Of a DNA stretch of 64,000 nt, positions 1 through 64,000 are shown piece after piece (the stretch's first letter is position 1; every line of letters begins with the position of its first letter). Below the pieces are notes generated by a model that saw only the letters and a list, made by a program, of their open reading frames with translations, searched no databases and had not been told where the DNA came from. The translations under genes and the position numbers were made by a program. Source of the stretch: Armatimonadota bacterium (GTDB lineage Bacteria; Armatimonadota; UBA5829; DSUL01). The DNA is taken from assembly GCA_039811685.1 (NCBI GenBank), contig JBDHZC010000004.1, positions 1 to 64,000 on the forward strand, written 5' to 3'.

Positions 1-120
1 AACATTCACATTGGCGCGGAGCTTATCGTTCCGATTGCGATGGAGGAGGGTTTGCGCTTCGCCATCCGTGAAGGCGGCCATACCGTCGGCGCCGGAGTCA
101 TCTCGAAAATTCTGGAGTAA
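1..120 (+). CDS. tuf: Elongation factor Tu, C-terminal fragment (gene starts before window)
   Basis: Frame 1 reads ...[33 protein letters not shown], the EF-Tu C-terminus; directly upstream of rpsJ. Confidence 0.97.
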
Positions 121-216
121 AGGCCATACAGCTCTGCCCGGGGAAGTCCATCGATTGTTTGAGCCTCGGGCGTCGCAGTGCCGGGATTTCCGGATCGTCA
201 GGATAACAAATAAAAC

Positions 217-525
217 ATGCGCAGGGATAAAGTTCGAATACGCCTGAAGGCGTTCGATCACAAAATTCTAGATCAGTCCGCAGAGCGAATCGTGGAGACA
301 GCGCGTCGCACGGGCGCCCGTATTTCGGGTCCGGTGCTCCTTCCCACCAAGAAGGAAACCTATTGCGTCATCCGTGGGCCGCACATCGATAAAGAATCGA
401 TGGAGCACTTTCAGCTTCATACGCACAAGCGTCTGATCGATATTCTGAATCCGGGACCGAAGACCATTGACGCTCTGATGCGTCTTGATCTTCCAAGCGG
501 CGTGAACATCGAGATTAGGCTCTAA
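217..525 (+). CDS. rpsJ: 30S ribosomal protein S10
   Basis: [16 protein letters not shown]...THKRLIDI motifs; first gene of S10 operon. Confidence 0.98.
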
Positions 526-528
526 CCA

Positions 529-1215
529 ATGGAAGCTTGCATTATCGGAAAAAAGATTGGCATGACCAGCCTCTATGACGCAAGCGGGAATCTTGTCCCC
601 GTGACGGTCGTCAAGGCTGATCCGTGCGTTGTCGTTCAGCGCAAGACTGTTGGCTCGGACGGCTATAGCGCAGTGCAGATTGGGGCGTTTGAGGCCCGAC
701 TTCGCAAGGCGCCTCAGGGGAGCAAGAAGCCGAAGACTGCACTCAAGCGGCATGGCTTGAATGCACCGCAAGCCGGACATTTTGTGAAGGCTGGCACTGG
801 CTTCTACAAGCATCTGAAGGAGTTTCGGATCTCCGTTGAGGATACGGTTGAGGTCGGCCATGAACTGACCGTAGAGCAGTTCCAGCCTGGCGATACACTC
901 GCCGTCACCGGGACAAGCAAGGGGAAGGGCTTTGCGGGAGTCGTCAAGCGCTATCACTTCCATGGCGCGGATATGACACACGGCTCCATGATTCACCGCA
1001 AGCCGCAGTCCGGTGGAGCGACGGACCCGGCTCATGTTTTCAAGGGTTCCGGGCGGCCAGGCCGGATGGGCGGCGATCAGGTTACCGTCAGAAGCACCAA
1101 GGTATTCCGAGTGGACACCGAGCGTGGTTTGCTTTTGCTAAAGGGCGCCGTGCCTGGCGCCAATGGAGAAGTCGTAACCATAAAGCGTCTGAGGGCTGGA
1201 AAGGGCGAAGGATAA
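529..1215 (+). CDS. rplC: 50S ribosomal protein L3
   Basis: IGKKIGMT, DGYSAVQIG, SKGKGFAGVVKR, KGAVPG motifs. Confidence 0.98.
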   Translation: MEACIIGKKIGMTSLYDASGNLVPVTVVKADPCVVVQRKTVGSDGYSAVQIGAFEARLRKAPQGSKKPKTALKRHGLNAPQAGHFVKAGTGFYKHLKEFRISVEDTVEVGHELTVEQFQPGDTLAVTGTSKGKGFAGVVKRYHFHGADMTHGSMIHRKPQSGGATDPAHVFKGSGRPGRMGGDQVTVRSTKVFRVDTERGLLLLKGAVPGANGEVVTIKRLRAGKGEG

Positions 1216-1841
1216 TGGCAAAAGCGCCGTTGTATGACGCTTCGGGTCGGCGCGCTGGAGAGACGGATCTGTCTGAGGCGGTCTTTGGGAGCGACGTCAA
1301 TATTCCGCTGGTGCACCAGAAGGTGGTTGCAGAACGCAACGCTGCTCGCCAGGGAACGCACGACACACGCGGGCGCAGTGAGGTGGCAGGTGGAGGCCGC
1401 AAGCCCTATCGGCAGAAGGGGACCGGCCGAGCTCGGCAGGGATCGACGCGCGCGCCGCACTACCGGCATGGCGGCATTGTTTTCGGGCCTACGCCGCGCG
1501 ACTACACGCAGGACATGCCGCGCAGGATGAAACAGGCTGCGCTTCGTTCAGCGCTCAGCGCGAAGGCTGCTGATGGGCAGCTTCTTGTCATCGAAGATTT
1601 TAAATTGAGCAGGATATCCACGCGTGAGGCCGCTCTTTTGCTGGATGCGATGGAGATAGGCGCCAAAGCGTTGCTTGTGGTTGAGGACTATGACGGCACA
1701 CTGCTCAAGTCAGTGCGCAATATTCCCGGCGTAGTCTTGCGCACCGCGAGAGAAGTCTCCACTATGGATGTCGTTAACGGTGGTCAGGTAGTTCTGACTC
1801 GCGCCGCGCTGGTGAGAATTGAGGAGGCTTCCGCGAAGTGA
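1215..1841 (+). CDS. rplD: 50S ribosomal protein L4
   Basis: RQGTHDTRGRSEVAGGGRKPYRQKGTGRARQGS motif. Confidence 0.98.
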   Translation: MAKAPLYDASGRRAGETDLSEAVFGSDVNIPLVHQKVVAERNAARQGTHDTRGRSEVAGGGRKPYRQKGTGRARQGSTRAPHYRHGGIVFGPTPRDYTQDMPRRMKQAALRSALSAKAADGQLLVIEDFKLSRISTREAALLLDAMEIGAKALLVVEDYDGTLLKSVRNIPGVVLRTAREVSTMDVVNGGQVVLTRAALVRIEEASAK

Positions 1842-2128
1842 GAGACCCCTATGTCATTCTGAAAAGCCCGCACGTGACCGAGAAGTCGATGGCCGGGACA
1901 TCCTTGAGTAAATATACGTTCGTGGTTGCGCCTGATGCCAACAAGATAGAGATTCGCAACGCTGTTGAGAAGATATTCAATGTGAAGGTGGCCAAGGTCA
2001 ACACGCTGACAGTCAAGGGGAAGTCTCACCGCCGCGGCCGCGCGCCTCTTGGATACGCAGCAGATTGGAAGAAGGCGATTGTGACCCTGGTGGCAGGGCA
2101 ACAAATCGACGTCTTTGAAAGGGCCTGA
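1838..2128 (+). CDS. rplW: 50S ribosomal protein L23
   Basis: PHVTEKS, ANKIEIRNAVEKIFNVKV, WKKAIVTL; synteny. Confidence 0.97.
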   Translation: MRDPYVILKSPHVTEKSMAGTSLSKYTFVVAPDANKIEIRNAVEKIFNVKVAKVNTLTVKGKSHRRGRAPLGYAADWKKAIVTLVAGQQIDVFERA

Positions 2129-2131
2129 TAA

Positions 2132-2965
2132 ATGGCGCTGAAATCTTACAAGCCGACAACGCCCAGCCGACGCTATATGACAGTCTCGGCGTTCGAGGGC
2201 GTGGACAAGAAGAAGGCTCCAGAAAAGTCGCTTCTCCGTCCGCAGAAGAGTACTGGTGGCCGCAACAACCAGGGGCGTGCGACAGCGCGCTTTCGGGGTG
2301 GCGCTGTTCCGCAGCAGTATAGAGTTATTGACTTCAAGCGCAATAAGGACGGAGTTCCGGGAAAAGTGGCGGCGGTTGAGTACGATCCCAATCGCTCCGC
2401 GCGCATAGCGCTGATCCACTATGCCGATGGGGACAAGCGATACATCCTCTGTCCAGTCGGATTGCAGAAGGGGATGACCGTTCTGGCGGGAGCTACGGCT
2501 GAGATCCGTACTGGCAACTGCCTTCCACTTTCTGCTATCCCTGTCGGGAGCATTGTTCACAACGTGGAGCTCAATCCAGGACGTGGCGGGCAAATGGTTC
2601 GCAGTGCCGGCGGGGGCGCGCAGTTGATGGCAAAAGAGGGCAAGCACGCTTCTCTGCGTCTGCCTTCCGGCGAAATGCGTCTGGTGTTGCAGGAGTGCCG
2701 CGCGACGCTTGGGCAGGTTGGCAACATCGATCACGAAAACATTTCACTTGGTAAGGCGGGACGAAAGCGCTGGCAAGGTAAGAGGCCGCACGTTCGTGGT
2801 GTCGTTATGAACCCGAGAGACCATCCGCATGGTGGCGGCGAGGGCAAGAGCCCGGTTGGCCGCAAGCATCCAGTTTCTCCTTGGGGGAAACCGGCGCTGG
2901 GAGCGAAGACTCGCGGCAAGAAGAGTTCTGATCGAATGATCGTGCGCAGACGCAATAGTAAATAG
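2132..2965 (+). CDS. rplB: 50S ribosomal protein L2
   Basis: [40 protein letters not shown]. Confidence 0.99.
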
Positions 2966-3081
2966 TCTGCGTGAAGCGCCCTTGAGGCGTATGTGGTATT
3001 GAGCCGGCGGTTGCATGTTCCACTGGTTTCTATCCAGGGAGCAGCTAAAGAGCCAGAGGGCGACCCGCTGATGAGGTATAT

Positions 3082-3363
3082 ATGGCCCGTTCACTAAAAA
3101 AGGGTCCGTACGCGGACCAGGATCTGCTCGACAAAATTGATGAGATGAACGCGAAGAAGGAAAAGAAGATACTCAAGACCTGGTCGCGTCGTTCCACCAT
3201 TTTCCCGAGTATGATCGGCCACACTTTAGCGGTGCATGACGGCCGCAAGCACGTGCCTGTGTTTATCACAGAAAACATGGTAGGACACAAGCTCGGTGAG
3301 TTCGTCCTTACCCGCACGTACCGCGGGCATGCAGGCTCCGAAAAGTCAACGGGGTCCAGATAG
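3082..3363 (+). CDS. rpsS: 30S ribosomal protein S19
   Basis: [25 protein letters not shown]. Confidence 0.99.
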
Positions 3364-3454
3364 GTTACAAGCCCGGCGGATGCTGGTCGGAAGGTTACAC
3401 CAACCGGACCAGGTGATGACGGGTCCCTGAGGAAAGGCTGGAACAGTCTCGTAA

Positions 3455-4135
3455 ATGGCGAAGCAGACACGCGCAAGAGCTTCATACGTTCTGATGAGTC
3501 CACGTAAGGTGCGGCTGGTCCTCGATCTTGTACGGGGAAAGTACGTGGACGAGGCAGTGGCGATCCTACGCGGCACTCCGAACCGTGCCGCCAGAGTTGT
3601 GGAGAAACTGGTTCACTCAGCTACTGCTAACGCAGAGAATAACATGGGGCTGCACAGAGACGGCCTGAAAGTTGGCGGGTGCTTCGCTGACGGTGGGCCG
3701 ACGCTGAAGCGGATTCAGCCCAGAGCAATGGGGCGAGCCTACCGGATTATCAAGCGAACCAGCCACGTGACAGTCATTGTGGAAGAGGCCGAGGTCCGAA
3801 GGGCGCGGCGTCTGGCGCGCACTGTGACCAAAGCCGATGCGGCAAGTCGCAGGCGGAGCCGCGCAGCGCAGTCTGGGACGGTGGCTACGGCGGGAGCCGC
3901 CGCGGCAAAAGCTGAGCAGGAAGCGCCGCAGACAGAGGCCATGACGCCCAGCAGCGAGGAAAGTGTGGATACTTCAGCGGGCGCGTCAACCGAAGTCCAG
4001 GAAGCTGAGGCGACCGGGAGCGCATCGAGCGAAGTCGAAGTCGCTCAGACCGATGATGCGCCGCAAGAGTCTGCCGAAGGCGCTTCTGACAGTGCTGAAG
4101 ACTCACCGGATTCCGAACCAGAGGAGAGCAAGTAG
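3455..4135 (+). CDS. rplV: 50S ribosomal protein L22 with long low-complexity C-terminal extension
   Basis: SPRKVRLV, SATANAENN, RAMGRAYRIIKRTSHVTV; ~115 extra aa (Arg/Ala-rich, then Glu/Ser/Asp-rich). Confidence 0.97.
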   Translation: MAKQTRARASYVLMSPRKVRLVLDLVRGKYVDEAVAILRGTPNRAARVVEKLVHSATANAENNMGLHRDGLKVGGCFADGGPTLKRIQPRAMGRAYRIIKRTSHVTVIVEEAEVRRARRLARTVTKADAASRRRSRAAQSGTVATAGAAAAKAEQEAPQTEAMTPSSEESVDTSAGASTEVQEAEATGSASSEVEVAQTDDAPQESAEGASDSAEDSPDSEPEESK

Positions 4136-4927
4136 TTGGGTCAAAAGATTCACCCGATCGGGTTGCGGATTGGTATTATCCGTGAGCCAGACAGCAAATG
4201 GTTTGCGCAGAAGGAGTTTCCTGAGTATCTCAAGGAAGACGCGCAGATTCGCAGATTTATTCAGAAGCGACTGAATCAGGCGGGAGTTGCGCGCGTCGAG
4301 ATTGAGCGCGCTGCCAACCGCGTGAAGGTCAACCTTTTCAGCGGCAAGCCGGGAATTATCATCGGGCGCGGCGGCAAGGGTATTGATGAGTTGCAGAACC
4401 GCATCTCGAACATGATCCGCAAGCCTACGCACCTCACCGTATCAGAGATTCGAGTGCCTGACCTGGATTCGCAGTTGGTCGCCGAGAATATCGCGCAGCA
4501 AATTGAGCGCCGTGTCGCCTATAAGCGGGCGATCCGGCAGGCAGTCCTCCGGGCGATGAGGCTCGGCGCCAAGGGGATCAAAGTCCGGCTGGGTGGCCGG
4601 CTGGGTGGCTCTGAAATGGCCCGCGTGGAGAATGACAAGCAGGGAAAGATTCCGCTTCATACGCTGCGCGCCGATATTGACTACGGATTTGCTGAGGCAG
4701 CCACCACTTACGGAAACATCGGGATTAAAGTCTGGATCTACCGGGGGGACGTCCTGAAGAACGAAACCCGCAAGGAGCCGGAATACCAGCCCATGCAGCG
4801 TGGCGCGGACGGACGGCCTCCGCGTAGCGATCAGGGCGGTGGACGTGGCTACGGTGGCGGCGGACGTGGCGGACCCGGCGCAGGCCGCGGGCGTGGTGGA
4901 CCCGGCGGGCGTGGGGGCAGGAGGTAG
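4136..4927 (+). CDS. rpsC: 30S ribosomal protein S3 (TTG start, RGG-rich tail)
   Basis: GQKIHPIGLRIG, KPGIIIGRGG, PLHTLRADIDY. Confidence 0.99.
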   Translation: MGQKIHPIGLRIGIIREPDSKWFAQKEFPEYLKEDAQIRRFIQKRLNQAGVARVEIERAANRVKVNLFSGKPGIIIGRGGKGIDELQNRISNMIRKPTHLTVSEIRVPDLDSQLVAENIAQQIERRVAYKRAIRQAVLRAMRLGAKGIKVRLGGRLGGSEMARVENDKQGKIPLHTLRADIDYGFAEAATTYGNIGIKVWIYRGDVLKNETRKEPEYQPMQRGADGRPPRSDQGGGRGYGGGGRGGPGAGRGRGGPGGRGGRR

Positions 4928-4933
4928 GCTGTA

Positions 4934-5377
4934 ATGTTGATGCCAAGAAAGGTCAAGCATCGCAAGCACCATCGAGGCTCCATGGCGGGGAAGACTCTGT
5001 CTGGCGTGGAGATTAGCTTTGGCGATTTCGCTATTCAAGCGATGGAACCGTGCTGGATGACCAGCAATCAGATTGAGGCTGCTCGCGTCGCCATGACGCG
5101 CCACGTCAAGCGTGGAGGCCAGATATGGATTCGCGTCTTCCCGGATAAGCCCGTAACCAAGAAGCCGGCAGAAACTCGCATGGGCTCCGGAAAAGGGGCG
5201 CCCGAGTCGTGGGTGGCCGTTGTGAAGCCAGGGCGCATTCTCTTTGAGATGGCCGGTGTGCCTGAGTCTCTGGCTAAGGAAGCGATGCGTCTGGCAATGC
5301 ACAAACTGCCGATTAAGACGCGGTTTGTCACTAAGAAAGAAGCAGGAGAAGTCCTTGAAGAAAGCGGAGCTGCGTAG
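4934..5377 (+). CDS. rplP: 50S ribosomal protein L16
   Basis: [35 protein letters not shown]. Confidence 0.99.
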
Positions 5378-5573
5378 GCAGGTTCAAGAATCGTCAGATG
5401 CGGAGTTGGTGAGGCTTCTCGCTGAGACTCGCAAGGAGCTCTTCCATCTGAACCTTCAGCGTGCGACCAAGCAGCTTGAGAAGGGGCATCGCATCCACGA
5501 AGCGCGTAAACAGATCGCGCGGATTCTGCAGGCACAGGGCGAGCGCGCGAGAAGCAGAGAGGTTGAGAGTTGA
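5355..5573 (+). CDS. rpmC: 50S ribosomal protein L29
   Basis: TTG at 5355 after AGGAG; MKKAELR...[31 protein letters not shown]; synteny between rplP and rpsQ. Confidence 0.93.
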
Positions 5574-5842
5574 TGGCTGAATCGACAGTCAAGAGGGGCG
5601 GGCGCAAGGTTCGGCAGGGTGTGGTCGTCAGTGACAAGATGGACAAGACGATCGTCGTGGAGATCAAGACGCTGGTGCGGCATCCGCTTTACGGGAAGAT
5701 CATGCGTCGCAGCACCAAGTTCAAAGCTCACGACGAGGCCAGTGAAGCCGGCGTCGGCGATACAGTGGAGATCATGGAGTGCCGCCCTGTCTCAAAGGAG
5801 AAGTGCTTCCGGCTGCTGCGTATCGTCGAAAAGGCCAAGTAG
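5573..5842 (+). CDS. rpsQ: 30S ribosomal protein S17
   Basis: [32 protein letters not shown]. Confidence 0.98.
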
Positions 5843-5883
5843 GTCAAAAAGCAGGCGACAGCTTAGACTCTTAGAAGGACGAG

Positions 5884-6252
5884 ATGGTTCAACAGTATTC
5901 GAGACTCAGAGCGGCTGACAACTCGGGGGCGCGGGTTTTGATGTGCATCCGCGTGTTGAAGGGTAGCAACGCTAAGTACGCGCGGGTGGGCGACACGATC
6001 GTGTGCGCTGTGAAGCAGGCGACTCCCGGTGCGGCTGTGAAGAAGGGTGATGTGGTGCGCGCGGTGGTGGTGCGAACGCAGCGCCCTGTCAGACGCAACG
6101 ACGGGTCCACGCTGAAGTTTGATGACAACGCCGCCGTGCTGATTAACCCTGCGGGAGAGCCGCGAGGCACTCGCATTTTTGGGCCGGTCGCCCGCGAGTT
6201 GCGCGAGAAGAACTACATGCGCATCGTTTCGCTCGCGCCGGAAGTGCTCTAA
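5884..6252 (+). CDS. rplN: 50S ribosomal protein L14
   Basis: [36 protein letters not shown]. Confidence 0.99.
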
Positions 6253-6309
6253 GCGGCGCAGATCAGAGCTTGACCGCACGCCGGCGTCGGTGGGCGATAT
6301 GGACAGATT

Positions 6310-6681
6310 GTGACAATGCAGAAAAAGCAGAACATTTTTGAAGGTAAGCTCCGGTTAAAGAAGGGGGATGAGGTTGAAATTCTCTCTGGAAAGGACCGGG
6401 GCAAGCGCGGGAAGATCGTCCAGGTTGATCCTCTCAAGGGGTTCGTTTACGTCGAAGGGCTGAACATGCAGATTCGCCATCAGCGCCCGCAGGCCGCTGG
6501 CCGGGCGATGCCCAGTACACAGACTGGTCGCATTGAGCGTCCGGGACCTCTGCATCGCAGCAAAGTGATGCTGGTGGACAAGCATACCAGCAAGCCGACG
6601 CGCATTGGGATGGGGAAGACCACTGATGGCACTCGCGGACGGGTCAGCAAGCGCACCGGGGAGTTCATAGACAATGTCTAA
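6310..6681 (+). CDS. rplX: 50S ribosomal protein L24
   Basis: [21 protein letters not shown] motif; start may be ATG 6316. Confidence 0.97.
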
Positions 6682-7330
6682 AGGTGAACAGGAAGTTAAA
6701 AAGGCCGCTCGAGCCTCAGGCAAGCGGTCCAAGAGCGAGGCTGACGTCGCCATGACCGAATCTGTGCCCTCAGCCACGCGCTCGGAAGAGCCGCGAATGA
6801 AGAAGCGCTACAAGGAGCAGGCGATTGCTCACTTGACCGAGCGCTTCAGCTATGGCAATGTGATGCGCGTTCCGCGGCTGGTAAAGTGCGTCGTGAGCAT
6901 GGGGGTGGGCGCAGCCATTCAAGACGCCAAGATTTTGGATGGCGCGATAAACGATATGTCCACCATCACCGGACAGAAGCCAGCCGTTCGGCGCGCTACG
7001 AAGTCGATCTCGAACTTCAAGTTGCGTGAGGGCATGGCGGTTGGGTGCATGGTGACGTTGCGCGGCAACGGGATGTACGAGTTTCTCGACAAGCTGTTCA
7101 ACCTGACACTTCCGCGGGTCCGGGACTTCGGAGGGATCTCTCCGGATTCTTTCGACGGACGCGGCAACTTTGCGATGGGTCTCAAGGAACAACTCGTCTT
7201 TCCAGAGATCGACTATGACAAGATCGATCGCATCCGAGGGATGAATATCGTCGTGGTGACTACAGCAAGAACGGACGAAGAAGGCAGGGCGCTGCTAACA
7301 GCGCTAGGATGTCCGTTCCGTCAGGCTTAG
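6674..7330 (+). CDS. rplE: 50S ribosomal protein L5 (N-terminal extension)
   Basis: ITGQKP, FKLREGM, LPRVRDF, FDGRGN, FPEIDYD. Confidence 0.98.
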
Positions 7331-7365
7331 GCTTGGCGCATACAGAAAATTAGCAGGCCGGTCGT

Positions 7366-9441
7366 ATGAAGCACACAGCAGAAGCAATCCGAAATGTCGC
7401 GCTTGTAGGTCAGCGAGGCTCTGGAAAGACATCGCTGGCAGAAATGCTTCTGTACACAGCCAAGGCGATTGATCGCCTGGGACGTGTTGACGATGGGACG
7501 TCCACTTGTGATTTTGATGCTGATGAGATACAGCGCAAAATGACGATCTCAACAGCCATCGCACCGCTTGAGTGGGGCGATAGCAAGATAAACCTGTTGG
7601 ACACTCCCGGGTACTCCGACTTTGTAGGCGATGTCGCGGGCGCAGTCGCTGTCTCGGAAGCCGCCCTGATTGTGCTGGACGCTGTGGGTGGCGTGGAAGT
7701 CGGGACGGAGGTCGGCTGGGATCTGGCTGAGAAGTGCATGACTCGCGCGTTTTTCATTAACAAGATGGATCGTGAAAACGCGGACTATCTCAGCACGCTT
7801 GATTCCCTGCGAAACAGATTTGGCAACCACGTTGTAGCTCTGACGATGCCCATTGGGAGCGAGGACGCTCTTGAGGGAATTGTTGACCTCGTCCACATGA
7901 AAGCCTACACCTGGAGCAGTGGGAAGATGACCGAAGCATCGATTCCTGCGGAGCTTCAGTCTCAGGCGGATGAGCTGCGCGAGGCGTTGGTGGAGGCTGC
8001 CGCCGAGGCAAACGACGCCTTCATTGAAAAGTATTTTAATGATGGGACGCTCAGCGACGAAGAAATCGTCGAGGGCGCCCATGCGGGTATCAAGAGCGGG
8101 ATTATCTCGCCGGTGTTCTGCGGGTCAAGCGCCAGGGGGATCGGGGCGGAGCCGCTGCTGAACTTGATTGCTGAGGAGTTCCCTTCACCTGCTGAGGCGC
8201 CAGGGCGAGAAGGGCGCAAGGCTGGGTCCGACAGCGCGGAGAAGCGTGACGTAAGTAGCCCGGAGTTTTCTGCTCTTGTTTTCAAGAGCACGGCCGACCC
8301 CTACGTGGGAAAGCTGACATACTTCAAGGTGGTCAGCGGGACTGCCAGGTCTGACTCGCACATGTGGAACTCCACGCGCGAGCACGACGAGCGGGTTGGG
8401 CAGCTCTATTTTCTCAAGGGCAAGCAGCAGCAGCCCACACCGGAAATCGCTCCTGGCGACATAGGGGCAGTAGCCAAACTGCAGAATACGGTCACTGGTG
8501 ATACGCTGTGCGATCGGAACTCGGCGGTTGTTTTCAGCCCTATAGAGTTCCCCGAGCCGGTCTACTCGGTGGCGATTACGGCTAAGAGCAAGGCGGATGA
8601 GGACAAGTTGGGGCCGGCGCTTGGAAAGCTCGCGGAGGAAGATCCGACCTTCCGCTATCACCGGGATCCTGAGACGGGAGAAACCCTGATCAGTGGTCTG
8701 GGCGATACGCACGTGGACATTATCATTGACAGGCTGAAGAGAAAATTCGGCGTGCAGGTGGACTCCGCTATCCCGTCGATTCCATACCGGGAGACGATTC
8801 TCGCCAGTGCCAAGGCGCAGGGGCGCCACAAGAAGCAGACTGGTGGACGGGGTCAGTTCGGCGATTGCTGGGTTGAGTTTGAGCCGGTTGAGAGAGGCGC
8901 AGGTTTTCAGTTTGTTGACGCGGTGGTCGGAGGAGCGATTCCTCGACAGTATATTCCGGCTGTTGAAAAGGGAATCCGCGAGTCGATGGAGAGGGGACTG
9001 CTCGCTGGCTATCCGGTCGTGGATGTTCGAGCCAGAGTGTATGACGGTTCTTTTCATCCGGTGGACTCCTCCGAGATGGCGTTCAAGATGGCCGGCGCGG
9101 CCGCGTTGCACAATGCCGCCGAGAAGGCGTCACCGGTGATACTGGAGCCTATTGTGACTGCCGAGATTCGTGTGCCGGACGAGTACATGGGCGATGTTAT
9201 AGGCGATCTGAACGGAAAGCGCGGCAGAATTCTGGGCATGGAGCCGGATGGCAGCGGCAAGCAGCTTGTGAAGGCGCAGGTGCCGCTGGCAGAGATGCAG
9301 CGCTATGCGATTGACTTAAAGTCCATTGCGCACGGGCGAGGTACGTTCAGAATTCAGCCGAGTCACTATGAAGAAGTGCCTCCCGTTCAGACAAAGGAAA
9401 TCATCGAACACAAGAAGCGTGAACATCACGTTGAAGAGTAG
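7366..9441 (+). CDS. fusA2: Elongation factor G paralogue (EF-G II / EF-G2 type)
   Basis: Full-length EF-G architecture; G1 GQRGSGKT, switch I RKMTI, G3 DTPGY, G4 NKMD, domain IV KKQTGGRGQFG and DGSFHPVDSSEMAF. Confidence 0.93.
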   Translation: MKHTAEAIRNVALVGQRGSGKTSLAEMLLYTAKAIDRLGRVDDGTSTCDFDADEIQRKMTISTAIAPLEWGDSKINLLDTPGYSDFVGDVAGAVAVSEAALIVLDAVGGVEVGTEVGWDLAEKCMTRAFFINKMDRENADYLSTLDSLRNRFGNHVVALTMPIGSEDALEGIVDLVHMKAYTWSSGKMTEASIPAELQSQADELREALVEAAAEANDAFIEKYFNDGTLSDEEIVEGAHAGIKSGIISPVFCGSSARGIGAEPLLNLIAEEFPSPAEAPGREGRKAGSDSAEKRDVSSPEFSALVFKSTADPYVGKLTYFKVVSGTARSDSHMWNSTREHDERVGQLYFLKGKQQQPTPEIAPGDIGAVAKLQNTVTGDTLCDRNSAVVFSPIEFPEPVYSVAITAKSKADEDKLGPALGKLAEEDPTFRYHRDPETGETLISGLGDTHVDIIIDRLKRKFGVQVDSAIPSIPYRETILASAKAQGRHKKQTGGRGQFGDCWVEFEPVERGAGFQFVDAVVGGAIPRQYIPAVEKGIRESMERGLLAGYPVVDVRARVYDGSFHPVDSSEMAFKMAGAAALHNAAEKASPVILEPIVTAEIRVPDEYMGDVIGDLNGKRGRILGMEPDGSGKQLVKAQVPLAEMQRYAIDLKSIAHGRGTFRIQPSHYEEVPPVQTKEIIEHKKREHHVEE

Positions 9442-9517
9442 CTGACAGGTTTGAGTTGAGGGCTACCACCTCAGCTCGTTAAGATTGTAGAAGACAAGCA
9501 AACAGGAGCAGTACCTT

Positions 9518-9712
9518 TTGGCAAAGCAAGCGTTAATTGAGAAGGCCGAACGTCTCAGAAAGCATCCCAAGTTCAAAGTACGCGTCTACAACAGATGCAG
9601 TCTGTGCGGTCGGCCACGGGGCTTCATCCGCCGCTTCGGCATCTGCCGGATCTGCTTCCGTGAGATGTCCCACAAGGGATTCATCCCCGGCGTTCGCAAG
9701 GCGAGCTGGTAG
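9518..9712 (+). CDS. rpsN: 30S ribosomal protein S14 type Z (zinc-binding)
   Basis: [12 protein letters not shown]...GICRICFRE...[11 protein letters not shown] start after AGGAG. Confidence 0.98.
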
Positions 9713-9724
9713 GAGAGCTAGAAC

Positions 9725-10129
9725 ATGCCTGTTACAGACACAGTTGCAGATGTACTGACCAGACTGCGCAATGCCAACCGAGCCCTGCACGACTCGACAG
9801 TGGTGCCCACGTCGAAGTTTACGCTGGAACTGCTGCGCATTTTGCAGGAAGAGGGCTACATACGGGGCTTTGAGGCCGTTCCGGACAGCGCTCCGCAAGA
9901 GATGACGCGGGTACATCTGAAGTACGTTGGCCCGAAGCGCGAGCGCGTACTAAATAATTTGCAGCGCGTTTCCAAGCCCGGGCTTCGGGTGTACAAACCG
10001 AAAACCGAGATACCCCGCGTGTTGAAGGGATTGGGAATTGCGATTGTCTCCACATCTCGCGGTCTGGTGACCGATCGTGTGGCGCGCAAGCTGGGCGTAG
10101 GCGGAGAAGTTATCTGCCACGTCTGGTAG
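9725..10129 (+). CDS. rpsH: 30S ribosomal protein S8
   Basis: DVLTRLRNA, RVSKPGLRVY, STSRG, GGEVICHVW. Confidence 0.98.
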   Translation: MPVTDTVADVLTRLRNANRALHDSTVVPTSKFTLELLRILQEEGYIRGFEAVPDSAPQEMTRVHLKYVGPKRERVLNNLQRVSKPGLRVYKPKTEIPRVLKGLGIAIVSTSRGLVTDRVARKLGVGGEVICHVW

Positions 10130-10147
10130 TATCTCCAAGGAGAAGTA

Positions 10148-10717
10148 ATGTCAAGAATTGGCCTTCTGCCAATAGCCAAACCGAATAATGTGAAGGTGGA
10201 TGTGGGGCAGGGTAACCTGGTGACCGTTGAAGGTCCAAAGGGGAAGTTGAGCCGTAGCCTTTTTTCTCAGCTGGACATTGAACTCACTGAGGGTGAAGTC
10301 AAGGTCAGCCGCAGATCCGACAATCCCGAGCAGCGATCCATGCATGGGCTCACTCGGACGCTTATTGCCAATATGATTGAAGGCGTCAGCAAGGGTTATG
10401 AGAAGGTCCTGGTAATCGGTGGGGTCGGTTATCGCGCCGCCGTAGAAGGCAAGAACCTGGTCTTGCAGGTGGGATACTCACATCCTGTCGTTTTGGCGCC
10501 TCTGGAAGGTGTGGAGTTCGAGGTTGGGCAGGAGCCCGGCTCTCGAGAGCCGGCTATCACGATTCGCGGTATCGACAAAGAGAAAGTGGGTCAGCAAGCC
10601 GCCAAAGTGCGCGCTGTTCGGCCGCCTGAGCCTTACAAGGGTAAGGGTATTCGCTATCGTGGAGAGCAGATTCGTCGCAAGGCCGGAAAGGCTGCGAAGG
10701 CGGGTAAGGGCGGCTAA
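10148..10717 (+). CDS. rplF: 50S ribosomal protein L6
   Basis: [24 protein letters not shown]. Confidence 0.99.
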
Positions 10718-10811
10718 GAGTTAACCAGACCACTGTGTAGATAAGCGCCTGCTGCTATCGGAGTAAGCGACGCTCGGAGAGGGCGTCCATTCGGTAACCA
10801 TTGAGGGATAA

Positions 10812-11165
10812 ATGAAAAATAAGTTCGAAAAAAGAGAACGCCGTCATCGTCGCGTTCGCAAGAAAGTCTCTGGCGACGCGATGCGCCCGCGGCTGAGTGT
10901 TTTCCGCAGCCTCAACCACATTTACGCCCAGGTGATTGATGACAGCGCGGCTGTGACGCTGGCCAGCGCTTCCACCGTTGAGAAGGACCTTCGCACGGCG
11001 GATGGTGGCAATATCGCAGCGGCCAGAGCGGTAGGCAAGCGAATCGCCGAGCGAGCTAAGGAAGCTGGAATCACTGCGGTAAGGTTTGATCGCGGCGGGT
11101 TCAAGTATCACGGACGGATAGAGAATCTGGCGGATGCCGCGCGCGAGGCGGGGCTGCAGTTTTAG
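10812..11165 (+). CDS. rplR: 50S ribosomal protein L18
   Basis: [39 protein letters not shown]. Confidence 0.99.
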
Positions 11166-11192
11166 AGTCAGTTTTGGGAGACTGGTAAGTTT

Positions 11193-11870
11193 ATGCCAAA
11201 AATTAACGCAGATGCGCTGAATCTGACCGAGCAGGTCGTGCGCACCAACAAGTGCCAGAAGACCCACAAGGGCGGCCAAACCAGGAGTTGGAACGCTCTT
11301 GTGGCAGTTGGCGACTACAACGGTCACGTCGGAGTTGGACTGGGCAAGGCGCTCGCTATTCCCGATGCCATCCGCAAAGGTGTGGAAGCGGCCAAGAAGA
11401 ACATGCTGAAGGTCACCATCGTCGGCAGCACGATCCCGCATGAGGTTCTTGCTCATTGGGGATCCAGCGAAGTCTTGATGAAGCCAGCCTCCGAAGGAAC
11501 CGGTGTTGTTGCCGGCGGCTCAGTGCGTCCCATTCTGGAGTTGGCCGGCATTAAGGACGTTCTGGCGAAGTCCATCGGATCGCGCAATGCCATCAATACC
11601 GCGTGGGCTACGATGGAGTGCTTTAAGAAGCTCAAGCGCGCCTCAGATGTCAGCCAGCTCAGAGGTATCTCTGTCGAAGAGATGGTTCCGTGGATGATTG
11701 GTATGGAATCGGAGAATGGGCAGGCTCCAGAGTCCGCGGGCGGTGAAGGACAGACTGCTGCTGGTGTGGAGGAGGTCCTTGCGACCGACACAGCGGCTGT
11801 AGCAGTGTCCGTAGAGGAGACCAGTGCGGAAGGCGAGGTCGAGCCTGCGGAAGGTGAGTCCAATGCTTAA
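11193..11870 (+). CDS. rpsE: 30S ribosomal protein S5 with acidic C-terminal extension
   Basis: [36 protein letters not shown]. Confidence 0.97.
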
Positions 11871-12051
11871 GATCATTCTAAAGAAGAGCCCGATTGGATA
11901 CGAGAAGAGCCAGGGCCGCACAGCGCAGGCTCTCGGACTGCGCAGGCTGAATGCTGAAGTTCTGCAGGCTGATACGCCGGTTATTCGAGGGATGATCCGC
12001 AAAATCCGCCATCTGGTTGAAATTCAAGAAGTCGCGGAAAAGGAGTCCTGA
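11863..12051 (+). CDS. rpmD: 50S ribosomal protein L30
   Basis: [12 protein letters not shown]...ALGLRRLN...[18 protein letters not shown] at 11863. Confidence 0.96.
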
Positions 12052-12052
12052 T

Positions 12053-12646
12053 TTGGAAATCTCTGATCTGAATCCCGCCCCCGGGTCGCGGAAACAGCGC
12101 AAACGCATCGGCAGAGGCATTTCTGCCGGGCAGGGGAAGACATGTGGCCGCGGACACAAGGGCGACAAGGCGCGTGGTCAGAGCAAGCTCGGCTTTGAGG
12201 GTGGGCAAACTCCACTGCATCGCCGTCTGCCTCGCAAGCGCGGCTTCACGAATATATTTCGCCGGCATCTGGCTGAAGTTAATGTCGGCCAGCTCGAAGT
12301 GTTTGACGCGGGCACGGAAGTTACAGCCACACTGCTGCTTGAGCGGCGAATTATTCGCAAGCGGCTGGACGGCCTGAAAATACTGGGCGATGGCAAGCTT
12401 ACCAAGAAACTCACAGTGGTTGCTGAGGCGTTTTCGTGCGGAGCGTTGCGGAAGATTCAGGCCGCGGGTGGAAAAGCCCTGAGTGTCGCAGGTGAGGAAG
12501 TGTCAAGGCCTGCCGATACAGGGAGCGAGGGCCAGGTTGATAAAAGCGGCGAGCTTTCATCGGACGCTGCGTGCCCGGTGACATCTTCTGAAGATCAGAT
12601 AGCCTCCGAGGACGCTTCGGACACAGAGGATACTAAAGAGGCGTAA
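12053..12646 (+). CDS. rplO: 50S ribosomal protein L15 with acidic C-terminal extension
   Basis: TTG start after AAGGAG; RIGRG...[24 protein letters not shown]. Confidence 0.97.
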
Positions 12647-13930
12647 ATGCTCAACAAAGTTGCGCAAGCCACAAAAGCTCAAGATCTGAGAAATCGCCTG
12701 CTCTTTATGCTGGGGATGTTCGCGGTCTACGTTGTCGGTCTGCACATTCCGATCCCGGGAATTGACCACAATGCTATGAACAACCTGGTCAGCTCAGGCG
12801 CGGCTCTTGAGCTTCTGGATGTCTTTTCCGGGGGCGCGTTCAAGCGCTTCACGATCTTTGCGATGGGCATCATGCCCTACATTAACGCCTCCATCATCAT
12901 GTCTCTATTGACGATGGCCGTCCCATATCTGGAGAAGCTTCAGAAGGAGGGGGACACCGGGCGTAAGGAAATCGCGAAGATCACGCGCTATATGACTGTG
13001 GGTCTGGCCTTTATCCAGGCGTTTGGCGTCATCTCATTTCTGCACTCCTACAAGGTGCTGTCCACGCGCGGCAATCAGTATCTTCAGATGCTGTTGATCA
13101 CAATCGTGCTGGTCGCCGGCACATCATTCCTGATGTGGTTGGGTGAGATGATCACCGACAAAGGCATTGGGAATGGCGTGTCGCTGATTATCTTTCTTGG
13201 CATCGTAGCTAGCCTTCCGGTCCAGATCACAAATACGGCGCAGCTCTACTCGGCGGGTTCTGTCAATGGCGGACAAATTGCTCTGCTCCTTGTCATCCTG
13301 TTGGGAACAGTGGCCGCGATTGTCGCCGTTACAATGGCTCAACGGCGTATTCCAATTCAACACGTCAAGCGGGTGATCGGCAACCGGATGACCTCCGGGG
13401 CCAGCAGTTATCTGCCTTTGCGTGTAAATTCTGCTGGTGTCATTCCGATCATTTTCGCCATTTCCATCCAGCTTTTCCCCCAGACAATAGCGCAGTTCAT
13501 GCACGGTAGGGCCTTTGGCGATGTGGCCAAGACTGTCGCGGATTTTCTGTCGCCGGGAAACTGGTTTGGCGGGTTGACGTACTTTCTTCTCGTCGTAGCC
13601 TTCACCTACTTCTACACTGCGGTGACCTTCAATGTACAGGACGTCTCTGACAATCTGAAGAAGTGGGGAAGCTACGTTCCGGGTATCCGTCCTGGCAAGC
13701 CGACCACGGAGTACCTGGATCGAGTCATGACAAGGATCACTCTGGTTGGAGCGATCTTCCTTGGTCTAATCGCCATGTTACCTTACTGGACACCAGAGGT
13801 AACAGGTGTCAGGAGCTTTGGCCTTGTGGGGGGGACTTCGCTGTTGATTCTGGTCGGCGTTGCTCTTGAGACTATGCAGGCAATTGAAGCTCAACTGGTG
13901 ATGAGACACTACGAGGGCTTCATTAAGTAG
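12647..13930 (+). CDS. secY: Preprotein translocase subunit SecY
   Basis: IFAMGIMPYINASII, GIGNGVSLIIF, GVIPIIFA, PGIRPG, GGTSLLI. Confidence 0.99.
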   Translation: MLNKVAQATKAQDLRNRLLFMLGMFAVYVVGLHIPIPGIDHNAMNNLVSSGAALELLDVFSGGAFKRFTIFAMGIMPYINASIIMSLLTMAVPYLEKLQKEGDTGRKEIAKITRYMTVGLAFIQAFGVISFLHSYKVLSTRGNQYLQMLLITIVLVAGTSFLMWLGEMITDKGIGNGVSLIIFLGIVASLPVQITNTAQLYSAGSVNGGQIALLLVILLGTVAAIVAVTMAQRRIPIQHVKRVIGNRMTSGASSYLPLRVNSAGVIPIIFAISIQLFPQTIAQFMHGRAFGDVAKTVADFLSPGNWFGGLTYFLLVVAFTYFYTAVTFNVQDVSDNLKKWGSYVPGIRPGKPTTEYLDRVMTRITLVGAIFLGLIAMLPYWTPEVTGVRSFGLVGGTSLLILVGVALETMQAIEAQLVMRHYEGFIK

Positions 13931-13981
13931 CCCGAAGCGCACCGGTGCGTAGCGGGTGAGAAAGAGCCCGCGCAGGAGCGT

Positions 13982-14641
13982 ATGAACTTCATATTACTTG
14001 GGCCCCCTGGAGTCGGCAAGGGAACGCAGGCTGAGAATCTGGCCGAATCGTGTAAAATCGCGCATATCTCTACAGGTGATATGTTTCGTGACGCAATTGC
14101 GTGCGATACGGAAGTAGGGCGGAAAGCTCAGGCTTATATAGCGGCGGGCGAACTTGTCCCGGACGATGTGGTAATTCAGATTGTTCGGGCGAGGCTTCAT
14201 CAGGAGGATACCAGCGCAGGATTCATTCTGGATGGCTTCCCGAGGACGCTGGAGCAGGCGCAGGCGCTTGATGAGCTTCTAGGGGAGCTGGACAGGCCGA
14301 TAGCCGCAGTTATTGATTTCGAATGGGACGAGGACACGTTGGTGCAGCGCCTGTCAGGACGGCGCGTCTGCAGTCGCTGCGGACACAGCGCGCATGTGGT
14401 GTTTCATCCGCCATGTGTAGAGGGACAGTGTGACAGGTGTGGCGGTCCTCTTGTTCATCGCGAGGACGACGAGCCAGAGGCCATCAGACAAAGGCTCGTG
14501 ACTTATAAACAAAAGACGGCGGCGGTGTCGCAGTATTATGCGGCGAGAGGCTTGCTGGTTGTGGTAGACTCTCACGGGACGGAAAAGCAGGTTTTTGCAA
14601 GAATTGAGGACGCGCTGTCTCAGCGGATAGCCAATGGTTAA
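13982..14641 (+). CDS. adk: Adenylate kinase (Zn-binding LID)
   Basis: GPPGVGKGTQ, HISTGDMFR, LDGFPRT, CSRC/CDRC lid. Confidence 0.98.
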   Translation: MNFILLGPPGVGKGTQAENLAESCKIAHISTGDMFRDAIACDTEVGRKAQAYIAAGELVPDDVVIQIVRARLHQEDTSAGFILDGFPRTLEQAQALDELLGELDRPIAAVIDFEWDEDTLVQRLSGRRVCSRCGHSAHVVFHPPCVEGQCDRCGGPLVHREDDEPEAIRQRLVTYKQKTAAVSQYYAARGLLVVVDSHGTEKQVFARIEDALSQRIANG

Positions 14642-15383
14642 GCTCAAATCTCCAGAGGAGATTGAGAAGATGCGGCGTGCCGGCCGCATTGTCGCCCTTA
14701 CGTTAGGGGAGCTTGCCGCGTCCATCAAGCCCGGCAAGACAACTGGAGACGATCTGGACGCGCTTGCGGAAGCGCTGATAACGCAGGCCGGTGGCTGGCC
14801 GTCGTTCAAGGGCTATAAGGGTTATCCGAAAGCCATTTGCCTCTCGATCAACGATGCGGTAGTACACGGAATACCCGGTCCGCGAGTGCTTCAATCGGGG
14901 GACATCGCTGGCATCGACCTGGGAGTGAAGCTCGACGGTTATCACGCTGACGCTGCGGTGACTGTAGCTGTAGGCCATGCATCAAAAGACGCGGAGAAGC
15001 TTCTGCGTGTCACTCAAGAATCGCTGATGTGCGGTATTGAGAATGCCCGCGAGGGCAGGCGTTTGTTCGACATTGGTCATGCGATTCAGGCGCATGCGGA
15101 GAAGAATAGATTCTCGGTCGTCCGGGAGCTTGTTGGGCATGGCATCGGCCGACAGCTTCACGAGGATCCGCAGGTTCCAAACTACGGGACGGCGGGAGCT
15201 GGGATGCCGCTTGCGCAGGGCATGGCGCTGGCGATTGAACCGATGATCAATCAGGGGACGCAAAAAGTGAAGTCACTGCCGGACAGGTGGACGGTGGTGA
15301 CGGCGGACGGAAAAATGTCGGCGCACTTTGAGCATACAGTTGTCGTCGGGAAGGACAAGGCGGAATTGCTGACGGTCGCCTGA
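14634..15383 (+). CDS. map: Methionine aminopeptidase type I
   Basis: VVHGIP, GHGIG..LHEDP, AIEPM, SAHFEHT. Confidence 0.98.
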   Translation: MVKLKSPEEIEKMRRAGRIVALTLGELAASIKPGKTTGDDLDALAEALITQAGGWPSFKGYKGYPKAICLSINDAVVHGIPGPRVLQSGDIAGIDLGVKLDGYHADAAVTVAVGHASKDAEKLLRVTQESLMCGIENAREGRRLFDIGHAIQAHAEKNRFSVVRELVGHGIGRQLHEDPQVPNYGTAGAGMPLAQGMALAIEPMINQGTQKVKSLPDRWTVVTADGKMSAHFEHTVVVGKDKAELLTVA

Positions 15384-15445
15384 GACTGTCGCACGCAGTA
15401 AGTTACCGGAGGGCACAGACCGGTAAGGAGGCAGGCTAGAGAGTT

Positions 15446-15664
15446 TTGGCAAAAGAGCAAGCCATCCAGGTAGAGGGCAGGGTAACAGAGACTCTTCCGA
15501 ACGCCATGTTCCGGGTGGAGATTCCGAATGGGCACTCGGTACTGGCGCATGTGTCCGGAAAGATCAGGATGAGCTTCATCAAGATCCTTCCCGGAGATCG
15601 GGTTCTGGTGGAGTTGTCTCCGTACGATTTGACGCGCGGCCGGATCCTCTGGCGCTACAAGTAG
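15446..15664 (+). CDS. infA: Translation initiation factor IF-1
   Basis: [33 protein letters not shown]. Confidence 0.99.
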
Positions 15665-15758
15665 GAAGGTTTATTGAGACACCGCTCGGCGGAGTGTTTA
15701 TCTCCGCGGCCGGATCTGCCAGGTGCGGAACGGATAGGGCGGTGGTTTTGGTGTGAAT

Positions 15759-15872
15759 ATGAAGGTTAGAGCTTCAGTCAAGAAAATGTGTGAAAAATGC
15801 AAGATCATTCGACGTGAAGGCGTCGTCCGTGTGATCTGCAAAAATCCCAAGCACAAGCAGCGCCAGGGCTAG
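15759..15872 (+). CDS. rpmJ: 50S ribosomal protein L36 (not in ORF track)
   Basis: Translated manually: [37 protein letters not shown]. Confidence 0.99.
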
Positions 15873-15912
15873 AGGCCGGTCGCTCGCAGGTATCCCTTCA
15901 AGGAGAGTATCT

Positions 15913-16290
15913 TTGGCACGTATTGCAGGTGTTGATCTCCCGCGAGATAAACGAATTGAGATCGCCCTAACTTACATCTTTGGAGTCGGTCCGACCTCCA
16001 GCGCGAAGGTGCTGGAAGCCGCAGGCGTTGATCCCGACACGCGCGTTCGCGATCTCACTGAGTCAGAAATCAGTCATCTCAGGGAGGTTCTGGAGCGGGA
16101 TTATCGCGTCGAGGGCGACTTGCGCCGGCAGCTGGCGATGAATATTCGTCGCCTGACTGAGATCGGCTGCTATCGAGGAATTCGGCACAGACGCGGGCTG
16201 CCAGTACGTGGGCAGAACACACAGACCAACAGCCGCACTCGCAAGGGTCCGAAGCGCACAGTTGGAGCGAGGCGGAAGAAGAGCAAGTAA
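15913..16290 (+). CDS. rpsM: 30S ribosomal protein S13
   Basis: [31 protein letters not shown]. Confidence 0.99.
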
Positions 16291-16383
16291 CAGTTAGCTG
16301 AGGAGAGCCGGCTCGGTGTGGGGAGGGGAAGAGTACATAGTACTCGGCCCGGATCCGTCTGGCTCGCAGCACTATAGGAGATT

Positions 16384-16785
16384 ATGGCACCCAAGAAACA
16401 ACAACAGACAGGGCGAGGTCGTCAGCGCGAGCGCAAGAACATCGCGCAGGGCGTCGCGCACATCAAGAGCACGTTCAACAACACCATTGTCACTATCAGT
16501 GACACTCAGGGGAATGCCGTGTCGTGGGCCAGCGCCGGGACTGTCGGCTTCAAAGGCACCAAGAAAGGCACGCCCTTTGCAGCGCAGATGGCGGCTGAAT
16601 CTGCGGCTCGTCGGGCTATGGAGCACGGCATGCGGCGTATCGAGGTATTTGTACGTGGCCCGGGCTCCGGTCGCGAGACCGCTATTCGCAGTCTTCAGGC
16701 TGTGGGTTTGGACGTGAGCATGATTAAAGACGTGACGCCGATACCGCACAACGGGTGCAGACCGCCCAAGCGACGGCGAGTTTAG
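16384..16785 (+). CDS. rpsK: 30S ribosomal protein S11
   Basis: [34 protein letters not shown]. Confidence 0.99.
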
Positions 16786-16797
16786 GAGAATTAGTCT

Positions 16798-17433
16798 ATG
16801 GCATCTACTGGCGATCCAGTTTGCAGGTTGTGCCGGCGCGAAGGCGAACGCCTTTACCTCAAGGGAGCGCGTTGCTACGGCAAGAAGTGCCCGTTTTCGA
16901 AGCCGGACATGCCTGTCCCGCCTGGCCAGCACGGTCACGGGCGGCAGGCGAAGCTGTCTAACTACGGGATCCAGCTTCGTGAAAAACAGAAGCTGCGCCG
17001 CATCTACGTCCTTCGCGAAAAGCAGTTCCACAACTACGTGCTGGAAGCCAACCGCCGTACTGGGGTAACCGGTGAGAACCTGTTGCAGATATTGGAGATG
17101 CGGCTGGATAACGTGATCTACAGACTGGGCTTTTCCGCCTCCCGGCTTCAAGCTCGACAGTTTGTCGGACACGGCCATGTCAAAGTCAACGGGCGCCAGG
17201 TAGATATTCCGTCGTATATGGTTCGGCCGGGTGATAAGGTGGAAATCGCAGAAAAGAGCCGCAAAATTGCCCCGCTCCAGGACGCTGTAAAGACAGCCCA
17301 GCTGTCGCGCGTGCCCGAATGGCTTCGAGTGAACCACGATCAGATGGCCGGGGAGGTGCTCGAGGCGCCAAGTCGTCAGCAGATTGATACTGACGTCGAA
17401 GAAGCCCTGATCGTCGAGTTCTACTCCAGGTAA
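16798..17433 (+). CDS. rpsD: 30S ribosomal protein S4 (Zn-type)
   Basis: CRLCRREG, PPGQHG, QLREKQK, LEMRLDNVIYRLG, IVEFYSR. Confidence 0.99.
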   Translation: MASTGDPVCRLCRREGERLYLKGARCYGKKCPFSKPDMPVPPGQHGHGRQAKLSNYGIQLREKQKLRRIYVLREKQFHNYVLEANRRTGVTGENLLQILEMRLDNVIYRLGFSASRLQARQFVGHGHVKVNGRQVDIPSYMVRPGDKVEIAEKSRKIAPLQDAVKTAQLSRVPEWLRVNHDQMAGEVLEAPSRQQIDTDVEEALIVEFYSR

Positions 17434-17540
17434 GACGCCTGGCGACAATACACGCGGCTGCCATGACGGCCGCGGTCCTTCCTGGAGAAAAGGCAAATAT
17501 GTTAACGGCGGAACTAACAGGAGTCAAGAGCGCAATCCCT

Positions 17541-18575
17541 ATGGAGATCGTGACACCAAAAATCCAGATTATTGAAGAGTCAGATACCTATGGCAGGTTT
17601 GTTATCGAGCCGCAGGAGCGAGGCTATGGGACCACCATCGGCAATGCGTTGAGGCGCGTGCTGCTTGCTTCAATTCCGGGCGCGGCTATCACTTCAATCA
17701 AGATTGATGGCGTTTTGCACGAGTTCTCGACGATTCCCGGGGTCAAAGAAGATACCACAGAGTTGATTCTCAATCTGCGGGAAGTCTTCGTGAAGGCAGA
17801 GGCTCAACCTCCGGGCTCCGACGGCGAGACACCGGATCTCTTACTGCGAATCGACAAGAAGGGCCCGGGAGCGGTCACTGGCGCCGACATTCAGACTCCG
17901 CCGGAAGTGGAAGTCGTAAATCCAGAGGCCTATATCTGCACGCTGGCGGATGCGCGAAGCGCTCTTACGATGGAAATGACGGTCGAACGCGGCAAGGGAT
18001 ACGTGCTCCCGGATAAACAGGAGAATGTTAAGCAGACCATCGGAGTTATCCCTGTCGGCAGTGTTTTTACGCCGGTTAGACATGTCAATTATGTGGTTGA
18101 ACAGACGCGTGTTGGACATGAGACAGACTTCGAGCGCCTCATTCTTGAAGTTCAGACGAATGGAAGCGTTACTCCCAGCGAGGCCGTGAGTCAGGCTGCC
18201 CGAATTCTGGATCGCCAGCTTCGGCTGTTCTTTGATTTTAACAAGAAGGGCGGGGCGGATTCGTTCTATGACGAAGATGATCAGCCTGTGCGGCTGGGTC
18301 CCCCGGATGCCCGGATTGAAGAACTGGACTTCTCAGTTCGCACATACAACTGCCTCAAAAAGGCTAATGTTATGACCATCGGAGAGCTTGTCGAGAAGTC
18401 AGAAGGCGATCTAATGCAGATCAGAAACTTCGGAAAGAAGTCTCTCAATGAGGTCAAGGAGAAATTGCAGAGCCTCGGCCAGAGCCTCAAGAAAGGTGCT
18501 CCCGGCGAAGCTGTGGACTTCAGCTACGATGACGAGGATGAGGACGAGGCCGACATTGAGGAGGAGGCAGAATGA
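17541..18575 (+). CDS. rpoA: RNA polymerase subunit alpha
   Basis: ERGYGTTIGNALRRVLL, HEFSTIPGVKED, SVRTYNCLK, RNFGKKSL; start uncertain (17463/17499/17541). Confidence 0.98.
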   Translation: MEIVTPKIQIIEESDTYGRFVIEPQERGYGTTIGNALRRVLLASIPGAAITSIKIDGVLHEFSTIPGVKEDTTELILNLREVFVKAEAQPPGSDGETPDLLLRIDKKGPGAVTGADIQTPPEVEVVNPEAYICTLADARSALTMEMTVERGKGYVLPDKQENVKQTIGVIPVGSVFTPVRHVNYVVEQTRVGHETDFERLILEVQTNGSVTPSEAVSQAARILDRQLRLFFDFNKKGGADSFYDEDDQPVRLGPPDARIEELDFSVRTYNCLKKANVMTIGELVEKSEGDLMQIRNFGKKSLNEVKEKLQSLGQSLKKGAPGEAVDFSYDDEDEDEADIEEEAE

Positions 18576-18925
18576 GACACCGTGTAGGCGGTAGGAAGTT
18601 TGGGCTTCCAAGCGATCAGCGTCGCGCGCTACTCAAATCCCTGATGCGCGCTTTGCTGTCTCACGACTCGATTCAGACTACGGAGACGCGCGCAAAGGAC
18701 GTTAAGATTTTGGTTGAGCGCTGTATTACCACGGCGAAGGGCGGCGATGTGCATGCCCGTCGGCAGATCAGGCGCGCGCTGAATGACGAGACGCTTGTAA
18801 AACGCGTGGTGGACGAGGTTGCGCCGAAGTTCAAGGAGCGCAACGGAGGATATACCCGCATCACGCGACTTGGGCCTCGCCGCGGAGATTCGGCGATGAT
18901 GGTTAAGCTGGAGCTGGTGGACTAG
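18572..18925 (+). CDS. rplQ: 50S ribosomal protein L17
   Basis: MRHR, ITT, RNGGYTRI, RRGDSA. Confidence 0.98.
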   Translation: MRHRVGGRKFGLPSDQRRALLKSLMRALLSHDSIQTTETRAKDVKILVERCITTAKGGDVHARRQIRRALNDETLVKRVVDEVAPKFKERNGGYTRITRLGPRRGDSAMMVKLELVD

Positions 18926-18936
18926 CCGATCGTCCC

Positions 18937-19704
18937 TTGAGTCTCACACCTGGGCCGGAAGTAGCCAGCCGGAATGTCAGGCTGATCGTTCACTACGACG
19001 GTTCCGGATTCGCAGGTTTTCAGATACAGCCACGAGCCAGGACCGTGCAGGGAGAGTTGGAAAGGGCTGTTTCCGCTCTCACCGGGTCCAGAGTTCGCAT
19101 AATTGGCGCAGGCAGAACGGACGCCGGTGTCCATGCGCGCGGGCAGGTTGTGAACTTTCGGCTTCCGGGTGCAGTCCCGATAGGGCGAGTTCAGGACGCC
19201 TTGAACAGGGGATTGCCACCGGATATCGCTGTTTTGGATGTGGCAGAAGCCCCACCCGAGTTTCACGCTCGGTTCGACGCGATATCGCGAATATACGAAT
19301 ACACAATACTCAACTGCGATGTGCGGGATGTGCTGCAATCGCGGTATGTCTGGCACATCCGGAGCAAACTGGACGTGCCGCTGATGCGGCAGGCATCTGA
19401 GCTGTTCTTGGGAACGCACGATTTTTCTGCCTTTGGAGTGGCGGAAAAGGGCAGGTCTCCGCTTCGAGACCTGATGACCCTTGAAGTGCGCTCCGACAAT
19501 GGGCGCGTGTGCATTGTTTGCCAGGCTAATGCGTTTCTCCAGCATATGGCGCGAGGAACTGTGGGAGCGCTGGTGGATGTCGGAACCGGGCGCAAAAGAG
19601 TCGACTCTATTGCTGCGGCGCTTGAGCGGCCGACGGAGTCAGAAGAGTTTACGATTGCTCCACCGATGGGTCTGTGTCTGACCCGGGTGGAGTATCTGAG
19701 TTGA
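18937..19704 (+). CDS. truA: tRNA pseudouridine(38-40) synthase
   Basis: YDGSGFAGFQ, AGRTDAGVHA, FHARF, GTHDFSAF. Confidence 0.97.
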   Translation: MSLTPGPEVASRNVRLIVHYDGSGFAGFQIQPRARTVQGELERAVSALTGSRVRIIGAGRTDAGVHARGQVVNFRLPGAVPIGRVQDALNRGLPPDIAVLDVAEAPPEFHARFDAISRIYEYTILNCDVRDVLQSRYVWHIRSKLDVPLMRQASELFLGTHDFSAFGVAEKGRSPLRDLMTLEVRSDNGRVCIVCQANAFLQHMARGTVGALVDVGTGRKRVDSIAAALERPTESEEFTIAPPMGLCLTRVEYLS

Positions 19705-19757
19705 AGGTGTGGTAGCGGCCGTAAGGGTCCAGTTGCTGCCCTGTGGACGGAGACAGA

Positions 19758-20183
19758 ATGATAACGAAGAGTGTTAAGCCTGCGGATGTGAAGAGGCGCT
19801 GGGTATTGTTCGATGCTGCCGGAGTGCCACTCGGGCGACTGGCGATCGAAGTCGCCAAATATTTGCGAGGCAAGTACAAACCGGATTTTACGCCGCATGT
19901 GGATTGTGGCGATTTCGTCATCGTTACTAATGCCTCACAGGTAGTGATGACGGGTAACAAGGGCGAAGAGCGCATTTACCGTCACACGGGATACCCTGGT
20001 GGAATCCGCAGCCGTACACGCAGCGAGTTTTTGGCGAAATTCCCGGACAGGGCTGTAGAGCGCACAATCAAAGGCATGCTCCCGCACACCAAACTGGGAG
20101 ACGCCATCGGTCGCAAGCTGAAAGTTTACGCGGGCGCAGAGCATCCTCACGAAGCTCAGCAGCCTGAGAAGATAGAGCTTTAG
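19758..20183 (+). CDS. rplM: 50S ribosomal protein L13
   Basis: LGRLA, KPDFTPHVDCGD, YRHTGYPGG, HPHEAQQP. Confidence 0.99.
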   Translation: MITKSVKPADVKRRWVLFDAAGVPLGRLAIEVAKYLRGKYKPDFTPHVDCGDFVIVTNASQVVMTGNKGEERIYRHTGYPGGIRSRTRSEFLAKFPDRAVERTIKGMLPHTKLGDAIGRKLKVYAGAEHPHEAQQPEKIEL

Positions 20184-20198
20184 CAAAAGCAGGCACAG

Positions 20199-20204
20199 TA
20201 TAAT
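20199..20204 (+). promoter_or_regulatory. Possible internal sigma70 -10 element (TATAAT) before rpsI
   Basis: Perfect TATAAT in the rplM-rpsI spacer; no good -35 found. Confidence 0.35.
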
Positions 20205-20253
20205 GCTCGCAGGAGACTTTTTGTGAAGGTGCGGGCACGGAGGAGCAACGCGT

Positions 20254-20646
20254 TTGGACGAAGCAAAATACTATGCAACGGGACGGCGTAAGAACGCTAT
20301 TGCCAAGGTCTGGCTGAGCCCGGGCGAAGGCAACGTTACGATCAATGGCAAACCGCTACAGGATTATGTCGGGCGGAGGGCCCTGGAGCTGCTGGTCATG
20401 CAGCCTTTTGAGATTACTGAGACTGTTGGCCGCTATGATGTCGTCGCCAAATGCCTGGGTGGCGGCAAGGCAGGACAGGCCGGTGCAGTCCGGCACGGTA
20501 TTTCACGTGCTTTGTCTGAGGCTGGCTCCGATTTGCGTACCCCGCTGCGCCGGCTGGGCTATCTCACGCGAGATCCGCGTGTCAAAGAACGCAAAAAGTA
20601 CGGCTTGAAGAGAGCCCGCCGGGCCTTCCAGTTCTCCAAACGCTAA
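20254..20646 (+). CDS. rpsI: 30S ribosomal protein S9
   Basis: [42 protein letters not shown]. Confidence 0.99.
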
Positions 20647-20754
20647 GTCTGCCAGAAGGTCGGATAGATGCCGCGCCAACTCCGTATTGAACCTGCGGCG
20701 TCGGTGGCAGAGTCCGTAGAAATGCGCAGATTCGCCTGTTGTTTGAATAACCCT

Positions 20755-20783
20755 GCAGGAACAGCGCCAGTAATGCCGAAAAT
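20755..20783 (+). promoter_or_regulatory. Possible alternative-sigma (SigH-like) promoter for the NlpC/P60 gene
   Basis: GCAGGAACA-N11-GCCGAAAAT resembles the Bacillus SigH consensus RNAGGAWWW-N11/12-RNNGAATWW. Confidence 0.35.
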
Positions 20784-20849
20784 GAGCTTGGGATAATATC
20801 TCGAGCGATCGAGGGAATATCGCCCTGGAGATTTCGGTTCTTGGTTGTT

Positions 20850-21683
20850 ATGCGTTACAAACTTGTTAGGTTCAGTTCACGTTGCCTGTGGCCTCTAGCG
20901 TTCATTCTTCTGTCTGGCTGTCTCGGATCGTCCCTTAGCGCCGAGCAGACGCTGGAGATGCAAATTCAGCCCTCCAGCCCTGTGGCGGGGAAATCTGAAG
21001 CCGCTCCCTCGCGTGGAGGATCGCCCAGCCGGTCTGTAGCTCTGTCGTCGCGGGCTATGGCGTCCCCCCGGGAGCAGGAGCGAGTGGCTATCGGAAAGGT
21101 CGGCTATGTCCAGCCTGAGTCGGCCAGCATCTACCGCACGCGCAACTCGAATACCCCTGCGTTGTTCAGTGTGCCAAAGGGAACGCCTCTGGCAGTGATC
21201 AATACGAGCGGATCGTGGTACGGTGTTCTGATGGTGGATGGAAGCACAGGGTGGGTTCCCTCCCGCGATCTTTCCATCGGTGAGCTTCGGGTGATGGCGC
21301 CGGCGAGTTCTTTGCCTGCTGCAGCAAATGACCTTGTGAGACAGGCGTATACCTACCGCGGTATTCCCTATGTCTGGGGTGGTACGAGCCGCAGCGGGAC
21401 AGACTGTAGCGGCTTCGTAAAGCAGGTGTGGGCGGATTTTGGGCGCGCGCTCCCCAGAACGGCTCGAGAGCAGGCTCTGGTTGGGACGCCAGTGGGACTC
21501 AGCCAACTGGAGCCGGGAGACAGGATTTACTTTGCGACAAAGGGCGGCGCTGTAGATCACACAGGCATCTATATTGGAAATGACATGTTCATCCATGCAA
21601 GCAGCGGGCATGGCATGGTGGAGATTGATCAGCTTTCCAGCTACCGATATCTGGACAGCGTCGTAGGGTGCAGGCGGGGCTGA
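20850..21683 (+). CDS. SH3b + NlpC/P60 (C40) cell-wall peptidase, possible lipoprotein
   Basis: Signal with LSGC; SH3b-like GSWYGV...TGWV; PYVWGG, GTDCSGFV, DHTGIY, FIHASS catalytic Cys/His/His; start 20841 or 20850. Confidence 0.92.
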   Translation: MRYKLVRFSSRCLWPLAFILLSGCLGSSLSAEQTLEMQIQPSSPVAGKSEAAPSRGGSPSRSVALSSRAMASPREQERVAIGKVGYVQPESASIYRTRNSNTPALFSVPKGTPLAVINTSGSWYGVLMVDGSTGWVPSRDLSIGELRVMAPASSLPAAANDLVRQAYTYRGIPYVWGGTSRSGTDCSGFVKQVWADFGRALPRTAREQALVGTPVGLSQLEPGDRIYFATKGGAVDHTGIYIGNDMFIHASSGHGMVEIDQLSSYRYLDSVVGCRRG

Positions 21684-21774
21684 AAGCCCGGGAATAGAGC
21701 TTCGACTGGCGCGGCCCAGCTCTGAGTGCTTTCGGAGCAGGGCCGCGCTGTCATGTGATTGGTGAGAGGGAGAG

Positions 21775-22842
21775 TTGGCTGAAAATCTGACCCGGGAGGT
21801 GAGATTCTCCCGCATAGCGATACTTGCGGAAAAAGCCTTCGACATCGAAAGCGGAAAGACTGCCGTCGGCTTGATCCGCTACGGCCGCTGCCGCACTGTC
21901 GCCATCATTGATAGCCGCACAGCGGGGAAGACAGCAGCCGATGTTATTGGAATCGGGCAGGATGTCCCGATTGTCGCCGCTCTTAAAGATGCCCTTCAAC
22001 ACTCTCCAGAGACGCTCGTCATCGGTATCGCTCCCCGCGGCGGCAGCTTACCAGAAGAGTGGCGTTCAATCATCCTGGAAGCGATTGCAGCGGGTCTGGA
22101 CGTTGTCAGCGGGCTACATACGTTTCTGAATGATGACCCAGAGATTAGTGCTGCAGCCAAGCGGCGCCGGGTTATCCTCTGGGACGCGCGCAGGCCGCCC
22201 CAGGACATACAGGTTGCGGAAGGAGTGGCGCCCCGGCTTGATCGCAATATCGTGTTGACTGTGGGCACGGACTGCTGCGTGGGCAAGATGTCTGTTTCTC
22301 TGGAGCTGACCACAAGCGCCAGATCACGCGGGCTCTCGGCGGATTTTGTCCCCACCGGACAGACTGGCATAATGCTGTGGGGCAGGGGGATCGCAATTGA
22401 CGCTGTCGTGGCGGACTTCATCGCGGGCGCAACCGAGCAGATGGTGCTGGATGCGGCAAAGCGAGCGCAGTGGGTATTCGTTGAAGGTCAGGGCTCCCTG
22501 TACCATCCTGGATATTCAGGCGTCACGATGGGCCTCATCCATGGCAGTGGTCCTTCCCAACTGGTTCTGTGCCACAAGGCCGACCGTCCGGAGATACGGT
22601 CTTACGGAGTCGTGATTCCTCCATTGTCGGAAGTCGTGGCTTATTACGAAGCTGTGTGCCGGCCGCTATTCCCCACGCGCGTTAGCGCCATAGCGCTGAA
22701 TACCCACGGTCTAACTCCAACTAAATGCGCGCGCGCAATTGCACAAGCCGAAGACACCACGGGACTTCCGGCGGATGACTGCGTGCGTAACGGCGCCGAC
22801 AAGTTGTTGTCCGCTCTTCTCGAAAACTCACCAGACAGATAG
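21775..22842 (+). CDS. DUF1611 family P-loop protein (DgcN-like N-acetyltransferase family)
   Basis: GKTAVGLIRY, GIAPRGG, SGLH, VGTDCCVGKM, TGQTGI, DFIAGA, VEGQGSL motifs. Confidence 0.88.
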   Translation: MAENLTREVRFSRIAILAEKAFDIESGKTAVGLIRYGRCRTVAIIDSRTAGKTAADVIGIGQDVPIVAALKDALQHSPETLVIGIAPRGGSLPEEWRSIILEAIAAGLDVVSGLHTFLNDDPEISAAAKRRRVILWDARRPPQDIQVAEGVAPRLDRNIVLTVGTDCCVGKMSVSLELTTSARSRGLSADFVPTGQTGIMLWGRGIAIDAVVADFIAGATEQMVLDAAKRAQWVFVEGQGSLYHPGYSGVTMGLIHGSGPSQLVLCHKADRPEIRSYGVVIPPLSEVVAYYEAVCRPLFPTRVSAIALNTHGLTPTKCARAIAQAEDTTGLPADDCVRNGADKLLSALLENSPDR

Positions 22843-23034
22843 TCTCCACAATCCCTCTCAGCGTATTTTCGGACAGTCGGGTAACATGTTATGCTTAGTG
22901 TCAGTGGATTGAACTCCCTCTGAGAAGCTTTCGTGTAGCTGCGTGGTGTCAGACGGGACAGCCTTGTCTGAACCTGTCGGATGGAATCAGCAAGCGTTTG
23001 ACGGATATGTCAGACTCTCTTCTTACGGGTCGGT

Positions 23035-25359
23035 GTGCGTGTGTCGACTCTTCGATGGAGGTGTGACACGGTGGACATTCTAACGCCGGGCGCGGCCTCG
23101 GACAGGCCGCAAGACGACCAGCCCGTCGTCTTGTCTCTCTCGCACCTGTCAGAATCTCTCAAGGCTTCCTCGCTTCCGGAAGCCTTCAGGGCTATCCTCG
23201 ACTTTACTATGGCTGCGCTGCAGGTGGACGCTGCCTGCATTGCCCTCCAGAGTCGCGACGGTGGGCCACTGGCGATTGTCGCTTCTGACGGAATGGATGC
23301 CGCTCTTATCGAACACTCTCCGGCGCCTGGTGAGGGACTGATGCGCGCTGCGATGTCAGAACAAGCGCCCATTTGCGTGGCGGATCTCAGCTTGGATACG
23401 CGAGACAGTCTCGGATCGCTCTTTTCGGCAGGATATCAGGCTGCTGTATTTACTCCGATCCTCACAGCAGATCGGTCTGTGGGCGCAGTAGGCGCTCTAC
23501 AGCGGCAGAAGCGGGACTTCACAATCCCCGAGATTGATATACTGCTTGAGCTGACCGGAGCAGTGGCAAGTGTGCTCAATGAAGGCGGTGGTAACTGGTT
23601 GATTCTGGAAGTACCCAGATCAGGACTCCCTGCCCGGGCGCGCGACAGGCAGGACCTTGGCGCAGTTGCTCGCCTGACAGATGCGATCATCGCCGCGACG
23701 ACAATGGATCAGCTTCTGGACGCCGCGTTGCAGCAGAGCATGGAGGCTGCGCAGGCAGCGACGGCGTCATTGATGCTTTACAACCCGCGGACACAGTTGC
23801 TCTCCGTTGAGGCTTCGCGCGGACTTTCGCCGGAGGTCCTGCAGAAGTGGGGGAGCCGGAGGCTGGGAGAGGGTTTGTCTGGCTGGGTGGCTCAGCACGA
23901 AAAGCCTCTGCTTCTCTCAGATGTCGCGGGCGACCCTCGCGCGGATCCCCGTTTTCGATCCGTTGATGAGCGCCAGGAGATATCCTCCGCTCTCATTGTA
24001 CCGCTCAGAACGGGGTCCCGGCTTATTGGCGTCCTGAACCTGGCAAGGGAAGCCGGAGAACAACCCTTCGATCAGCACGAGGCCGATCTGTTGGGCACAG
24101 TCGCGAGCCAGATTGCCATCGCTATCGAGCGAATGCGGCTGCACCAGGAGATTCAGAAACGCTCTCTTCAACTATCAACTCTCGTAGAAGTCGGTAAGAC
24201 GATCACGTCTATGCTGGACCTTGGGGTTGTCACTGAGCAGGTCTGTTTGCAGATGCGCACCCTCGCCAGGGCGGAGATGAGCTTTCTTTTCTTCTATGAC
24301 CCGATCAACGATCGCGTGCGCCTCGCGGGACAAAGTGGCAATCTGGGCCGGCAGGCCGCGAAACTCAAATCCCTGGCCGATGATCTGGCTCTGGCTTCGG
24401 CTCGCAGCAATCGCACAATCACTGCGCAGGCCGCTCAGGCGGCTGTGCCGCGGGCACTGGTAACGGAACTGGATGCGGGAGGTTGGACGGCGGTTCCTTT
24501 TCGGCATCGTGGCCACAGGATAGCTGTAGGAGTCGTTGCGCCCGCCCGCGGAAAGGCCTTTGATCCGGATGTCGGCGAGCTCCTGGAACAGTTCGGGTCT
24601 CTGGCGGCGGTGGCTGTTCAAAATGCGCGCATCTACAACCGCGAACACGCTATTGCCCGAGTCATGCAGGGCGCTGTCATAAGTACCAGCCCTCTGGCGA
24701 TGGAAGGTCTGGAAATTGCTCACCGCCTTGTCCCGCAGCACGAAGTTGGCGGAGACTATTACGACTTCATCACGCTTGGCGATGGGCGGCTGGGTGTGGT
24801 TATGGCCGACGTCTCTGGCTCAAGCCTGCGCGCAGCGACTTACACCACTCTCGGCAAACATGCCTTGCGCGCTTATGCGCGGGAATACGAGAGTCCCGCA
24901 GAAGTCCTCAGCAGGCTCAACCGCCTGGTCTGCGAAGAAGCTGCCGCGGAGATATTCATCAGCGTGTTCTACGGGCTTATCGATCTCAACAGGAGCGAGA
25001 TCACTTATGCGATGGCGGGACACGAACCTGCCCTTTTGAGGCGCGCATCGGACCGGCGTATCCGCAAGCTCCAGGCGCCGGGAATGTTGCTTGGCGTCTC
25101 CACTTCCATCGAGTTCGAGTCTCGCCGGCAGCCGTTTCATCCCGGTGACCTCCTGACGTTGTACACTGACGGGTTGACTGAAGCCCCCGTGAACAAACGC
25201 AGGTTTGGTCTTCATCGTCTGAAGGATCATCTGCATCTGCATGCCGACAAGCCGCTTCAGCAGATCGTGGACGCCGTTATCGCCAGCCGCATGCGCTTCT
25301 CCAACAATCGCAGTCTCGACGACATGGCTCTGGTCATCATCAGAGCCCCTGAAGCGTAG
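23035..25359 (+). CDS. Multi-GAF + SpoIIE/PP2C (RsbU-like) serine phosphatase
   Basis: Three GAF-like repeats (GEGL...; PL...IGVL; AVQNARIY); PP2C motifs EVGGDYYD, ADVSG, AGH, YTDGLTEA, DDMAL; start uncertain. Confidence 0.9.
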   Translation: MRVSTLRWRCDTVDILTPGAASDRPQDDQPVVLSLSHLSESLKASSLPEAFRAILDFTMAALQVDAACIALQSRDGGPLAIVASDGMDAALIEHSPAPGEGLMRAAMSEQAPICVADLSLDTRDSLGSLFSAGYQAAVFTPILTADRSVGAVGALQRQKRDFTIPEIDILLELTGAVASVLNEGGGNWLILEVPRSGLPARARDRQDLGAVARLTDAIIAATTMDQLLDAALQQSMEAAQAATASLMLYNPRTQLLSVEASRGLSPEVLQKWGSRRLGEGLSGWVAQHEKPLLLSDVAGDPRADPRFRSVDERQEISSALIVPLRTGSRLIGVLNLAREAGEQPFDQHEADLLGTVASQIAIAIERMRLHQEIQKRSLQLSTLVEVGKTITSMLDLGVVTEQVCLQMRTLARAEMSFLFFYDPINDRVRLAGQSGNLGRQAAKLKSLADDLALASARSNRTITAQAAQAAVPRALVTELDAGGWTAVPFRHRGHRIAVGVVAPARGKAFDPDVGELLEQFGSLAAVAVQNARIYNREHAIARVMQGAVISTSPLAMEGLEIAHRLVPQHEVGGDYYDFITLGDGRLGVVMADVSGSSLRAATYTTLGKHALRAYAREYESPAEVLSRLNRLVCEEAAAEIFISVFYGLIDLNRSEITYAMAGHEPALLRRASDRRIRKLQAPGMLLGVSTSIEFESRRQPFHPGDLLTLYTDGLTEAPVNKRRFGLHRLKDHLHLHADKPLQQIVDAVIASRMRFSNNRSLDDMALVIIRAPEA

Positions 25360-25443
25360 CACCCGTAATCCCACAGAAGGCTATCCTCAGAGGGGCAGAA
25401 TCACCTTGTGTCTCACAGCAACAGAGACGCCGCCAGGCGCTCG

Positions 25444-26832
25444 CTAGCTTTCCCAAACTTTCAGCGCAGCGCGGGCAGCTTCAATCTGCTTGTGAACCGC
25501 TTCTGGAGAAGGCCCGCCAGTCAGAGTCCGTGACTGCACACTGGCCTGCGTGTTCAACACTCCGGCGCTGTCTGATTTCAACAACGGATGTGCGTCGACA
25601 AGCTCGTCAGTTGTGAGTTCGTCCAGCCTGCGTCCTTCGTCCAGACACCTCGCGACCAGCTTGCCCACCACTTCGTGTGCCTGTCTGAACGCAAGCCCCT
25701 GCCGCACGAGATACTCGGCCAGGTCTGTCGCAGTCGCAAAACCGTCGTCAGCAGCGCGGCGCATGGCCGCGGTATTGAACGTGCTGGTCTCCAACATCCT
25801 CTGCATGGCTTCCAGACATGCCAGTGTCGAGTCAACGGCGTCAAACAGCGGTGGTTTGTCCTCCTGAAGATCGCGCATATAGCTCAGTGGGAGAGCTTTC
25901 AGCAGCGACAAAAGCGCCACCAGATCTCCCTGTACTCGTCCAAACTTTCCCCTCGTCAACTCTGCGACGTCGGGGTTCTTCTTCTGCGGCATTATTGATG
26001 AGCCAGTTGCCACGGAATCATCCAGTGTCAAAAAGCCAAATTCAGCCGTTGACCACAACACCGCCTCCTCCGCCATCCGTGACAGATGCGTCATTGTCAG
26101 TGAGCAGGAAAAGACTAACTCGGCCACAAAATCCCGATCACTTACTGCATCCATTGAGTTGACAATGGGGCCGTCGAATCCGAGCGTTCTGGCGGTCATC
26201 TCCCGATCGTTTGGCAGAGACGTTCCGGCCATAGCCGCAGCGCCAAGCGGACTGTAGTTGGCCCGGCGCTTCCAGTCTGCCAGTCGCGAGCGATCCCGGT
26301 GAAACATCCAGAAATACGCAAGCAGATGATGTGCCAGTGTGACAGGTTGAGCGCGCTGGAGATGTGTGTAACCTGGCAGCAGTGTTTCCGCATGTTTCTG
26401 CGCCAGCCCCAACAGCACTGTCTGTAGGCTGCCCAGACGTGTATCTAACAACCCTGCGGTATCGCGGCACCACAGACGCAGATCCAGCGCCACCTGATCG
26501 TTGCGGCTGCGCCCTGTGTGGAGTTTTCCGGCAGACTCGCCGATCTTCTCCGTCAGACGCCGCTCTATCAGCATGTGGATGTCTTCGCAAGCGGGGTCAA
26601 GAATGACTTCGCCTCGACTGAACTCCTCCGCCAGCTCTCGCAGCCCGCCCGCAATAGCTTCGTGCTCAGCGTCTGTGAGAATTCCACACGTCTGCAGCAT
26701 CTGCGCATGTGCCAGACTGCCCTCGATATCTGCCTGCGCCAGGCGTGCGTCCACGTCAATGGACGCGCTGAAGCGCTCGACGATCGGATCAGTCTGCTTC
26801 TTGAATCTTCCGTCCCAGGCCTTCCTGGTCAT
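25444..26832 (-). CDS. argH: Argininosuccinate lyase
   Basis: WDGRF, EDIH, LHTGRSRNDQ, PGYTHLQRAQP, GSSIMPQKKNPD; ATG at 26832 after GGAG. Confidence 0.98.
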   Translation of the reverse strand: MTRKAWDGRFKKQTDPIVERFSASIDVDARLAQADIEGSLAHAQMLQTCGILTDAEHEAIAGGLRELAEEFSRGEVILDPACEDIHMLIERRLTEKIGESAGKLHTGRSRNDQVALDLRLWCRDTAGLLDTRLGSLQTVLLGLAQKHAETLLPGYTHLQRAQPVTLAHHLLAYFWMFHRDRSRLADWKRRANYSPLGAAAMAGTSLPNDREMTARTLGFDGPIVNSMDAVSDRDFVAELVFSCSLTMTHLSRMAEEAVLWSTAEFGFLTLDDSVATGSSIMPQKKNPDVAELTRGKFGRVQGDLVALLSLLKALPLSYMRDLQEDKPPLFDAVDSTLACLEAMQRMLETSTFNTAAMRRAADDGFATATDLAEYLVRQGLAFRQAHEVVGKLVARCLDEGRRLDELTTDELVDAHPLLKSDSAGVLNTQASVQSRTLTGGPSPEAVHKQIEAARAALKVWES

Positions 26833-26845
26833 TTCTCCGCCTGTT

Positions 26846-27028
26846 TCATCTCTCGTCGCTCTCAAAATGCCGAAGCACCGCGCGGATAATCAGGGTGCTC
26901 ATCAGCGCTCCCACCACGACAAAAAAGGCGCCGAGAGTATGGCGGCTCTGCAAATAGGCCCACACTCCGGCGCCAGCTCCAATCAAAAAGGGCAGGGCAA
27001 GCACAAAACAAAAGCAACTGCCCGCCAC
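26846..27028 (-). CDS. Small two-TM membrane protein of unknown function
   Basis: 60-aa ORF filling the argG-argH gap; two hydrophobic stretches. Confidence 0.55.
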   Translation of the reverse strand: MAGSCFCFVLALPFLIGAGAGVWAYLQSRHTLGAFFVVVGALMSTLIIRAVLRHFESDER

Positions 27029-27038
27029 AGTCTAAGCC

Positions 27039-28232
27039 CTAGCTCTGTGAGCGCCGGACCGCGTGATACATCCGGGCCTGCATCCCGTGCACCTTTACCA
27101 TCCCTGTCATTTCGCTCTGATCAAACGTCTTCGAATCAAACGATGCAAGGTCTTCACTGTACAACGCATAAGGACTGCGCCGGCCGCTGACTGTCGCATT
27201 GCCCTTGTACAGGTGAAGGATGACCTCTCCGGTCACTCTCTCGTTAACCCTGTCGATGAATGCCTCCAGATCCTCCTTGAGAGGGTCGTACCAGAGACCC
27301 TCATAGGCCAGATCGGCCCACGTTTGATCAACCGTGTTCTTGAAGGCGATCTCTTTTCGCGTTGACACCAGCGCTTCAAGCGCTTTGTGAGCCTCGATCA
27401 GAATCACTGCGGCCGGGCACTCATAGTTCTCACGCACTTTTAACCCCAGCATCCGGTCTTCCATGACGTCCACCCGGCCGATGCCATTTTCCCCCGCCAT
27501 CTTGTGGATGCACCGGATCAGCTCCGCCGGTCCCATTTTGTGCCCATCCACACTGACTGGAATACCCGACTGAAACCCGATGGTGACTTCTGTGACCTGG
27601 TCCGGAGCATCCTCCGGACTCACTGTCCACTGGAATATCTCCTCTGGTGGAGAGTAGTCCGGCTCCTCCAGACGCCCACCTTCAATAGATCTGCCCCAGA
27701 GGTTCTCGTCAATGCTCCATATCTTGTCCACCGACTGCGAGATAGGTACGCCTTTGGCCTTGGCGTACTCGATCTCTTCTGTGCGCGTCAGGTTGCGCTC
27801 GCGCATGGGCGCCAGAATATCCAGCTCCGGCGCAAGCGTCCTCATCACAAACTCGATGCGAAACTGGTCGTTTCCCTTGCCCGTGCAGCCGTGGCAAAAA
27901 GCGTCTCCTCCCACCTTCTTTGCCACCTCGACAGCCTTCTCAGCAATAAGAGGCCGCGCGATGGAAGTGCTCAGCGGATAGCCCTGGTAGTCGCCGTTGG
28001 CCTTTACTGCCCGAAAACAGTATTCACGCGCAAACTCTTCTTTGGCGTCAACTGTGTAGTGCTCTGTGCCAAGAGCTTTGGCTTTGTCTTCAGCCACCTT
28101 AATATCCTCGGCAGGCTGGCCGACATCAACAGTCACCGTCACGACCCGATCAAACCCGTAGTCTTCCCGCATCATCGGGATTGCGACGGACGTGTCCAGC
28201 CCTCCGGAATAGACAAGCACGACAGTTTTCAT
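27039..28232 (-). CDS. argG: Argininosuccinate synthase
   Basis: YSGGLDTS, HGCTGKGNDQ, SIDENLWGRSIE; start MKTVVL at 28232 after GGAG. Confidence 0.98.
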   Translation of the reverse strand: MKTVVLVYSGGLDTSVAIPMMREDYGFDRVVTVTVDVGQPAEDIKVAEDKAKALGTEHYTVDAKEEFAREYCFRAVKANGDYQGYPLSTSIARPLIAEKAVEVAKKVGGDAFCHGCTGKGNDQFRIEFVMRTLAPELDILAPMRERNLTRTEEIEYAKAKGVPISQSVDKIWSIDENLWGRSIEGGRLEEPDYSPPEEIFQWTVSPEDAPDQVTEVTIGFQSGIPVSVDGHKMGPAELIRCIHKMAGENGIGRVDVMEDRMLGLKVRENYECPAAVILIEAHKALEALVSTRKEIAFKNTVDQTWADLAYEGLWYDPLKEDLEAFIDRVNERVTGEVILHLYKGNATVSGRRSPYALYSEDLASFDSKTFDQSEMTGMVKVHGMQARMYHAVRRSQS

Positions 28233-28276
28233 AGACTCTCCAGTTGGTAGTTGATAAACGTCAGATAAAGACTTGC

Positions 28277-29257
28277 TCAGAGCGTCAACGCCAGCCACGC
28301 TTTCTGCGCATGAAGGCGATTCTCTGACTGTTGCAGGATAGCGGACTGCGGCCCGTCCAGTACTTCGGCGGCAATTTCTTCGCCTCTGTGAGCCGGCAGG
28401 CAGTGCAAAACAATGGCTGTAGATTTGGCTCTTGACATCAACTCGGCGTTCACCTGAAATCCGGCAAAAGCCTTTGCCCGGCGCTCTGTCTCCGCCTCCT
28501 GCCCCATGCTGGTCCACACATCCGTATAGACTGCGTCAGCCCCGATCGCGGCTTTTCCGGGGTCATTGACGATCTCGATGTTCGATGCCTGCGCGGCGGC
28601 TTCGTGACGGGCTAAGCTCAGCAGCTCAGAGTCGGGTTCGTATCCAGAAGGACATGCCAGCGTCATAGCCATTCCGAGCTTGGCGCATATCAGCATCAGG
28701 CTGTTGGCGACGTTGTTGCCATCGCCGATGTAGGCGAGCTTCAGACCGCCGAAGTCCGGATTCTCGCTATCGCAAAACCGTTCCGCAACTGTCTGGAGGT
28801 CTGCCAGCGCCTGGCATGGATGCTCCAGATCGGAGAGCGCGTTGACTACGGGAACAGACCCGTACTCCGCAAGGTCAGTAACGGTCCTGTGCGCAAATGT
28901 TCGCGCCACAATGCCGTCCACCCAGCCCGACAGATTAGCTGCAACGTCCGGGACTGTTTCCCGTTTGCCTAACTGGATATCCGCCGGAGCCAGATAAACC
29001 GCCGAGCCGCCTAACTCCGTAATCGCAACCTCAAAAGTGACTCGCGTGCGCAGTGACGGCTTCTCAAAAACTAGAGCCAGCGTCTTGCCCAACATCGGGC
29101 GAATATGCACTCGCTGGTGCTGCCGGTTGGCCTTCAGCCTAAGAGCATGCTTCAGGACCTGAACGATTTCTTCGCGTGTCAGATCGGTAATTCCGGTCAG
29201 GTTTCGCCCCCGTAGATTACCGGCGCTCAGCACCTCATCTTCTGTCGTCATAAGCAT
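28277..29257 (-). CDS. argF: Ornithine carbamoyltransferase
   Basis: FEKPSLRTR, HPCQALAD, GDGNN, WTSMG, HCLP. Confidence 0.97.
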   Translation of the reverse strand: MLMTTEDEVLSAGNLRGRNLTGITDLTREEIVQVLKHALRLKANRQHQRVHIRPMLGKTLALVFEKPSLRTRVTFEVAITELGGSAVYLAPADIQLGKRETVPDVAANLSGWVDGIVARTFAHRTVTDLAEYGSVPVVNALSDLEHPCQALADLQTVAERFCDSENPDFGGLKLAYIGDGNNVANSLMLICAKLGMAMTLACPSGYEPDSELLSLARHEAAAQASNIEIVNDPGKAAIGADAVYTDVWTSMGQEAETERRAKAFAGFQVNAELMSRAKSTAIVLHCLPAHRGEEIAAEVLDGPQSAILQQSENRLHAQKAWLALTL

Positions 29258-30463
29258 CTAGGCCACACTCTCCAGAGCGCAGTTCAGCTTCTGCAATGCC
29301 TCTGTAACGTGCTCCTGTGTGATAATCAGTGGCGGAAGGAACCGCAGGACGTCGGCGCCAATCGCATTGATAATCAGTCCATCTTCCAACGCCAGTCCTG
29401 CAACATCTTTTGCAACGGGCTTCGCCAGGACCATGGCCAGCATCAGACCGCGCCCCCTGACTTCAAGGTGTCCGAATTTCGATCGGAGCGCCTCCAACCC
29501 CTCTCTAAATGTCGCGCCCATTCGCCGGGCATTACCGGGCAAATCTTCGTTTTCTATTACCCGTAGCGCCGCAGCGGCTGCACTGCACGCCAGCGGGCCG
29601 CCACCATAGGTCGTGCCGTGGTCTCCGGGCTGCAGTATCTCAGCCGCTTCTCCGCGAGCAGCGCATGCGCCGATTGGCACGCCCCCACCCATCGCCTTGG
29701 CAATGCTTATGATGTCCGGAATCACTCCGTACCCCTGATAGGCAAAGTAGTCGCCTGTGCGGCCGCATCCCGTCTGAATCTCGTCAAACACCAGCAACGC
29801 TGCGTGCTCATCAGCCGCCTGGCGCGCGCTTTGGAGAAACTCTACGCTTGCCGGACGAACGCCCATCTCTCCCTGAATCGGTTCCAGAAAAATCCCGCAC
29901 GCGCGATCGTCCACTGCGTCCCACAGGGCTTGCGGATCGTTCCACGGGACTATTCTCACGTCCGGAACAAGCGGAGCAAAAGGCGTCTGATACTTCTCCT
30001 GAGCGGTCAGCGACAGAGCCCCGTAGCTCCGGCCGTGAAATGACCCTTCTGCTACTATCAGCACGGTCTTGTCCGGACGCATTGCCCGGCCACGTTTGCG
30101 GCAAATCTTGATGGCGGCCTCATTTGCCTCTGTCCCGCTGTTGCAGAGGAAGACCTTGTCCATTCCTGCTTGTCGGCACAGTATCTCCGCTACTTCGGCC
30201 TGCTGCGCAATGTAGTACAGATTGCTGGTGTGAATGAGGCGCGCCGCCTGCTTCTGGATTGCCTCCACCACCGCCGGGTGGCAGTGCCCAACGCCATTGA
30301 CGCCAATGCCAACGAGAAAATCCAGATACCTGCGACCCTCAGAGTCCCACAGATAAGCGCCTTCGCCGCGCTCAAACTCAACCCGAGCGCGTCCGTAAGT
30401 CGTCATAACGTGTTGCTGGTAAAGTTCAATTGTGTGGTCAAGCTCGGTCTGAGTTGTGTTCAT
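29258..30463 (-). CDS. argD: Acetylornithine aminotransferase
   Basis: HTSNLY, NSGTEANEAA, SFHGR, EPIQGE, DEIQTG, AKAMGGG, HGTTYGG. Confidence 0.96.
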   Translation of the reverse strand: MNTTQTELDHTIELYQQHVMTTYGRARVEFERGEGAYLWDSEGRRYLDFLVGIGVNGVGHCHPAVVEAIQKQAARLIHTSNLYYIAQQAEVAEILCRQAGMDKVFLCNSGTEANEAAIKICRKRGRAMRPDKTVLIVAEGSFHGRSYGALSLTAQEKYQTPFAPLVPDVRIVPWNDPQALWDAVDDRACGIFLEPIQGEMGVRPASVEFLQSARQAADEHAALLVFDEIQTGCGRTGDYFAYQGYGVIPDIISIAKAMGGGVPIGACAARGEAAEILQPGDHGTTYGGGPLACSAAAAALRVIENEDLPGNARRMGATFREGLEALRSKFGHLEVRGRGLMLAMVLAKPVAKDVAGLALEDGLIINAIGADVLRFLPPLIITQEHVTEALQKLNCALESVA

Positions 30464-30499
30464 CACCGTCGTCTATTCTTTCAGGCTTTCGCTGGCGTG

Positions 30500-31357
30500 T
30501 CAGGCCGTAATCATCGTTCCAATGCCCGTATCCGTGAAAATCTCCATCAGAAGCGCATTGGGCTTGCGGCCGTCTATGATGTGCGCGCGCTGAACTCCGC
30601 CCTCAACGGCTCTCACGCAAGCCTCCACCTTTGGGATCATGCCCCTGGAGACTGCTCCGGAACCTGTCAGCTCCCTTGCTTCGGGCAGAGTCAGCGTGGA
30701 GACCAGACTGTCCGTGTCGTTGACGTCCCGGAGGATGCCCGGCACATCAGTCATCAGGATCAGCTTCTCCGCGCGGAGCTTCGCCGCCAGTTCACCCGCA
30801 ACATCATCCGCGTTGATGTTGAACGACTCGCCGTTTTCGCCTATCGCGACAGAGCTGATAACGGGAATAAACCCACCGGCGGCAAGTGTATCCAGTATAT
30901 CGGTATTGATCTCTTTGACCTTTCCGACGAAGCCAAGGTCAACGTGCGAAGCGGCCTTGTCCGCCACAATCAGGCTGGCGTCTTTTCCCGAAAGCCCGAC
31001 CGCCTTGCCTCCCTGGTGGTTGATGCTGGCGACTATGCCTTTGTTAGTCTTGCCCGCCAGCACCATCTCCACGATCTCCATCGTCTCAGCGTCTGTCACG
31101 CGCAGTCCGTTCACGAAAGCAGGCTCTTTGCCCTGCTTGCGCATGACTTCGCTTACTTCCGGCCCCCCGCCGTGTACCAGGATTGGCCGCATTCCCACAT
31201 AGTGCATCAGCACAATGTCCTGACAAACCGCTCTCTTGAGCTCGTCATCTACCATTGCCGCGCCGCCGTACTTGATAAGCAGCGTCTTAGCGTAATAGCT
31301 GCGGATGTAGGGAAGAGCCTCAACCAGTATTTGAGCTTGTTGCTGTGTATAGTTCAT
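30500..31357 (-). CDS. argB: Acetylglutamate kinase
   Basis: EALPYI, IKYGG, VHGGGP, GLRVTD, NINAD, GMIPKV. Confidence 0.98.
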   Translation of the reverse strand: MNYTQQQAQILVEALPYIRSYYAKTLLIKYGGAAMVDDELKRAVCQDIVLMHYVGMRPILVHGGGPEVSEVMRKQGKEPAFVNGLRVTDAETMEIVEMVLAGKTNKGIVASINHQGGKAVGLSGKDASLIVADKAASHVDLGFVGKVKEINTDILDTLAAGGFIPVISSVAIGENGESFNINADDVAGELAAKLRAEKLILMTDVPGILRDVNDTDSLVSTLTLPEARELTGSGAVSRGMIPKVEACVRAVEGGVQRAHIIDGRKPNALLMEIFTDTGIGTMITA

Positions 31358-31436
31358 CCGTTATGTTCCGGTCGAGTTTGCGCGTCCGCTATTCTTCCCG
31401 CTTTCCAACTCTGACTCTTGCTGGCGTACAGCAAGG

Positions 31437-32669
31437 CTACGTGTGGTACTCCGCGTTGATTTTTATGTAATCGTACGAGAAGTCACACGTCCAGACGGTT
31501 GCCTGCCCCGACCCCAGGTTCAGGTTCAGGTCAATGGTAACTGTGTCCGTGTCAAGTAACTCTCGGCGCGTTTCATCCGCCAGCCTGACAGGCTCTCCGT
31601 TCAGCACCAGCGCCTCGCCGTTCACGGCAAGATCGAGCCTGTCCTGCGACACTTTTGCGCCTGAGCGTCCTGCCGCTGCGACAACACGTCCCCAGTTCGG
31701 ATCTTCACCGAACAGCGCTGTTTTCACCAGAGGTGAGTTGGCTATCGTCTTTGCGGCTCTGCGAGCGTCCTCACTGGAAACCGCGCCTGCTACGCGCACT
31801 TCCACAAGCTTTGTTGCGCCTTCTCCGTCTCGCGCAATGGCTTTCGCCATATCCTGGCAAAGCCACGTCAAAGCAGATCCGAATCGGCCCAGGTCTTCGT
31901 CACCAATCGCTACGCCGCTGGCGCCGTTAGCCAGCATGAGTACCATATCGTTAGTGCTCGTGTCCCCGTCAACAGTGAGGCTGTTGAATGAATGGTCAAC
32001 GGCGGTCTTCAAAAGGGCCTGGAGAGCGTCCGCGCCGATACTGGCGTCTGTGGTGAGAAAGCAGAACATCGTGGCCATGTTCGGCTCTATCATCCCGCTG
32101 CCTTTTGCGATTGCTCCTATACGCACGGTCCCTGCGGATACGGCCACTTCCACCGACTGATGCTTCATTACCAGATCGGTAGTCATAATCGCTTCCGCAG
32201 CCTTCAGGCCACCGTCCTCCGACAACTGCGCCGCAGCCTCCTGAATGCCCGCCCTCACATTTTGCATCGGGAGCAGCTCGCCTATGATGCCGGTCGAGGC
32301 CCCAAGAGCGCTGTGGGTGGGCAGATTAAGGGCCGACTCTGTCAAAGTGCACAGCTCGACAGCGTCTTTGTGACCCTGCGAACCGGTAAAAGCGTTAGCG
32401 TTACCGCTGTTGACGACGATAGCTTGGGCAGTTCCCTGTGCGATACGCTGGCGATTGATGTCCACGCAGGCCGCCCGGACCTGGTTGGTTGTCAGCACTC
32501 CAGCGACGGTTGCGGGTTCGTCACTGGCAATTATGGCCAGGTCGAGCTTTCCAGAACGCTTTATGCCGCAGCGAACCCCTGACGCCCGGAAGCCCCGGGG
32601 AAAAGTAACTGAATCTCCTGTCACGTTGAAGGTGTCAGGCGCCTCAGGCGATTTGTCCGTCTGCCTCAT
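31437..32669 (-). CDS. argJ: Ornithine acetyltransferase / N-acetylglutamate synthase
   Basis: NSGNANA, STGIIG, IMTTD, KGSGMIEPNMATM, DGDTSTND, DGEGATK, DPNWGR. Confidence 0.98.
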   Translation of the reverse strand: MRQTDKSPEAPDTFNVTGDSVTFPRGFRASGVRCGIKRSGKLDLAIIASDEPATVAGVLTTNQVRAACVDINRQRIAQGTAQAIVVNSGNANAFTGSQGHKDAVELCTLTESALNLPTHSALGASTGIIGELLPMQNVRAGIQEAAAQLSEDGGLKAAEAIMTTDLVMKHQSVEVAVSAGTVRIGAIAKGSGMIEPNMATMFCFLTTDASIGADALQALLKTAVDHSFNSLTVDGDTSTNDMVLMLANGASGVAIGDEDLGRFGSALTWLCQDMAKAIARDGEGATKLVEVRVAGAVSSEDARRAAKTIANSPLVKTALFGEDPNWGRVVAAAGRSGAKVSQDRLDLAVNGEALVLNGEPVRLADETRRELLDTDTVTIDLNLNLGSGQATVWTCDFSYDYIKINAEYHT

Positions 32670-32670
32670 C

Positions 32671-33720
32671 CTAAGGGTACACTGCCGGGAAGTTCAGCCC
32701 CGCATTCTCATCGAGTCCGAACATGAGGTTCATATTTTGGATAGCCTGTCCAGAGGCTCCCTTGACAAGATTGTCAATGACTGAGAGCACTACCAGCCGC
32801 CGCGTGCGCTCTACCAGCACCGGCGCAATCAGGCAGTAATTCGATCCGAGGACGTGCTTGGTTTCTGGTAATGCGCCGGCTGGAAGAATCCGCACAAAAG
32901 GCGCATCCTGATAGAAGTCTTCGTAAGCGAGCCGCACGTCTTCCTCGTCCGCCCCTTCGGCCAGTTCGGCGTAGATCGTGGTGAATATTCCTCGGGTCAT
33001 CGGCGCCAGATGGGGCGTAAACGTCACCGTGACAGCTTCACCCGCCAGTCCGCTCAACTCCTGCTCTATCTCAGGTGTATGCCGGTGCCCGTTCACTCCG
33101 TAAGCTCTGAAGTTCTGTTCAATCTCGCCGTACAGATAAGCCGGCTCGGTGCGGGAGCGCCCGGCGCCTGAAACACCTGATGCGCTGTTGATCACAATAT
33201 TGCCAGTCTCAATCCAGCGTCCCGCCACCGCCGGGGCCAGTGCCAGAATCGCCGAAGTCGGATAGCATCCCGGATTCGCGACAAGCCTCGCCTGCCTGAT
33301 ACCCTCGTGATGAAGCTCCGGTAGCCCGTAGACAGCCTCTCCAAGAAGCATCTGTGCATCATGCGGCATCCGGTAGTACTTCTCCCAGATATCTGGAGAC
33401 TCCAGGCGAAAATCGGCGGCGACGTCCACAACCTTGCATCCGGCCTCCAGAAGCCGCCCTGCATGCTTCATCGCCCAGCCGTTACCGCGTGCCAGAAAGA
33501 CGACGTCGCAACACTCTGCCGCTTCTTCCGGATCAAAGGCTTTCAGAGTGATGTCAGCATAGCCTGTGAGGTGTGGATAAACCGTGGATAGGAGCTGGCC
33601 GTCCTGAGACTCACTGCTGAGATAGGCAAGGCTGGCATTGGGATGAAGCGAGAGCAGACGGACTAACTCGACGCCCGCGTACCCTGTCGCTCCGACAACG
33701 CCGATTCGAATGTCTGCCAA
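32671..33720 (-). CDS. argC: N-acetyl-gamma-glutamyl-phosphate reductase
   Basis: GATGYAG, ADFRL, ANPGCYPT, SGVSGAG, HRHTPEI, DNLVKGASGQA; TTG start after AAGGAGG. Confidence 0.98.
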   Translation of the reverse strand: MADIRIGVVGATGYAGVELVRLLSLHPNASLAYLSSESQDGQLLSTVYPHLTGYADITLKAFDPEEAAECCDVVFLARGNGWAMKHAGRLLEAGCKVVDVAADFRLESPDIWEKYYRMPHDAQMLLGEAVYGLPELHHEGIRQARLVANPGCYPTSAILALAPAVAGRWIETGNIVINSASGVSGAGRSRTEPAYLYGEIEQNFRAYGVNGHRHTPEIEQELSGLAGEAVTVTFTPHLAPMTRGIFTTIYAELAEGADEEDVRLAYEDFYQDAPFVRILPAGALPETKHVLGSNYCLIAPVLVERTRRLVVLSVIDNLVKGASGQAIQNMNLMFGLDENAGLNFPAVYP

Positions 33721-33759
33721 ATCTCAGCCTCCTTACAAGTAAAAACCTTTGGACTTTTG

Positions 33760-33765
33760 ATTATA
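33760..33765 (-). promoter_or_regulatory. sigma70 -10 element (TATAAT) of the arg operon
   Basis: Minus-strand TATAAT ~40 nt upstream of the argC start and its AAGGAGG RBS. Confidence 0.55.
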
Positions 33766-33841
33766 CCTGTAAGCTCGAACGCTCTGCCAACCAACACGAG
33801 TTCAACGTTTCACAACAAGAGGCCTTGAGGCTACCGGGGAT

Positions 33842-33913
33842 AAATGTAAAACGGCGCGGAGATCGCTTTGGCAGGGGATGACCGCGCCGTCAAGCTCACC
33901 TGGGAGGTGAACG
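33842..33913 (-). ncRNA. Candidate ~70-nt small RNA with C-rich anti-SD loops
   Basis: Own promoter (TTGCAA-17-TAAAGT); hairpin GUUCACCU-CCC-AGGUGAGC; then a 9-bp GC stem ACGGCGCGG/CCGCGCCGU followed by UUUACAUUU. Confidence 0.55.
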
Positions 33914-33918
33914 CGGAT

Positions 33919-33947
33919 ACTTTACACGTAATCAAACAGAATTGCAA
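33919..33947 (-). promoter_or_regulatory. sigma70-type promoter of the candidate sRNA
   Basis: -35 TTGCAA (33942-33947), 17-nt spacer, -10 TAAAGT (33919-33924), AT-rich upstream region. Confidence 0.6.
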
Positions 33948-34176
33948 GCTTTGTTACAAAATCTCTTGAATAAATAATAACCTGACACAATCGACCGATG
34001 GACTCCACTTTTTACCCCCGCTGATCGCCAGCGGACAAGCTCTTCAAATCCATGCCGGCGCCTGCTTAGTCACGCCCGTCCGGCTACCGATCTCATCACC
34101 CGCACCTTCAGGCCAACAGATCCTTCTCAACTACCAGGCGACGGGGCAGGGTTTCCCGAATGCAGTCGCTAAGTCT

Positions 34177-35430
34177 GTGGACACTATGCGATCTGTAATA
34201 TTCAAACCCGCCACCGTGAGCTCTGCGTTGCTGATCGTTTTCTTTCTGAGCGTTTCAGCGCACAGCGCTATGTCTCAGTTCATCCAGGACCGCTTTGCCA
34301 TAGGTTTCTGGGTTGCGCCGCCAGCCGAAGAGACGACGCCGACGCGCTACAAGGAGATTGCAGACGCTAACTTCACGGTTGTGCTGGGTGGTTTTGGCCA
34401 GGATGCCGCAAAACAGATCGCACTTTGCGAACGCTATGGACTCAAAGCTCTCGTCAAGTCTGAAGGGCCAGTCGAAAAATGGCCGGATGGGGATGCGTGC
34501 TGGGGTTATATGCTGGTGGACGAACCTGGCGCTGGCGCTTTCCCCGGGTTGGCCAAACTCTGTGATGAGATCGAAAAGACGCATCCGGGCCGCTTCGGTT
34601 ACGTCAACCTGTTTCCAAATTACGCCCCGGCCTGGGCGCTCCAGACACCAGACTACGACTCGCACGTGCGCGAGTTTGTGAAACAAGTCCATCCGCGTGT
34701 GCTGTGCATGGATCACTATCCTCTGATGCGGCCTGAGGGTGACACCAGGCAGGCTTATCTCGACAATCTCGCAACGATGCGCAAGTATTCGCTGCTCGCC
34801 CGCATTCCTTTCTGGAATTTCTTCTACTCCATGCCGTTTAACGACCGTCTTGACCCAACGGAAGCCCAGATTCGGTGGCAGATTTTCGCGTCTGTGGCGT
34901 ACGGGGCGAAAGGTGTGCTCTACTTCTGCTACTGGACGCCTGGCAAAGGAGCCAAGGGGGCGGGTGAGTTTCCCAAAGGCGGCGCCATCCTCACGGCGGA
35001 AGGTTTGCGCACACGTCACTGGGATGAAGCGCGGCGTATCAACAGTGAGCTCAAAGCGATGGGGTCCACCCTTATGGATCTCACAAGCACGGGCGTTCAC
35101 CGCATCACTGCGGAGACAGACACAGCAAAGGAGCTGTCCGGCTCCGGGCTGAAGTCCATCTCCATCGTTCCCGGTGATCCGCCGGCGGACTACCTTATCG
35201 GCGCATTCAAAGACCGGAAAGGGCGCAGGGCGGTCTTGCTGCAGAACTACAACTACTCCTACACGGCGTGGCCGACTGTGGTGTTCGACGCTGATCCTGG
35301 CAAGGTACTGGAAGTCAACAAGGCGACTGGAAAACTGACGCCGGTGGTGGATGACAGTCCTGAACTGGAAGGATTGCAGCTTTCGCTGGGGGCTGGGGAC
35401 GGGCGTCTGTTCGTGCTCGCCGCAGAGTAG
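34177..35430 (+). CDS. Secreted hypothetical protein, putative glycoside hydrolase-like TIM barrel
   Basis: Signal peptide; WGYMLVDEP (acid/base-like), YVNLFP, DHYP, AYGAKGVLYFCYW motifs typical of clan GH-A-like proteins. Confidence 0.6.
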   Translation: MDTMRSVIFKPATVSSALLIVFFLSVSAHSAMSQFIQDRFAIGFWVAPPAEETTPTRYKEIADANFTVVLGGFGQDAAKQIALCERYGLKALVKSEGPVEKWPDGDACWGYMLVDEPGAGAFPGLAKLCDEIEKTHPGRFGYVNLFPNYAPAWALQTPDYDSHVREFVKQVHPRVLCMDHYPLMRPEGDTRQAYLDNLATMRKYSLLARIPFWNFFYSMPFNDRLDPTEAQIRWQIFASVAYGAKGVLYFCYWTPGKGAKGAGEFPKGGAILTAEGLRTRHWDEARRINSELKAMGSTLMDLTSTGVHRITAETDTAKELSGSGLKSISIVPGDPPADYLIGAFKDRKGRRAVLLQNYNYSYTAWPTVVFDADPGKVLEVNKATGKLTPVVDDSPELEGLQLSLGAGDGRLFVLAAE

Positions 35431-35445
35431 TCCAGAGCGGAGTCT

Positions 35446-36276
35446 TCAGGCAGGCTCACTCTGGCCGCGGGGATTACTGCGTTTCAGTTCGGCGCGCAGG
35501 ATGTCAAGAAACGGCTCTCGCGCGTGCCTTTCCAGCCACGGAGCGTGCCCACACTTCTCCAAAAGGATGAACCGAAAGTCGCCTAACCGGCTGGACAATG
35601 GTTCGCGAACGCCCTCAGCGGGATGGGGGTCGTAGTCTCCGTGAATGGCTACTACCGGGCACCGCACCTGACCGGCCAGCCCCAGTAGCTCTCCGTTTGC
35701 TCTGAGGTGACTGGCTTCTGACATCAGCTTGCCGAAAACGCCTGGCTGTAGCCCGAACTGCAAGTCCTGGGCTGCGGGAAACTCGGGAGGAAGAGCGTCA
35801 AAGACATCCGTCTGGGCCACCAGTCTTCCGAGCTCTTGAAGTATCTCGGCGTCGTTCACTTCCGGATTGTCCAGTAGCCGCATAAGGGTGCCGTAGCGTT
35901 GCCTGCTGTCTTCAGACAATCGCGACAGACGAGTTGGAAGGATAGACTGCGCGTACTGCGGCTCGAATGGCCCCGCTCCTATCAAAATCACCTTGCCGAT
36001 CTGTCCAGGGTGCAGCGCCGCCGTGAGCATCGCAAGCCAGGCTCCCCACGAGTGTCCAATGAGCGTGACCGGGACCTCTGCATGCGCTCGAAGAACCTCA
36101 CTCAGATCAAGCACCTGAGACCCTAGCGTATCCCCTGTCACCAGTGGTTCCAGAATACCACCGTCACGAGACAGCTCGCGCGCCACCGCAGCCATCTCGC
36201 CACAGGCGCCGGGGCCGCCATGTACGACCGCGCATTCGTAGGGTGGGTGTCCGTATTTCCGGGGATTGTCCACCAT
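35446..36276 (-). CDS. Alpha/beta hydrolase
   Basis: HGGPG oxyanion motif, GHSWG nucleophile elbow, HGDYD, CGHAPW; ATG 36276 after AGGAG. Confidence 0.92.
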   Translation of the reverse strand: MVDNPRKYGHPPYECAVVHGGPGACGEMAAVARELSRDGGILEPLVTGDTLGSQVLDLSEVLRAHAEVPVTLIGHSWGAWLAMLTAALHPGQIGKVILIGAGPFEPQYAQSILPTRLSRLSEDSRQRYGTLMRLLDNPEVNDAEILQELGRLVAQTDVFDALPPEFPAAQDLQFGLQPGVFGKLMSEASHLRANGELLGLAGQVRCPVVAIHGDYDPHPAEGVREPLSSRLGDFRFILLEKCGHAPWLERHAREPFLDILRAELKRSNPRGQSEPA

Positions 36277-36396
36277 AGCTCCTTTCTCCTGTGACGTTGA
36301 AACGTAGAAGGCGTCAGAGATCAAAGACTACTATACTGGAGTTACACGCAGCTTGCCCGTCGGCGAGATGGGTATGAAAGGGTGAAGGAGTCTGCA

Positions 36397-36996
36397 ATGA
36401 AAATTGTTGTTGTTGGCGCAACAGGTACGATTGGCGCTGAAGTCTGCGCCTGTCTCAATGAAAAGCACGAGGTCATTCGCGCGTCCCGCACCACCTCAGA
36501 CTATCACGTGGACATCTCATCTCCGGAGTCTATCAAGGCGTTCTTCGCAAGTATTGCGCCGTTTGACGCAGTGATCAGCGTGGCTGGCGATGCCAGATTC
36601 AAGGGGTTGTCTGTTCTGGAAGACCAAGACTTTGAGTTCTCGCTGCACAACAAGCTCATGGGGCAAGTGAATCTAGTGCGGTTTGGTTTGGAACACGTGA
36701 CGCACGGGGGATCGTTCACTCTCACCAGCGGAGTCCTCGCAAGGGAGCCGATGGCCGGCAGCGCGGCTATCAGCCTGGTCAATGCCGGTATCGAAGGATT
36801 CGTGCGGGCGGCGGCGCTGGAAGCGCCGCGCGGTATCCGTGTCAACGCGGTCAGCCCTCCCTGGGTGACAGAGACGCTGAAGGCGATGGGCATGGATATC
36901 TCCGGAGGAATGGCTGCCGCTGGTGTTGCGCGCGCGTACGTTCGTTCAGTAGAGGGAGACCTCACGGGTCACATAATCGACCCTCGAAAGCTCTAA
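36397..36996 (+). CDS. Short-chain dehydrogenase/reductase (short ~200-aa type)
   Basis: VVGATGTIG, KLMGQVNLV, GSFTLTSG, RVNAVSP. Confidence 0.92.
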   Translation: MKIVVVGATGTIGAEVCACLNEKHEVIRASRTTSDYHVDISSPESIKAFFASIAPFDAVISVAGDARFKGLSVLEDQDFEFSLHNKLMGQVNLVRFGLEHVTHGGSFTLTSGVLAREPMAGSAAISLVNAGIEGFVRAAALEAPRGIRVNAVSPPWVTETLKAMGMDISGGMAAAGVARAYVRSVEGDLTGHIIDPRKL

Positions 36997-38774
36997 TCGC
37001 TGTCTTCCGGCAGATAAATCACTTCCAGGTGCAACTCTTCCAACTGTCTGGCGTCCACCGTTGAAGGGGCGCCTGTCATTGGGTCCAGCCCGCCGCCCAT
37101 CTTCGGAAATGCGATGACTTCGCGGATGTTGTCGTCACCTGTCAGGTAGGTTATCAGCCGGTCAATCCCGGGCGCAATACCGCCGTGAGGCGGAGCTCCG
37201 AGCGAAAATGCTTCCAGCATATGCCCGAACTGCTCATCAATTTGTTCATCAGAGTATCCCAGCTTGCGCAGGATAGCCCGCTGCAGGTCAGGCTTGTGGA
37301 TTCGAATTGAGCCACTCGCCCATTCCGATCCGTTGCACGCCAGGTCGTAGCAGAACGACCGCATCGCAGCCGGATCAGACTCAATCAAGTCCACATGCTC
37401 GGGGTGGGGCATGGCAAATGGATTGTGCGCAAACGTCCACCGGTTGTTCTCCTCATCCCACTCAAACACTGGAAAGTCCACAATCCAACAAAACGCAAGC
37501 AGGTTCGGATCGGCCAACTGTTGTCGCTCGCCGATTTCGCGTCGCAGGCGGTCCAGAGCTTTGGCCACTGTGAGCGGCGTATCGGCAATGAACGCGATCA
37601 GGTCGCCGGCGCTTGCATCTGTGGCGGCTAGGAGACTGGCGATTTCTGCCTCGCTCAGAAACTTTGCGATTGGCGAGCGGACAGAGCCGTTCTCCTCCAC
37701 GATGAGATAAGCCATGCCTTTAGCGCCAGCCTCTTTGGCTATAGCCGTCAGATCGTCAATCTCTTTGCGAGACAAGGCGCCGCCGCCGGGATAGCGAACG
37801 GCCTTCACCTGGCCACCGCTCTCCAGCGCGTTCTTGAACACGCCGAACTCTGTGCCCAGCAATATCTGCGCGCAGTCTACCAGTTCCAGACCGAAGCGCA
37901 CGTCTGGCTTGTCAGTTCCAAAACGGCGCATCGCCTCATCGTAGGTGAATCGCGGAAAAGGCTTGATGAGCTTCTTGTCCGACAACGCTTCAACAACATC
38001 TATCGTCATTCCCTCGACGATTCCCAGGATATCCTCCTGTTCAACAAAGCTCATTTCCAGATCGAGCTGCGTGAACTCCGGCTGGCGATCCGCTCTCTGC
38101 GCTTCGTCGCGGAAGCATTTTGCAATCTGGAAGTACTTCTCGACTCCGGCAACCATTAGAAGCTGCTTGAACTGCTGAGGGGCCTGCGGAAGCGCGTAGA
38201 AGAGACCGGGTTGCAGGCGGTAAGGCACAAGATAGTCGCGAGCGCCTTCCGGCGTACTGCGCGTCATGATGGGAGTCTCGACCTCTATAAATCCCTGTTC
38301 GTACATGTAAGCCCGGATGCGCTTCACGACTTCGTGCCGCAGCTTCAGCTTGTGGAACATGGCAGGGCGCCGCAGATCAAGATAACGGTACTTCAGGCGC
38401 AACTCTTCGTTGACCGCCGTATCCTGGTCCACCTGAAACGGCAGCACTTTGGTGGTGTTAAGAATCTCGACATCGCTGACCTCCAGTTCCACCTCGCCAG
38501 TTGGGATCCTGGGGTTTTCAGTGCCTTCAGGACGCTGCCGCACCCGGCCTGTCAGTGCCAGTACTGTCTCATTTTTAATGTGTTGGGCGACCGAGTGCGC
38601 GCTTGGCGCGGCGTCGGGGTCAATGACTGTCTGGACAAGGCCGGTACGGTCGCGCAAGTCAACAAAGATCAACCCACCGTGGTCGCGGACGCTGTGCGCC
38701 CATCCATTGAGCGTCACTGTCTTCCCAATGTCGCTTGCCCGCAAATTCCCGCAATAAACCGTTCTTTTCAGCAT
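36993..38774 (-). CDS. aspS: Aspartate--tRNA ligase (likely non-discriminating Asp/Asn)
   Basis: RDHGGLIFVDLRD, TPEGARDY, LPQAPQQFKQ, RQPEFTQLD, PPHGGIAPGIDR; His in RDHGG and Gly in RPEG are ND-AspRS markers. Confidence 0.98.
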   Translation of the reverse strand: MLKRTVYCGNLRASDIGKTVTLNGWAHSVRDHGGLIFVDLRDRTGLVQTVIDPDAAPSAHSVAQHIKNETVLALTGRVRQRPEGTENPRIPTGEVELEVSDVEILNTTKVLPFQVDQDTAVNEELRLKYRYLDLRRPAMFHKLKLRHEVVKRIRAYMYEQGFIEVETPIMTRSTPEGARDYLVPYRLQPGLFYALPQAPQQFKQLLMVAGVEKYFQIAKCFRDEAQRADRQPEFTQLDLEMSFVEQEDILGIVEGMTIDVVEALSDKKLIKPFPRFTYDEAMRRFGTDKPDVRFGLELVDCAQILLGTEFGVFKNALESGGQVKAVRYPGGGALSRKEIDDLTAIAKEAGAKGMAYLIVEENGSVRSPIAKFLSEAEIASLLAATDASAGDLIAFIADTPLTVAKALDRLRREIGERQQLADPNLLAFCWIVDFPVFEWDEENNRWTFAHNPFAMPHPEHVDLIESDPAAMRSFCYDLACNGSEWASGSIRIHKPDLQRAILRKLGYSDEQIDEQFGHMLEAFSLGAPPHGGIAPGIDRLITYLTGDDNIREVIAFPKMGGGLDPMTGAPSTVDARQLEELHLEVIYLPEDSD

Positions 38775-38811
38775 CCAGTCTGTGTCTTTCCGCAGTTGTA
38801 GCTCTCTGGCA

Positions 38812-40104
38812 TCACGCCGCTTCGATCTCTCCTGATTCACTTGTGGAGAGATAGTCCTGAATCATCTCTGCGCAGTTCTGCAGGGGTAGCCGCCACTGGT
38901 GCTGAGCTATCAGGTCCCGGGCGCTCACCTGTCCCGAGGCCAGCTCATCGTCTCCCAGCAGAAGCGCCAGCCTCGCGCCGGACTTGTCCGCCCGCTTCAT
39001 CTGCGCCTTCATGCTCTTGCCGCCATAGTCCATTTCGGCTGGCACTCCCAACTCCTGCAGGCGGGCCGCCAGCGCAAGCCCCGGAACTTGCGCTTTCTCC
39101 CCCAGCCGTACCACGAATACAACCGGGTGCGGCCGGACGCCGATTTTGGCAGATCGCGAGTCGAGCACGGTCAGAAGCCGCTCCACACCCATCGCCATGC
39201 CCACAGCAGGAGTCGCAGGGCCGCCGATCTCTTCCACGAGGTTGTCATAGCGCCCGCCGCCACAGATGGCATCCTGAGCGCCGAGCGCCTGGTCAGTAAA
39301 CTCGAACGCCGTCCTGGTGTAGTAGTCAAATCCACGCACCAGCCTGGGGTCAATCTCGTAGCTCAGCCCAAGCGCATCAAGAGCTTCTCTCACACGCTGG
39401 AAATGGAGCGCAGACTCTTCATCCAGATAATCCTGGAGTCTCGGGACGTTTTCTGTGAGCGCGCGGCACTCCGGATTCTTGCAGTCCAGCATGCGCAGTG
39501 GGTTCTTCTCATAGCGCGTCTGGCAGCTTCCGCACAGCTTTTGCAGATACGGCTCCACGCTTCCCTTGAGCGCTTCCACGTAAAGAGTCCGGGAATCAAC
39601 AGTCCCGACGGAGTTGAGTCTTATGGCAAAGGGCGCAGCGCCGGTTTGCTCCAGAAAGCGAGCAGTCAGCGCAATGACCTCCGCATCCAGCGTCGGGTCG
39701 TCACTGCCGATGGCCTCCAACCCGAACTGATCAAACTGGCGGTAGCGCCCCGCCTGTGGGCGTTCGTAGCGGTACATGCTGCCGATATAGAACAGCTTGC
39801 TTGGCAGCCCGTGCGCGCCAATGTTGTTCTCGACCCACGCCCTGACAACCGGCGCGGTGCCCTCCGGCCGAAGCGTCAGATCACGTCCTGACCTGTCCTG
39901 AAAGCTGTACATCTCCTTGGAGACAACATCCGTCACCTCTCCGATAGAGCGAGTGAATAGCTCTGTCTCTTCAAACGTGGGTGTGCGAATCTCACCAAAT
40001 CCGGCCAGCCGACAGACCTCGCGAAACTTGTGTTCCACGGCCTGCCACCGCCAGGTCTCAGATGGAAGTATGTCTTTTGTTCCTCTTGGAGCTTTGTAGT
40101 GCAT
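38812..40104 (-). CDS. hisS: Histidine--tRNA ligase
   Basis: PRGTKD, KEMY, LRPEGTA, RYERPQAGR, LVRGFDYY, GGGRYD. Confidence 0.99.
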   Translation of the reverse strand: MHYKAPRGTKDILPSETWRWQAVEHKFREVCRLAGFGEIRTPTFEETELFTRSIGEVTDVVSKEMYSFQDRSGRDLTLRPEGTAPVVRAWVENNIGAHGLPSKLFYIGSMYRYERPQAGRYRQFDQFGLEAIGSDDPTLDAEVIALTARFLEQTGAAPFAIRLNSVGTVDSRTLYVEALKGSVEPYLQKLCGSCQTRYEKNPLRMLDCKNPECRALTENVPRLQDYLDEESALHFQRVREALDALGLSYEIDPRLVRGFDYYTRTAFEFTDQALGAQDAICGGGRYDNLVEEIGGPATPAVGMAMGVERLLTVLDSRSAKIGVRPHPVVFVVRLGEKAQVPGLALAARLQELGVPAEMDYGGKSMKAQMKRADKSGARLALLLGDDELASGQVSARDLIAQHQWRLPLQNCAEMIQDYLSTSESGEIEAA

Positions 40105-40278
40105 GCGCTGCTTTGTATTCGTGATCTGGCGGCTCGTCTCGATTGCTCACGCCGACTTGCAGGCGAGGCCCTGTCGGCCTTGACAGCGGAAGCCATGGGG
40201 AGAACCCACTCTGCTGACGCTCTCGCTTGGCGCCGGCAGACGGAGCGATTCCAGCTCACCCGACTGCCGCCGGGGATG

Positions 40279-40950
40279 TCAGCCTTTCGGTGTCTCTTTT
40301 GCCGGCTTCTCCCCTTCCATCAGCACCTTCGTCATTTTGTCGCCAACCTTAATCTTGGGGAGGACGTCCAGCCCCTCAGTGACTTCACCAAAGCAGGCAT
40401 AGCCGCTGTTCAGATGAGGCGCTGGACCCAGAGTGATGAAAAACTGACTGGATGCGCTGTCAGGCGCCTGGGAGCGAGCCATTCCAAGCATTCCGGCCTT
40501 GTTGAAGTTGTGTTTGGAGTTGATTTCCAGCTTGATCGTCTTGCCGGACCCTCCCATTCCATTGCCTTGCGGGTCTCCACCCTGGATGACAAATCCCGGC
40601 TCCACGCGGTGCCACGTCAGCCCGTTGTAAAACCCGCGGTCTGTCAGCTCAATAAAATTTTTGGTCGTAACCGGCATTTCGTCGGTGAATAACTTCGCCT
40701 TGATCGTGCCTTTGTTCGTTTCGATAATCACCACTGGCTGCTTGCTTTTATCCTTCTTAGTGTCTGTCGGCTTCTCGTTGGCCGGCCTGGGTTGCTCTGC
40801 CTTTTGTTCAGTTTTCTGCTCGGGCGGCGGCTCTTCTTCCGCGTGCTGCCCGGGCGCTGACGGCGCCATAAGCCTGTTCAGCCCGACAAATACGGCGATC
40901 GCCGCAACAATACCGAGGACAAGAATGATGCTGGGAGGACGTTTCTGCAT
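40279..40950 (-). CDS. Membrane-anchored cyclophilin-type peptidyl-prolyl isomerase
   Basis: N-terminal TM helix; GFYNGLTWHRVEPGFVIQGGDP, GMAR, SQFFI, YACFGEV. Confidence 0.95.
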   Translation of the reverse strand: MQKRPPSIILVLGIVAAIAVFVGLNRLMAPSAPGQHAEEEPPPEQKTEQKAEQPRPANEKPTDTKKDKSKQPVVIIETNKGTIKAKLFTDEMPVTTKNFIELTDRGFYNGLTWHRVEPGFVIQGGDPQGNGMGGSGKTIKLEINSKHNFNKAGMLGMARSQAPDSASSQFFITLGPAPHLNSGYACFGEVTEGLDVLPKIKVGDKMTKVLMEGEKPAKETPKG

Positions 40951-41032
40951 TGCTGTGCTCTCCTTGTCAAATATCTGCCGGAACCTGCGAAAAGCCGGTC
41001 AATGTGACTTTATCTTATCTCAAATCTCAGCC

Positions 41033-41914
41033 TCACGGGTATTGCGCTCTCTTTAGAAATGCGAAAACGTATCGAGAGACGCGCTCGCTGTCATTGTACG
41101 GCGACAGATGATCGCCGCCAGACAACCACCGCAACTGCGAATGCGGGATCAGACGGTGGAGCTCCAGCGCGTGATACGGCCGGACGATTCTGTCCTGAGT
41201 GGCTCCGAGAATCAGCACCGGGCAGCCGTTCAGGCGTAGAGCCAAAGATTCTGAGTCAAGCTGTGCTGCGCTGCGAAAAAGCGCTACTGTGGCCTTACGG
41301 TCAGCCCTGTCTGCGCCTTCAGCAATCATTTTCCATGCACGGTATTTTCGGTTGGACAGCCCAACAGTTGACAACCGGGCCAGCCGCGCCGACGCCCACA
41401 TGAGCCAGCTCATTAGAGTGGCAGCCTTCCCGGATTTGAGCGCTTTCGCCCACAGTGGCAAGTGTGTTGCGTCCGCTGGGCTCGAAATAAGCACTACTGC
41501 TCCGCATAGCCCGGGGTGCTCTGCCGCGAGCGCCATGGCGATCACGCCACCCAGAGAGTGACCGACAACTGCGTCCACTGATCCCTTGCACTGCCCCCGC
41601 ACAAACTCCGCCAGCGCAAGCACGGCATTTGAAATCGACGCCTCTTCCGTAAATGGCCCTGAGTGACCGTGTCCTGGAAGATCGGGAGCCCACACCTGCG
41701 CCTGTCTGCCAAGAGTCTGAACCAGTGGAACGCCGGTTGTTGAAGCGGAGTATGACCCGTGAATGTACAGCAGTCTGCGCGCTCCAGCGCCTGTGTACGC
41801 GAAAGCCAGCCTGTAGTCGCCTGTGCCTCGCTCACTCATCAGTACGGCCGGGTGCGCCTGCGCATTCGAAGTATTCGAGTCTCTGTGCTCAGTCGTCTTA
41901 TCGCCCTTCGCCAT
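41033..41914 (-). CDS. Alpha/beta hydrolase
   Basis: YIHG, DLPGHG, GHSLGG, ATQD, GDH. Confidence 0.88.
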   Translation of the reverse strand: MAKGDKTTEHRDSNTSNAQAHPAVLMSERGTGDYRLAFAYTGAGARRLLYIHGSYSASTTGVPLVQTLGRQAQVWAPDLPGHGHSGPFTEEASISNAVLALAEFVRGQCKGSVDAVVGHSLGGVIAMALAAEHPGLCGAVVLISSPADATHLPLWAKALKSGKAATLMSWLMWASARLARLSTVGLSNRKYRAWKMIAEGADRADRKATVALFRSAAQLDSESLALRLNGCPVLILGATQDRIVRPYHALELHRLIPHSQLRWLSGGDHLSPYNDSERVSRYVFAFLKRAQYP

Positions 41915-41974
41915 ATCCAGGTCACTCTCCGCCGTATTGTATACCGCGTCCTAACACAGTAGATAACTTAGAGC

Positions 41975-42002
41975 TAAAGCTTCAGCGCATTGTGGACGTT
42001 AT
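41975..42002 (+). promoter_or_regulatory. sigma28 (FliA/SigD)-like promoter
   Basis: TAAA-N16-GACGTTAT (6/8 match to GCCGATAT) just upstream of a flagellar rod gene. Confidence 0.55.
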
Positions 42003-42022
42003 TCTCCAGTGGAGGACGCGTG

Positions 42023-42814
42023 ATGTTGAACGGAATCTACCGCGCCGCGATGGGCATGCGCGGGGAACTGGACATTCAGGACACTCTGGCAAACAACATA
42101 GCAAACGCCGGAACTGTCGCCTTCAAGCGGCACATTCCCACGTTCGCGGATGTGATGGCCGGTGGGCCGCCTCCTACCGGTAGGCCTGCCACAGTGCCTC
42201 AAGCAGCGGCTGGTGTCTCCCTGCGTCCGGCGGGCGTCACTATCGTTGACAACAGAGCGTACGTGTCGCTATCGTACAATCGCGCGGAGGCGAACTTCGA
42301 CCCCGCACCCGGAGAGGTGCGCCACACCGGGCAGGACCTCGACATGGCGCTCACGGGCGACGGCTATTTCACACTCCAGACAGCGTCCGGGCAGCAGCTC
42401 TACACGCGCGCTGGCGACTTCGTTCTGGACGCGGATCAGGATCTGGCGACCAGTCAGGGTTACAAGGTTCTGGGCGAGCAGGGCGCAATCCATATCGGAC
42501 AGGGAGCGGTCAGCGTGTCCGCCGAAGGAGATGTGTCCGTGGACGGTGAAGTGCGCGGCCGCCTGCTGATTTCCGAGCTTTCAAACCTCGATCAGGCCGA
42601 AGAGCTTGACGGTGGAACCTTCCGCTCCCGCTCGGCTGTACCAGCCTCCGCAGTCTCAGTGCGCCAGGGATTTCTCGAGCAGTCCAATGTCAACGCAGTT
42701 GAGGAGATGGTCGCCATGATCGCGAGTCTGCGCGCCTACGAAGCCGCTCAACGCGCTGTAATGGCGGGAGACAGCCTGCTCGGCAAAGCAGTTAACGATG
42801 TAGGCCGCGTCTAG
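42023..42814 (+). CDS. Flagellar basal-body rod protein FlgF/FlgG family
   Basis: ANNIANAGTVAFK, TGQDLDMALTGDGYF, YTRAGDF, QGFLEQSNVNAVEEMV; GGAGG RBS. Confidence 0.92.
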   Translation: MLNGIYRAAMGMRGELDIQDTLANNIANAGTVAFKRHIPTFADVMAGGPPPTGRPATVPQAAAGVSLRPAGVTIVDNRAYVSLSYNRAEANFDPAPGEVRHTGQDLDMALTGDGYFTLQTASGQQLYTRAGDFVLDADQDLATSQGYKVLGEQGAIHIGQGAVSVSAEGDVSVDGEVRGRLLISELSNLDQAEELDGGTFRSRSAVPASAVSVRQGFLEQSNVNAVEEMVAMIASLRAYEAAQRAVMAGDSLLGKAVNDVGRV

Positions 42815-42883
42815 GCTGAGTTCCTGGCCAACCAACTGCCGCAGCGTCTCGTTAACGCCTCACTCCAAGCCTTCGGCTGACTC

Positions 42884-43945
42884 TCAGCGTTTCCTGGGCC
42901 GAGCTTTTTTTGCGGGTTTCGGCTGGACTGCATAGGGTGAGCAAAGCGGGTCCCCAATCACCACATCTTTCCAGCACAGAAACGGGCTGGCCATATAGAA
43001 GCTCTCGGCGAGATTGAAGCCGCGCGTGTAGCGGTCGAAAAGAATCTGAGCTCGAGCCATAGATGTGCCGTAGGGCTCCGTCACGTAGCCCTTTACCCCA
43101 GTGATACCGTCCGCTATCAGGTCGCCGATCTGAGACTGTCCGTGGTTCTCTTTCGTGAAAGTGCGTGCGCTTGTTGACACAATAGTCTCAGCGATCGCTC
43201 CGGGGAGAAACGTATTTGAGTGGTAGCTTCTTGCGTTGAAATGAGCATCGTTTGATCCCCACGAGTAGTACCCCATCAGATTCTTGTATCCGCCGACAAA
43301 ATTCTCACTTGAGTCCAGCTTGTAGGGCACTTCGCGCTCCAGCAGCCGAAGAGCCGCTGTGCGCATATCCTGGTTCAGCTCCACATATCCGGGCAGCTTG
43401 TCCTTAGCAGGGTCAATGTCAAGCAGAATTGTGCCGCGCTTACCCGCTGACTGTAAAGAGCGAGTTACCAGCGCCCTGGCATCCGCCAGGGTGTAGCCGT
43501 CCAGCCGGGTCACCAGGAAGAATTTAAAGTCCTTGCTGCGAAACCTCTGCGCGCGCCCAAAATAGGGGTTGTTCATCTGCGTTTCGTACCCGTACGGCAA
43601 CATAGTCAGCATACTGTCAACGGAGAAGCCGCGGTTGTCGTAGAGCGGTACACCTTTGGTGGTCACGATAAAATCCAGATTTGGCAGCCCATGCTTCTGA
43701 ATGTAGTGCTTGATCGGGTTGCGGATTTTGCTGTGAAAGTCCTCCAGGCTTACCTTCTCACCAGGATTGACACTGATGTGGCAGATAAAGCTCGCCGGAA
43801 CTCCTCTCTTGGACGCATAATACTGTCCAAGAGCTCTGGACGTTGGACTGCGGTCGTTGACGATGACCAGAACGCGATCCGTTCCGCCGAAGGCGCGGGC
43901 GCACAGAGATGTCAAAAGCAAGAACAAGCACAGCCGGATCTTCAT
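42884..43945 (-). CDS. TIGR03790 family secreted protein
   Basis: Signal peptide; VLVIVN...YYASKRGVP, TTKGVP, LVTRLDG, WGSND, GITGVKGYVTEP, AESFY...IGDPL. Confidence 0.8.
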   Translation of the reverse strand: MKIRLCLFLLLTSLCARAFGGTDRVLVIVNDRSPTSRALGQYYASKRGVPASFICHISVNPGEKVSLEDFHSKIRNPIKHYIQKHGLPNLDFIVTTKGVPLYDNRGFSVDSMLTMLPYGYETQMNNPYFGRAQRFRSKDFKFFLVTRLDGYTLADARALVTRSLQSAGKRGTILLDIDPAKDKLPGYVELNQDMRTAALRLLEREVPYKLDSSENFVGGYKNLMGYYSWGSNDAHFNARSYHSNTFLPGAIAETIVSTSARTFTKENHGQSQIGDLIADGITGVKGYVTEPYGTSMARAQILFDRYTRGFNLAESFYMASPFLCWKDVVIGDPLCSPYAVQPKPAKKARPRKR

Positions 43946-44113
43946 AGTATTCGGTTATACCACTTTGTGTGGGCAATCGTTCCAGGTGAGCGCAGGGCGT
44001 CCAGTGGGTTTGAGACATCCTGTCAGCGAGAGAGAAGGATAGGTAAACTCTATTCTCTTTCTCCCGGACGTAAGGTCAGATAAGCCTGCAGGCCGAGAAT
44101 TTGAGGCGTAAAC

Positions 44114-45379
44114 ATGAAAACAACAAAGGGACCGAAAGAGTTGGTCGTCGGCGTATTTGGCCGGAGGATGACCGGTAAGACGAACCTGATGGCCTCACTG
44201 GGCGCAGATGTGAATGGGGCTGGTGAGCCTGGCGCTGCGGAGGAGGCTGTCGTCCGGGTCAAAGGCCTGGGGCCGGTGCGTCTGATAAAGCCGCTGGGAC
44301 TTGACGACGAGCGCGCCTTGGGCATTAAGTCAACGCAGTCACGAGACCTGCTCTCTCGCCTTGACGCCGCCATCCTTGTGATCGACGCCTCACTTGGCTG
44401 GTCAGACTATGAGCGTTTCCTGCTCTCCAAGATTCGCTTCTCTGAGAATCCGGAAGTTGTCGTAATAAACCGCTGTGCCGACGAAAGCTGTGACGATCTG
44501 GAGCGCAAGCTCAGACAATTTGGATCGCGCGTGGTCCATATGGATTTGGACAAAGTTGCAGATCCAGCGCCGCTGATAACGGCGCTGATTGCTGAACTGC
44601 ATCTCCACAAGGATCTGCCAAACTTGCTGGACGGGCTGGTGAAAGAGGGAGAATCTGTCTGGCTGGTTGTTCCTAGTGGCCGCAAGAACTACCATCATCA
44701 GATTGAGCCGCACGAGTACCATCTCAAACTGGATGCGCAGAAGCTAGCAGCGAGTCTGGATGTAGTCCTGGAGGCAGACTTTGCTTCTGCGTGGGAGAAA
44801 GCGTCCTCGCCTCCTCGCCTCGTAATCTGTGACCACGAAGTGCTGGACCACGTGCAGCGGCTGGTTCCACGCAATCTGCCTCTGACCACGCTGGATATAC
44901 TCACAGATCGTCAGCGCGGTGAACTGGCGACCTTCGTCCAGGGTGCAGAGACGATCAAGAGTCTCAAAGCGGGAGACAGAATCCTGATCACCTCCTCGAG
45001 CGATCTTGAGATTCAACCGGACGATCATTCGCGCAACGAGATGCCCAGTTTGCTGCGGACGTGGGTTCGGGGAGATCTTGAGTTCAGTCTGGCGTCCGGC
45101 GAAGGTTTGGAATCGGGACTGGACGGCGTCGATCTGGCGGTTCGCTGCGAGCCGACAACGCATGACAGGGCAGACGGTCTTAGCGATGTCGAAGTAGCTC
45201 GCCGCAAGAACGTTCCCATCACGTCGTACGGCGTCGCGTTTGCGTATGTTCATGGTGTGCTGACGCGCCTGGTGAAACCTTTTGTCAGCCTTGGTGAGTT
45301 CTCAGCGCCCGACGTCGATCTGACTCGCGCCCTGCCACTGGTACTGCACGATGAATACTCGAGCATGGCGTCAATGTAG
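44114..45379 (+). CDS. Degenerate HydF-like protein ([FeFe]-hydrogenase maturase GTPase homologue)
   Basis: VGVFGRRMTGKT, LGPVRLI..LGLDD, VWLVVP, PRLVICD, LPLTTLDIL, LKAGDRILI, NVPITSYGV follow the HydF three-domain layout; catalytic and Fe-S motifs are missing. Confidence 0.75.
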   Translation: MKTTKGPKELVVGVFGRRMTGKTNLMASLGADVNGAGEPGAAEEAVVRVKGLGPVRLIKPLGLDDERALGIKSTQSRDLLSRLDAAILVIDASLGWSDYERFLLSKIRFSENPEVVVINRCADESCDDLERKLRQFGSRVVHMDLDKVADPAPLITALIAELHLHKDLPNLLDGLVKEGESVWLVVPSGRKNYHHQIEPHEYHLKLDAQKLAASLDVVLEADFASAWEKASSPPRLVICDHEVLDHVQRLVPRNLPLTTLDILTDRQRGELATFVQGAETIKSLKAGDRILITSSSDLEIQPDDHSRNEMPSLLRTWVRGDLEFSLASGEGLESGLDGVDLAVRCEPTTHDRADGLSDVEVARRKNVPITSYGVAFAYVHGVLTRLVKPFVSLGEFSAPDVDLTRALPLVLHDEYSSMASM

Positions 45380-45406
45380 GAGCACGGGGTTGCAGGCTTC
45401 AGGAGA

Positions 45407-46018
45407 GTGTCAATGATTTTCCCAATCGGCTTGGTCTTATTTGCCATAGCAGCTCTCAATTACCCGGTAATGGGCAGCGCTCCGGCGCCGCGGCAAACCA
45501 CTGAAGGAACCAGACAGGCTGTAGTGAGCTTGCGGGAAGCGGGGTGGGATGGCAGGGAGCCGGCAGTTGTGGTGGATATAGCCCGCCAACGGCTCCTGCT
45601 CTTTGAAAAGGGCGCAGTCTCCCACGCGTGGCAGGTGTCAACGTCGAAGTATGGCGTTGGTTATGTCCCGGGTTCTTACAAGACGCCTGTTGGGTTGCAT
45701 CGAATCTGGAGGAAGGCGGGCGCGGCTGCGAAGCTGGGCCAACCGCTGAAGAACGGCGAGCCTACAGATGCTCCTGTCGCGGAAGAAGGACAGAAAAAGA
45801 AAGTATTCATCAGCACCCGCGCTCTGATGCTGGACGGGCTGGAGAAGGACAACCAGACCAGCAAGTCTCGGGGCATCTGGATCCACGGGACGACGGCCGA
45901 GGAGAAGATAGGTCAGCCAGCCTCAATCGGGTGTGTGCGGATGCGCAACGTGGACGTCATCCAGCTGTTTGACTTCGTGCGCGAAGGTACGCTCGTTTAT
46001 ATAACCGATCGCCGCTGA
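45407..46018 (+). CDS. L,D-transpeptidase (YkuD family)
   Basis: Signal/TM; VSTSKYG, TPVG, IWIHGT...IGQPASIGCVRM (His...Cys catalytic motif). Confidence 0.92.
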   Translation: MSMIFPIGLVLFAIAALNYPVMGSAPAPRQTTEGTRQAVVSLREAGWDGREPAVVVDIARQRLLLFEKGAVSHAWQVSTSKYGVGYVPGSYKTPVGLHRIWRKAGAAAKLGQPLKNGEPTDAPVAEEGQKKKVFISTRALMLDGLEKDNQTSKSRGIWIHGTTAEEKIGQPASIGCVRMRNVDVIQLFDFVREGTLVYITDRR

Positions 46019-46082
46019 GCAGTCGGGGACAGCGCTGGCTGCCTGGCTCGCGTGCGCCGTATGCCATTTATCCGTTTTGGCT

Positions 46083-46661
46083 TCATGTCTGCGGCGCTGC
46101 CGTCTGCGCATACGTCCAGTCCAAGAGCGCCTCTATCTCAGCGGCCTGCGCTATCTCAAGTGCCCGCACCTCTTGAACGTGAGTGAGTGTCGCGCGCTCG
46201 CAAAGGGCTACAAATCGCTCGGGAATCCAGCGCGCCCACTCCTCCACGGTCTTCGCCAGAATCTGAGACTCAGAGTTCGAGTCCCTCCGCAGTTTCTCAA
46301 CGACGTGGCGATGCACGGTGGCAAACGCGGGGTGATCGCCGGTCCTGCGGAACCAGTAGAGACTGTTGCCGTAGTCTGGTTCCCGGCGGTGCATAATCCC
46401 GTGCCAGTAGCTGCCGGTTGAGTTAGAGATGCCCTGACTCACCCGGTGTGACTCCTCCAGACAATCGGCCCAAAGAAGCAGCCCGGCAACTGTGGCTTCC
46501 GCAAATTCTGGACACGGATCCCGGACGTCAAAGAGATCGGCCGCCGGTATCTCAGTCACCCGTACGCAGAACTCCTCATCTGGTGAGTAAGGCGGCCGGA
46601 TTCGTGGCAGGGCGCGTCCGGCTAAGACACTCTTGAGTTCCTGGAACACTTCTGCTGACAT
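46083..46661 (-). CDS. Conserved hypothetical protein (HRREPDY motif)
   Basis: SHRVSQ...GSYWHGIMHRREPDYGNSLYWFRRTGDHP; last gene of a tight operon. Confidence 0.7.
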   Translation of the reverse strand: MSAEVFQELKSVLAGRALPRIRPPYSPDEEFCVRVTEIPAADLFDVRDPCPEFAEATVAGLLLWADCLEESHRVSQGISNSTGSYWHGIMHRREPDYGNSLYWFRRTGDHPAFATVHRHVVEKLRRDSNSESQILAKTVEEWARWIPERFVALCERATLTHVQEVRALEIAQAAEIEALLDWTYAQTAAPQT

Positions 46662-46670
46662 CTGATTCTC

Positions 46671-47879
46671 CTAAATGTCACCAACAGGGCGTCTCGCTCG
46701 CTTCTCCAGGGTGGGGGCTATCAGAACTATCAACGTGACAACCACAAAAAGAAGCGGGTTCACCATAAATGCCGTGGCCAGTCCCGCTCCGGGATGTGCG
46801 GCCACCTCGCCCACAATCCAGGGGCCAATGGCGGCGCCGGCTGCCCCTGCGCCAACAATCCACGGCAGAGTCACTGTCAGCCGGGCATTGTACACGTGGC
46901 CCGCATAGCTGACGATGGTCGGCCAGATGCAGGCAAAAGTCAAGCCCACGATACCCACCATCGCTAACGCTGTCTCCGCTGAGCGCAAACGCGAGAACAC
47001 CAGCATTGAGCACACGCCCAGAATCGAGGATACTCGCAGGAGTGTCACGTCTTTCACGTAGCGGCCAGACAGACCAGCTCCGATACGCCCAATCACGGCG
47101 CCGGACCAGAAGGCTGCGTTGGACGCTGCCGCCAGGCCTACGGGCGCGCTCAGGACCTTAGTGAAGTGAATTGGCAGCCAGAAGCAGATGGCGGTTTCTG
47201 TCGCCACGTAGCAGAACATAGCCACAATCAGAGCCAAGGAGAACGGGTCAATGGCGCGTCCGGCGACCACATGCGCCGCCTCTGGTTCGCCCAGGCGGTG
47301 GGTGCCGGTTCCGAGAATACCCAGCGCGCTCAGAAGACCAATCACTGCTGCAATCCAGTAGCCAATACGCCAGTCCATGCGCGCCCTGAGGATGATAGCC
47401 ATCGCGATCGGTACGCCAATCGCGGCCAGAGCGAACGCCACATGAGCGTAGTTCATTACAGCGGTCCGGGCCGGACCTCGAAAAAGCTGCCCGAGTAGCG
47501 CGTTTGCCGTGGATTCAATCAATCCCGCTGTCAGTCCCAGTACACAGACTCCGACGCAGAGCATGGCGAAGCTGTGGCTGTTGGCCAGAATTACGCTGCC
47601 TGCAAGCAGTCCCCAGCAGCCGGCCACCACCAGCCGGCCTTTGGCCATAAACAGCGACAAGTAGCCACCAAGCGCGACAGTGAGGACGAGCGGAAAAAAT
47701 GTGAAAGCGCTCAGCCGGCCGATCTGTCCCGCGCTCAGCTTCATTTCTCGCGCGATCTCTACGAGCGCGGGCGGCGTAACGGACAGACACGTCGAGAACG
47801 CGAACAACCCCACACCGACAGCTACCGCGGCAGCCACGGGTGAGGTGGAACGCAACTGGCCAGTAGAGGTTTGAATCAA
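46671..47879 (-). CDS. MFS transporter
   Basis: About 12 hydrophobic segments; YVATE, FWSG..IGR, IWPT motifs of FucP/TsgA-like MFS. Confidence 0.88.
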   Translation of the reverse strand: MIQTSTGQLRSTSPVAAAVAVGVGLFAFSTCLSVTPPALVEIAREMKLSAGQIGRLSAFTFFPLVLTVALGGYLSLFMAKGRLVVAGCWGLLAGSVILANSHSFAMLCVGVCVLGLTAGLIESTANALLGQLFRGPARTAVMNYAHVAFALAAIGVPIAMAIILRARMDWRIGYWIAAVIGLLSALGILGTGTHRLGEPEAAHVVAGRAIDPFSLALIVAMFCYVATETAICFWLPIHFTKVLSAPVGLAAASNAAFWSGAVIGRIGAGLSGRYVKDVTLLRVSSILGVCSMLVFSRLRSAETALAMVGIVGLTFACIWPTIVSYAGHVYNARLTVTLPWIVGAGAAGAAIGPWIVGEVAAHPGAGLATAFMVNPLLFVVVTLIVLIAPTLEKRARRPVGDI

Positions 47880-50014
47880 CGCACGGCCACAGCGGTTATG
47901 TTGCCATCAAAGGACGTCACATAGGCGTTGTCGCCATCACAGGAAACCGATGACATCACAAAGAGCTGAGGCGATGCCTGGTACTGCCAGAGTATCTTTC
48001 CAGAGGTTGCGTCGATGGCCGACACCATCCCTCGCGCGCTGCAGACAAAGACCTTGCCGTCTTTCTCAACGGGGGCAGTGGGGATAGCGCCGAGTCCTGC
48101 GTCAGTACTCCAGATGAGATGTCCCTGGGTGTCAATCTTGTTGAGCTGCCCCTTCAGCATCCGCATATACACGTACCGGCCGTCTTCCGATACTCCAGTC
48201 GCCGCAACCCCTTCCTGCGAGCCGATATTCTCCCCGGAAACAGCATCCAGAATCGTCATCCAGTAGTTGCGGTCTGCGATGTAAACCTTTCCACCAGCGA
48301 CCACCGGCATCGCGTCGCCCGGAGAGTAGTAACGTTTCGCTGCCTTCGCCACATTGACGCCTTCGCTGGTCGTTTTCCACAACAGCTTGCCAGTGGAGGC
48401 GTCCACACAGCGCACGTACTGATCCCACGCGCCGAAGTACACACGTCCGTCTTTCACAAAGGGCGTAGATTCTATTGAATACTCAGGGTCTTCGTTCTTC
48501 CATGTTAGCCGTCCGGTCGCTGCGTCCACGGCGTAGAGCCTGCCGTCATTGCACCCGAAGATGACCTTCCCATCCCACCAGACCGGGGAAGAATAGACAG
48601 AGTCGGGCGCAGTGTATGTCCACAGCTTCTTCCCACGGGAATCGTAGGCGCTGACGTCGCCGTTGCCATTTGCGCAGTAGATAGTGTCCTTATGAACCAG
48701 AGGGCTCGCGATCACCTCGGCGCTTGTGTTTACACTCCAGATTAGCTTGCCGTCTCTTGCCTTTAGAGCGCTCAGTTTGCCGGCGTTATCTCCCACGTAA
48801 ACGCGGTCGCCGGCGATGGTGGGTGTGTTTTTGCTTGCAGCCGCCAGATAATGCCGCCATCTTCGTGTCCCTGGTGAGCCCTTTGGACCTGAGCTTTTCG
48901 TAAACGCTGCACTTCGGCTGAACTCCTCTTTGTCCGCTTTGAACGTCACGCGGACGTAGTGAGCGCCGGGCAGCAGCTTATCTACTGGGACGAGGCCGAC
49001 TGCCGCATTGCCGGACAGCTTCAGATCCCCATTGAAATCATCGTCTATCGTGTAGAGAGCCTCCGTCAGGACAGGCGCGCCCTTAACGCGCGCTTCAATC
49101 CTGAGCTGCGGAGCCGCAGCTTTATTTCTGGACGCGCTGACCTCGTCGACTTTCAGGTCTATTGTTGGGTAGCTCGACCTGTCTGCCAGCTTCTTCTCCA
49201 GCACTTTCTCCAATGGGGCGTTTTGCCCCGATTTTTGATAAGCTGCCCGAAGCACACCGTCCTTAACTGAGACAAACATCAGTCCGGCGTTTGGCCCAAA
49301 AGTGCTGCCGCCGATGATCTCATTCAGTCCTGCTGGTGTTTCGGCCCGGAAGTTGTGATAATGACCGGTCAACACAAGAGCTACGTTGTACGGACGCAGT
49401 AGATCGACTACTCTGTACCAATCGTACCGGCTGGCAAACTCTGTGCCTTCAAGCGGGTGGTGAAAAAAGATGAAAACAGGCGTTTCTTTCGAAACCTTCC
49501 TGAGGTCATTTCGGAGCCAGACGATCTGTTCTTCGCCAAAGGATGGCCGGGGATCCTGAATGGTCGGCGAGTTCAGAGAAATGAAGTGGCAGCCGTCCCG
49601 ATTGAACGAATAGTAAGCGCCCAGTCCCGTATCCCGCAGATTTTTCAGCTGCGCATGCCATGTATTGTCGTGGTTGCCCGGGCTGCTGTAGACAGTCAGC
49701 CCGCTGTCCTTCCAATAGGACAGATACTCCGTCCACCAGCCGTTTCCGCCCCCAAACTCTGTGCAGTCGCCAGTGACGATGGCGAATGTCGGCCTGAGGA
49801 CTCTAATCCCGTAGGCCTGCAGGTCAACTTCCGGTCCGAGGTCTTTGATCTGTCCAATGATCTGCCTGGACTGCTCCATTGGCGTATGGACATCCGAAGC
49901 CTGAATGAAGGTGAAGTCAGGCGCCCCTGGAGCGCTTTGGGCAGGAGCCATGCAGACTCCAAGCGCGAAAACTGAGGCAGCGGTAATAGCAAGTCGGCGG
50001 TATCTCTGAATCAT
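47876..50014 (-). CDS. Secreted calcineurin-like metallophosphoesterase fused to a PQQ-like beta-propeller
   Basis: Signal peptide; ASDVH, TGD, GNHD, HHP, GHYH; C-terminal repeats A(L/V)DAxTGxLxW; likely start 50014 after GAGGA. Confidence 0.85.
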   Translation of the reverse strand: MIQRYRRLAITAASVFALGVCMAPAQSAPGAPDFTFIQASDVHTPMEQSRQIIGQIKDLGPEVDLQAYGIRVLRPTFAIVTGDCTEFGGGNGWWTEYLSYWKDSGLTVYSSPGNHDNTWHAQLKNLRDTGLGAYYSFNRDGCHFISLNSPTIQDPRPSFGEEQIVWLRNDLRKVSKETPVFIFFHHPLEGTEFASRYDWYRVVDLLRPYNVALVLTGHYHNFRAETPAGLNEIIGGSTFGPNAGLMFVSVKDGVLRAAYQKSGQNAPLEKVLEKKLADRSSYPTIDLKVDEVSASRNKAAAPQLRIEARVKGAPVLTEALYTIDDDFNGDLKLSGNAAVGLVPVDKLLPGAHYVRVTFKADKEEFSRSAAFTKSSGPKGSPGTRRWRHYLAAASKNTPTIAGDRVYVGDNAGKLSALKARDGKLIWSVNTSAEVIASPLVHKDTIYCANGNGDVSAYDSRGKKLWTYTAPDSVYSSPVWWDGKVIFGCNDGRLYAVDAATGRLTWKNEDPEYSIESTPFVKDGRVYFGAWDQYVRCVDASTGKLLWKTTSEGVNVAKAAKRYYSPGDAMPVVAGGKVYIADRNYWMTILDAVSGENIGSQEGVAATGVSEDGRYVYMRMLKGQLNKIDTQGHLIWSTDAGLGAIPTAPVEKDGKVFVCSARGMVSAIDATSGKILWQYQASPQLFVMSSVSCDGDNAYVTSFDGNITAVAVR

Positions 50015-50153
50015 TAGGGTCCTCGAAATAGCCATTGTCTGAGTTTCTGGCCTGTCACAGTATACATTACGCGAAATCGTTTCCCCTGCTGGTCTCTCGT
50101 CACACAAATGCCACTGTTCCCCAAACCAGCCCGATAGCGAAAGCGTCGTCGCG

Positions 50154-50182
50154 TTGACGGGGGTCTCAGCGCGCAGTACAAT
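50154..50182 (+). promoter_or_regulatory. sigma70 promoter
   Basis: TTGACG-N17-TACAAT upstream of ORF 50217. Confidence 0.7.
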
Positions 50183-50216
50183 GCAGCCGGTTAGTGACAA
50201 ACAGGAAGGATAACAA

Positions 50217-50936
50217 ATGGATCAGGCCCTACGTGATCTCTGGGCGCTTCAGTTGGCGGATAGCCGCATTGACGAATTTGAGAAGATGCTGGCGAAGCTG
50301 GACACAGGCGCAGCGGCGGCCAGAGAGCACGAACGCTCCAAGGCTGCGTACGATCAGGCGGCGGCGGCGCTTCACGCTGTTGAGTCCGAGTTGAAGGATG
50401 TCGATCTGAATATGAAGTCGACAGAGCAGAAGCGAAAAGATCAGGAAACGCGCCTGTATTCCGGAAAGGTGACAGCGGCCAGGGAGCTGGATGCCCTGCA
50501 GACTGAAGTGGAGATGCTGGCGCGCAATCGCGACAAGCTGGAAACGCGCGAGCTTGAGCTCATGGATGCACAGGTGGCAGCTCGTGAAGCCGTCGCTGTA
50601 GCGCAGAAAGACCTCAGCGAAAAGCAACTCGCACTGGATGCGGCACTGGCGAGCTCTTCCAGTGCCCGCGAAGAGATCGAAAAGAGTCTCCGTGCCGCGA
50701 GGCAGGACCGCGAACCGCACGAAAGCGCTCTCCAACAGAGCAACCCAATGCTGTTGAGAAAGTATCAGAGTCTGCGACCCAAGCTGCAGAATCAGGCAGT
50801 GGCCACTATCACGGGGAACAGCTGCTCTGTATGCCACGTCCATCTGCCGAGCCACATGATTCGGGAGGCGCGCGCGGGGGACGACGTTGTCATGTGTGAG
50901 TCATGTGGGCGCATGTTGGTCGTGGTCGAAGACTGA
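50217..50936 (+). CDS. Coiled-coil protein with C4 zinc ribbon (CT398/HP0958-like, zf-RING_7)
   Basis: LQxxDxRI start, long coiled coil, CSVCH...CESCGRML. Confidence 0.9.
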   Translation: MDQALRDLWALQLADSRIDEFEKMLAKLDTGAAAAREHERSKAAYDQAAAALHAVESELKDVDLNMKSTEQKRKDQETRLYSGKVTAARELDALQTEVEMLARNRDKLETRELELMDAQVAAREAVAVAQKDLSEKQLALDAALASSSSAREEIEKSLRAARQDREPHESALQQSNPMLLRKYQSLRPKLQNQAVATITGNSCSVCHVHLPSHMIREARAGDDVVMCESCGRMLVVVED

Positions 50937-51022
50937 TTGACCTTCAGCCGCACTCAGGACCCTCTCCGATTGCCCGGAATAAAGGGTTTTTGGTGGATTG
51001 GAGGTTTTTGTTCGGTTGGTAA

Positions 51023-51047
51023 CAACTCTGGTCGCACTTCCGCCGTC
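51023..51047 (+). promoter_or_regulatory. Possible autoregulatory ECF promoter
   Basis: CAAC-N17-CGTC upstream of the ECF sigma gene (AAC/CGT ECF-type elements). Confidence 0.5.
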
Positions 51048-51096
51048 TTATCTAGTGTGGAGGAGGGGTGAAAATGAACCCCTGGTCATGTGAACT

Positions 51097-51678
51097 ATGG
51101 CAAATGCGACAGTCTATAACCCTGCGGGAGCGCGAGTGGCGGAAGACCCTGACCATGCGCTGGTAGCGCGGTTTCAGGCCGGCGACGACGCGGCGTTCGA
51201 CAGTCTGGTGGGGCGGCATGAGGAGTTCGTGCACAATGTTTGCGTTGGCATACTCAACAGCGCGGATGATGCGGACGACGCTCTACAGGAGACGTTTCTC
51301 GCTGCGTACCGGGCACTGAAGAAGTTTCGGGGGGACTCCAAAGTCTCGACCTGGCTTTACCGCATTGCGGTGCGCGAATGTCTGGATATCTCCCGAAGGC
51401 GCAAGCGCACAACCAGTTTTGAAGAGATTGTCATAGAGCCGTCCGTCGACGATGGATCGGACGATCGCGCCAGCCAGACGATCGTGAGACAGTCTCTGGC
51501 CAAACTCCCTCCACACTACCGCAGCGCCCTTGTCCTAAGATACTACGGAGGGCTTTCCTACGAGGAAATAGCCCTGGCCATGGGTAGCACGGCGGGACGT
51601 GTCAAGATGATGCTTCATCGGGCTCGGCGCTCTTTTCAGGGTGTCTGGAGCTCGCAGGCGGATAGTGTTGAGGACTGA
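51097..51678 (+). CDS. ECF RNA polymerase sigma factor (RpoE/SigW-like)
   Basis: GDDAAFDSLV, DADDALQETFL, FRGDSKVSTWLYRIA, LSYEEIA...VKMMLHRARR. Confidence 0.95.
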   Translation: MANATVYNPAGARVAEDPDHALVARFQAGDDAAFDSLVGRHEEFVHNVCVGILNSADDADDALQETFLAAYRALKKFRGDSKVSTWLYRIAVRECLDISRRRKRTTSFEEIVIEPSVDDGSDDRASQTIVRQSLAKLPPHYRSALVLRYYGGLSYEEIALAMGSTAGRVKMMLHRARRSFQGVWSSQADSVED

Positions 51679-51727
51679 CAAGAGGTTCTTGGAATAACTG
51701 CATGACAGGCAGTATTGCGCAAGTGCG

Positions 51728-52687
51728 ATGAACAGGTGCAGCTACTACACAAACCGGTTTTCGGATTATATCGATCAGCAGTTGACGGCTGAAGAGCGCA
51801 CTGCACTCACGCTCCACTTGCGGGAGTGTCCGGCGTGCGCGTCTGAATACGCTGGGTTTGAGCGCGCGCACTCTGCGCTGCAGGAGCTGGCAACACCGTT
51901 ACCCTCTCGCCCTGTGCTACAGGCAGTGAGGGCGCGGATTCGGCAGGAAGAAAAGAACCGCAGGGCGAACCTTTGGCGCTGGGCGCCTGTGCCGGCGCTG
52001 GCTGCTGCGGCTGTAGCTGTTTTTCTCGTTGTGCTGAGTCACCCGGGGGCACAGCGTTCTCCCTTCCACTCCGGGAACGACGTTGTCGCAAGTGCGGGGT
52101 CGCGCAGCTCAAGTCAAGGTTCGGTGGTTGCGAAAGATGCGACAACCGGAGCGCAGGGGGCGGATCGCAGAATTGGATCTGGTCACGGGTTAGCTGATGG
52201 CCAAGCGTCCCTTGCGGATAGACCTGCCCTCGCGCAGATGCCCGGAGGGGGTGTGGCCAGCGCTTCACAGCCGGGCGGCAGCCTTGCGCAGCAATACACG
52301 CCAGCGCGCCAGCCTTCCTGGGCTGCCAACATTCGCCGGCCGAAGCCGCGCAGAGCGCATATCGTATTGGCCTCGCGTGTGGAAGGGCCAGGGCCTGCGC
52401 TTGCGCAGCAGGCTCAAGCGTCTGGCAAGGTCAAGTATCTGGTGGTCGCCTATCAGCCGTCGCAGGATTATAGCGCCACTGTTCAGGATGCGAGTTCCGG
52501 GCGCGAGCTTGGCGAAATGGCTGTTAGACGTACACTGTCAGCTGATGGGACAGTCAAACACGCAAATATCACTCTCCGTTTCCCACCGGCGAACTCTGGT
52601 GTGGAGGACAATGACACCAAAGACGATAGTACCAAGATTCGCTCTGACATTCGCAGCAGTTTTGACGATATGGTCGGCCGCGTCTAG
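51728..52687 (+). CDS. Zinc-finger (zf-HC2/ZAS) anti-sigma factor, single TM
   Basis: C...SDYIDQQL...HLRECPAC; TM WAPVPALAAAAVAVFLVV; low-complexity periplasmic part. Confidence 0.88.
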   Translation: MNRCSYYTNRFSDYIDQQLTAEERTALTLHLRECPACASEYAGFERAHSALQELATPLPSRPVLQAVRARIRQEEKNRRANLWRWAPVPALAAAAVAVFLVVLSHPGAQRSPFHSGNDVVASAGSRSSSQGSVVAKDATTGAQGADRRIGSGHGLADGQASLADRPALAQMPGGGVASASQPGGSLAQQYTPARQPSWAANIRRPKPRRAHIVLASRVEGPGPALAQQAQASGKVKYLVVAYQPSQDYSATVQDASSGRELGEMAVRRTLSADGTVKHANITLRFPPANSGVEDNDTKDDSTKIRSDIRSSFDDMVGRV

Positions 52688-53405
52688 CACCTGCCCCGCA
52701 GCCAACAACGTAACGTTCAGACTGGTGAATGTGCCGGTGCGAGACGCCATCCGCGCTCTGTGGGCTGCCGCCAGACCTGCGCAGGACTACGTCATTGACG
52801 ACGACATTCCCCGCGATCTCAAAGTCACCCTCAATTTCTACGACGCTCCGTTTGAGCAGGCGCTGCAGAGCATAGCGGACGGCGTACAGCTCAACGTGAA
52901 GCTGAACGCTAACACCTACAGCTTCTCGCGCGCCGAAAGCCCGCCTGTTGTCGTCAAGCTTGCTGCGCGTGGGGGAAAACTGACGTGGAAGCTTGCGAAC
53001 GCTGACCCGCGCGATGTTTTGACGCAGGTGCTTGGACTTTTTGACAAGACGTACGACGTGGACCTCAATGCGGATCCTACTGATGAGCTCAAAGCCTTTG
53101 CCAGACGCGCCGCGCTGAAACTCAAGGAAGGGCCTCCGGGGCCTCCCGGGTCTGATGTTGCGTCCGTTGTGCGCGAGGACGCGCAACGCTATCTCAAGCC
53201 GCCCGCCAGGCCGAGTGGCACTCCGCGCATTTCCACAGAGGGCTCGGACCTGGCCTTTGTGGACGCGATGGACACCTTGTCCACTGCCGGCGGATTCCTG
53301 TGGTTTCTGCGCGGAGAGAAGTATATCTTCCGAAATACTATTGCCGCAGACAAAGTCAGGGACATTTTCAGGCAGGAAGGCATCCTGGACGTCGTCCAGA
53401 AGTAA
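52611..53405 (+). CDS. Secreted protein with STN/secretin-N0-like domains
   Basis: ATG 52611 after GGAGG; signal peptide; VTFRLVNVPVRDAIRAL...VTLNFYDAPFEQALQSI pattern, repeated in a second module. Confidence 0.6.
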   Translation: MTPKTIVPRFALTFAAVLTIWSAASSTCPAANNVTFRLVNVPVRDAIRALWAAARPAQDYVIDDDIPRDLKVTLNFYDAPFEQALQSIADGVQLNVKLNANTYSFSRAESPPVVVKLAARGGKLTWKLANADPRDVLTQVLGLFDKTYDVDLNADPTDELKAFARRAALKLKEGPPGPPGSDVASVVREDAQRYLKPPARPSGTPRISTEGSDLAFVDAMDTLSTAGGFLWFLRGEKYIFRNTIAADKVRDIFRQEGILDVVQK

Positions 53406-53480
53406 GCTCTCGATCAGACCGCGCCTGCGCGTACTGCCCTGCCTTTGCACACGCTGCGCTATCCGTGTTAGCATTGGGGC

Positions 53481-54662
53481 GTGCAAAAGGACCAGTCTCC
53501 ACAACGCCATCTGGCTGCACACGGGTCTTCGCCGTCCGTCCGGGTGCTCCATCTGCTCCGGCCGACGGTCGGCGGAATGCGCACGCACGTAATCACGCTG
53601 CTGAAACATATAGATCGGTCTCGCTTCGAGATTGCTCTTGCGGCGCCTTCCAACATGGAGCGCGATCTTCTCGGGCCGTGTTCACGAGACGTTGAGTTCT
53701 ATCCACTCGAATTGGCGGAGTCCGGTGGGCCGCTCGGACTTGTTTATAGAAGTGTCCAGCTCTCCACCCTCCTGCGCCAGAGCCGCTTTGACATTCTGCA
53801 TTCCCACGGCCTCAGAGCGACAACGGCGTCAGGCCTCGGCGGTGCGGCGGCGCCGGCTAGAATTGCCACGCTGCACAACCCTTTGTCCGGGTTCAGCTCC
53901 GTAGCCCGCCCCCTCGTCTCCTACGCCTTCAAAGCCCAGACTCACTGCATAGCGTTGTCTGACGCATTGAAGCGAGATATTCTGGCGCTGGGTGTGCCGT
54001 GTGATCAGGTTTGCGTTATCCCAAATGGGGTGGGCGCAGGCCGGCGTACTCGTGCGGAAGCGCAATCGCAACTTGCGTCTTTGGGACTTGACAACAGTGA
54101 GCGTCTCATTCTCGTGTGCGCCCGCTTCCTGCCATCTGATATCGCTGCGTTATCTGCGCTGGTTGATGCCGTTCACCGCTATGCTCAGCCTCTCCGTCTG
54201 GTCGTGTGCGGGGTAGGGCAGCAGGACGGTGCACTCGCGCAGGCAAGGGCCGAGTTCCACGAGCGCGGTGTGGTAATCACAGGATATGTGCCGGACTTGC
54301 GGGCCTTGTTCTCGGCAGCTTACGCCGTTGTGGTTATGCAGCCTCCGATCGCCCTTCCGTTGACAGTGCTCGAAGCGATGGCGGAAGCCGTCCCGGTTGT
54401 TGCGTGCGCTGGCGGCGAGATGGAAGAGGTCATCCTGGATGGCACGACCGGTTATCTTCTGCCGCCGGGCGACTGGGACGCAATGGCTGAGCGGATTGCG
54501 TGGCTTCTGGAGTACCCAGATGAGCGTGAGCGGGTGGGCGCGGCCGCGCGGGACCGCATAGTCACCCAGTTTTCAGACCGGGTCTCCGTACGTAAGCTGG
54601 AGGCGCTGTACGACGAAGTCGCAGGACAACTGACCGGAGGCGCTGAGCGTGCGGCTGTGTAG
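53481..54662 (+). CDS. GT4-family glycosyltransferase-like protein (degenerate catalytic motif)
   Basis: RVLHL..GGMRTHV, LHSHG, TLH, VIPNGV, LEAMA..VPVVA, TG.L. Confidence 0.85.
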   Translation: MQKDQSPQRHLAAHGSSPSVRVLHLLRPTVGGMRTHVITLLKHIDRSRFEIALAAPSNMERDLLGPCSRDVEFYPLELAESGGPLGLVYRSVQLSTLLRQSRFDILHSHGLRATTASGLGGAAAPARIATLHNPLSGFSSVARPLVSYAFKAQTHCIALSDALKRDILALGVPCDQVCVIPNGVGAGRRTRAEAQSQLASLGLDNSERLILVCARFLPSDIAALSALVDAVHRYAQPLRLVVCGVGQQDGALAQARAEFHERGVVITGYVPDLRALFSAAYAVVVMQPPIALPLTVLEAMAEAVPVVACAGGEMEEVILDGTTGYLLPPGDWDAMAERIAWLLEYPDERERVGAAARDRIVTQFSDRVSVRKLEALYDEVAGQLTGGAERAAV

Positions 54663-56823
54663 CATTCTCCTCGCCCTCTTGTGTCTGAGCGCAAGCGCAG
54701 CGCGTGTTGAAGCTGGGAAGGACAGGGGAGTAGTCCTGGTCCTGATAGCCGGACTCACACTTCCCCAGGCGGAGCAAATGCCTGCTGTTCACAGACTCTT
54801 GCGGGAAGGAGCCTCGGCTGTGATGAGTCCGCGTGTGGGACGCGCCGCCCCGCTTCCGTTCGCCCGCGTGACACCTGATCCCTTGACTTCTGGATACTTC
54901 ACAATGGCTTGTGGAAGCCGCGTAGCGGCCGGACCGGAGGCTTCGTTCTTTCTTGCTCCTGACCAGCCAATAGACCCGTCGGGCGCCCGAGTGGAGCTTG
55001 CTGGCCGTGTCTGGTCGGCTTTGCGCGGGCAGCCTTTGACGGATGCCCAACTTGTCGCGCCCTTCTTTGAGATTGGGCTGAGGCAGGGCCGGGCCACTCC
55101 CTACGACGTGCCCATCGGCGAGCTTGGAAAACGACTTTCTTCCGCGAGGCTGAACTGTGAAGTGATCGGCAACGCAGACACTCCCGAAAGCCTTCAGCGC
55201 GAAGCGGCGCTTTTCACAGCGCTTCCGGACGGACGGGTGCTGCACGCGGCTATGGATAGCGAATTGACATTGCGAGACCCACTGTTCCCATTCGGGGTAC
55301 GGGCAAGCGAAAACGCCCTTGTGAGGCGCGCGTCTGAAGCAATGAAGCGCTCCAGCTTTGTAGTTGTTGAAACCGGTGACACAGCCCGTTTTCAGAGATA
55401 TCAGGACAATGTTGTGCCGGCAGCGCGCCAGCAAATGCAGGATCGAGTCTTTGCACAGGCCGACCGTATTGTGGAAGGCATTCTGCAGAATCTGCCGCGA
55501 GACTACCGGCTATTGGTTGCCTCACCAGGCCAGACGGTGGATCCTGAGACTCTCGCGTCTGAGCGTCTTCCGCTGCTTATTAGCTTTCGTGCAGGACAGC
55601 GGCCAGGGCTGCTGAGCTCCAGCTCTACCCGGCGCGCCGGAGTCGTCGCTAACACCGATGTCGCCACCGGCATCCTCAACTGGCTGGGAGTCCCAGGCTC
55701 TATTGGCAGCGGAGGCGAGATTCACGCAGTGGCCGTGACACAGCCGCTCCAGCGCTTGCGCGAGATTCAGGTCTTTGCGCGCTACCAGGAGTCAGCGCAA
55801 CCTGTAGTTTACGGCTTTGTTTATGGGTCGCTGGCGTGTCTGATAGCTCTCGTCGCAATGGTTTTTCTGGTAGGAGCGCCAATCCAGACTCGAGCGCTGG
55901 TTCTGGCGCCACCGGTGTCGTTCGCTTCCTTTCTGCTGGCCACCTCCTGGCGCCCTGATCCACTTGCGCTGGCTGCAGTTGCGCTTGCGGCCGGTGCGGT
56001 AGTTGCGCTACTGTTCACCGTCAAATGGCAATGGCCTACAGAGGCTCTGGCCGCAGGTATCCTCGTGCTCGGGACTGTAGCGTTCGTTGCGGGATGGTTT
56101 CCAATAGCAGCAGCCTCCTATCAGATTCAGGGAGGCGCGAGGTACTACGGAATCGGAAACGAGTACGCGGGACTCTTCATTGGGGCCGTGATTTTTCTGG
56201 GGTCTTCACCGTCAATCAGGCGTTTCTGGCTCCGGGTTGCGGCGCTTGCCGCCGCGGTGTGCGCAGTCTTTCTCATCGGTTTGCCGCGAGGCGGGGCCAA
56301 CGCGGGCGACATGCTGGGCGGTCTGATTGGATGCTGCGCGATCGCCGCGTCACTTTTTCACAAAAATTCCAGAAAAATCTTCCCCGTACTGGTAACAGGT
56401 GCAGTCTTATTGTTGTTGTTATTAGCGGGTAGAGATGCCATGCGCCCACCTGAGATGCAGTCTCACCTGGGACGAGCGATGACTGAGATTGTACGCAGCG
56501 GCCCCGTCGCGGCGCTGAATATTGTCCAGCGAAAAGCGGAACTTAACTTCCTGCTGGTACGTAATAGCCCCTGGGCCTTGTTGCTGTTGGCGGAATTTGC
56601 GGTGGCTTTTTTCCTGTCGCGGCGCTCGAGATATCTCGCCCGAGTGAGGACTCACAACAGAACTGTAGCTCTAGCAGTTACGGTGGTAGCGCTGTTGGCG
56701 CTGAACGATTCGGGAGTGCTTTCAGCAGCGGCTGCGGGGATGTGGCTGGTAATTGATGCGCTGGAGCGGTCTCCCAGAGCAAAGTTTGCTCCAATTTTAT
56801 CACAAATTGCCAAAGCCTCTTGA
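54649..56823 (+). CDS. Polytopic membrane protein with N-terminal extracytoplasmic alkaline-phosphatase-like domain
   Basis: Signal peptide; VVETGDTAR, GLLSSSSTRRAGVVANTDVA; ~9-10 TM helices with GARYYGIGNEYAG, GANAG, QSHLGRA, NDSG motifs. Confidence 0.65.
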   Translation: MRLCSILLALLCLSASAARVEAGKDRGVVLVLIAGLTLPQAEQMPAVHRLLREGASAVMSPRVGRAAPLPFARVTPDPLTSGYFTMACGSRVAAGPEASFFLAPDQPIDPSGARVELAGRVWSALRGQPLTDAQLVAPFFEIGLRQGRATPYDVPIGELGKRLSSARLNCEVIGNADTPESLQREAALFTALPDGRVLHAAMDSELTLRDPLFPFGVRASENALVRRASEAMKRSSFVVVETGDTARFQRYQDNVVPAARQQMQDRVFAQADRIVEGILQNLPRDYRLLVASPGQTVDPETLASERLPLLISFRAGQRPGLLSSSSTRRAGVVANTDVATGILNWLGVPGSIGSGGEIHAVAVTQPLQRLREIQVFARYQESAQPVVYGFVYGSLACLIALVAMVFLVGAPIQTRALVLAPPVSFASFLLATSWRPDPLALAAVALAAGAVVALLFTVKWQWPTEALAAGILVLGTVAFVAGWFPIAAASYQIQGGARYYGIGNEYAGLFIGAVIFLGSSPSIRRFWLRVAALAAAVCAVFLIGLPRGGANAGDMLGGLIGCCAIAASLFHKNSRKIFPVLVTGAVLLLLLLAGRDAMRPPEMQSHLGRAMTEIVRSGPVAALNIVQRKAELNFLLVRNSPWALLLLAEFAVAFFLSRRSRYLARVRTHNRTVALAVTVVALLALNDSGVLSAAAAGMWLVIDALERSPRAKFAPILSQIAKAS

Positions 56824-56883
56824 GAAACGTGGCGCGTTTTTGGTATTCTAACTCTGGTTGGTATAGGAAACGTTACACATCGG

Positions 56884-57185
56884 TATACTGAGCCTGTGAA
56901 GGAATACGGTGGCACAGCCGCAAATGGCGCCGGCGACGACTGCTGAGTGCCGTAGAGGTGACAACGGGTAAAGCCCTTGGTGACGATAGGGTGCGAACAA
57001 TTACTGTTTCTATCGTCGTCTGTATTACTGACTATCAAACAAAACACTAACAACAGGTCCCGGCCAGGCGGAGTCAGCAGGTCGGCATAAATGGACTCCC
57101 GCTTGGCATTTCGCACGTCTGAGCAGAGTGGCCATACAACAAGAGAGTCGGGACAAGGCACGAGAGACGAAAGGACAAGTCAGTC
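56884..57185 (+). promoter_or_regulatory. -10 element (TATACT) and ~290-nt structured 5' leader of a sigma factor gene
   Basis: TATACT at 56884-56889; several complementary segments in the leader (see findings). Confidence 0.45.
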
Positions 57186-58082
57186 GTGAGCGTTGCCGTA
57201 AGGGAACTCGACAAGAAGCACAGTACAGGACAAGCAATAAGGAAGGACACGCAGCTCAACTCCAGCTCAACGCGCACCTGCCTGCCACCGGTTGGCAGGA
57301 GGAGTCTTCTGACACACGCGCAGGAGATAGCGCTTGCTAAGCGGATTCGCGAAGGTGATCTCAAAGCCAAGCAGCAGCTCGTAGAATCCAACCTGGGTCT
57401 TGTCATTAGCATTGCCAAGAAGCACGACTTCCGCGCCATCCCGTTCGAGGATCTGGTGCAGGAGGGCGTCATCGGCCTTATGAAGGCCGCGACCAAATTC
57501 GATCCTACAAAAGGATACAAGTTCAGCACTTATGCGACTCACTGGGTGAAGCAGACGATTAGTCGCGCTATCGCCAACCAGAGCCGCACCATTCGCGTTC
57601 CGAACTATCTCGCGGCGGCTCTCCGGAAGATGGAGCACGTGAAGTCCAATCTGGAGACGGAATACAGCCGTCCTCCTACGAATGAAGAGCTGGCGACTGC
57701 GACTGGTGTTTCCGTACGCCGGCTGCTGGACCTGCAGAAGGTTGCTGCTGAGCCAGTCAGCCTTGAGAGTCTGGTTTCTGCGGATGCAGAGACTCCTCTG
57801 GTGCAGTTGCTGCCGGATCTGAATGTCGAAGACCCGGAGCAAAGCGTGCTGGTGGGCGCCCGGCGTGAAGCCAGCGAACGGCTTCTGGATATTCTGGAAG
57901 ATCGAGAGCGTCAGGTCATCGCAAAGCGATTTGGCTTTGAAGGCGGTCGGGCGCGCAGTCTTCAGCAGATTGGTGGAGAGATGAATCTCTCTCGTGAGCG
58001 CGTGCGCCAGATAGAGTTGAAAGCTCTGAAGAAGCTTCGAGACGCGGCGCGGGGAAGTCAGCTCGCCGAACAGGTGAAGTAA
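57186..58082 (+). CDS. RpoD/RpoS-like sigma70 factor lacking region 1.1 (group-2-like)
   Basis: LLT..QEIALA, NLGLVISIAK, DLVQEG..GLMKA..KFDP.KGYKFSTYA, SRTIRVP, SRERVRQIE. Confidence 0.93.
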   Translation: MSVAVRELDKKHSTGQAIRKDTQLNSSSTRTCLPPVGRRSLLTHAQEIALAKRIREGDLKAKQQLVESNLGLVISIAKKHDFRAIPFEDLVQEGVIGLMKAATKFDPTKGYKFSTYATHWVKQTISRAIANQSRTIRVPNYLAAALRKMEHVKSNLETEYSRPPTNEELATATGVSVRRLLDLQKVAAEPVSLESLVSADAETPLVQLLPDLNVEDPEQSVLVGARREASERLLDILEDRERQVIAKRFGFEGGRARSLQQIGGEMNLSRERVRQIELKALKKLRDAARGSQLAEQVK

Positions 58083-58110
58083 CGGATTCCTGCCAGAACT
58101 TCTGCAAACG

Positions 58111-58143
58111 AAAGCCTCCAGCCAAAGCTGGAGGCTTTTTCTT
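58111..58143 (+). terminator. Rho-independent terminator (possibly bidirectional)
   Basis: AAAGCCTCCAGC-CAAA-GCTGGAGGCTTT followed by T-rich tail, between convergent genes. Confidence 0.85.
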
Positions 58144-58184
58144 GTCTGTGCTCTCGCGGCGTCTTTCCGCTGACAGAGGCCCTC

Positions 58185-61169
58185 TTACAGGCTGAAGAGA
58201 GTGCGCAGGTCCAGGCGCGCTTCTACGGCAGTGCGATCCTGGATATCCGGGTTGGAGTTGTGCCACTGGATTGCCTCGCCTGTGAAGGTGAGGTAGCGGT
58301 CTGCGTCAATCTTGTGATCCACCTTCACTTTGATTGAGTTGCCGCTAACAGTGCCGCTTGCGGTCATAGTGGTGTCCAGTCCGTAATAGATGTCAAACAG
58401 GAAGTTGCCGCTCTGGCGCTGCAGACCAAACATCTGCTTTGTTATGTCCGTGGCAGCCTTTGGATTTCGGTCGTGGCGCAGATCAAGCACAAGATTCAAA
58501 CCGTTCGACAGCTTGCTTGTCACTTTGAACGAGCGCGAAACGCCAAAGTCTATCTGGCCGCTGGGCAGTTCTTTGTACTGGTTGACGACATAGGCCAACT
58601 GAGTCGTCGGGCTGAGCCTTACATCTGCGTTTATGTTGCGAATAGGCTCCAGGCGCCCCCAGCCACCGTCCTTGTCCTTGTAGTAGAGATCCACGTGCCA
58701 CCACTTTTTGGGATCAGGATCACTCTTGAAAGTGTACCCTCGCGCAAACTGAATCTTCTGGTTGGCGGGCAATACGTGCGCGTAGTCCAGGCCGACGACA
58801 TTCTTGCCCCACAGCCCGTCAAGTTTCACACCGCGCGTGAATGTGGACTGCCCGCCGCTCATATTGGCCTGGCCAAGCTGCGCAGCCACATTGAGCTGCC
58901 TAAGTGGGCCAAAGCGCTGGGCTACCAGACCTCCGAGATTAGCCATATACCCGGCGCCGTTGCCGATATAGTTGGTCTGGCGGCTCACAAGGTCGAGGCT
59001 GGCATTCAGATTCTTCGAAGCTGCCCACTTAAAGCCGACCTTACTCATGCTCTCGGACGGGTCTGCGCCACGGTCAATACTGGACTGCGCTGCTTGCAGT
59101 GTCAGCGATTTTCCCAGCCTGGATTGCAGTTGGTACAGCTCGCTATTTTCAAACTTGCCATTCATGTAGCTGAGCCGCCGGTTGTCCATACTCAGCCATT
59201 GAGGCCGCGCCTTGTCCGTCTCAAAATGTTCCTGATTGACCGTCGTGCCTGCCAACACACCGCCCGCCACCTGGGTGAGATCAGAGCTGCGTGAAGCGCT
59301 CACATACCAGTTGTTCTTGAAGCGTTGCTCAACAGACTGGAGCTCTTTAAGCGACCCGTTAAGAATATCTCCGTCAGTGCGCCGCAAGCTCTGGTTGTGC
59401 TGGAACACGATCTTGGTCTTTTCGGATGGGTTGTAGAGAAGATTCAGCACATCCTGAGAATCTGACAGCAGGTCGGTCGCGTTGTTTGAGCGCACCAGCG
59501 AACTGTTGAGCTTCAGCGCCTTGGAAAGCTCTCCGTCAAGAGACATGTCATATCTTCTGAAGCCAATTCCCGCGACCATAGCCTGCTTGTCAGGATCAGC
59601 CAGGTCGGCAATACGTGTGAATGTGGGGTCTATATTCTGGTAGTGCGCGCTGAAGTTGATGTGCCTGCCGGCCAGCCCCAGACCAGCCTTGGTCACACCA
59701 CCCGTATCGCCGTCCACAAGCGAGTAGTTTCCATTGATTGACAACCCCGTTCCTGCTTTAGCGCTCAGGCCGGCGGACATCTTCCTCAGTCCGGACTCAA
59801 GACCAAACTGTCCCTTTTCCACAGGGGCTAACTGCTTAAGACGCGCAAATTTTGGTCCAACGCTCTGGAAGCTGGCCCAGCTCTGCCAGTTGTTGCTCTT
59901 CAACGACAGAGTCTGTTGATTGATACTGTCGTTGCCATCGCTGATATTCAAGAAGGACAGCGTTCCGGTCAGATTCGGATTCAGCTTGACGTAGGTGCTG
60001 AGTGATTTGTGAGAAAGCCCGGCCTCCAATCCAACTGCCTGTTGGTCGGCCGCGCTCACCTGGCCAGCCGTAGCATTTGGGTCGAACTGGCGGCGAATGG
60101 AAAGAGCCAGGTCTGTCAGCTCAGATGTGCTCAAACTGGCCATCCTCTTGAAGCTGGCATCGACGCTGCGCAGCATGCCGTACGCTCCAAAAGTTGGCTC
60201 CACGTACGTCAGCTCAAACGTACGCATCGAGCCGCTGCTGTCATACACCTGCGTCCAGCCCAGACGGTTCCACGGCGTGCCCTCAGGCAACGCTTTGGCA
60301 GGCTGCATCTCCATAGCCGCTGATATTCGCCTGAGTCCTTTTTCCTTCTGAAGCTGATTGACGACCGCGGGGTCCAGTCCTCCCTGCTCACGCAGGCTCT
60401 GAAAACCGGTGAAGTTAGCTCCCACATCCTGGTAGCCAAGTGAGACTCTCGTGTGTCCAAGGTTGATGGCTGCCTTCTGGGCCACGATCGTGTCACTGAC
60501 GGCCGGATTGCCAGCCTTAGCCGCAGGTTTGTCAAACAGGCTTGCCGCTGTCGAACCCTTGCGGGGGTCAGACATGTAGTACATGCTCTCGAGACTTGTT
60601 TTGCCAAAATCAAAGTCCATCTTCATGCCGTAGGTCAGCACATCAAATGGCGTTCCGTTCTTGGCATCCGCCGCCTGATAGGCGTGGAGGAAGTTTGCGG
60701 TGTTAGTTCCGCCGAGGAATCCTGGCAACAGTGGCAGGCCGGCCAGACTGCGCGCCACAGACTTACCTTCCAGGTACCGATAGGTCACCTGGATAGTCTC
60801 GGAGGCAGATACGGGTTCGCTGAAGCTGACGGAGCCGCTGACGCTGTCAACAAAGAAGTCGCGATTGCGAACGAGTCTGCGCCCATTGATACTTGCCGTC
60901 ACCGAGTCCGCGATGATATTGCCGTGCGTGAGCATGTAGCCGGCTGGACTTCCATTACCACGTAGAGAGTCAAAGCTCGAACTTGCTGGCGCGTCTTTCT
61001 GCTTCGGGTCGTCGGTGGCCGACTGTCTGTTGTCCAGAATCTGTCCGTCAAAGCTGCCCTGATTTCCCCAGAGCAGACGTGGCGGATCAGCTGCCAGCGC
61101 CGGTATCCTGACCAGCCCTGTCATCAACAGGCCACTAAACAAAATTGTCCGGAAGATTCTACTCTTCAT
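58185..61169 (-). CDS. Large secreted protein, predicted outer-membrane beta-barrel (SprA-like motifs)
   Basis: Signal peptide; N-terminal IIADSV..NG.RL.RNRDFFVD..SG.VSF...IQVTY module; amphipathic beta pattern; repeated (Y/F/L)xx(V/I)xxxFxx(h)xxL motifs. Confidence 0.55.
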   Translation of the reverse strand: MKSRIFRTILFSGLLMTGLVRIPALAADPPRLLWGNQGSFDGQILDNRQSATDDPKQKDAPASSSFDSLRGNGSPAGYMLTHGNIIADSVTASINGRRLVRNRDFFVDSVSGSVSFSEPVSASETIQVTYRYLEGKSVARSLAGLPLLPGFLGGTNTANFLHAYQAADAKNGTPFDVLTYGMKMDFDFGKTSLESMYYMSDPRKGSTAASLFDKPAAKAGNPAVSDTIVAQKAAINLGHTRVSLGYQDVGANFTGFQSLREQGGLDPAVVNQLQKEKGLRRISAAMEMQPAKALPEGTPWNRLGWTQVYDSSGSMRTFELTYVEPTFGAYGMLRSVDASFKRMASLSTSELTDLALSIRRQFDPNATAGQVSAADQQAVGLEAGLSHKSLSTYVKLNPNLTGTLSFLNISDGNDSINQQTLSLKSNNWQSWASFQSVGPKFARLKQLAPVEKGQFGLESGLRKMSAGLSAKAGTGLSINGNYSLVDGDTGGVTKAGLGLAGRHINFSAHYQNIDPTFTRIADLADPDKQAMVAGIGFRRYDMSLDGELSKALKLNSSLVRSNNATDLLSDSQDVLNLLYNPSEKTKIVFQHNQSLRRTDGDILNGSLKELQSVEQRFKNNWYVSASRSSDLTQVAGGVLAGTTVNQEHFETDKARPQWLSMDNRRLSYMNGKFENSELYQLQSRLGKSLTLQAAQSSIDRGADPSESMSKVGFKWAASKNLNASLDLVSRQTNYIGNGAGYMANLGGLVAQRFGPLRQLNVAAQLGQANMSGGQSTFTRGVKLDGLWGKNVVGLDYAHVLPANQKIQFARGYTFKSDPDPKKWWHVDLYYKDKDGGWGRLEPIRNINADVRLSPTTQLAYVVNQYKELPSGQIDFGVSRSFKVTSKLSNGLNLVLDLRHDRNPKAATDITKQMFGLQRQSGNFLFDIYYGLDTTMTASGTVSGNSIKVKVDHKIDADRYLTFTGEAIQWHNSNPDIQDRTAVEARLDLRTLFSL

Positions 61170-61223
61170 CAGACTTATACAACTCAGAGATTCGAACCAG
61201 AACTCCTCAGATTCGCCGCTCTA

Positions 61224-62366
61224 TCAGAACTTTGCCTCCCATAGCTTGATTGACACCTGCCGCCGCACGGACTCATCAGGTGATATATCGGTAAGTCCGC
61301 GGTGTTTCCGTTCTCGAATTCGCCGCTGAATATCAGCCGTAAGATTAATCTGCGCGTTGCGTTCCACCAGATCTTCAGGCTCTACTCGCACGACGACCAG
61401 AGGTTTGCTTGTCCCAGAAGTGGATTCCGATGCCGTCAGCGTTGATTTCTCGGCTCCATAACTGTCCGAACCATCAATGGTCCCGACTGTCCTGTTGAGC
61501 GAATCGGAACGGGTGGGCGTTTCTGGAACTGGCAGCGCAGCCACTTGTCCAACCGGCAGCCGAGAGCTTTTTGATACCAGGGGGCCTGCAAAACGCCGGG
61601 TAGTTTTTGAGCGTCCGGAGCGCGAAGTTGCCCGCATCGCCGCCTTTTCTGCCACCTGTGGGCCAGATGCGGCGGCAACCGTCAGTGGTGCTCTGGAGTC
61701 AGAGTCCTGCGGTTGAGACGAAACACCCTCTTCGTGTTTCTGAGTCGTGGATGGCAGAGATGTCTGCGGCGCAACGGGAGCTTTCGACAGTGAGGTTGAC
61801 GGTGGCGCCGTTACCGGCCGCCCGGTACTGTTTATTGTGCCATGAAAAACGCTTATCAGTACCACCGCCGCCACAACTCCGGCGCCCAGCGCTGCCTTCC
61901 ATGGCGCGGCGCCTCCAGCCCAGAGCCTGTGTGTCCGGGACCTTCGCGCATAGGTTGCCGAGGCGATAGCCTGTCTCAGGCCATCGGGCGCCGCAACTTC
62001 CGACATAGCAGAAGCGGCAGCATACCGCGAGTAGAACTGCGCGTCTTCAGAGCAGACTCTGCACTCCTCAACGTGCTGCTTTGCGGCAGGTGACAGATCA
62101 GCGGACGCTGCCAGGGCTAGCTCGCTCGCAGTCTCAATGCACCTCTGCGCCGCGGCCACAGTCTGGCTCAGACGTGCGCCCAGCCCGGCAGGAACTTCTT
62201 CGTCCACACTTAATGCGCACGCGCTGACGAGGTTTCTCATGGCCTGCAACGCTTCGCGACAACTAGCGCACTCCTGCAAATGGCGCTCAATGCTGGTTGT
62301 TGACTCAGCATCCATCTCTGCGTCCACGTAACAGGACAGATTGTTTTTGACTTCTGGGCAATTCAT
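61224..62366 (-). CDS. Anti-sigma factor with tandem zf-HC2 domains, single TM and long disordered periplasmic tail
   Basis: MNC...LSCYVDAEM...HLQECASC and a second C...HVEECRVC; TM ALGAGVVAAVVLISVF; Pro/Ser/Thr-rich linker. Confidence 0.82.
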   Translation of the reverse strand: MNCPEVKNNLSCYVDAEMDAESTTSIERHLQECASCREALQAMRNLVSACALSVDEEVPAGLGARLSQTVAAAQRCIETASELALAASADLSPAAKQHVEECRVCSEDAQFYSRYAAASAMSEVAAPDGLRQAIASATYARRSRTHRLWAGGAAPWKAALGAGVVAAVVLISVFHGTINSTGRPVTAPPSTSLSKAPVAPQTSLPSTTQKHEEGVSSQPQDSDSRAPLTVAAASGPQVAEKAAMRATSRSGRSKTTRRFAGPLVSKSSRLPVGQVAALPVPETPTRSDSLNRTVGTIDGSDSYGAEKSTLTASESTSGTSKPLVVVRVEPEDLVERNAQINLTADIQRRIRERKHRGLTDISPDESVRRQVSIKLWEAKF

Positions 62367-62631
62367 AAACTGATTTCCTGTCTTCGCGCTGTCTTCACCG
62401 ACCGCGCCTGCAGCCGATATGCGACCTCGATTGTCGCATTCGCAGTCTCGAAAGCTCTCAGGAACTACACCTTACGGGATTCCTGACTGTTTGGAGACAC
62501 ATCTCTATTAGTTGAGACACTTGTGTCTCTCAAATGTAACAGCTCTTTTCGGGAGAGTTGCCGGGTGGCTGAAAACTTGGGAAAGCCCGCCGGCGTAGCT
62601 GCCTGCTCAGGTCGCCGTAGCCAATGTTTTC

Positions 62632-62660
62632 TTGTATCGGTGTGGGTGAGTGTGTATAAT
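62632..62660 (+). promoter_or_regulatory. sigma70 promoter of lptC-lptA
   Basis: TTGTAT-N17-TATAAT. Confidence 0.7.
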
Positions 62661-62806
62661 GCTCTGTCCCTGCGCAGCGCTGAGTGCCCGATGATCCGCG
62701 GAGAGACAAAATCAGCCGGCGAGCAGTCCTAAGCTGCAAGCGCTCTCAGCCAGACGATGCAGGCTGACCTGCGGCGCATGGTCGCACTGGATCGGTCTAC
62801 AGACCA

Positions 62807-63400
62807 TTGCCAAAAGAACCGCAATTTACAACTGCACACCGCTTGACAGGCGTTTTCATACTGGCTATCACAATGGCAGGCGGCTGCTCCAGGGTTCCGA
62901 CCCGGACTCCTGCAAAGCCGGGACCTGCGCGGCCTCCTGTGATCGTGCGCGTCGAGGGCGCAGACACTGTGCAAACGGATGAACAGGGCAATGAGCTTTG
63001 GAGGGTGAAGGCGGATGAAATGCTGCTCAACCAGGAGAAAGGGACAGCCGATCTCCACGGCGGGCAGGTGACAGTCTTTGGTCCGGGCCACACCGTGCGG
63101 CTCAACCTCAGTGCGCCACGCGTCCAAACGAGCGTCCTGGAGCGCAAGCTCACAGCTTCCGGGGGCATAAAGGCTGAGAGTCCTGTCTCTCAAACCCAGT
63201 TTTCAGCGGGGAAAATTGAAGTGGACCTGAACCGCGACAGCATTGTGGCGAGCGACGGGCTGATGGGAAGTAGGCCAAATGGGTCCTTCAAAGCCCAAAG
63301 GCTGGAGTCCGATATCAAGCTGACACGCATGAAGCTTTCAGACCCCAGAAATGTGGAGATACTGATAGACTTTGCTAACGAAAGAATGGGCAGACCATGA
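62807..63400 (+). CDS. lptC: LptC-like LPS export protein
   Basis: N-terminal hydrophobic segment; DEQGNELWRVKA, LSAP...LTASGGIKA beta-jellyroll pattern; overlaps an lptA-like gene. Confidence 0.65.
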   Translation: MPKEPQFTTAHRLTGVFILAITMAGGCSRVPTRTPAKPGPARPPVIVRVEGADTVQTDEQGNELWRVKADEMLLNQEKGTADLHGGQVTVFGPGHTVRLNLSAPRVQTSVLERKLTASGGIKAESPVSQTQFSAGKIEVDLNRDSIVASDGLMGSRPNGSFKAQRLESDIKLTRMKLSDPRNVEILIDFANERMGRP

Positions 63401-63969
63401 AGATTCGATTCCGGGTGGCCATAGCCGTCATTACTGCCGCTGGGTTGACGTGTATCGGAGTAATCAAGCCTGGAACGACGGCACAGGGAGAATCCAACCA
63501 GCCGGTTGGGCCTGTCCAGGTAAGCGCGCGCGTCATCGAATGGCTGGAGCAGGACCTGATCCTCACGGGGGGGACGCCACGCGTCCACAGCCTTGACGGG
63601 CGCTTTGACTTCCGGGGAGGCAAAATCGTTGTAACGCTCAACCGGGGCAAGAGCGTGCAACGCAAAGACCTCGTCGCCAAAGTCGTTGCCACGGGAGGCG
63701 CGACAGTGGATGCTAAGCTGCCAGATCGCACTGTCCATGCGACTGCCAGCAAGGCCACATACGACCACGCTAGCGAGACCGTCGTCTTTGAGGGCAATGT
63801 CAAAGCGAAGGTGATGGATCCGCAGCTCACTGAGCCGGGAACGCTCGTCGGGCAGAAGGCGACTTTGTGGCTGAATGCTGGTCCGGGGCAGACGCGCGTG
63901 AAAGTGGAGGGAGCCCCGGCCACAATCCAGGTGACCCCAAAGGGCGAGAACCAGGAGCGGAAAGGCTAG
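63397..63969 (+). CDS. lptA: LptA/OstA-like periplasmic protein
   Basis: Signal peptide; VAKVVATGG, ATASKATYD...VVFEGNVK, LVGQKATL OstA-like motifs. Confidence 0.7.
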   Translation: MKIRFRVAIAVITAAGLTCIGVIKPGTTAQGESNQPVGPVQVSARVIEWLEQDLILTGGTPRVHSLDGRFDFRGGKIVVTLNRGKSVQRKDLVAKVVATGGATVDAKLPDRTVHATASKATYDHASETVVFEGNVKAKVMDPQLTEPGTLVGQKATLWLNAGPGQTRVKVEGAPATIQVTPKGENQERKG

Positions 63970-64000
63970 CGCTTGAGTCTGGCGTGTCAGGAACTTGTCA

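Follow-up and report, generated by a model that had tools for sequence, protein, structure and literature searches.

What becomes of a HydF protein when the residues for GTPase switching and for binding of the [2Fe] unit have been replaced? The question is raised by a gene in a 64,000-nucleotide stretch of Armatimonadota DNA (the window), the product of which was described, in an initial annotation made from the sequence, as a full-length HydF homologue that had lost both its GTPase switches and its Fe-S ligands. We conclude, with a probability of about 0.9, that this protein (pseudo-HydF) is a paralogue of HydF that is maintained by selection but is not a maturase.

Pseudo-HydF retains the architecture of HydF

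The pseudo-hydF ORF is intact, as initially described: it encodes 421 aa, runs from an ATG at 44114 to a stop codon at 45379 with no internal stops, and is preceded by GAGG 7 nt before the ATG. The gene and the segments of its product are as follows.

44103..44106, + strand: Shine-Dalgarno-like GAGG, 7 nt 5' of the ATG, recognized from the sequence
44114..45379, + strand: pseudo-HydF ORF (P0001), 421 aa, three HydF domains and a family-specific C-terminal tail
44159..44182, + strand: P-loop GRRMTGKT; Gly, Lys and Ser/Thr in 18/18 members, K+-binding Asn lost in 18/18
44204..44257, + strand: switch I, shortened and weakly conserved, with PGAAEEAV in place of GTTTDPV
44288..44323, + strand: G3/switch II KPLGLDDERALG; G3 Asp lost in 18/18, GLDDERALG invariant
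44363..44443, + strand: strand 4 and helix 3, residues 84-110 including GWSDYERFLL, a candidate new binding surface
44468..44482, + strand: G4 NRCAD; Asn in 18/18, Lys in 1/18, Asp in 1/18
44624..44920, + strand: HydF dimerisation domain PF18128; GRLILPQ lid replaced, His241 and Asp261 at the sites of the pocket Ser residues
44930..45280, + strand: HydF Fe-S domain PF18133; one of three Cys left, Asp304 and Tyr372 kept
45290..45376, + strand: C-terminal tail, conserved in the pseudo-HydF family only, with R405, P408, H412, E414 and M421 invariant

The identification of the protein as a full-length HydF homologue was upheld by profiles, by matches to crystal sequences and by fold. Pseudo-HydF matches TIGR03918 over profile positions 6-391 of 392 (204.9 bits, E 1.7e-60), a score below the curated cut-off of 325.55 bits, and matches both Pfam HydF domains above their cut-offs (HydF_dimer, residues 171-269, E 3e-10; HydF_tetramer, residues 273-389, E 4e-21). 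A phmmer comparison with solved structures returned three HydF crystal sequences only. The AlphaFold model, which was based on an 18-row alignment, had a pLDDT of 83 and gave HydF as its top fold match, both in Foldseek and in a separate structural comparison (Z 26.8); its G domain (residues ~6-168) aligned to the G domains of IF2 and Ras (Z ~17, rmsd 2.5-2.9). With respect to domain arrangement the model was 14.5 A from the HydF crystals, but a canonical control model was itself 7.5 A away, at a similar TM-score.

The base composition of pseudo-hydF (GC 0.571, GC3 0.63) matches that of its own genome, and horizontal transfer was rejected on this basis. A promoter scan at the gene found no sigma-70-like sites, and the same scan gave one terminator-like site against 1.7 expected. 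Three short RNA contigs from three libraries fall within the gene at a depth of 2-4, for which DNA carry-over is a possible source. A search for longer, fused forms of pseudo-HydF found none, which is weak evidence.

The G motifs are degenerate in all members

HydF is characterized by the G motifs G2 TTT, G3 DTxG and G4 NKxD (PMC5431965), and its GTPase motifs and Cys residues are essential for maturation (PMC6212873). The motifs were tabulated in 18 pseudo-HydF members, 19 canonical HydF proteins from Armatimonadota and 159 other HydF proteins, the last chosen as best hits and hence enriched for divergent sequences. All of the motifs that had been quoted for the window's protein are present: GRRMTGKT (residues 16-23), PGAAEEAV (39-46), KPLG (59-62), NRCAD (119-123), SSSDLE (294-299) and RCEPT (344-348). 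The accompanying statement that only the P-loop survives is correct for the P-loop, the GxxxxGK[ST] pattern of which occurs in 18/18 members, but overlooks the G3 Gly (Gly62) and the G4 Asn (Asn119), both of which are also found in all 18. The G3 Asp is absent from every member, compared with its presence in 19/19 Armatimonadota canonical and 156/159 other HydF proteins. The G5 Ser and each of the two Asn residues typical of K+-activated GTPases are likewise found in 0/18. Four of the 18 members have a Thr aligned at G2, though inside a shortened loop, and the distance from the G1 Lys to the G3 Gly is 41 residues in 15/18 members versus 46 in canonical HydF. Lys22 is the sole invariant among the 16 majority-Lys columns of the family, a modest indication of continued binding of a phosphate ligand. 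By sequence and fold pseudo-HydF is a candidate pseudoGTPase, a class for which inability to bind or hydrolyse GTP is the biochemical criterion; its earlier designation as a pseudo-GTPase paralogue is borne out by these losses in the alignment and by a second, canonical hydF in the same genome.

Loss of the [2Fe] pocket precedes loss of the cluster cysteines

The ligands of HydF were sought as CxH-x46-53-HCxxC, with three Cys. The window's protein departs from this pattern, as it has one Cys and no motif His; CxH is replaced by SSSDLE (44993-45010) and HCxxC by RCEPT (45143-45157). The reported loss of the Fe-S ligands is thus accurate for two of the three Cys, C345 having survived, but does not hold as a trait of the family, since 15/18 members, that is 15/15 outside the window's clade, keep all three cluster Cys, and the loss came later and in the window's lineage only. 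The two Cys are missing from just three members, the window's protein, L091 and L092, which form one clade (IQ-TREE support 99). With respect to orthologues sharing the same losses, those in the GTPase domain are family-wide, but those of the Cys extend to L091 and L092 only. Both motif His are lost family-wide, the 15 Cys-keeping members included (the CxH His is found in 0/18), and all 15 retain the equivalents of Glu296, Asp306 and Asn375.

The [2Fe]-binding pocket, which was not on the initial list of losses, has also gone. In T. melanesiensis numbering, transferred here via alignment to the HydF crystal sequences, Ser243, Ser263 and Asp306 are key residues of this pocket, to which the lid loop also contributes (PMC13360658). 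The GRLILPQ lid is lost family-wide (lid Arg in 1/18), and no member has both pocket serines, each lacking at least one. In the window's protein Ser243 and Ser263 are replaced by His241 and Asp261, and Asp306 is kept as Asp304. Of 51 positions at least 90% conserved in canonical HydF, the Cys-keeping members have kept 22 and lost 29, the latter being mostly GTPase-switch, lid and pocket residues. A C353A/C356A variant of HydF is dead (PMC12752695), and the inactivity of this two-Cys knockout makes the window's protein implausible as a maturase.

Pseudo-HydF is confined to one Armatimonadota family

Pseudo-HydF is present in 6/6 GTDB genomes of the window's Armatimonadota family and was not found in the other 395 of the 401 phylum genomes searched, where, with four candidates scored per genome, the best hits reached at most 286 bits. 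A protein search gave 14 matches at 43-100% identity, counting one partial match and the cluster to which the query belongs, followed by matches at 32% or less, and a 14-member profile run against 1.84 billion representatives gave three matches of at least 375 bits, the next reaching at most 262 bits. The members scored with TIGR03918 reach 199-250 bits, all below its cut-off, and the source labels of the family are Armatimonadota. The clusters of P0007 and P0009 are misleadingly named, most named members of one being called 'HydF' and two members of the other '2-iminoacetate synthase'; 'HydF' is the JGI name for members of two clusters. One sequence, P0015/L100, departs abruptly after residue ~250 and is probably from a chimeric contig, rather than a natural truncation.

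All 18 members grouped together in a FastTree phylogeny, as a single clade with a very long stem branch, and the 13 members supplied to an IQ-TREE quick tree formed one clade with a support of 100; neither tree fixed the point at which the stem attaches. The nearest HydF to the family is the genome's own canonical protein (mean identity 0.35, profile score 293 bits), and the AU test does not reject a tree that unites pseudo-HydF with the canonical HydF of the same Armatimonadota family (p 0.144). An origin by duplication in the ancestor of the Armatimonadota family would be allowed by these sequences.

Other HydF-like proteins (the P0062/P0140 group, P0095/P0127, P0098, P0142 and P0063) resemble pseudo-HydF in having lost the lid and kept three Cys; most of them lack the Asp306 equivalent. 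Unlike pseudo-HydF, however, they retain the G3 Asp, and they lie on separate branches. Further lid-less members of these groups are P0195-P0198, and P0108, the cluster of which is from Maridesulfovibrio, retains most of the lid. Two or more key losses occur in 14 of the 159 other HydF proteins. HydF-derived paralogues may, as judged from such sequences, have arisen repeatedly.

A canonical hydrogenase system is encoded elsewhere in the genome

A scan of the window confirmed that it contains no hydA, hydE or hydG. The complete canonical system lies on contig C1 of the same genome, in the order hydC-hydB-hydA-hydG-hydE-aspA-hydF. The HydF encoded there scores 566.8 bits with TIGR03918 and is 33% identical to pseudo-HydF; HydG and HydE exceed the cut-offs of their own models, and HydA passes that for group A6. 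Canonical hydF was found in 5/6 genomes of the family, and in all five the two hydF genes are non-adjacent. The exception, G004, also lacks ftsH, which is the neighbour of hydF in G002; the absence of both ftsH and the region corresponding to G002-hydF makes an assembly gap likely, and the view that G004 relies on a degenerate HydF alone was rejected for this reason. G004 is rated 96% complete despite its missing ftsH orthologue.

The cluster at G000:C1:877000-895000 (L009, L067) has its hydB/hydC-like genes in two sets. It also encodes HydA of group A6, a second Fe-S protein that is hydrogenase-like, and proteins of DRTGG, PHP and kinase type (two of these assignments being taken from sequence), and ends hydG-hydE-aspA-hydF. 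It faces a sigma factor-anti-sigma-htrA module, which also adjoins hydG-hydE in G012 and G018. In the 18-19 kb that were examined at the intact hydF genes of G001 and G002, none of hydA, hydE and hydG occurs. Across L074-L089 and L115-L134, which sample this Armatimonadota class, hydG-hydE usually occupies one site and hydF, often accompanied by aspA, another; hydE or hydG was found within 11-18 kb at 0/15 hydF loci of other families in the class, and G045 has hydF together with hydE/hydG. A second hydG at G004:C1:589384-590760 (L116) is 51% identical to that of G000, with hydE, hydF and hydA not nearby.

Most pseudo-hydF genes lie in a hydrogenase operon

The surroundings of the gene in the window are as follows.

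42884..43945, - strand: TIGR03790 family gene, divergent, at the left end of the syntenic site
43946..44113, no strand: 168-bp gap between the TIGR03790 gene and pseudo-hydF, the site of a ~14-gene hydrogenase cluster in G001, G003 and G004
45407..46018, + strand: YkuD-family L,D-peptidase gene, ElsL-like though below cut-off, 27 bp downstream and co-directional

We compared 20 loci (the window, 5 genomes and 14 metagenome contigs), at 15 of which the upstream gene is visible. hydE is directly upstream at 11/15 (G001-G004, L093-L096, L100, L101 and L104, several of which are near copies) and TIGR03790 at 4/15 (the window, L091, L092 and L102), L092 and L102 having an identical protein sequence across their overlap. 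The TIGR03790 and L,D-transpeptidase genes were named initially as neighbours in the window, but most loci of the family lie inside a hydrogenase operon, and the envelope-gene context of the window is what remains at sites without the operon. In G001, G003 and G004 a cluster ending hydA-hydG-hydE is located between TIGR03790 and pseudo-hydF, with ~14 bp between the end of the hydE match and the start codon of pseudo-hydF in G001. On the 3' side the L,D-peptidase gene follows at 14/15 loci with usable downstream DNA, the remaining locus (L097) having an HDOD gene; this count leaves out L100, which is likely chimeric, and L092, L101, L102 and L104, which end too early. A lone flgF/flgG-like gene lies at 41990-42814 of the window, between an alpha/beta hydrolase gene and TIGR03790; it has no second genomic copy at E 1e-15, occupies the same site in L102 and is absent from G004.

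The three Cys are kept in 8/8 operon-linked copies sequenced through domain III and lost in 3/3 complete detached copies. It should be emphasized, however, that the operon-linked loci are closely related to one another and that the detached clade represents one event, so that the link between operon and Cys is a single contrast. htrA adjoins hyd genes in G000, G012, G018, G008 and G043, and no hyd genes were seen beside htrA in four family relatives. The comparison leans towards the hydrogenase site of G000 being the old one, a single move being required either way, and the cluster may have moved next to pseudo-hydF rather than away from it. In G023, a genome from a different family, this hydrogenase cluster occurs in the absence of pseudo-hydF, indicating that the cluster has no need of pseudo-HydF.

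Selection acts on an altered G-domain surface

The NG86 estimate of dN/dS between the window's copy and its nearest orthologue, L091, was 0.106 overall and 0.10-0.16 per domain, a rough ratio because dS (1.67) is near saturation. The value was 0.23 for L091 against L092, undefined for the window against L092, and 0.057-0.20 in six pairs of Cys-keeping copies; control values were 0.03-0.11 for canonical hydF, 0.07-0.17 for hydE, 0.03 for hydG and 0.09-0.42 for the L,D-peptidase. No premature stops or frameshifts occur in the 18 full-length sequences, and the G003 copy has an assembly gap. With dN/dS at ~0.1 and with orthologues available, pseudo-hydF is not a neutral relic, in agreement with the original judgement that it is no decaying pseudogene. 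Rate tests against four Cys-keeping copies showed that, with an Armatimonadota outgroup, the window and L091 had lost more ancestral residues in 8/8 tests (p 0.003-0.04); the excess was non-significant with a distant outgroup (0/8) and for L092 (0/8).

Segment conservation was scored among ten pseudo-HydF lineages. No segment is better conserved in the family than switch II (0.90); next in this comparison are the P311-GDLEF stretch of domain III (0.77) and strand 4/helix 3 (0.76). For strand 4/helix 3 the value in canonical HydF is 0.46, and for the C-terminal tail, which reaches 0.54 in the family, it is 0.18. Conversely, the presumed dimer strand, picked by inference from the fold, and its flanking helices score 0.33, 0.45 and 0.27, against 0.60, 0.75 and 0.46 in canonical HydF. 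Members that are only ~46% identical share 88 invariant positions, and 46 invariant positions, which take in switch II, helix 3 and the tail in their entirety, differ from the canonical majority. The cross-identity of the helix-3 face to canonical HydF is 0.28, and its partner may therefore differ from those of HydF. This distribution of constraint is better explained by a G-domain binding surface that is new or retuned than by a conserved site of dimer contact with canonical HydF, so far as sequence conservation can indicate.

Discussion

HydF (TIGR03918; PDB 5KH0, 5LAD, 3QQ5) and pseudo-HydF have the same three domains in the same order, the same fold and the same P-loop Gly, Lys and Thr, and the relatives of the window's protein also share with HydF its three Cys and a gene position following hydG-hydE. 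In contrast with HydF, pseudo-HydF lacks G2, the G3 Asp, the G4 Lys and Asp and the K+ Asn, and has a shorter switch I, a replaced lid and pocket, an added conserved tail and an intact HydF as co-resident; the window's protein has, in addition, lost two of the three Cys. As the defining tests of the HydF equivalog gave a negative outcome, pseudo-HydF is not filed as HydF despite the shared descent. Domains of p190RhoGAP are reportedly pseudoGTPases that combine a GTPase fold with degenerate G motifs under selection. AAGAB psGD resembles pseudo-HydF in the same respects, and works as a protein-binding module (PMC12490416). Both of these eukaryotic systems are unrelated to HydF, and pseudo-HydF differs in keeping an intact Walker A. 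PMC11736057 uses the term 'pseudo-HydF' once, in supposing that there are HydF look-alikes without HydF function; there it denotes BLAST hits that lack hyd neighbours, while hydF beside hyd genes is taken as authentic. This rule is inverted in G001, G002 and G003, where it is the degenerate copy that adjoins hydG-hydE. A literature search, made mostly among papers available without subscription, found no description of such a HydF-derived regulator family.

With respect to function, we tentatively suggest, at somewhat less than even odds, that pseudo-HydF may be a non-catalytic adaptor or decoy that binds HydE/HydG and tunes H-cluster assembly. GTP hydrolysis and switching would be absent, and the intact P-loop may hold a nucleotide or another phosphate without guanine specificity. 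The 15 Cys-keeping members would likely carry a 3-Cys [4Fe-4S] cluster, yet be unable to build the DTMA bridge. The conserved G-domain face and the tail probably bind a protein, for which HydE/HydG would be the best candidates, because docking of these maturases on the G domain of HydF has been suggested and because pseudo-hydF lies after hydG-hydE. Contact of the HydF G domain with HydE/HydG has been proposed, the two proteins binding HydF separately (PMC6212873), and a pseudoGTPase domain is able to serve as a protein-binding module (PMC12490416). The cluster of the Cys-keeping members could make binding iron- or redox-sensitive, an input that the window's form would lack; off the operon and deprived of its cluster, the window's lineage may have become a purely structural binder. 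In contrast with this adaptor hypothesis are the observations that the window's copy is equally constrained though outside the operon, that the most constant neighbour is the L,D-peptidase (14/15), ahead of hydE, and that G023 runs the same cluster without pseudo-hydF. Furthermore, the helix-3 face differs from canonical HydF (0.28), making another partner possible, and the relation between operon position and Cys retention is a single evolutionary contrast.

It could be argued, as in the initial annotation, that pseudo-HydF is instead a heterodimer partner of canonical HydF; pairing through domain II would yield a half-active dimer that acts as an inhibitor or an asymmetric scaffold. Backbone strand pairing is tolerant of sequence change and could have outlasted the divergence of the two proteins; domain II is complete (PF18128), canonical hydF is co-present in 5/6 genomes, and no HydF has a higher mean identity to the family (0.35) than the genome's own. 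HydF dimerises by sheet extension in domain II (PMC6212873). The surface facing a conserved partner should itself be conserved, however, and few parts of pseudo-HydF vary more within the family than the presumed dimer face. This soft evidence, together with the separation of the two hydF genes in 5/5 genomes holding both, would make such pairing unlikely. It is also doubtful that pseudo-HydF is a scaffold repurposed outside hydrogenase maturation, for example with the L,D-peptidase, its position in the operon being accidental. The peptidase gene is next at 14/15 loci, selection has continued in the lineage that lost its place in the operon as well as its Cys, and the stem branch is very long with new invariant residues that are un-HydF-like; on the other hand, L097 has an HDOD gene in place of the peptidase, the TIGR03790, MFS and PQQ genes are also syntenic, so that the peptidase link may be plain synteny, and only ~14 bp separate the hydE match from the start codon in G001. 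The peptidase, moreover, has an N-terminal hydrophobic stretch and is likely exported, while pseudo-HydF appears from its sequence to be cytoplasmic.

The retention of three Cys and of the Glu296, Asp306 and Asn375 equivalents in 15/15 members outside the window's clade would suit an Fe-S carrier or reservoir within the operon, similar to NfuA, that passes a 3-Cys cluster to HydG, HydE, HydF or HydA. NfuA, which strongly raises maturation in vitro (PMC12752695), provides a precedent, and other divergent HydF lineages are also lid-less with three Cys. Such a role would leave the strong constraint on the G domain unexplained, and also the window's copy, in which it would have been lost but which, with one Cys, has a dN/dS near 0.1 in the Fe-S domain; we regard it as quite improbable. 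The possibility that the family is a slowly decaying relic, constrained by folding only and furthest gone in the window's lineage, has largely been refuted by dN/dS and is now very improbable. The extra ancestral residues lost by the window and L091 (8/8 tests, Armatimonadota outgroup) and the rough ratio at a dS (1.67) near saturation speak for decay, but the rate excess disappears with the distant outgroup (0/8) and for L092 (0/8), and 18 intact full-length sequences, presence in 6/6 genomes and 88 invariant positions speak against it. Finally, we give scarcely any credence to the operon-linked members being working, GTP-independent HydF maturases. They occupy the usual hydG-hydE-hydF slot and keep three Cys and Asp306, canonical hydF is missing from G004, and the isolated HydF Fe-S domain can bind and deliver a ready-made [2Fe] unit (PMC7450098). 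However, all 15 lack the lid, both His and one or both of the pocket Ser, the absence from G004 is likely an assembly gap, and the window's copy is excluded as it lacks the C356-equivalent Cys.

A more specific proposal, which we consider unlikely as it stands, is that [FeFe]-hydrogenase maturation has a fourth, dedicated component in pseudo-HydF, a HydF-derived pseudo-GTPase of the hydG-hydE operon that senses iron or redox state through its [4Fe-4S] cluster and sequesters HydE/HydG or HydF. If true, H-cluster assembly would be under post-translational control, with the cluster-less form of the window acting constitutively, and similar Cys-keeping derivatives of HydF would have arisen independently in other lineages.

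The range of pseudo-HydF is narrow, a single uncultured Armatimonadota family known from sequence, and within this family the annotation rule that hydF beside hydE/hydG is the real one fails. The roles of the GTPase domain and of the [4Fe-4S] cluster of HydF are still debated (PMC6212873, PMC12752695, PMC13360658). This family extends the material for that debate by providing natural, selected proteins at two stages, the first without the GTPase and the [2Fe] pocket, and the second also without the Cys. Pseudo-HydF is suited to existing defined maturation assays, and any activity that it retains would mark a function of HydF independent of both GTP hydrolysis and cofactor assembly.
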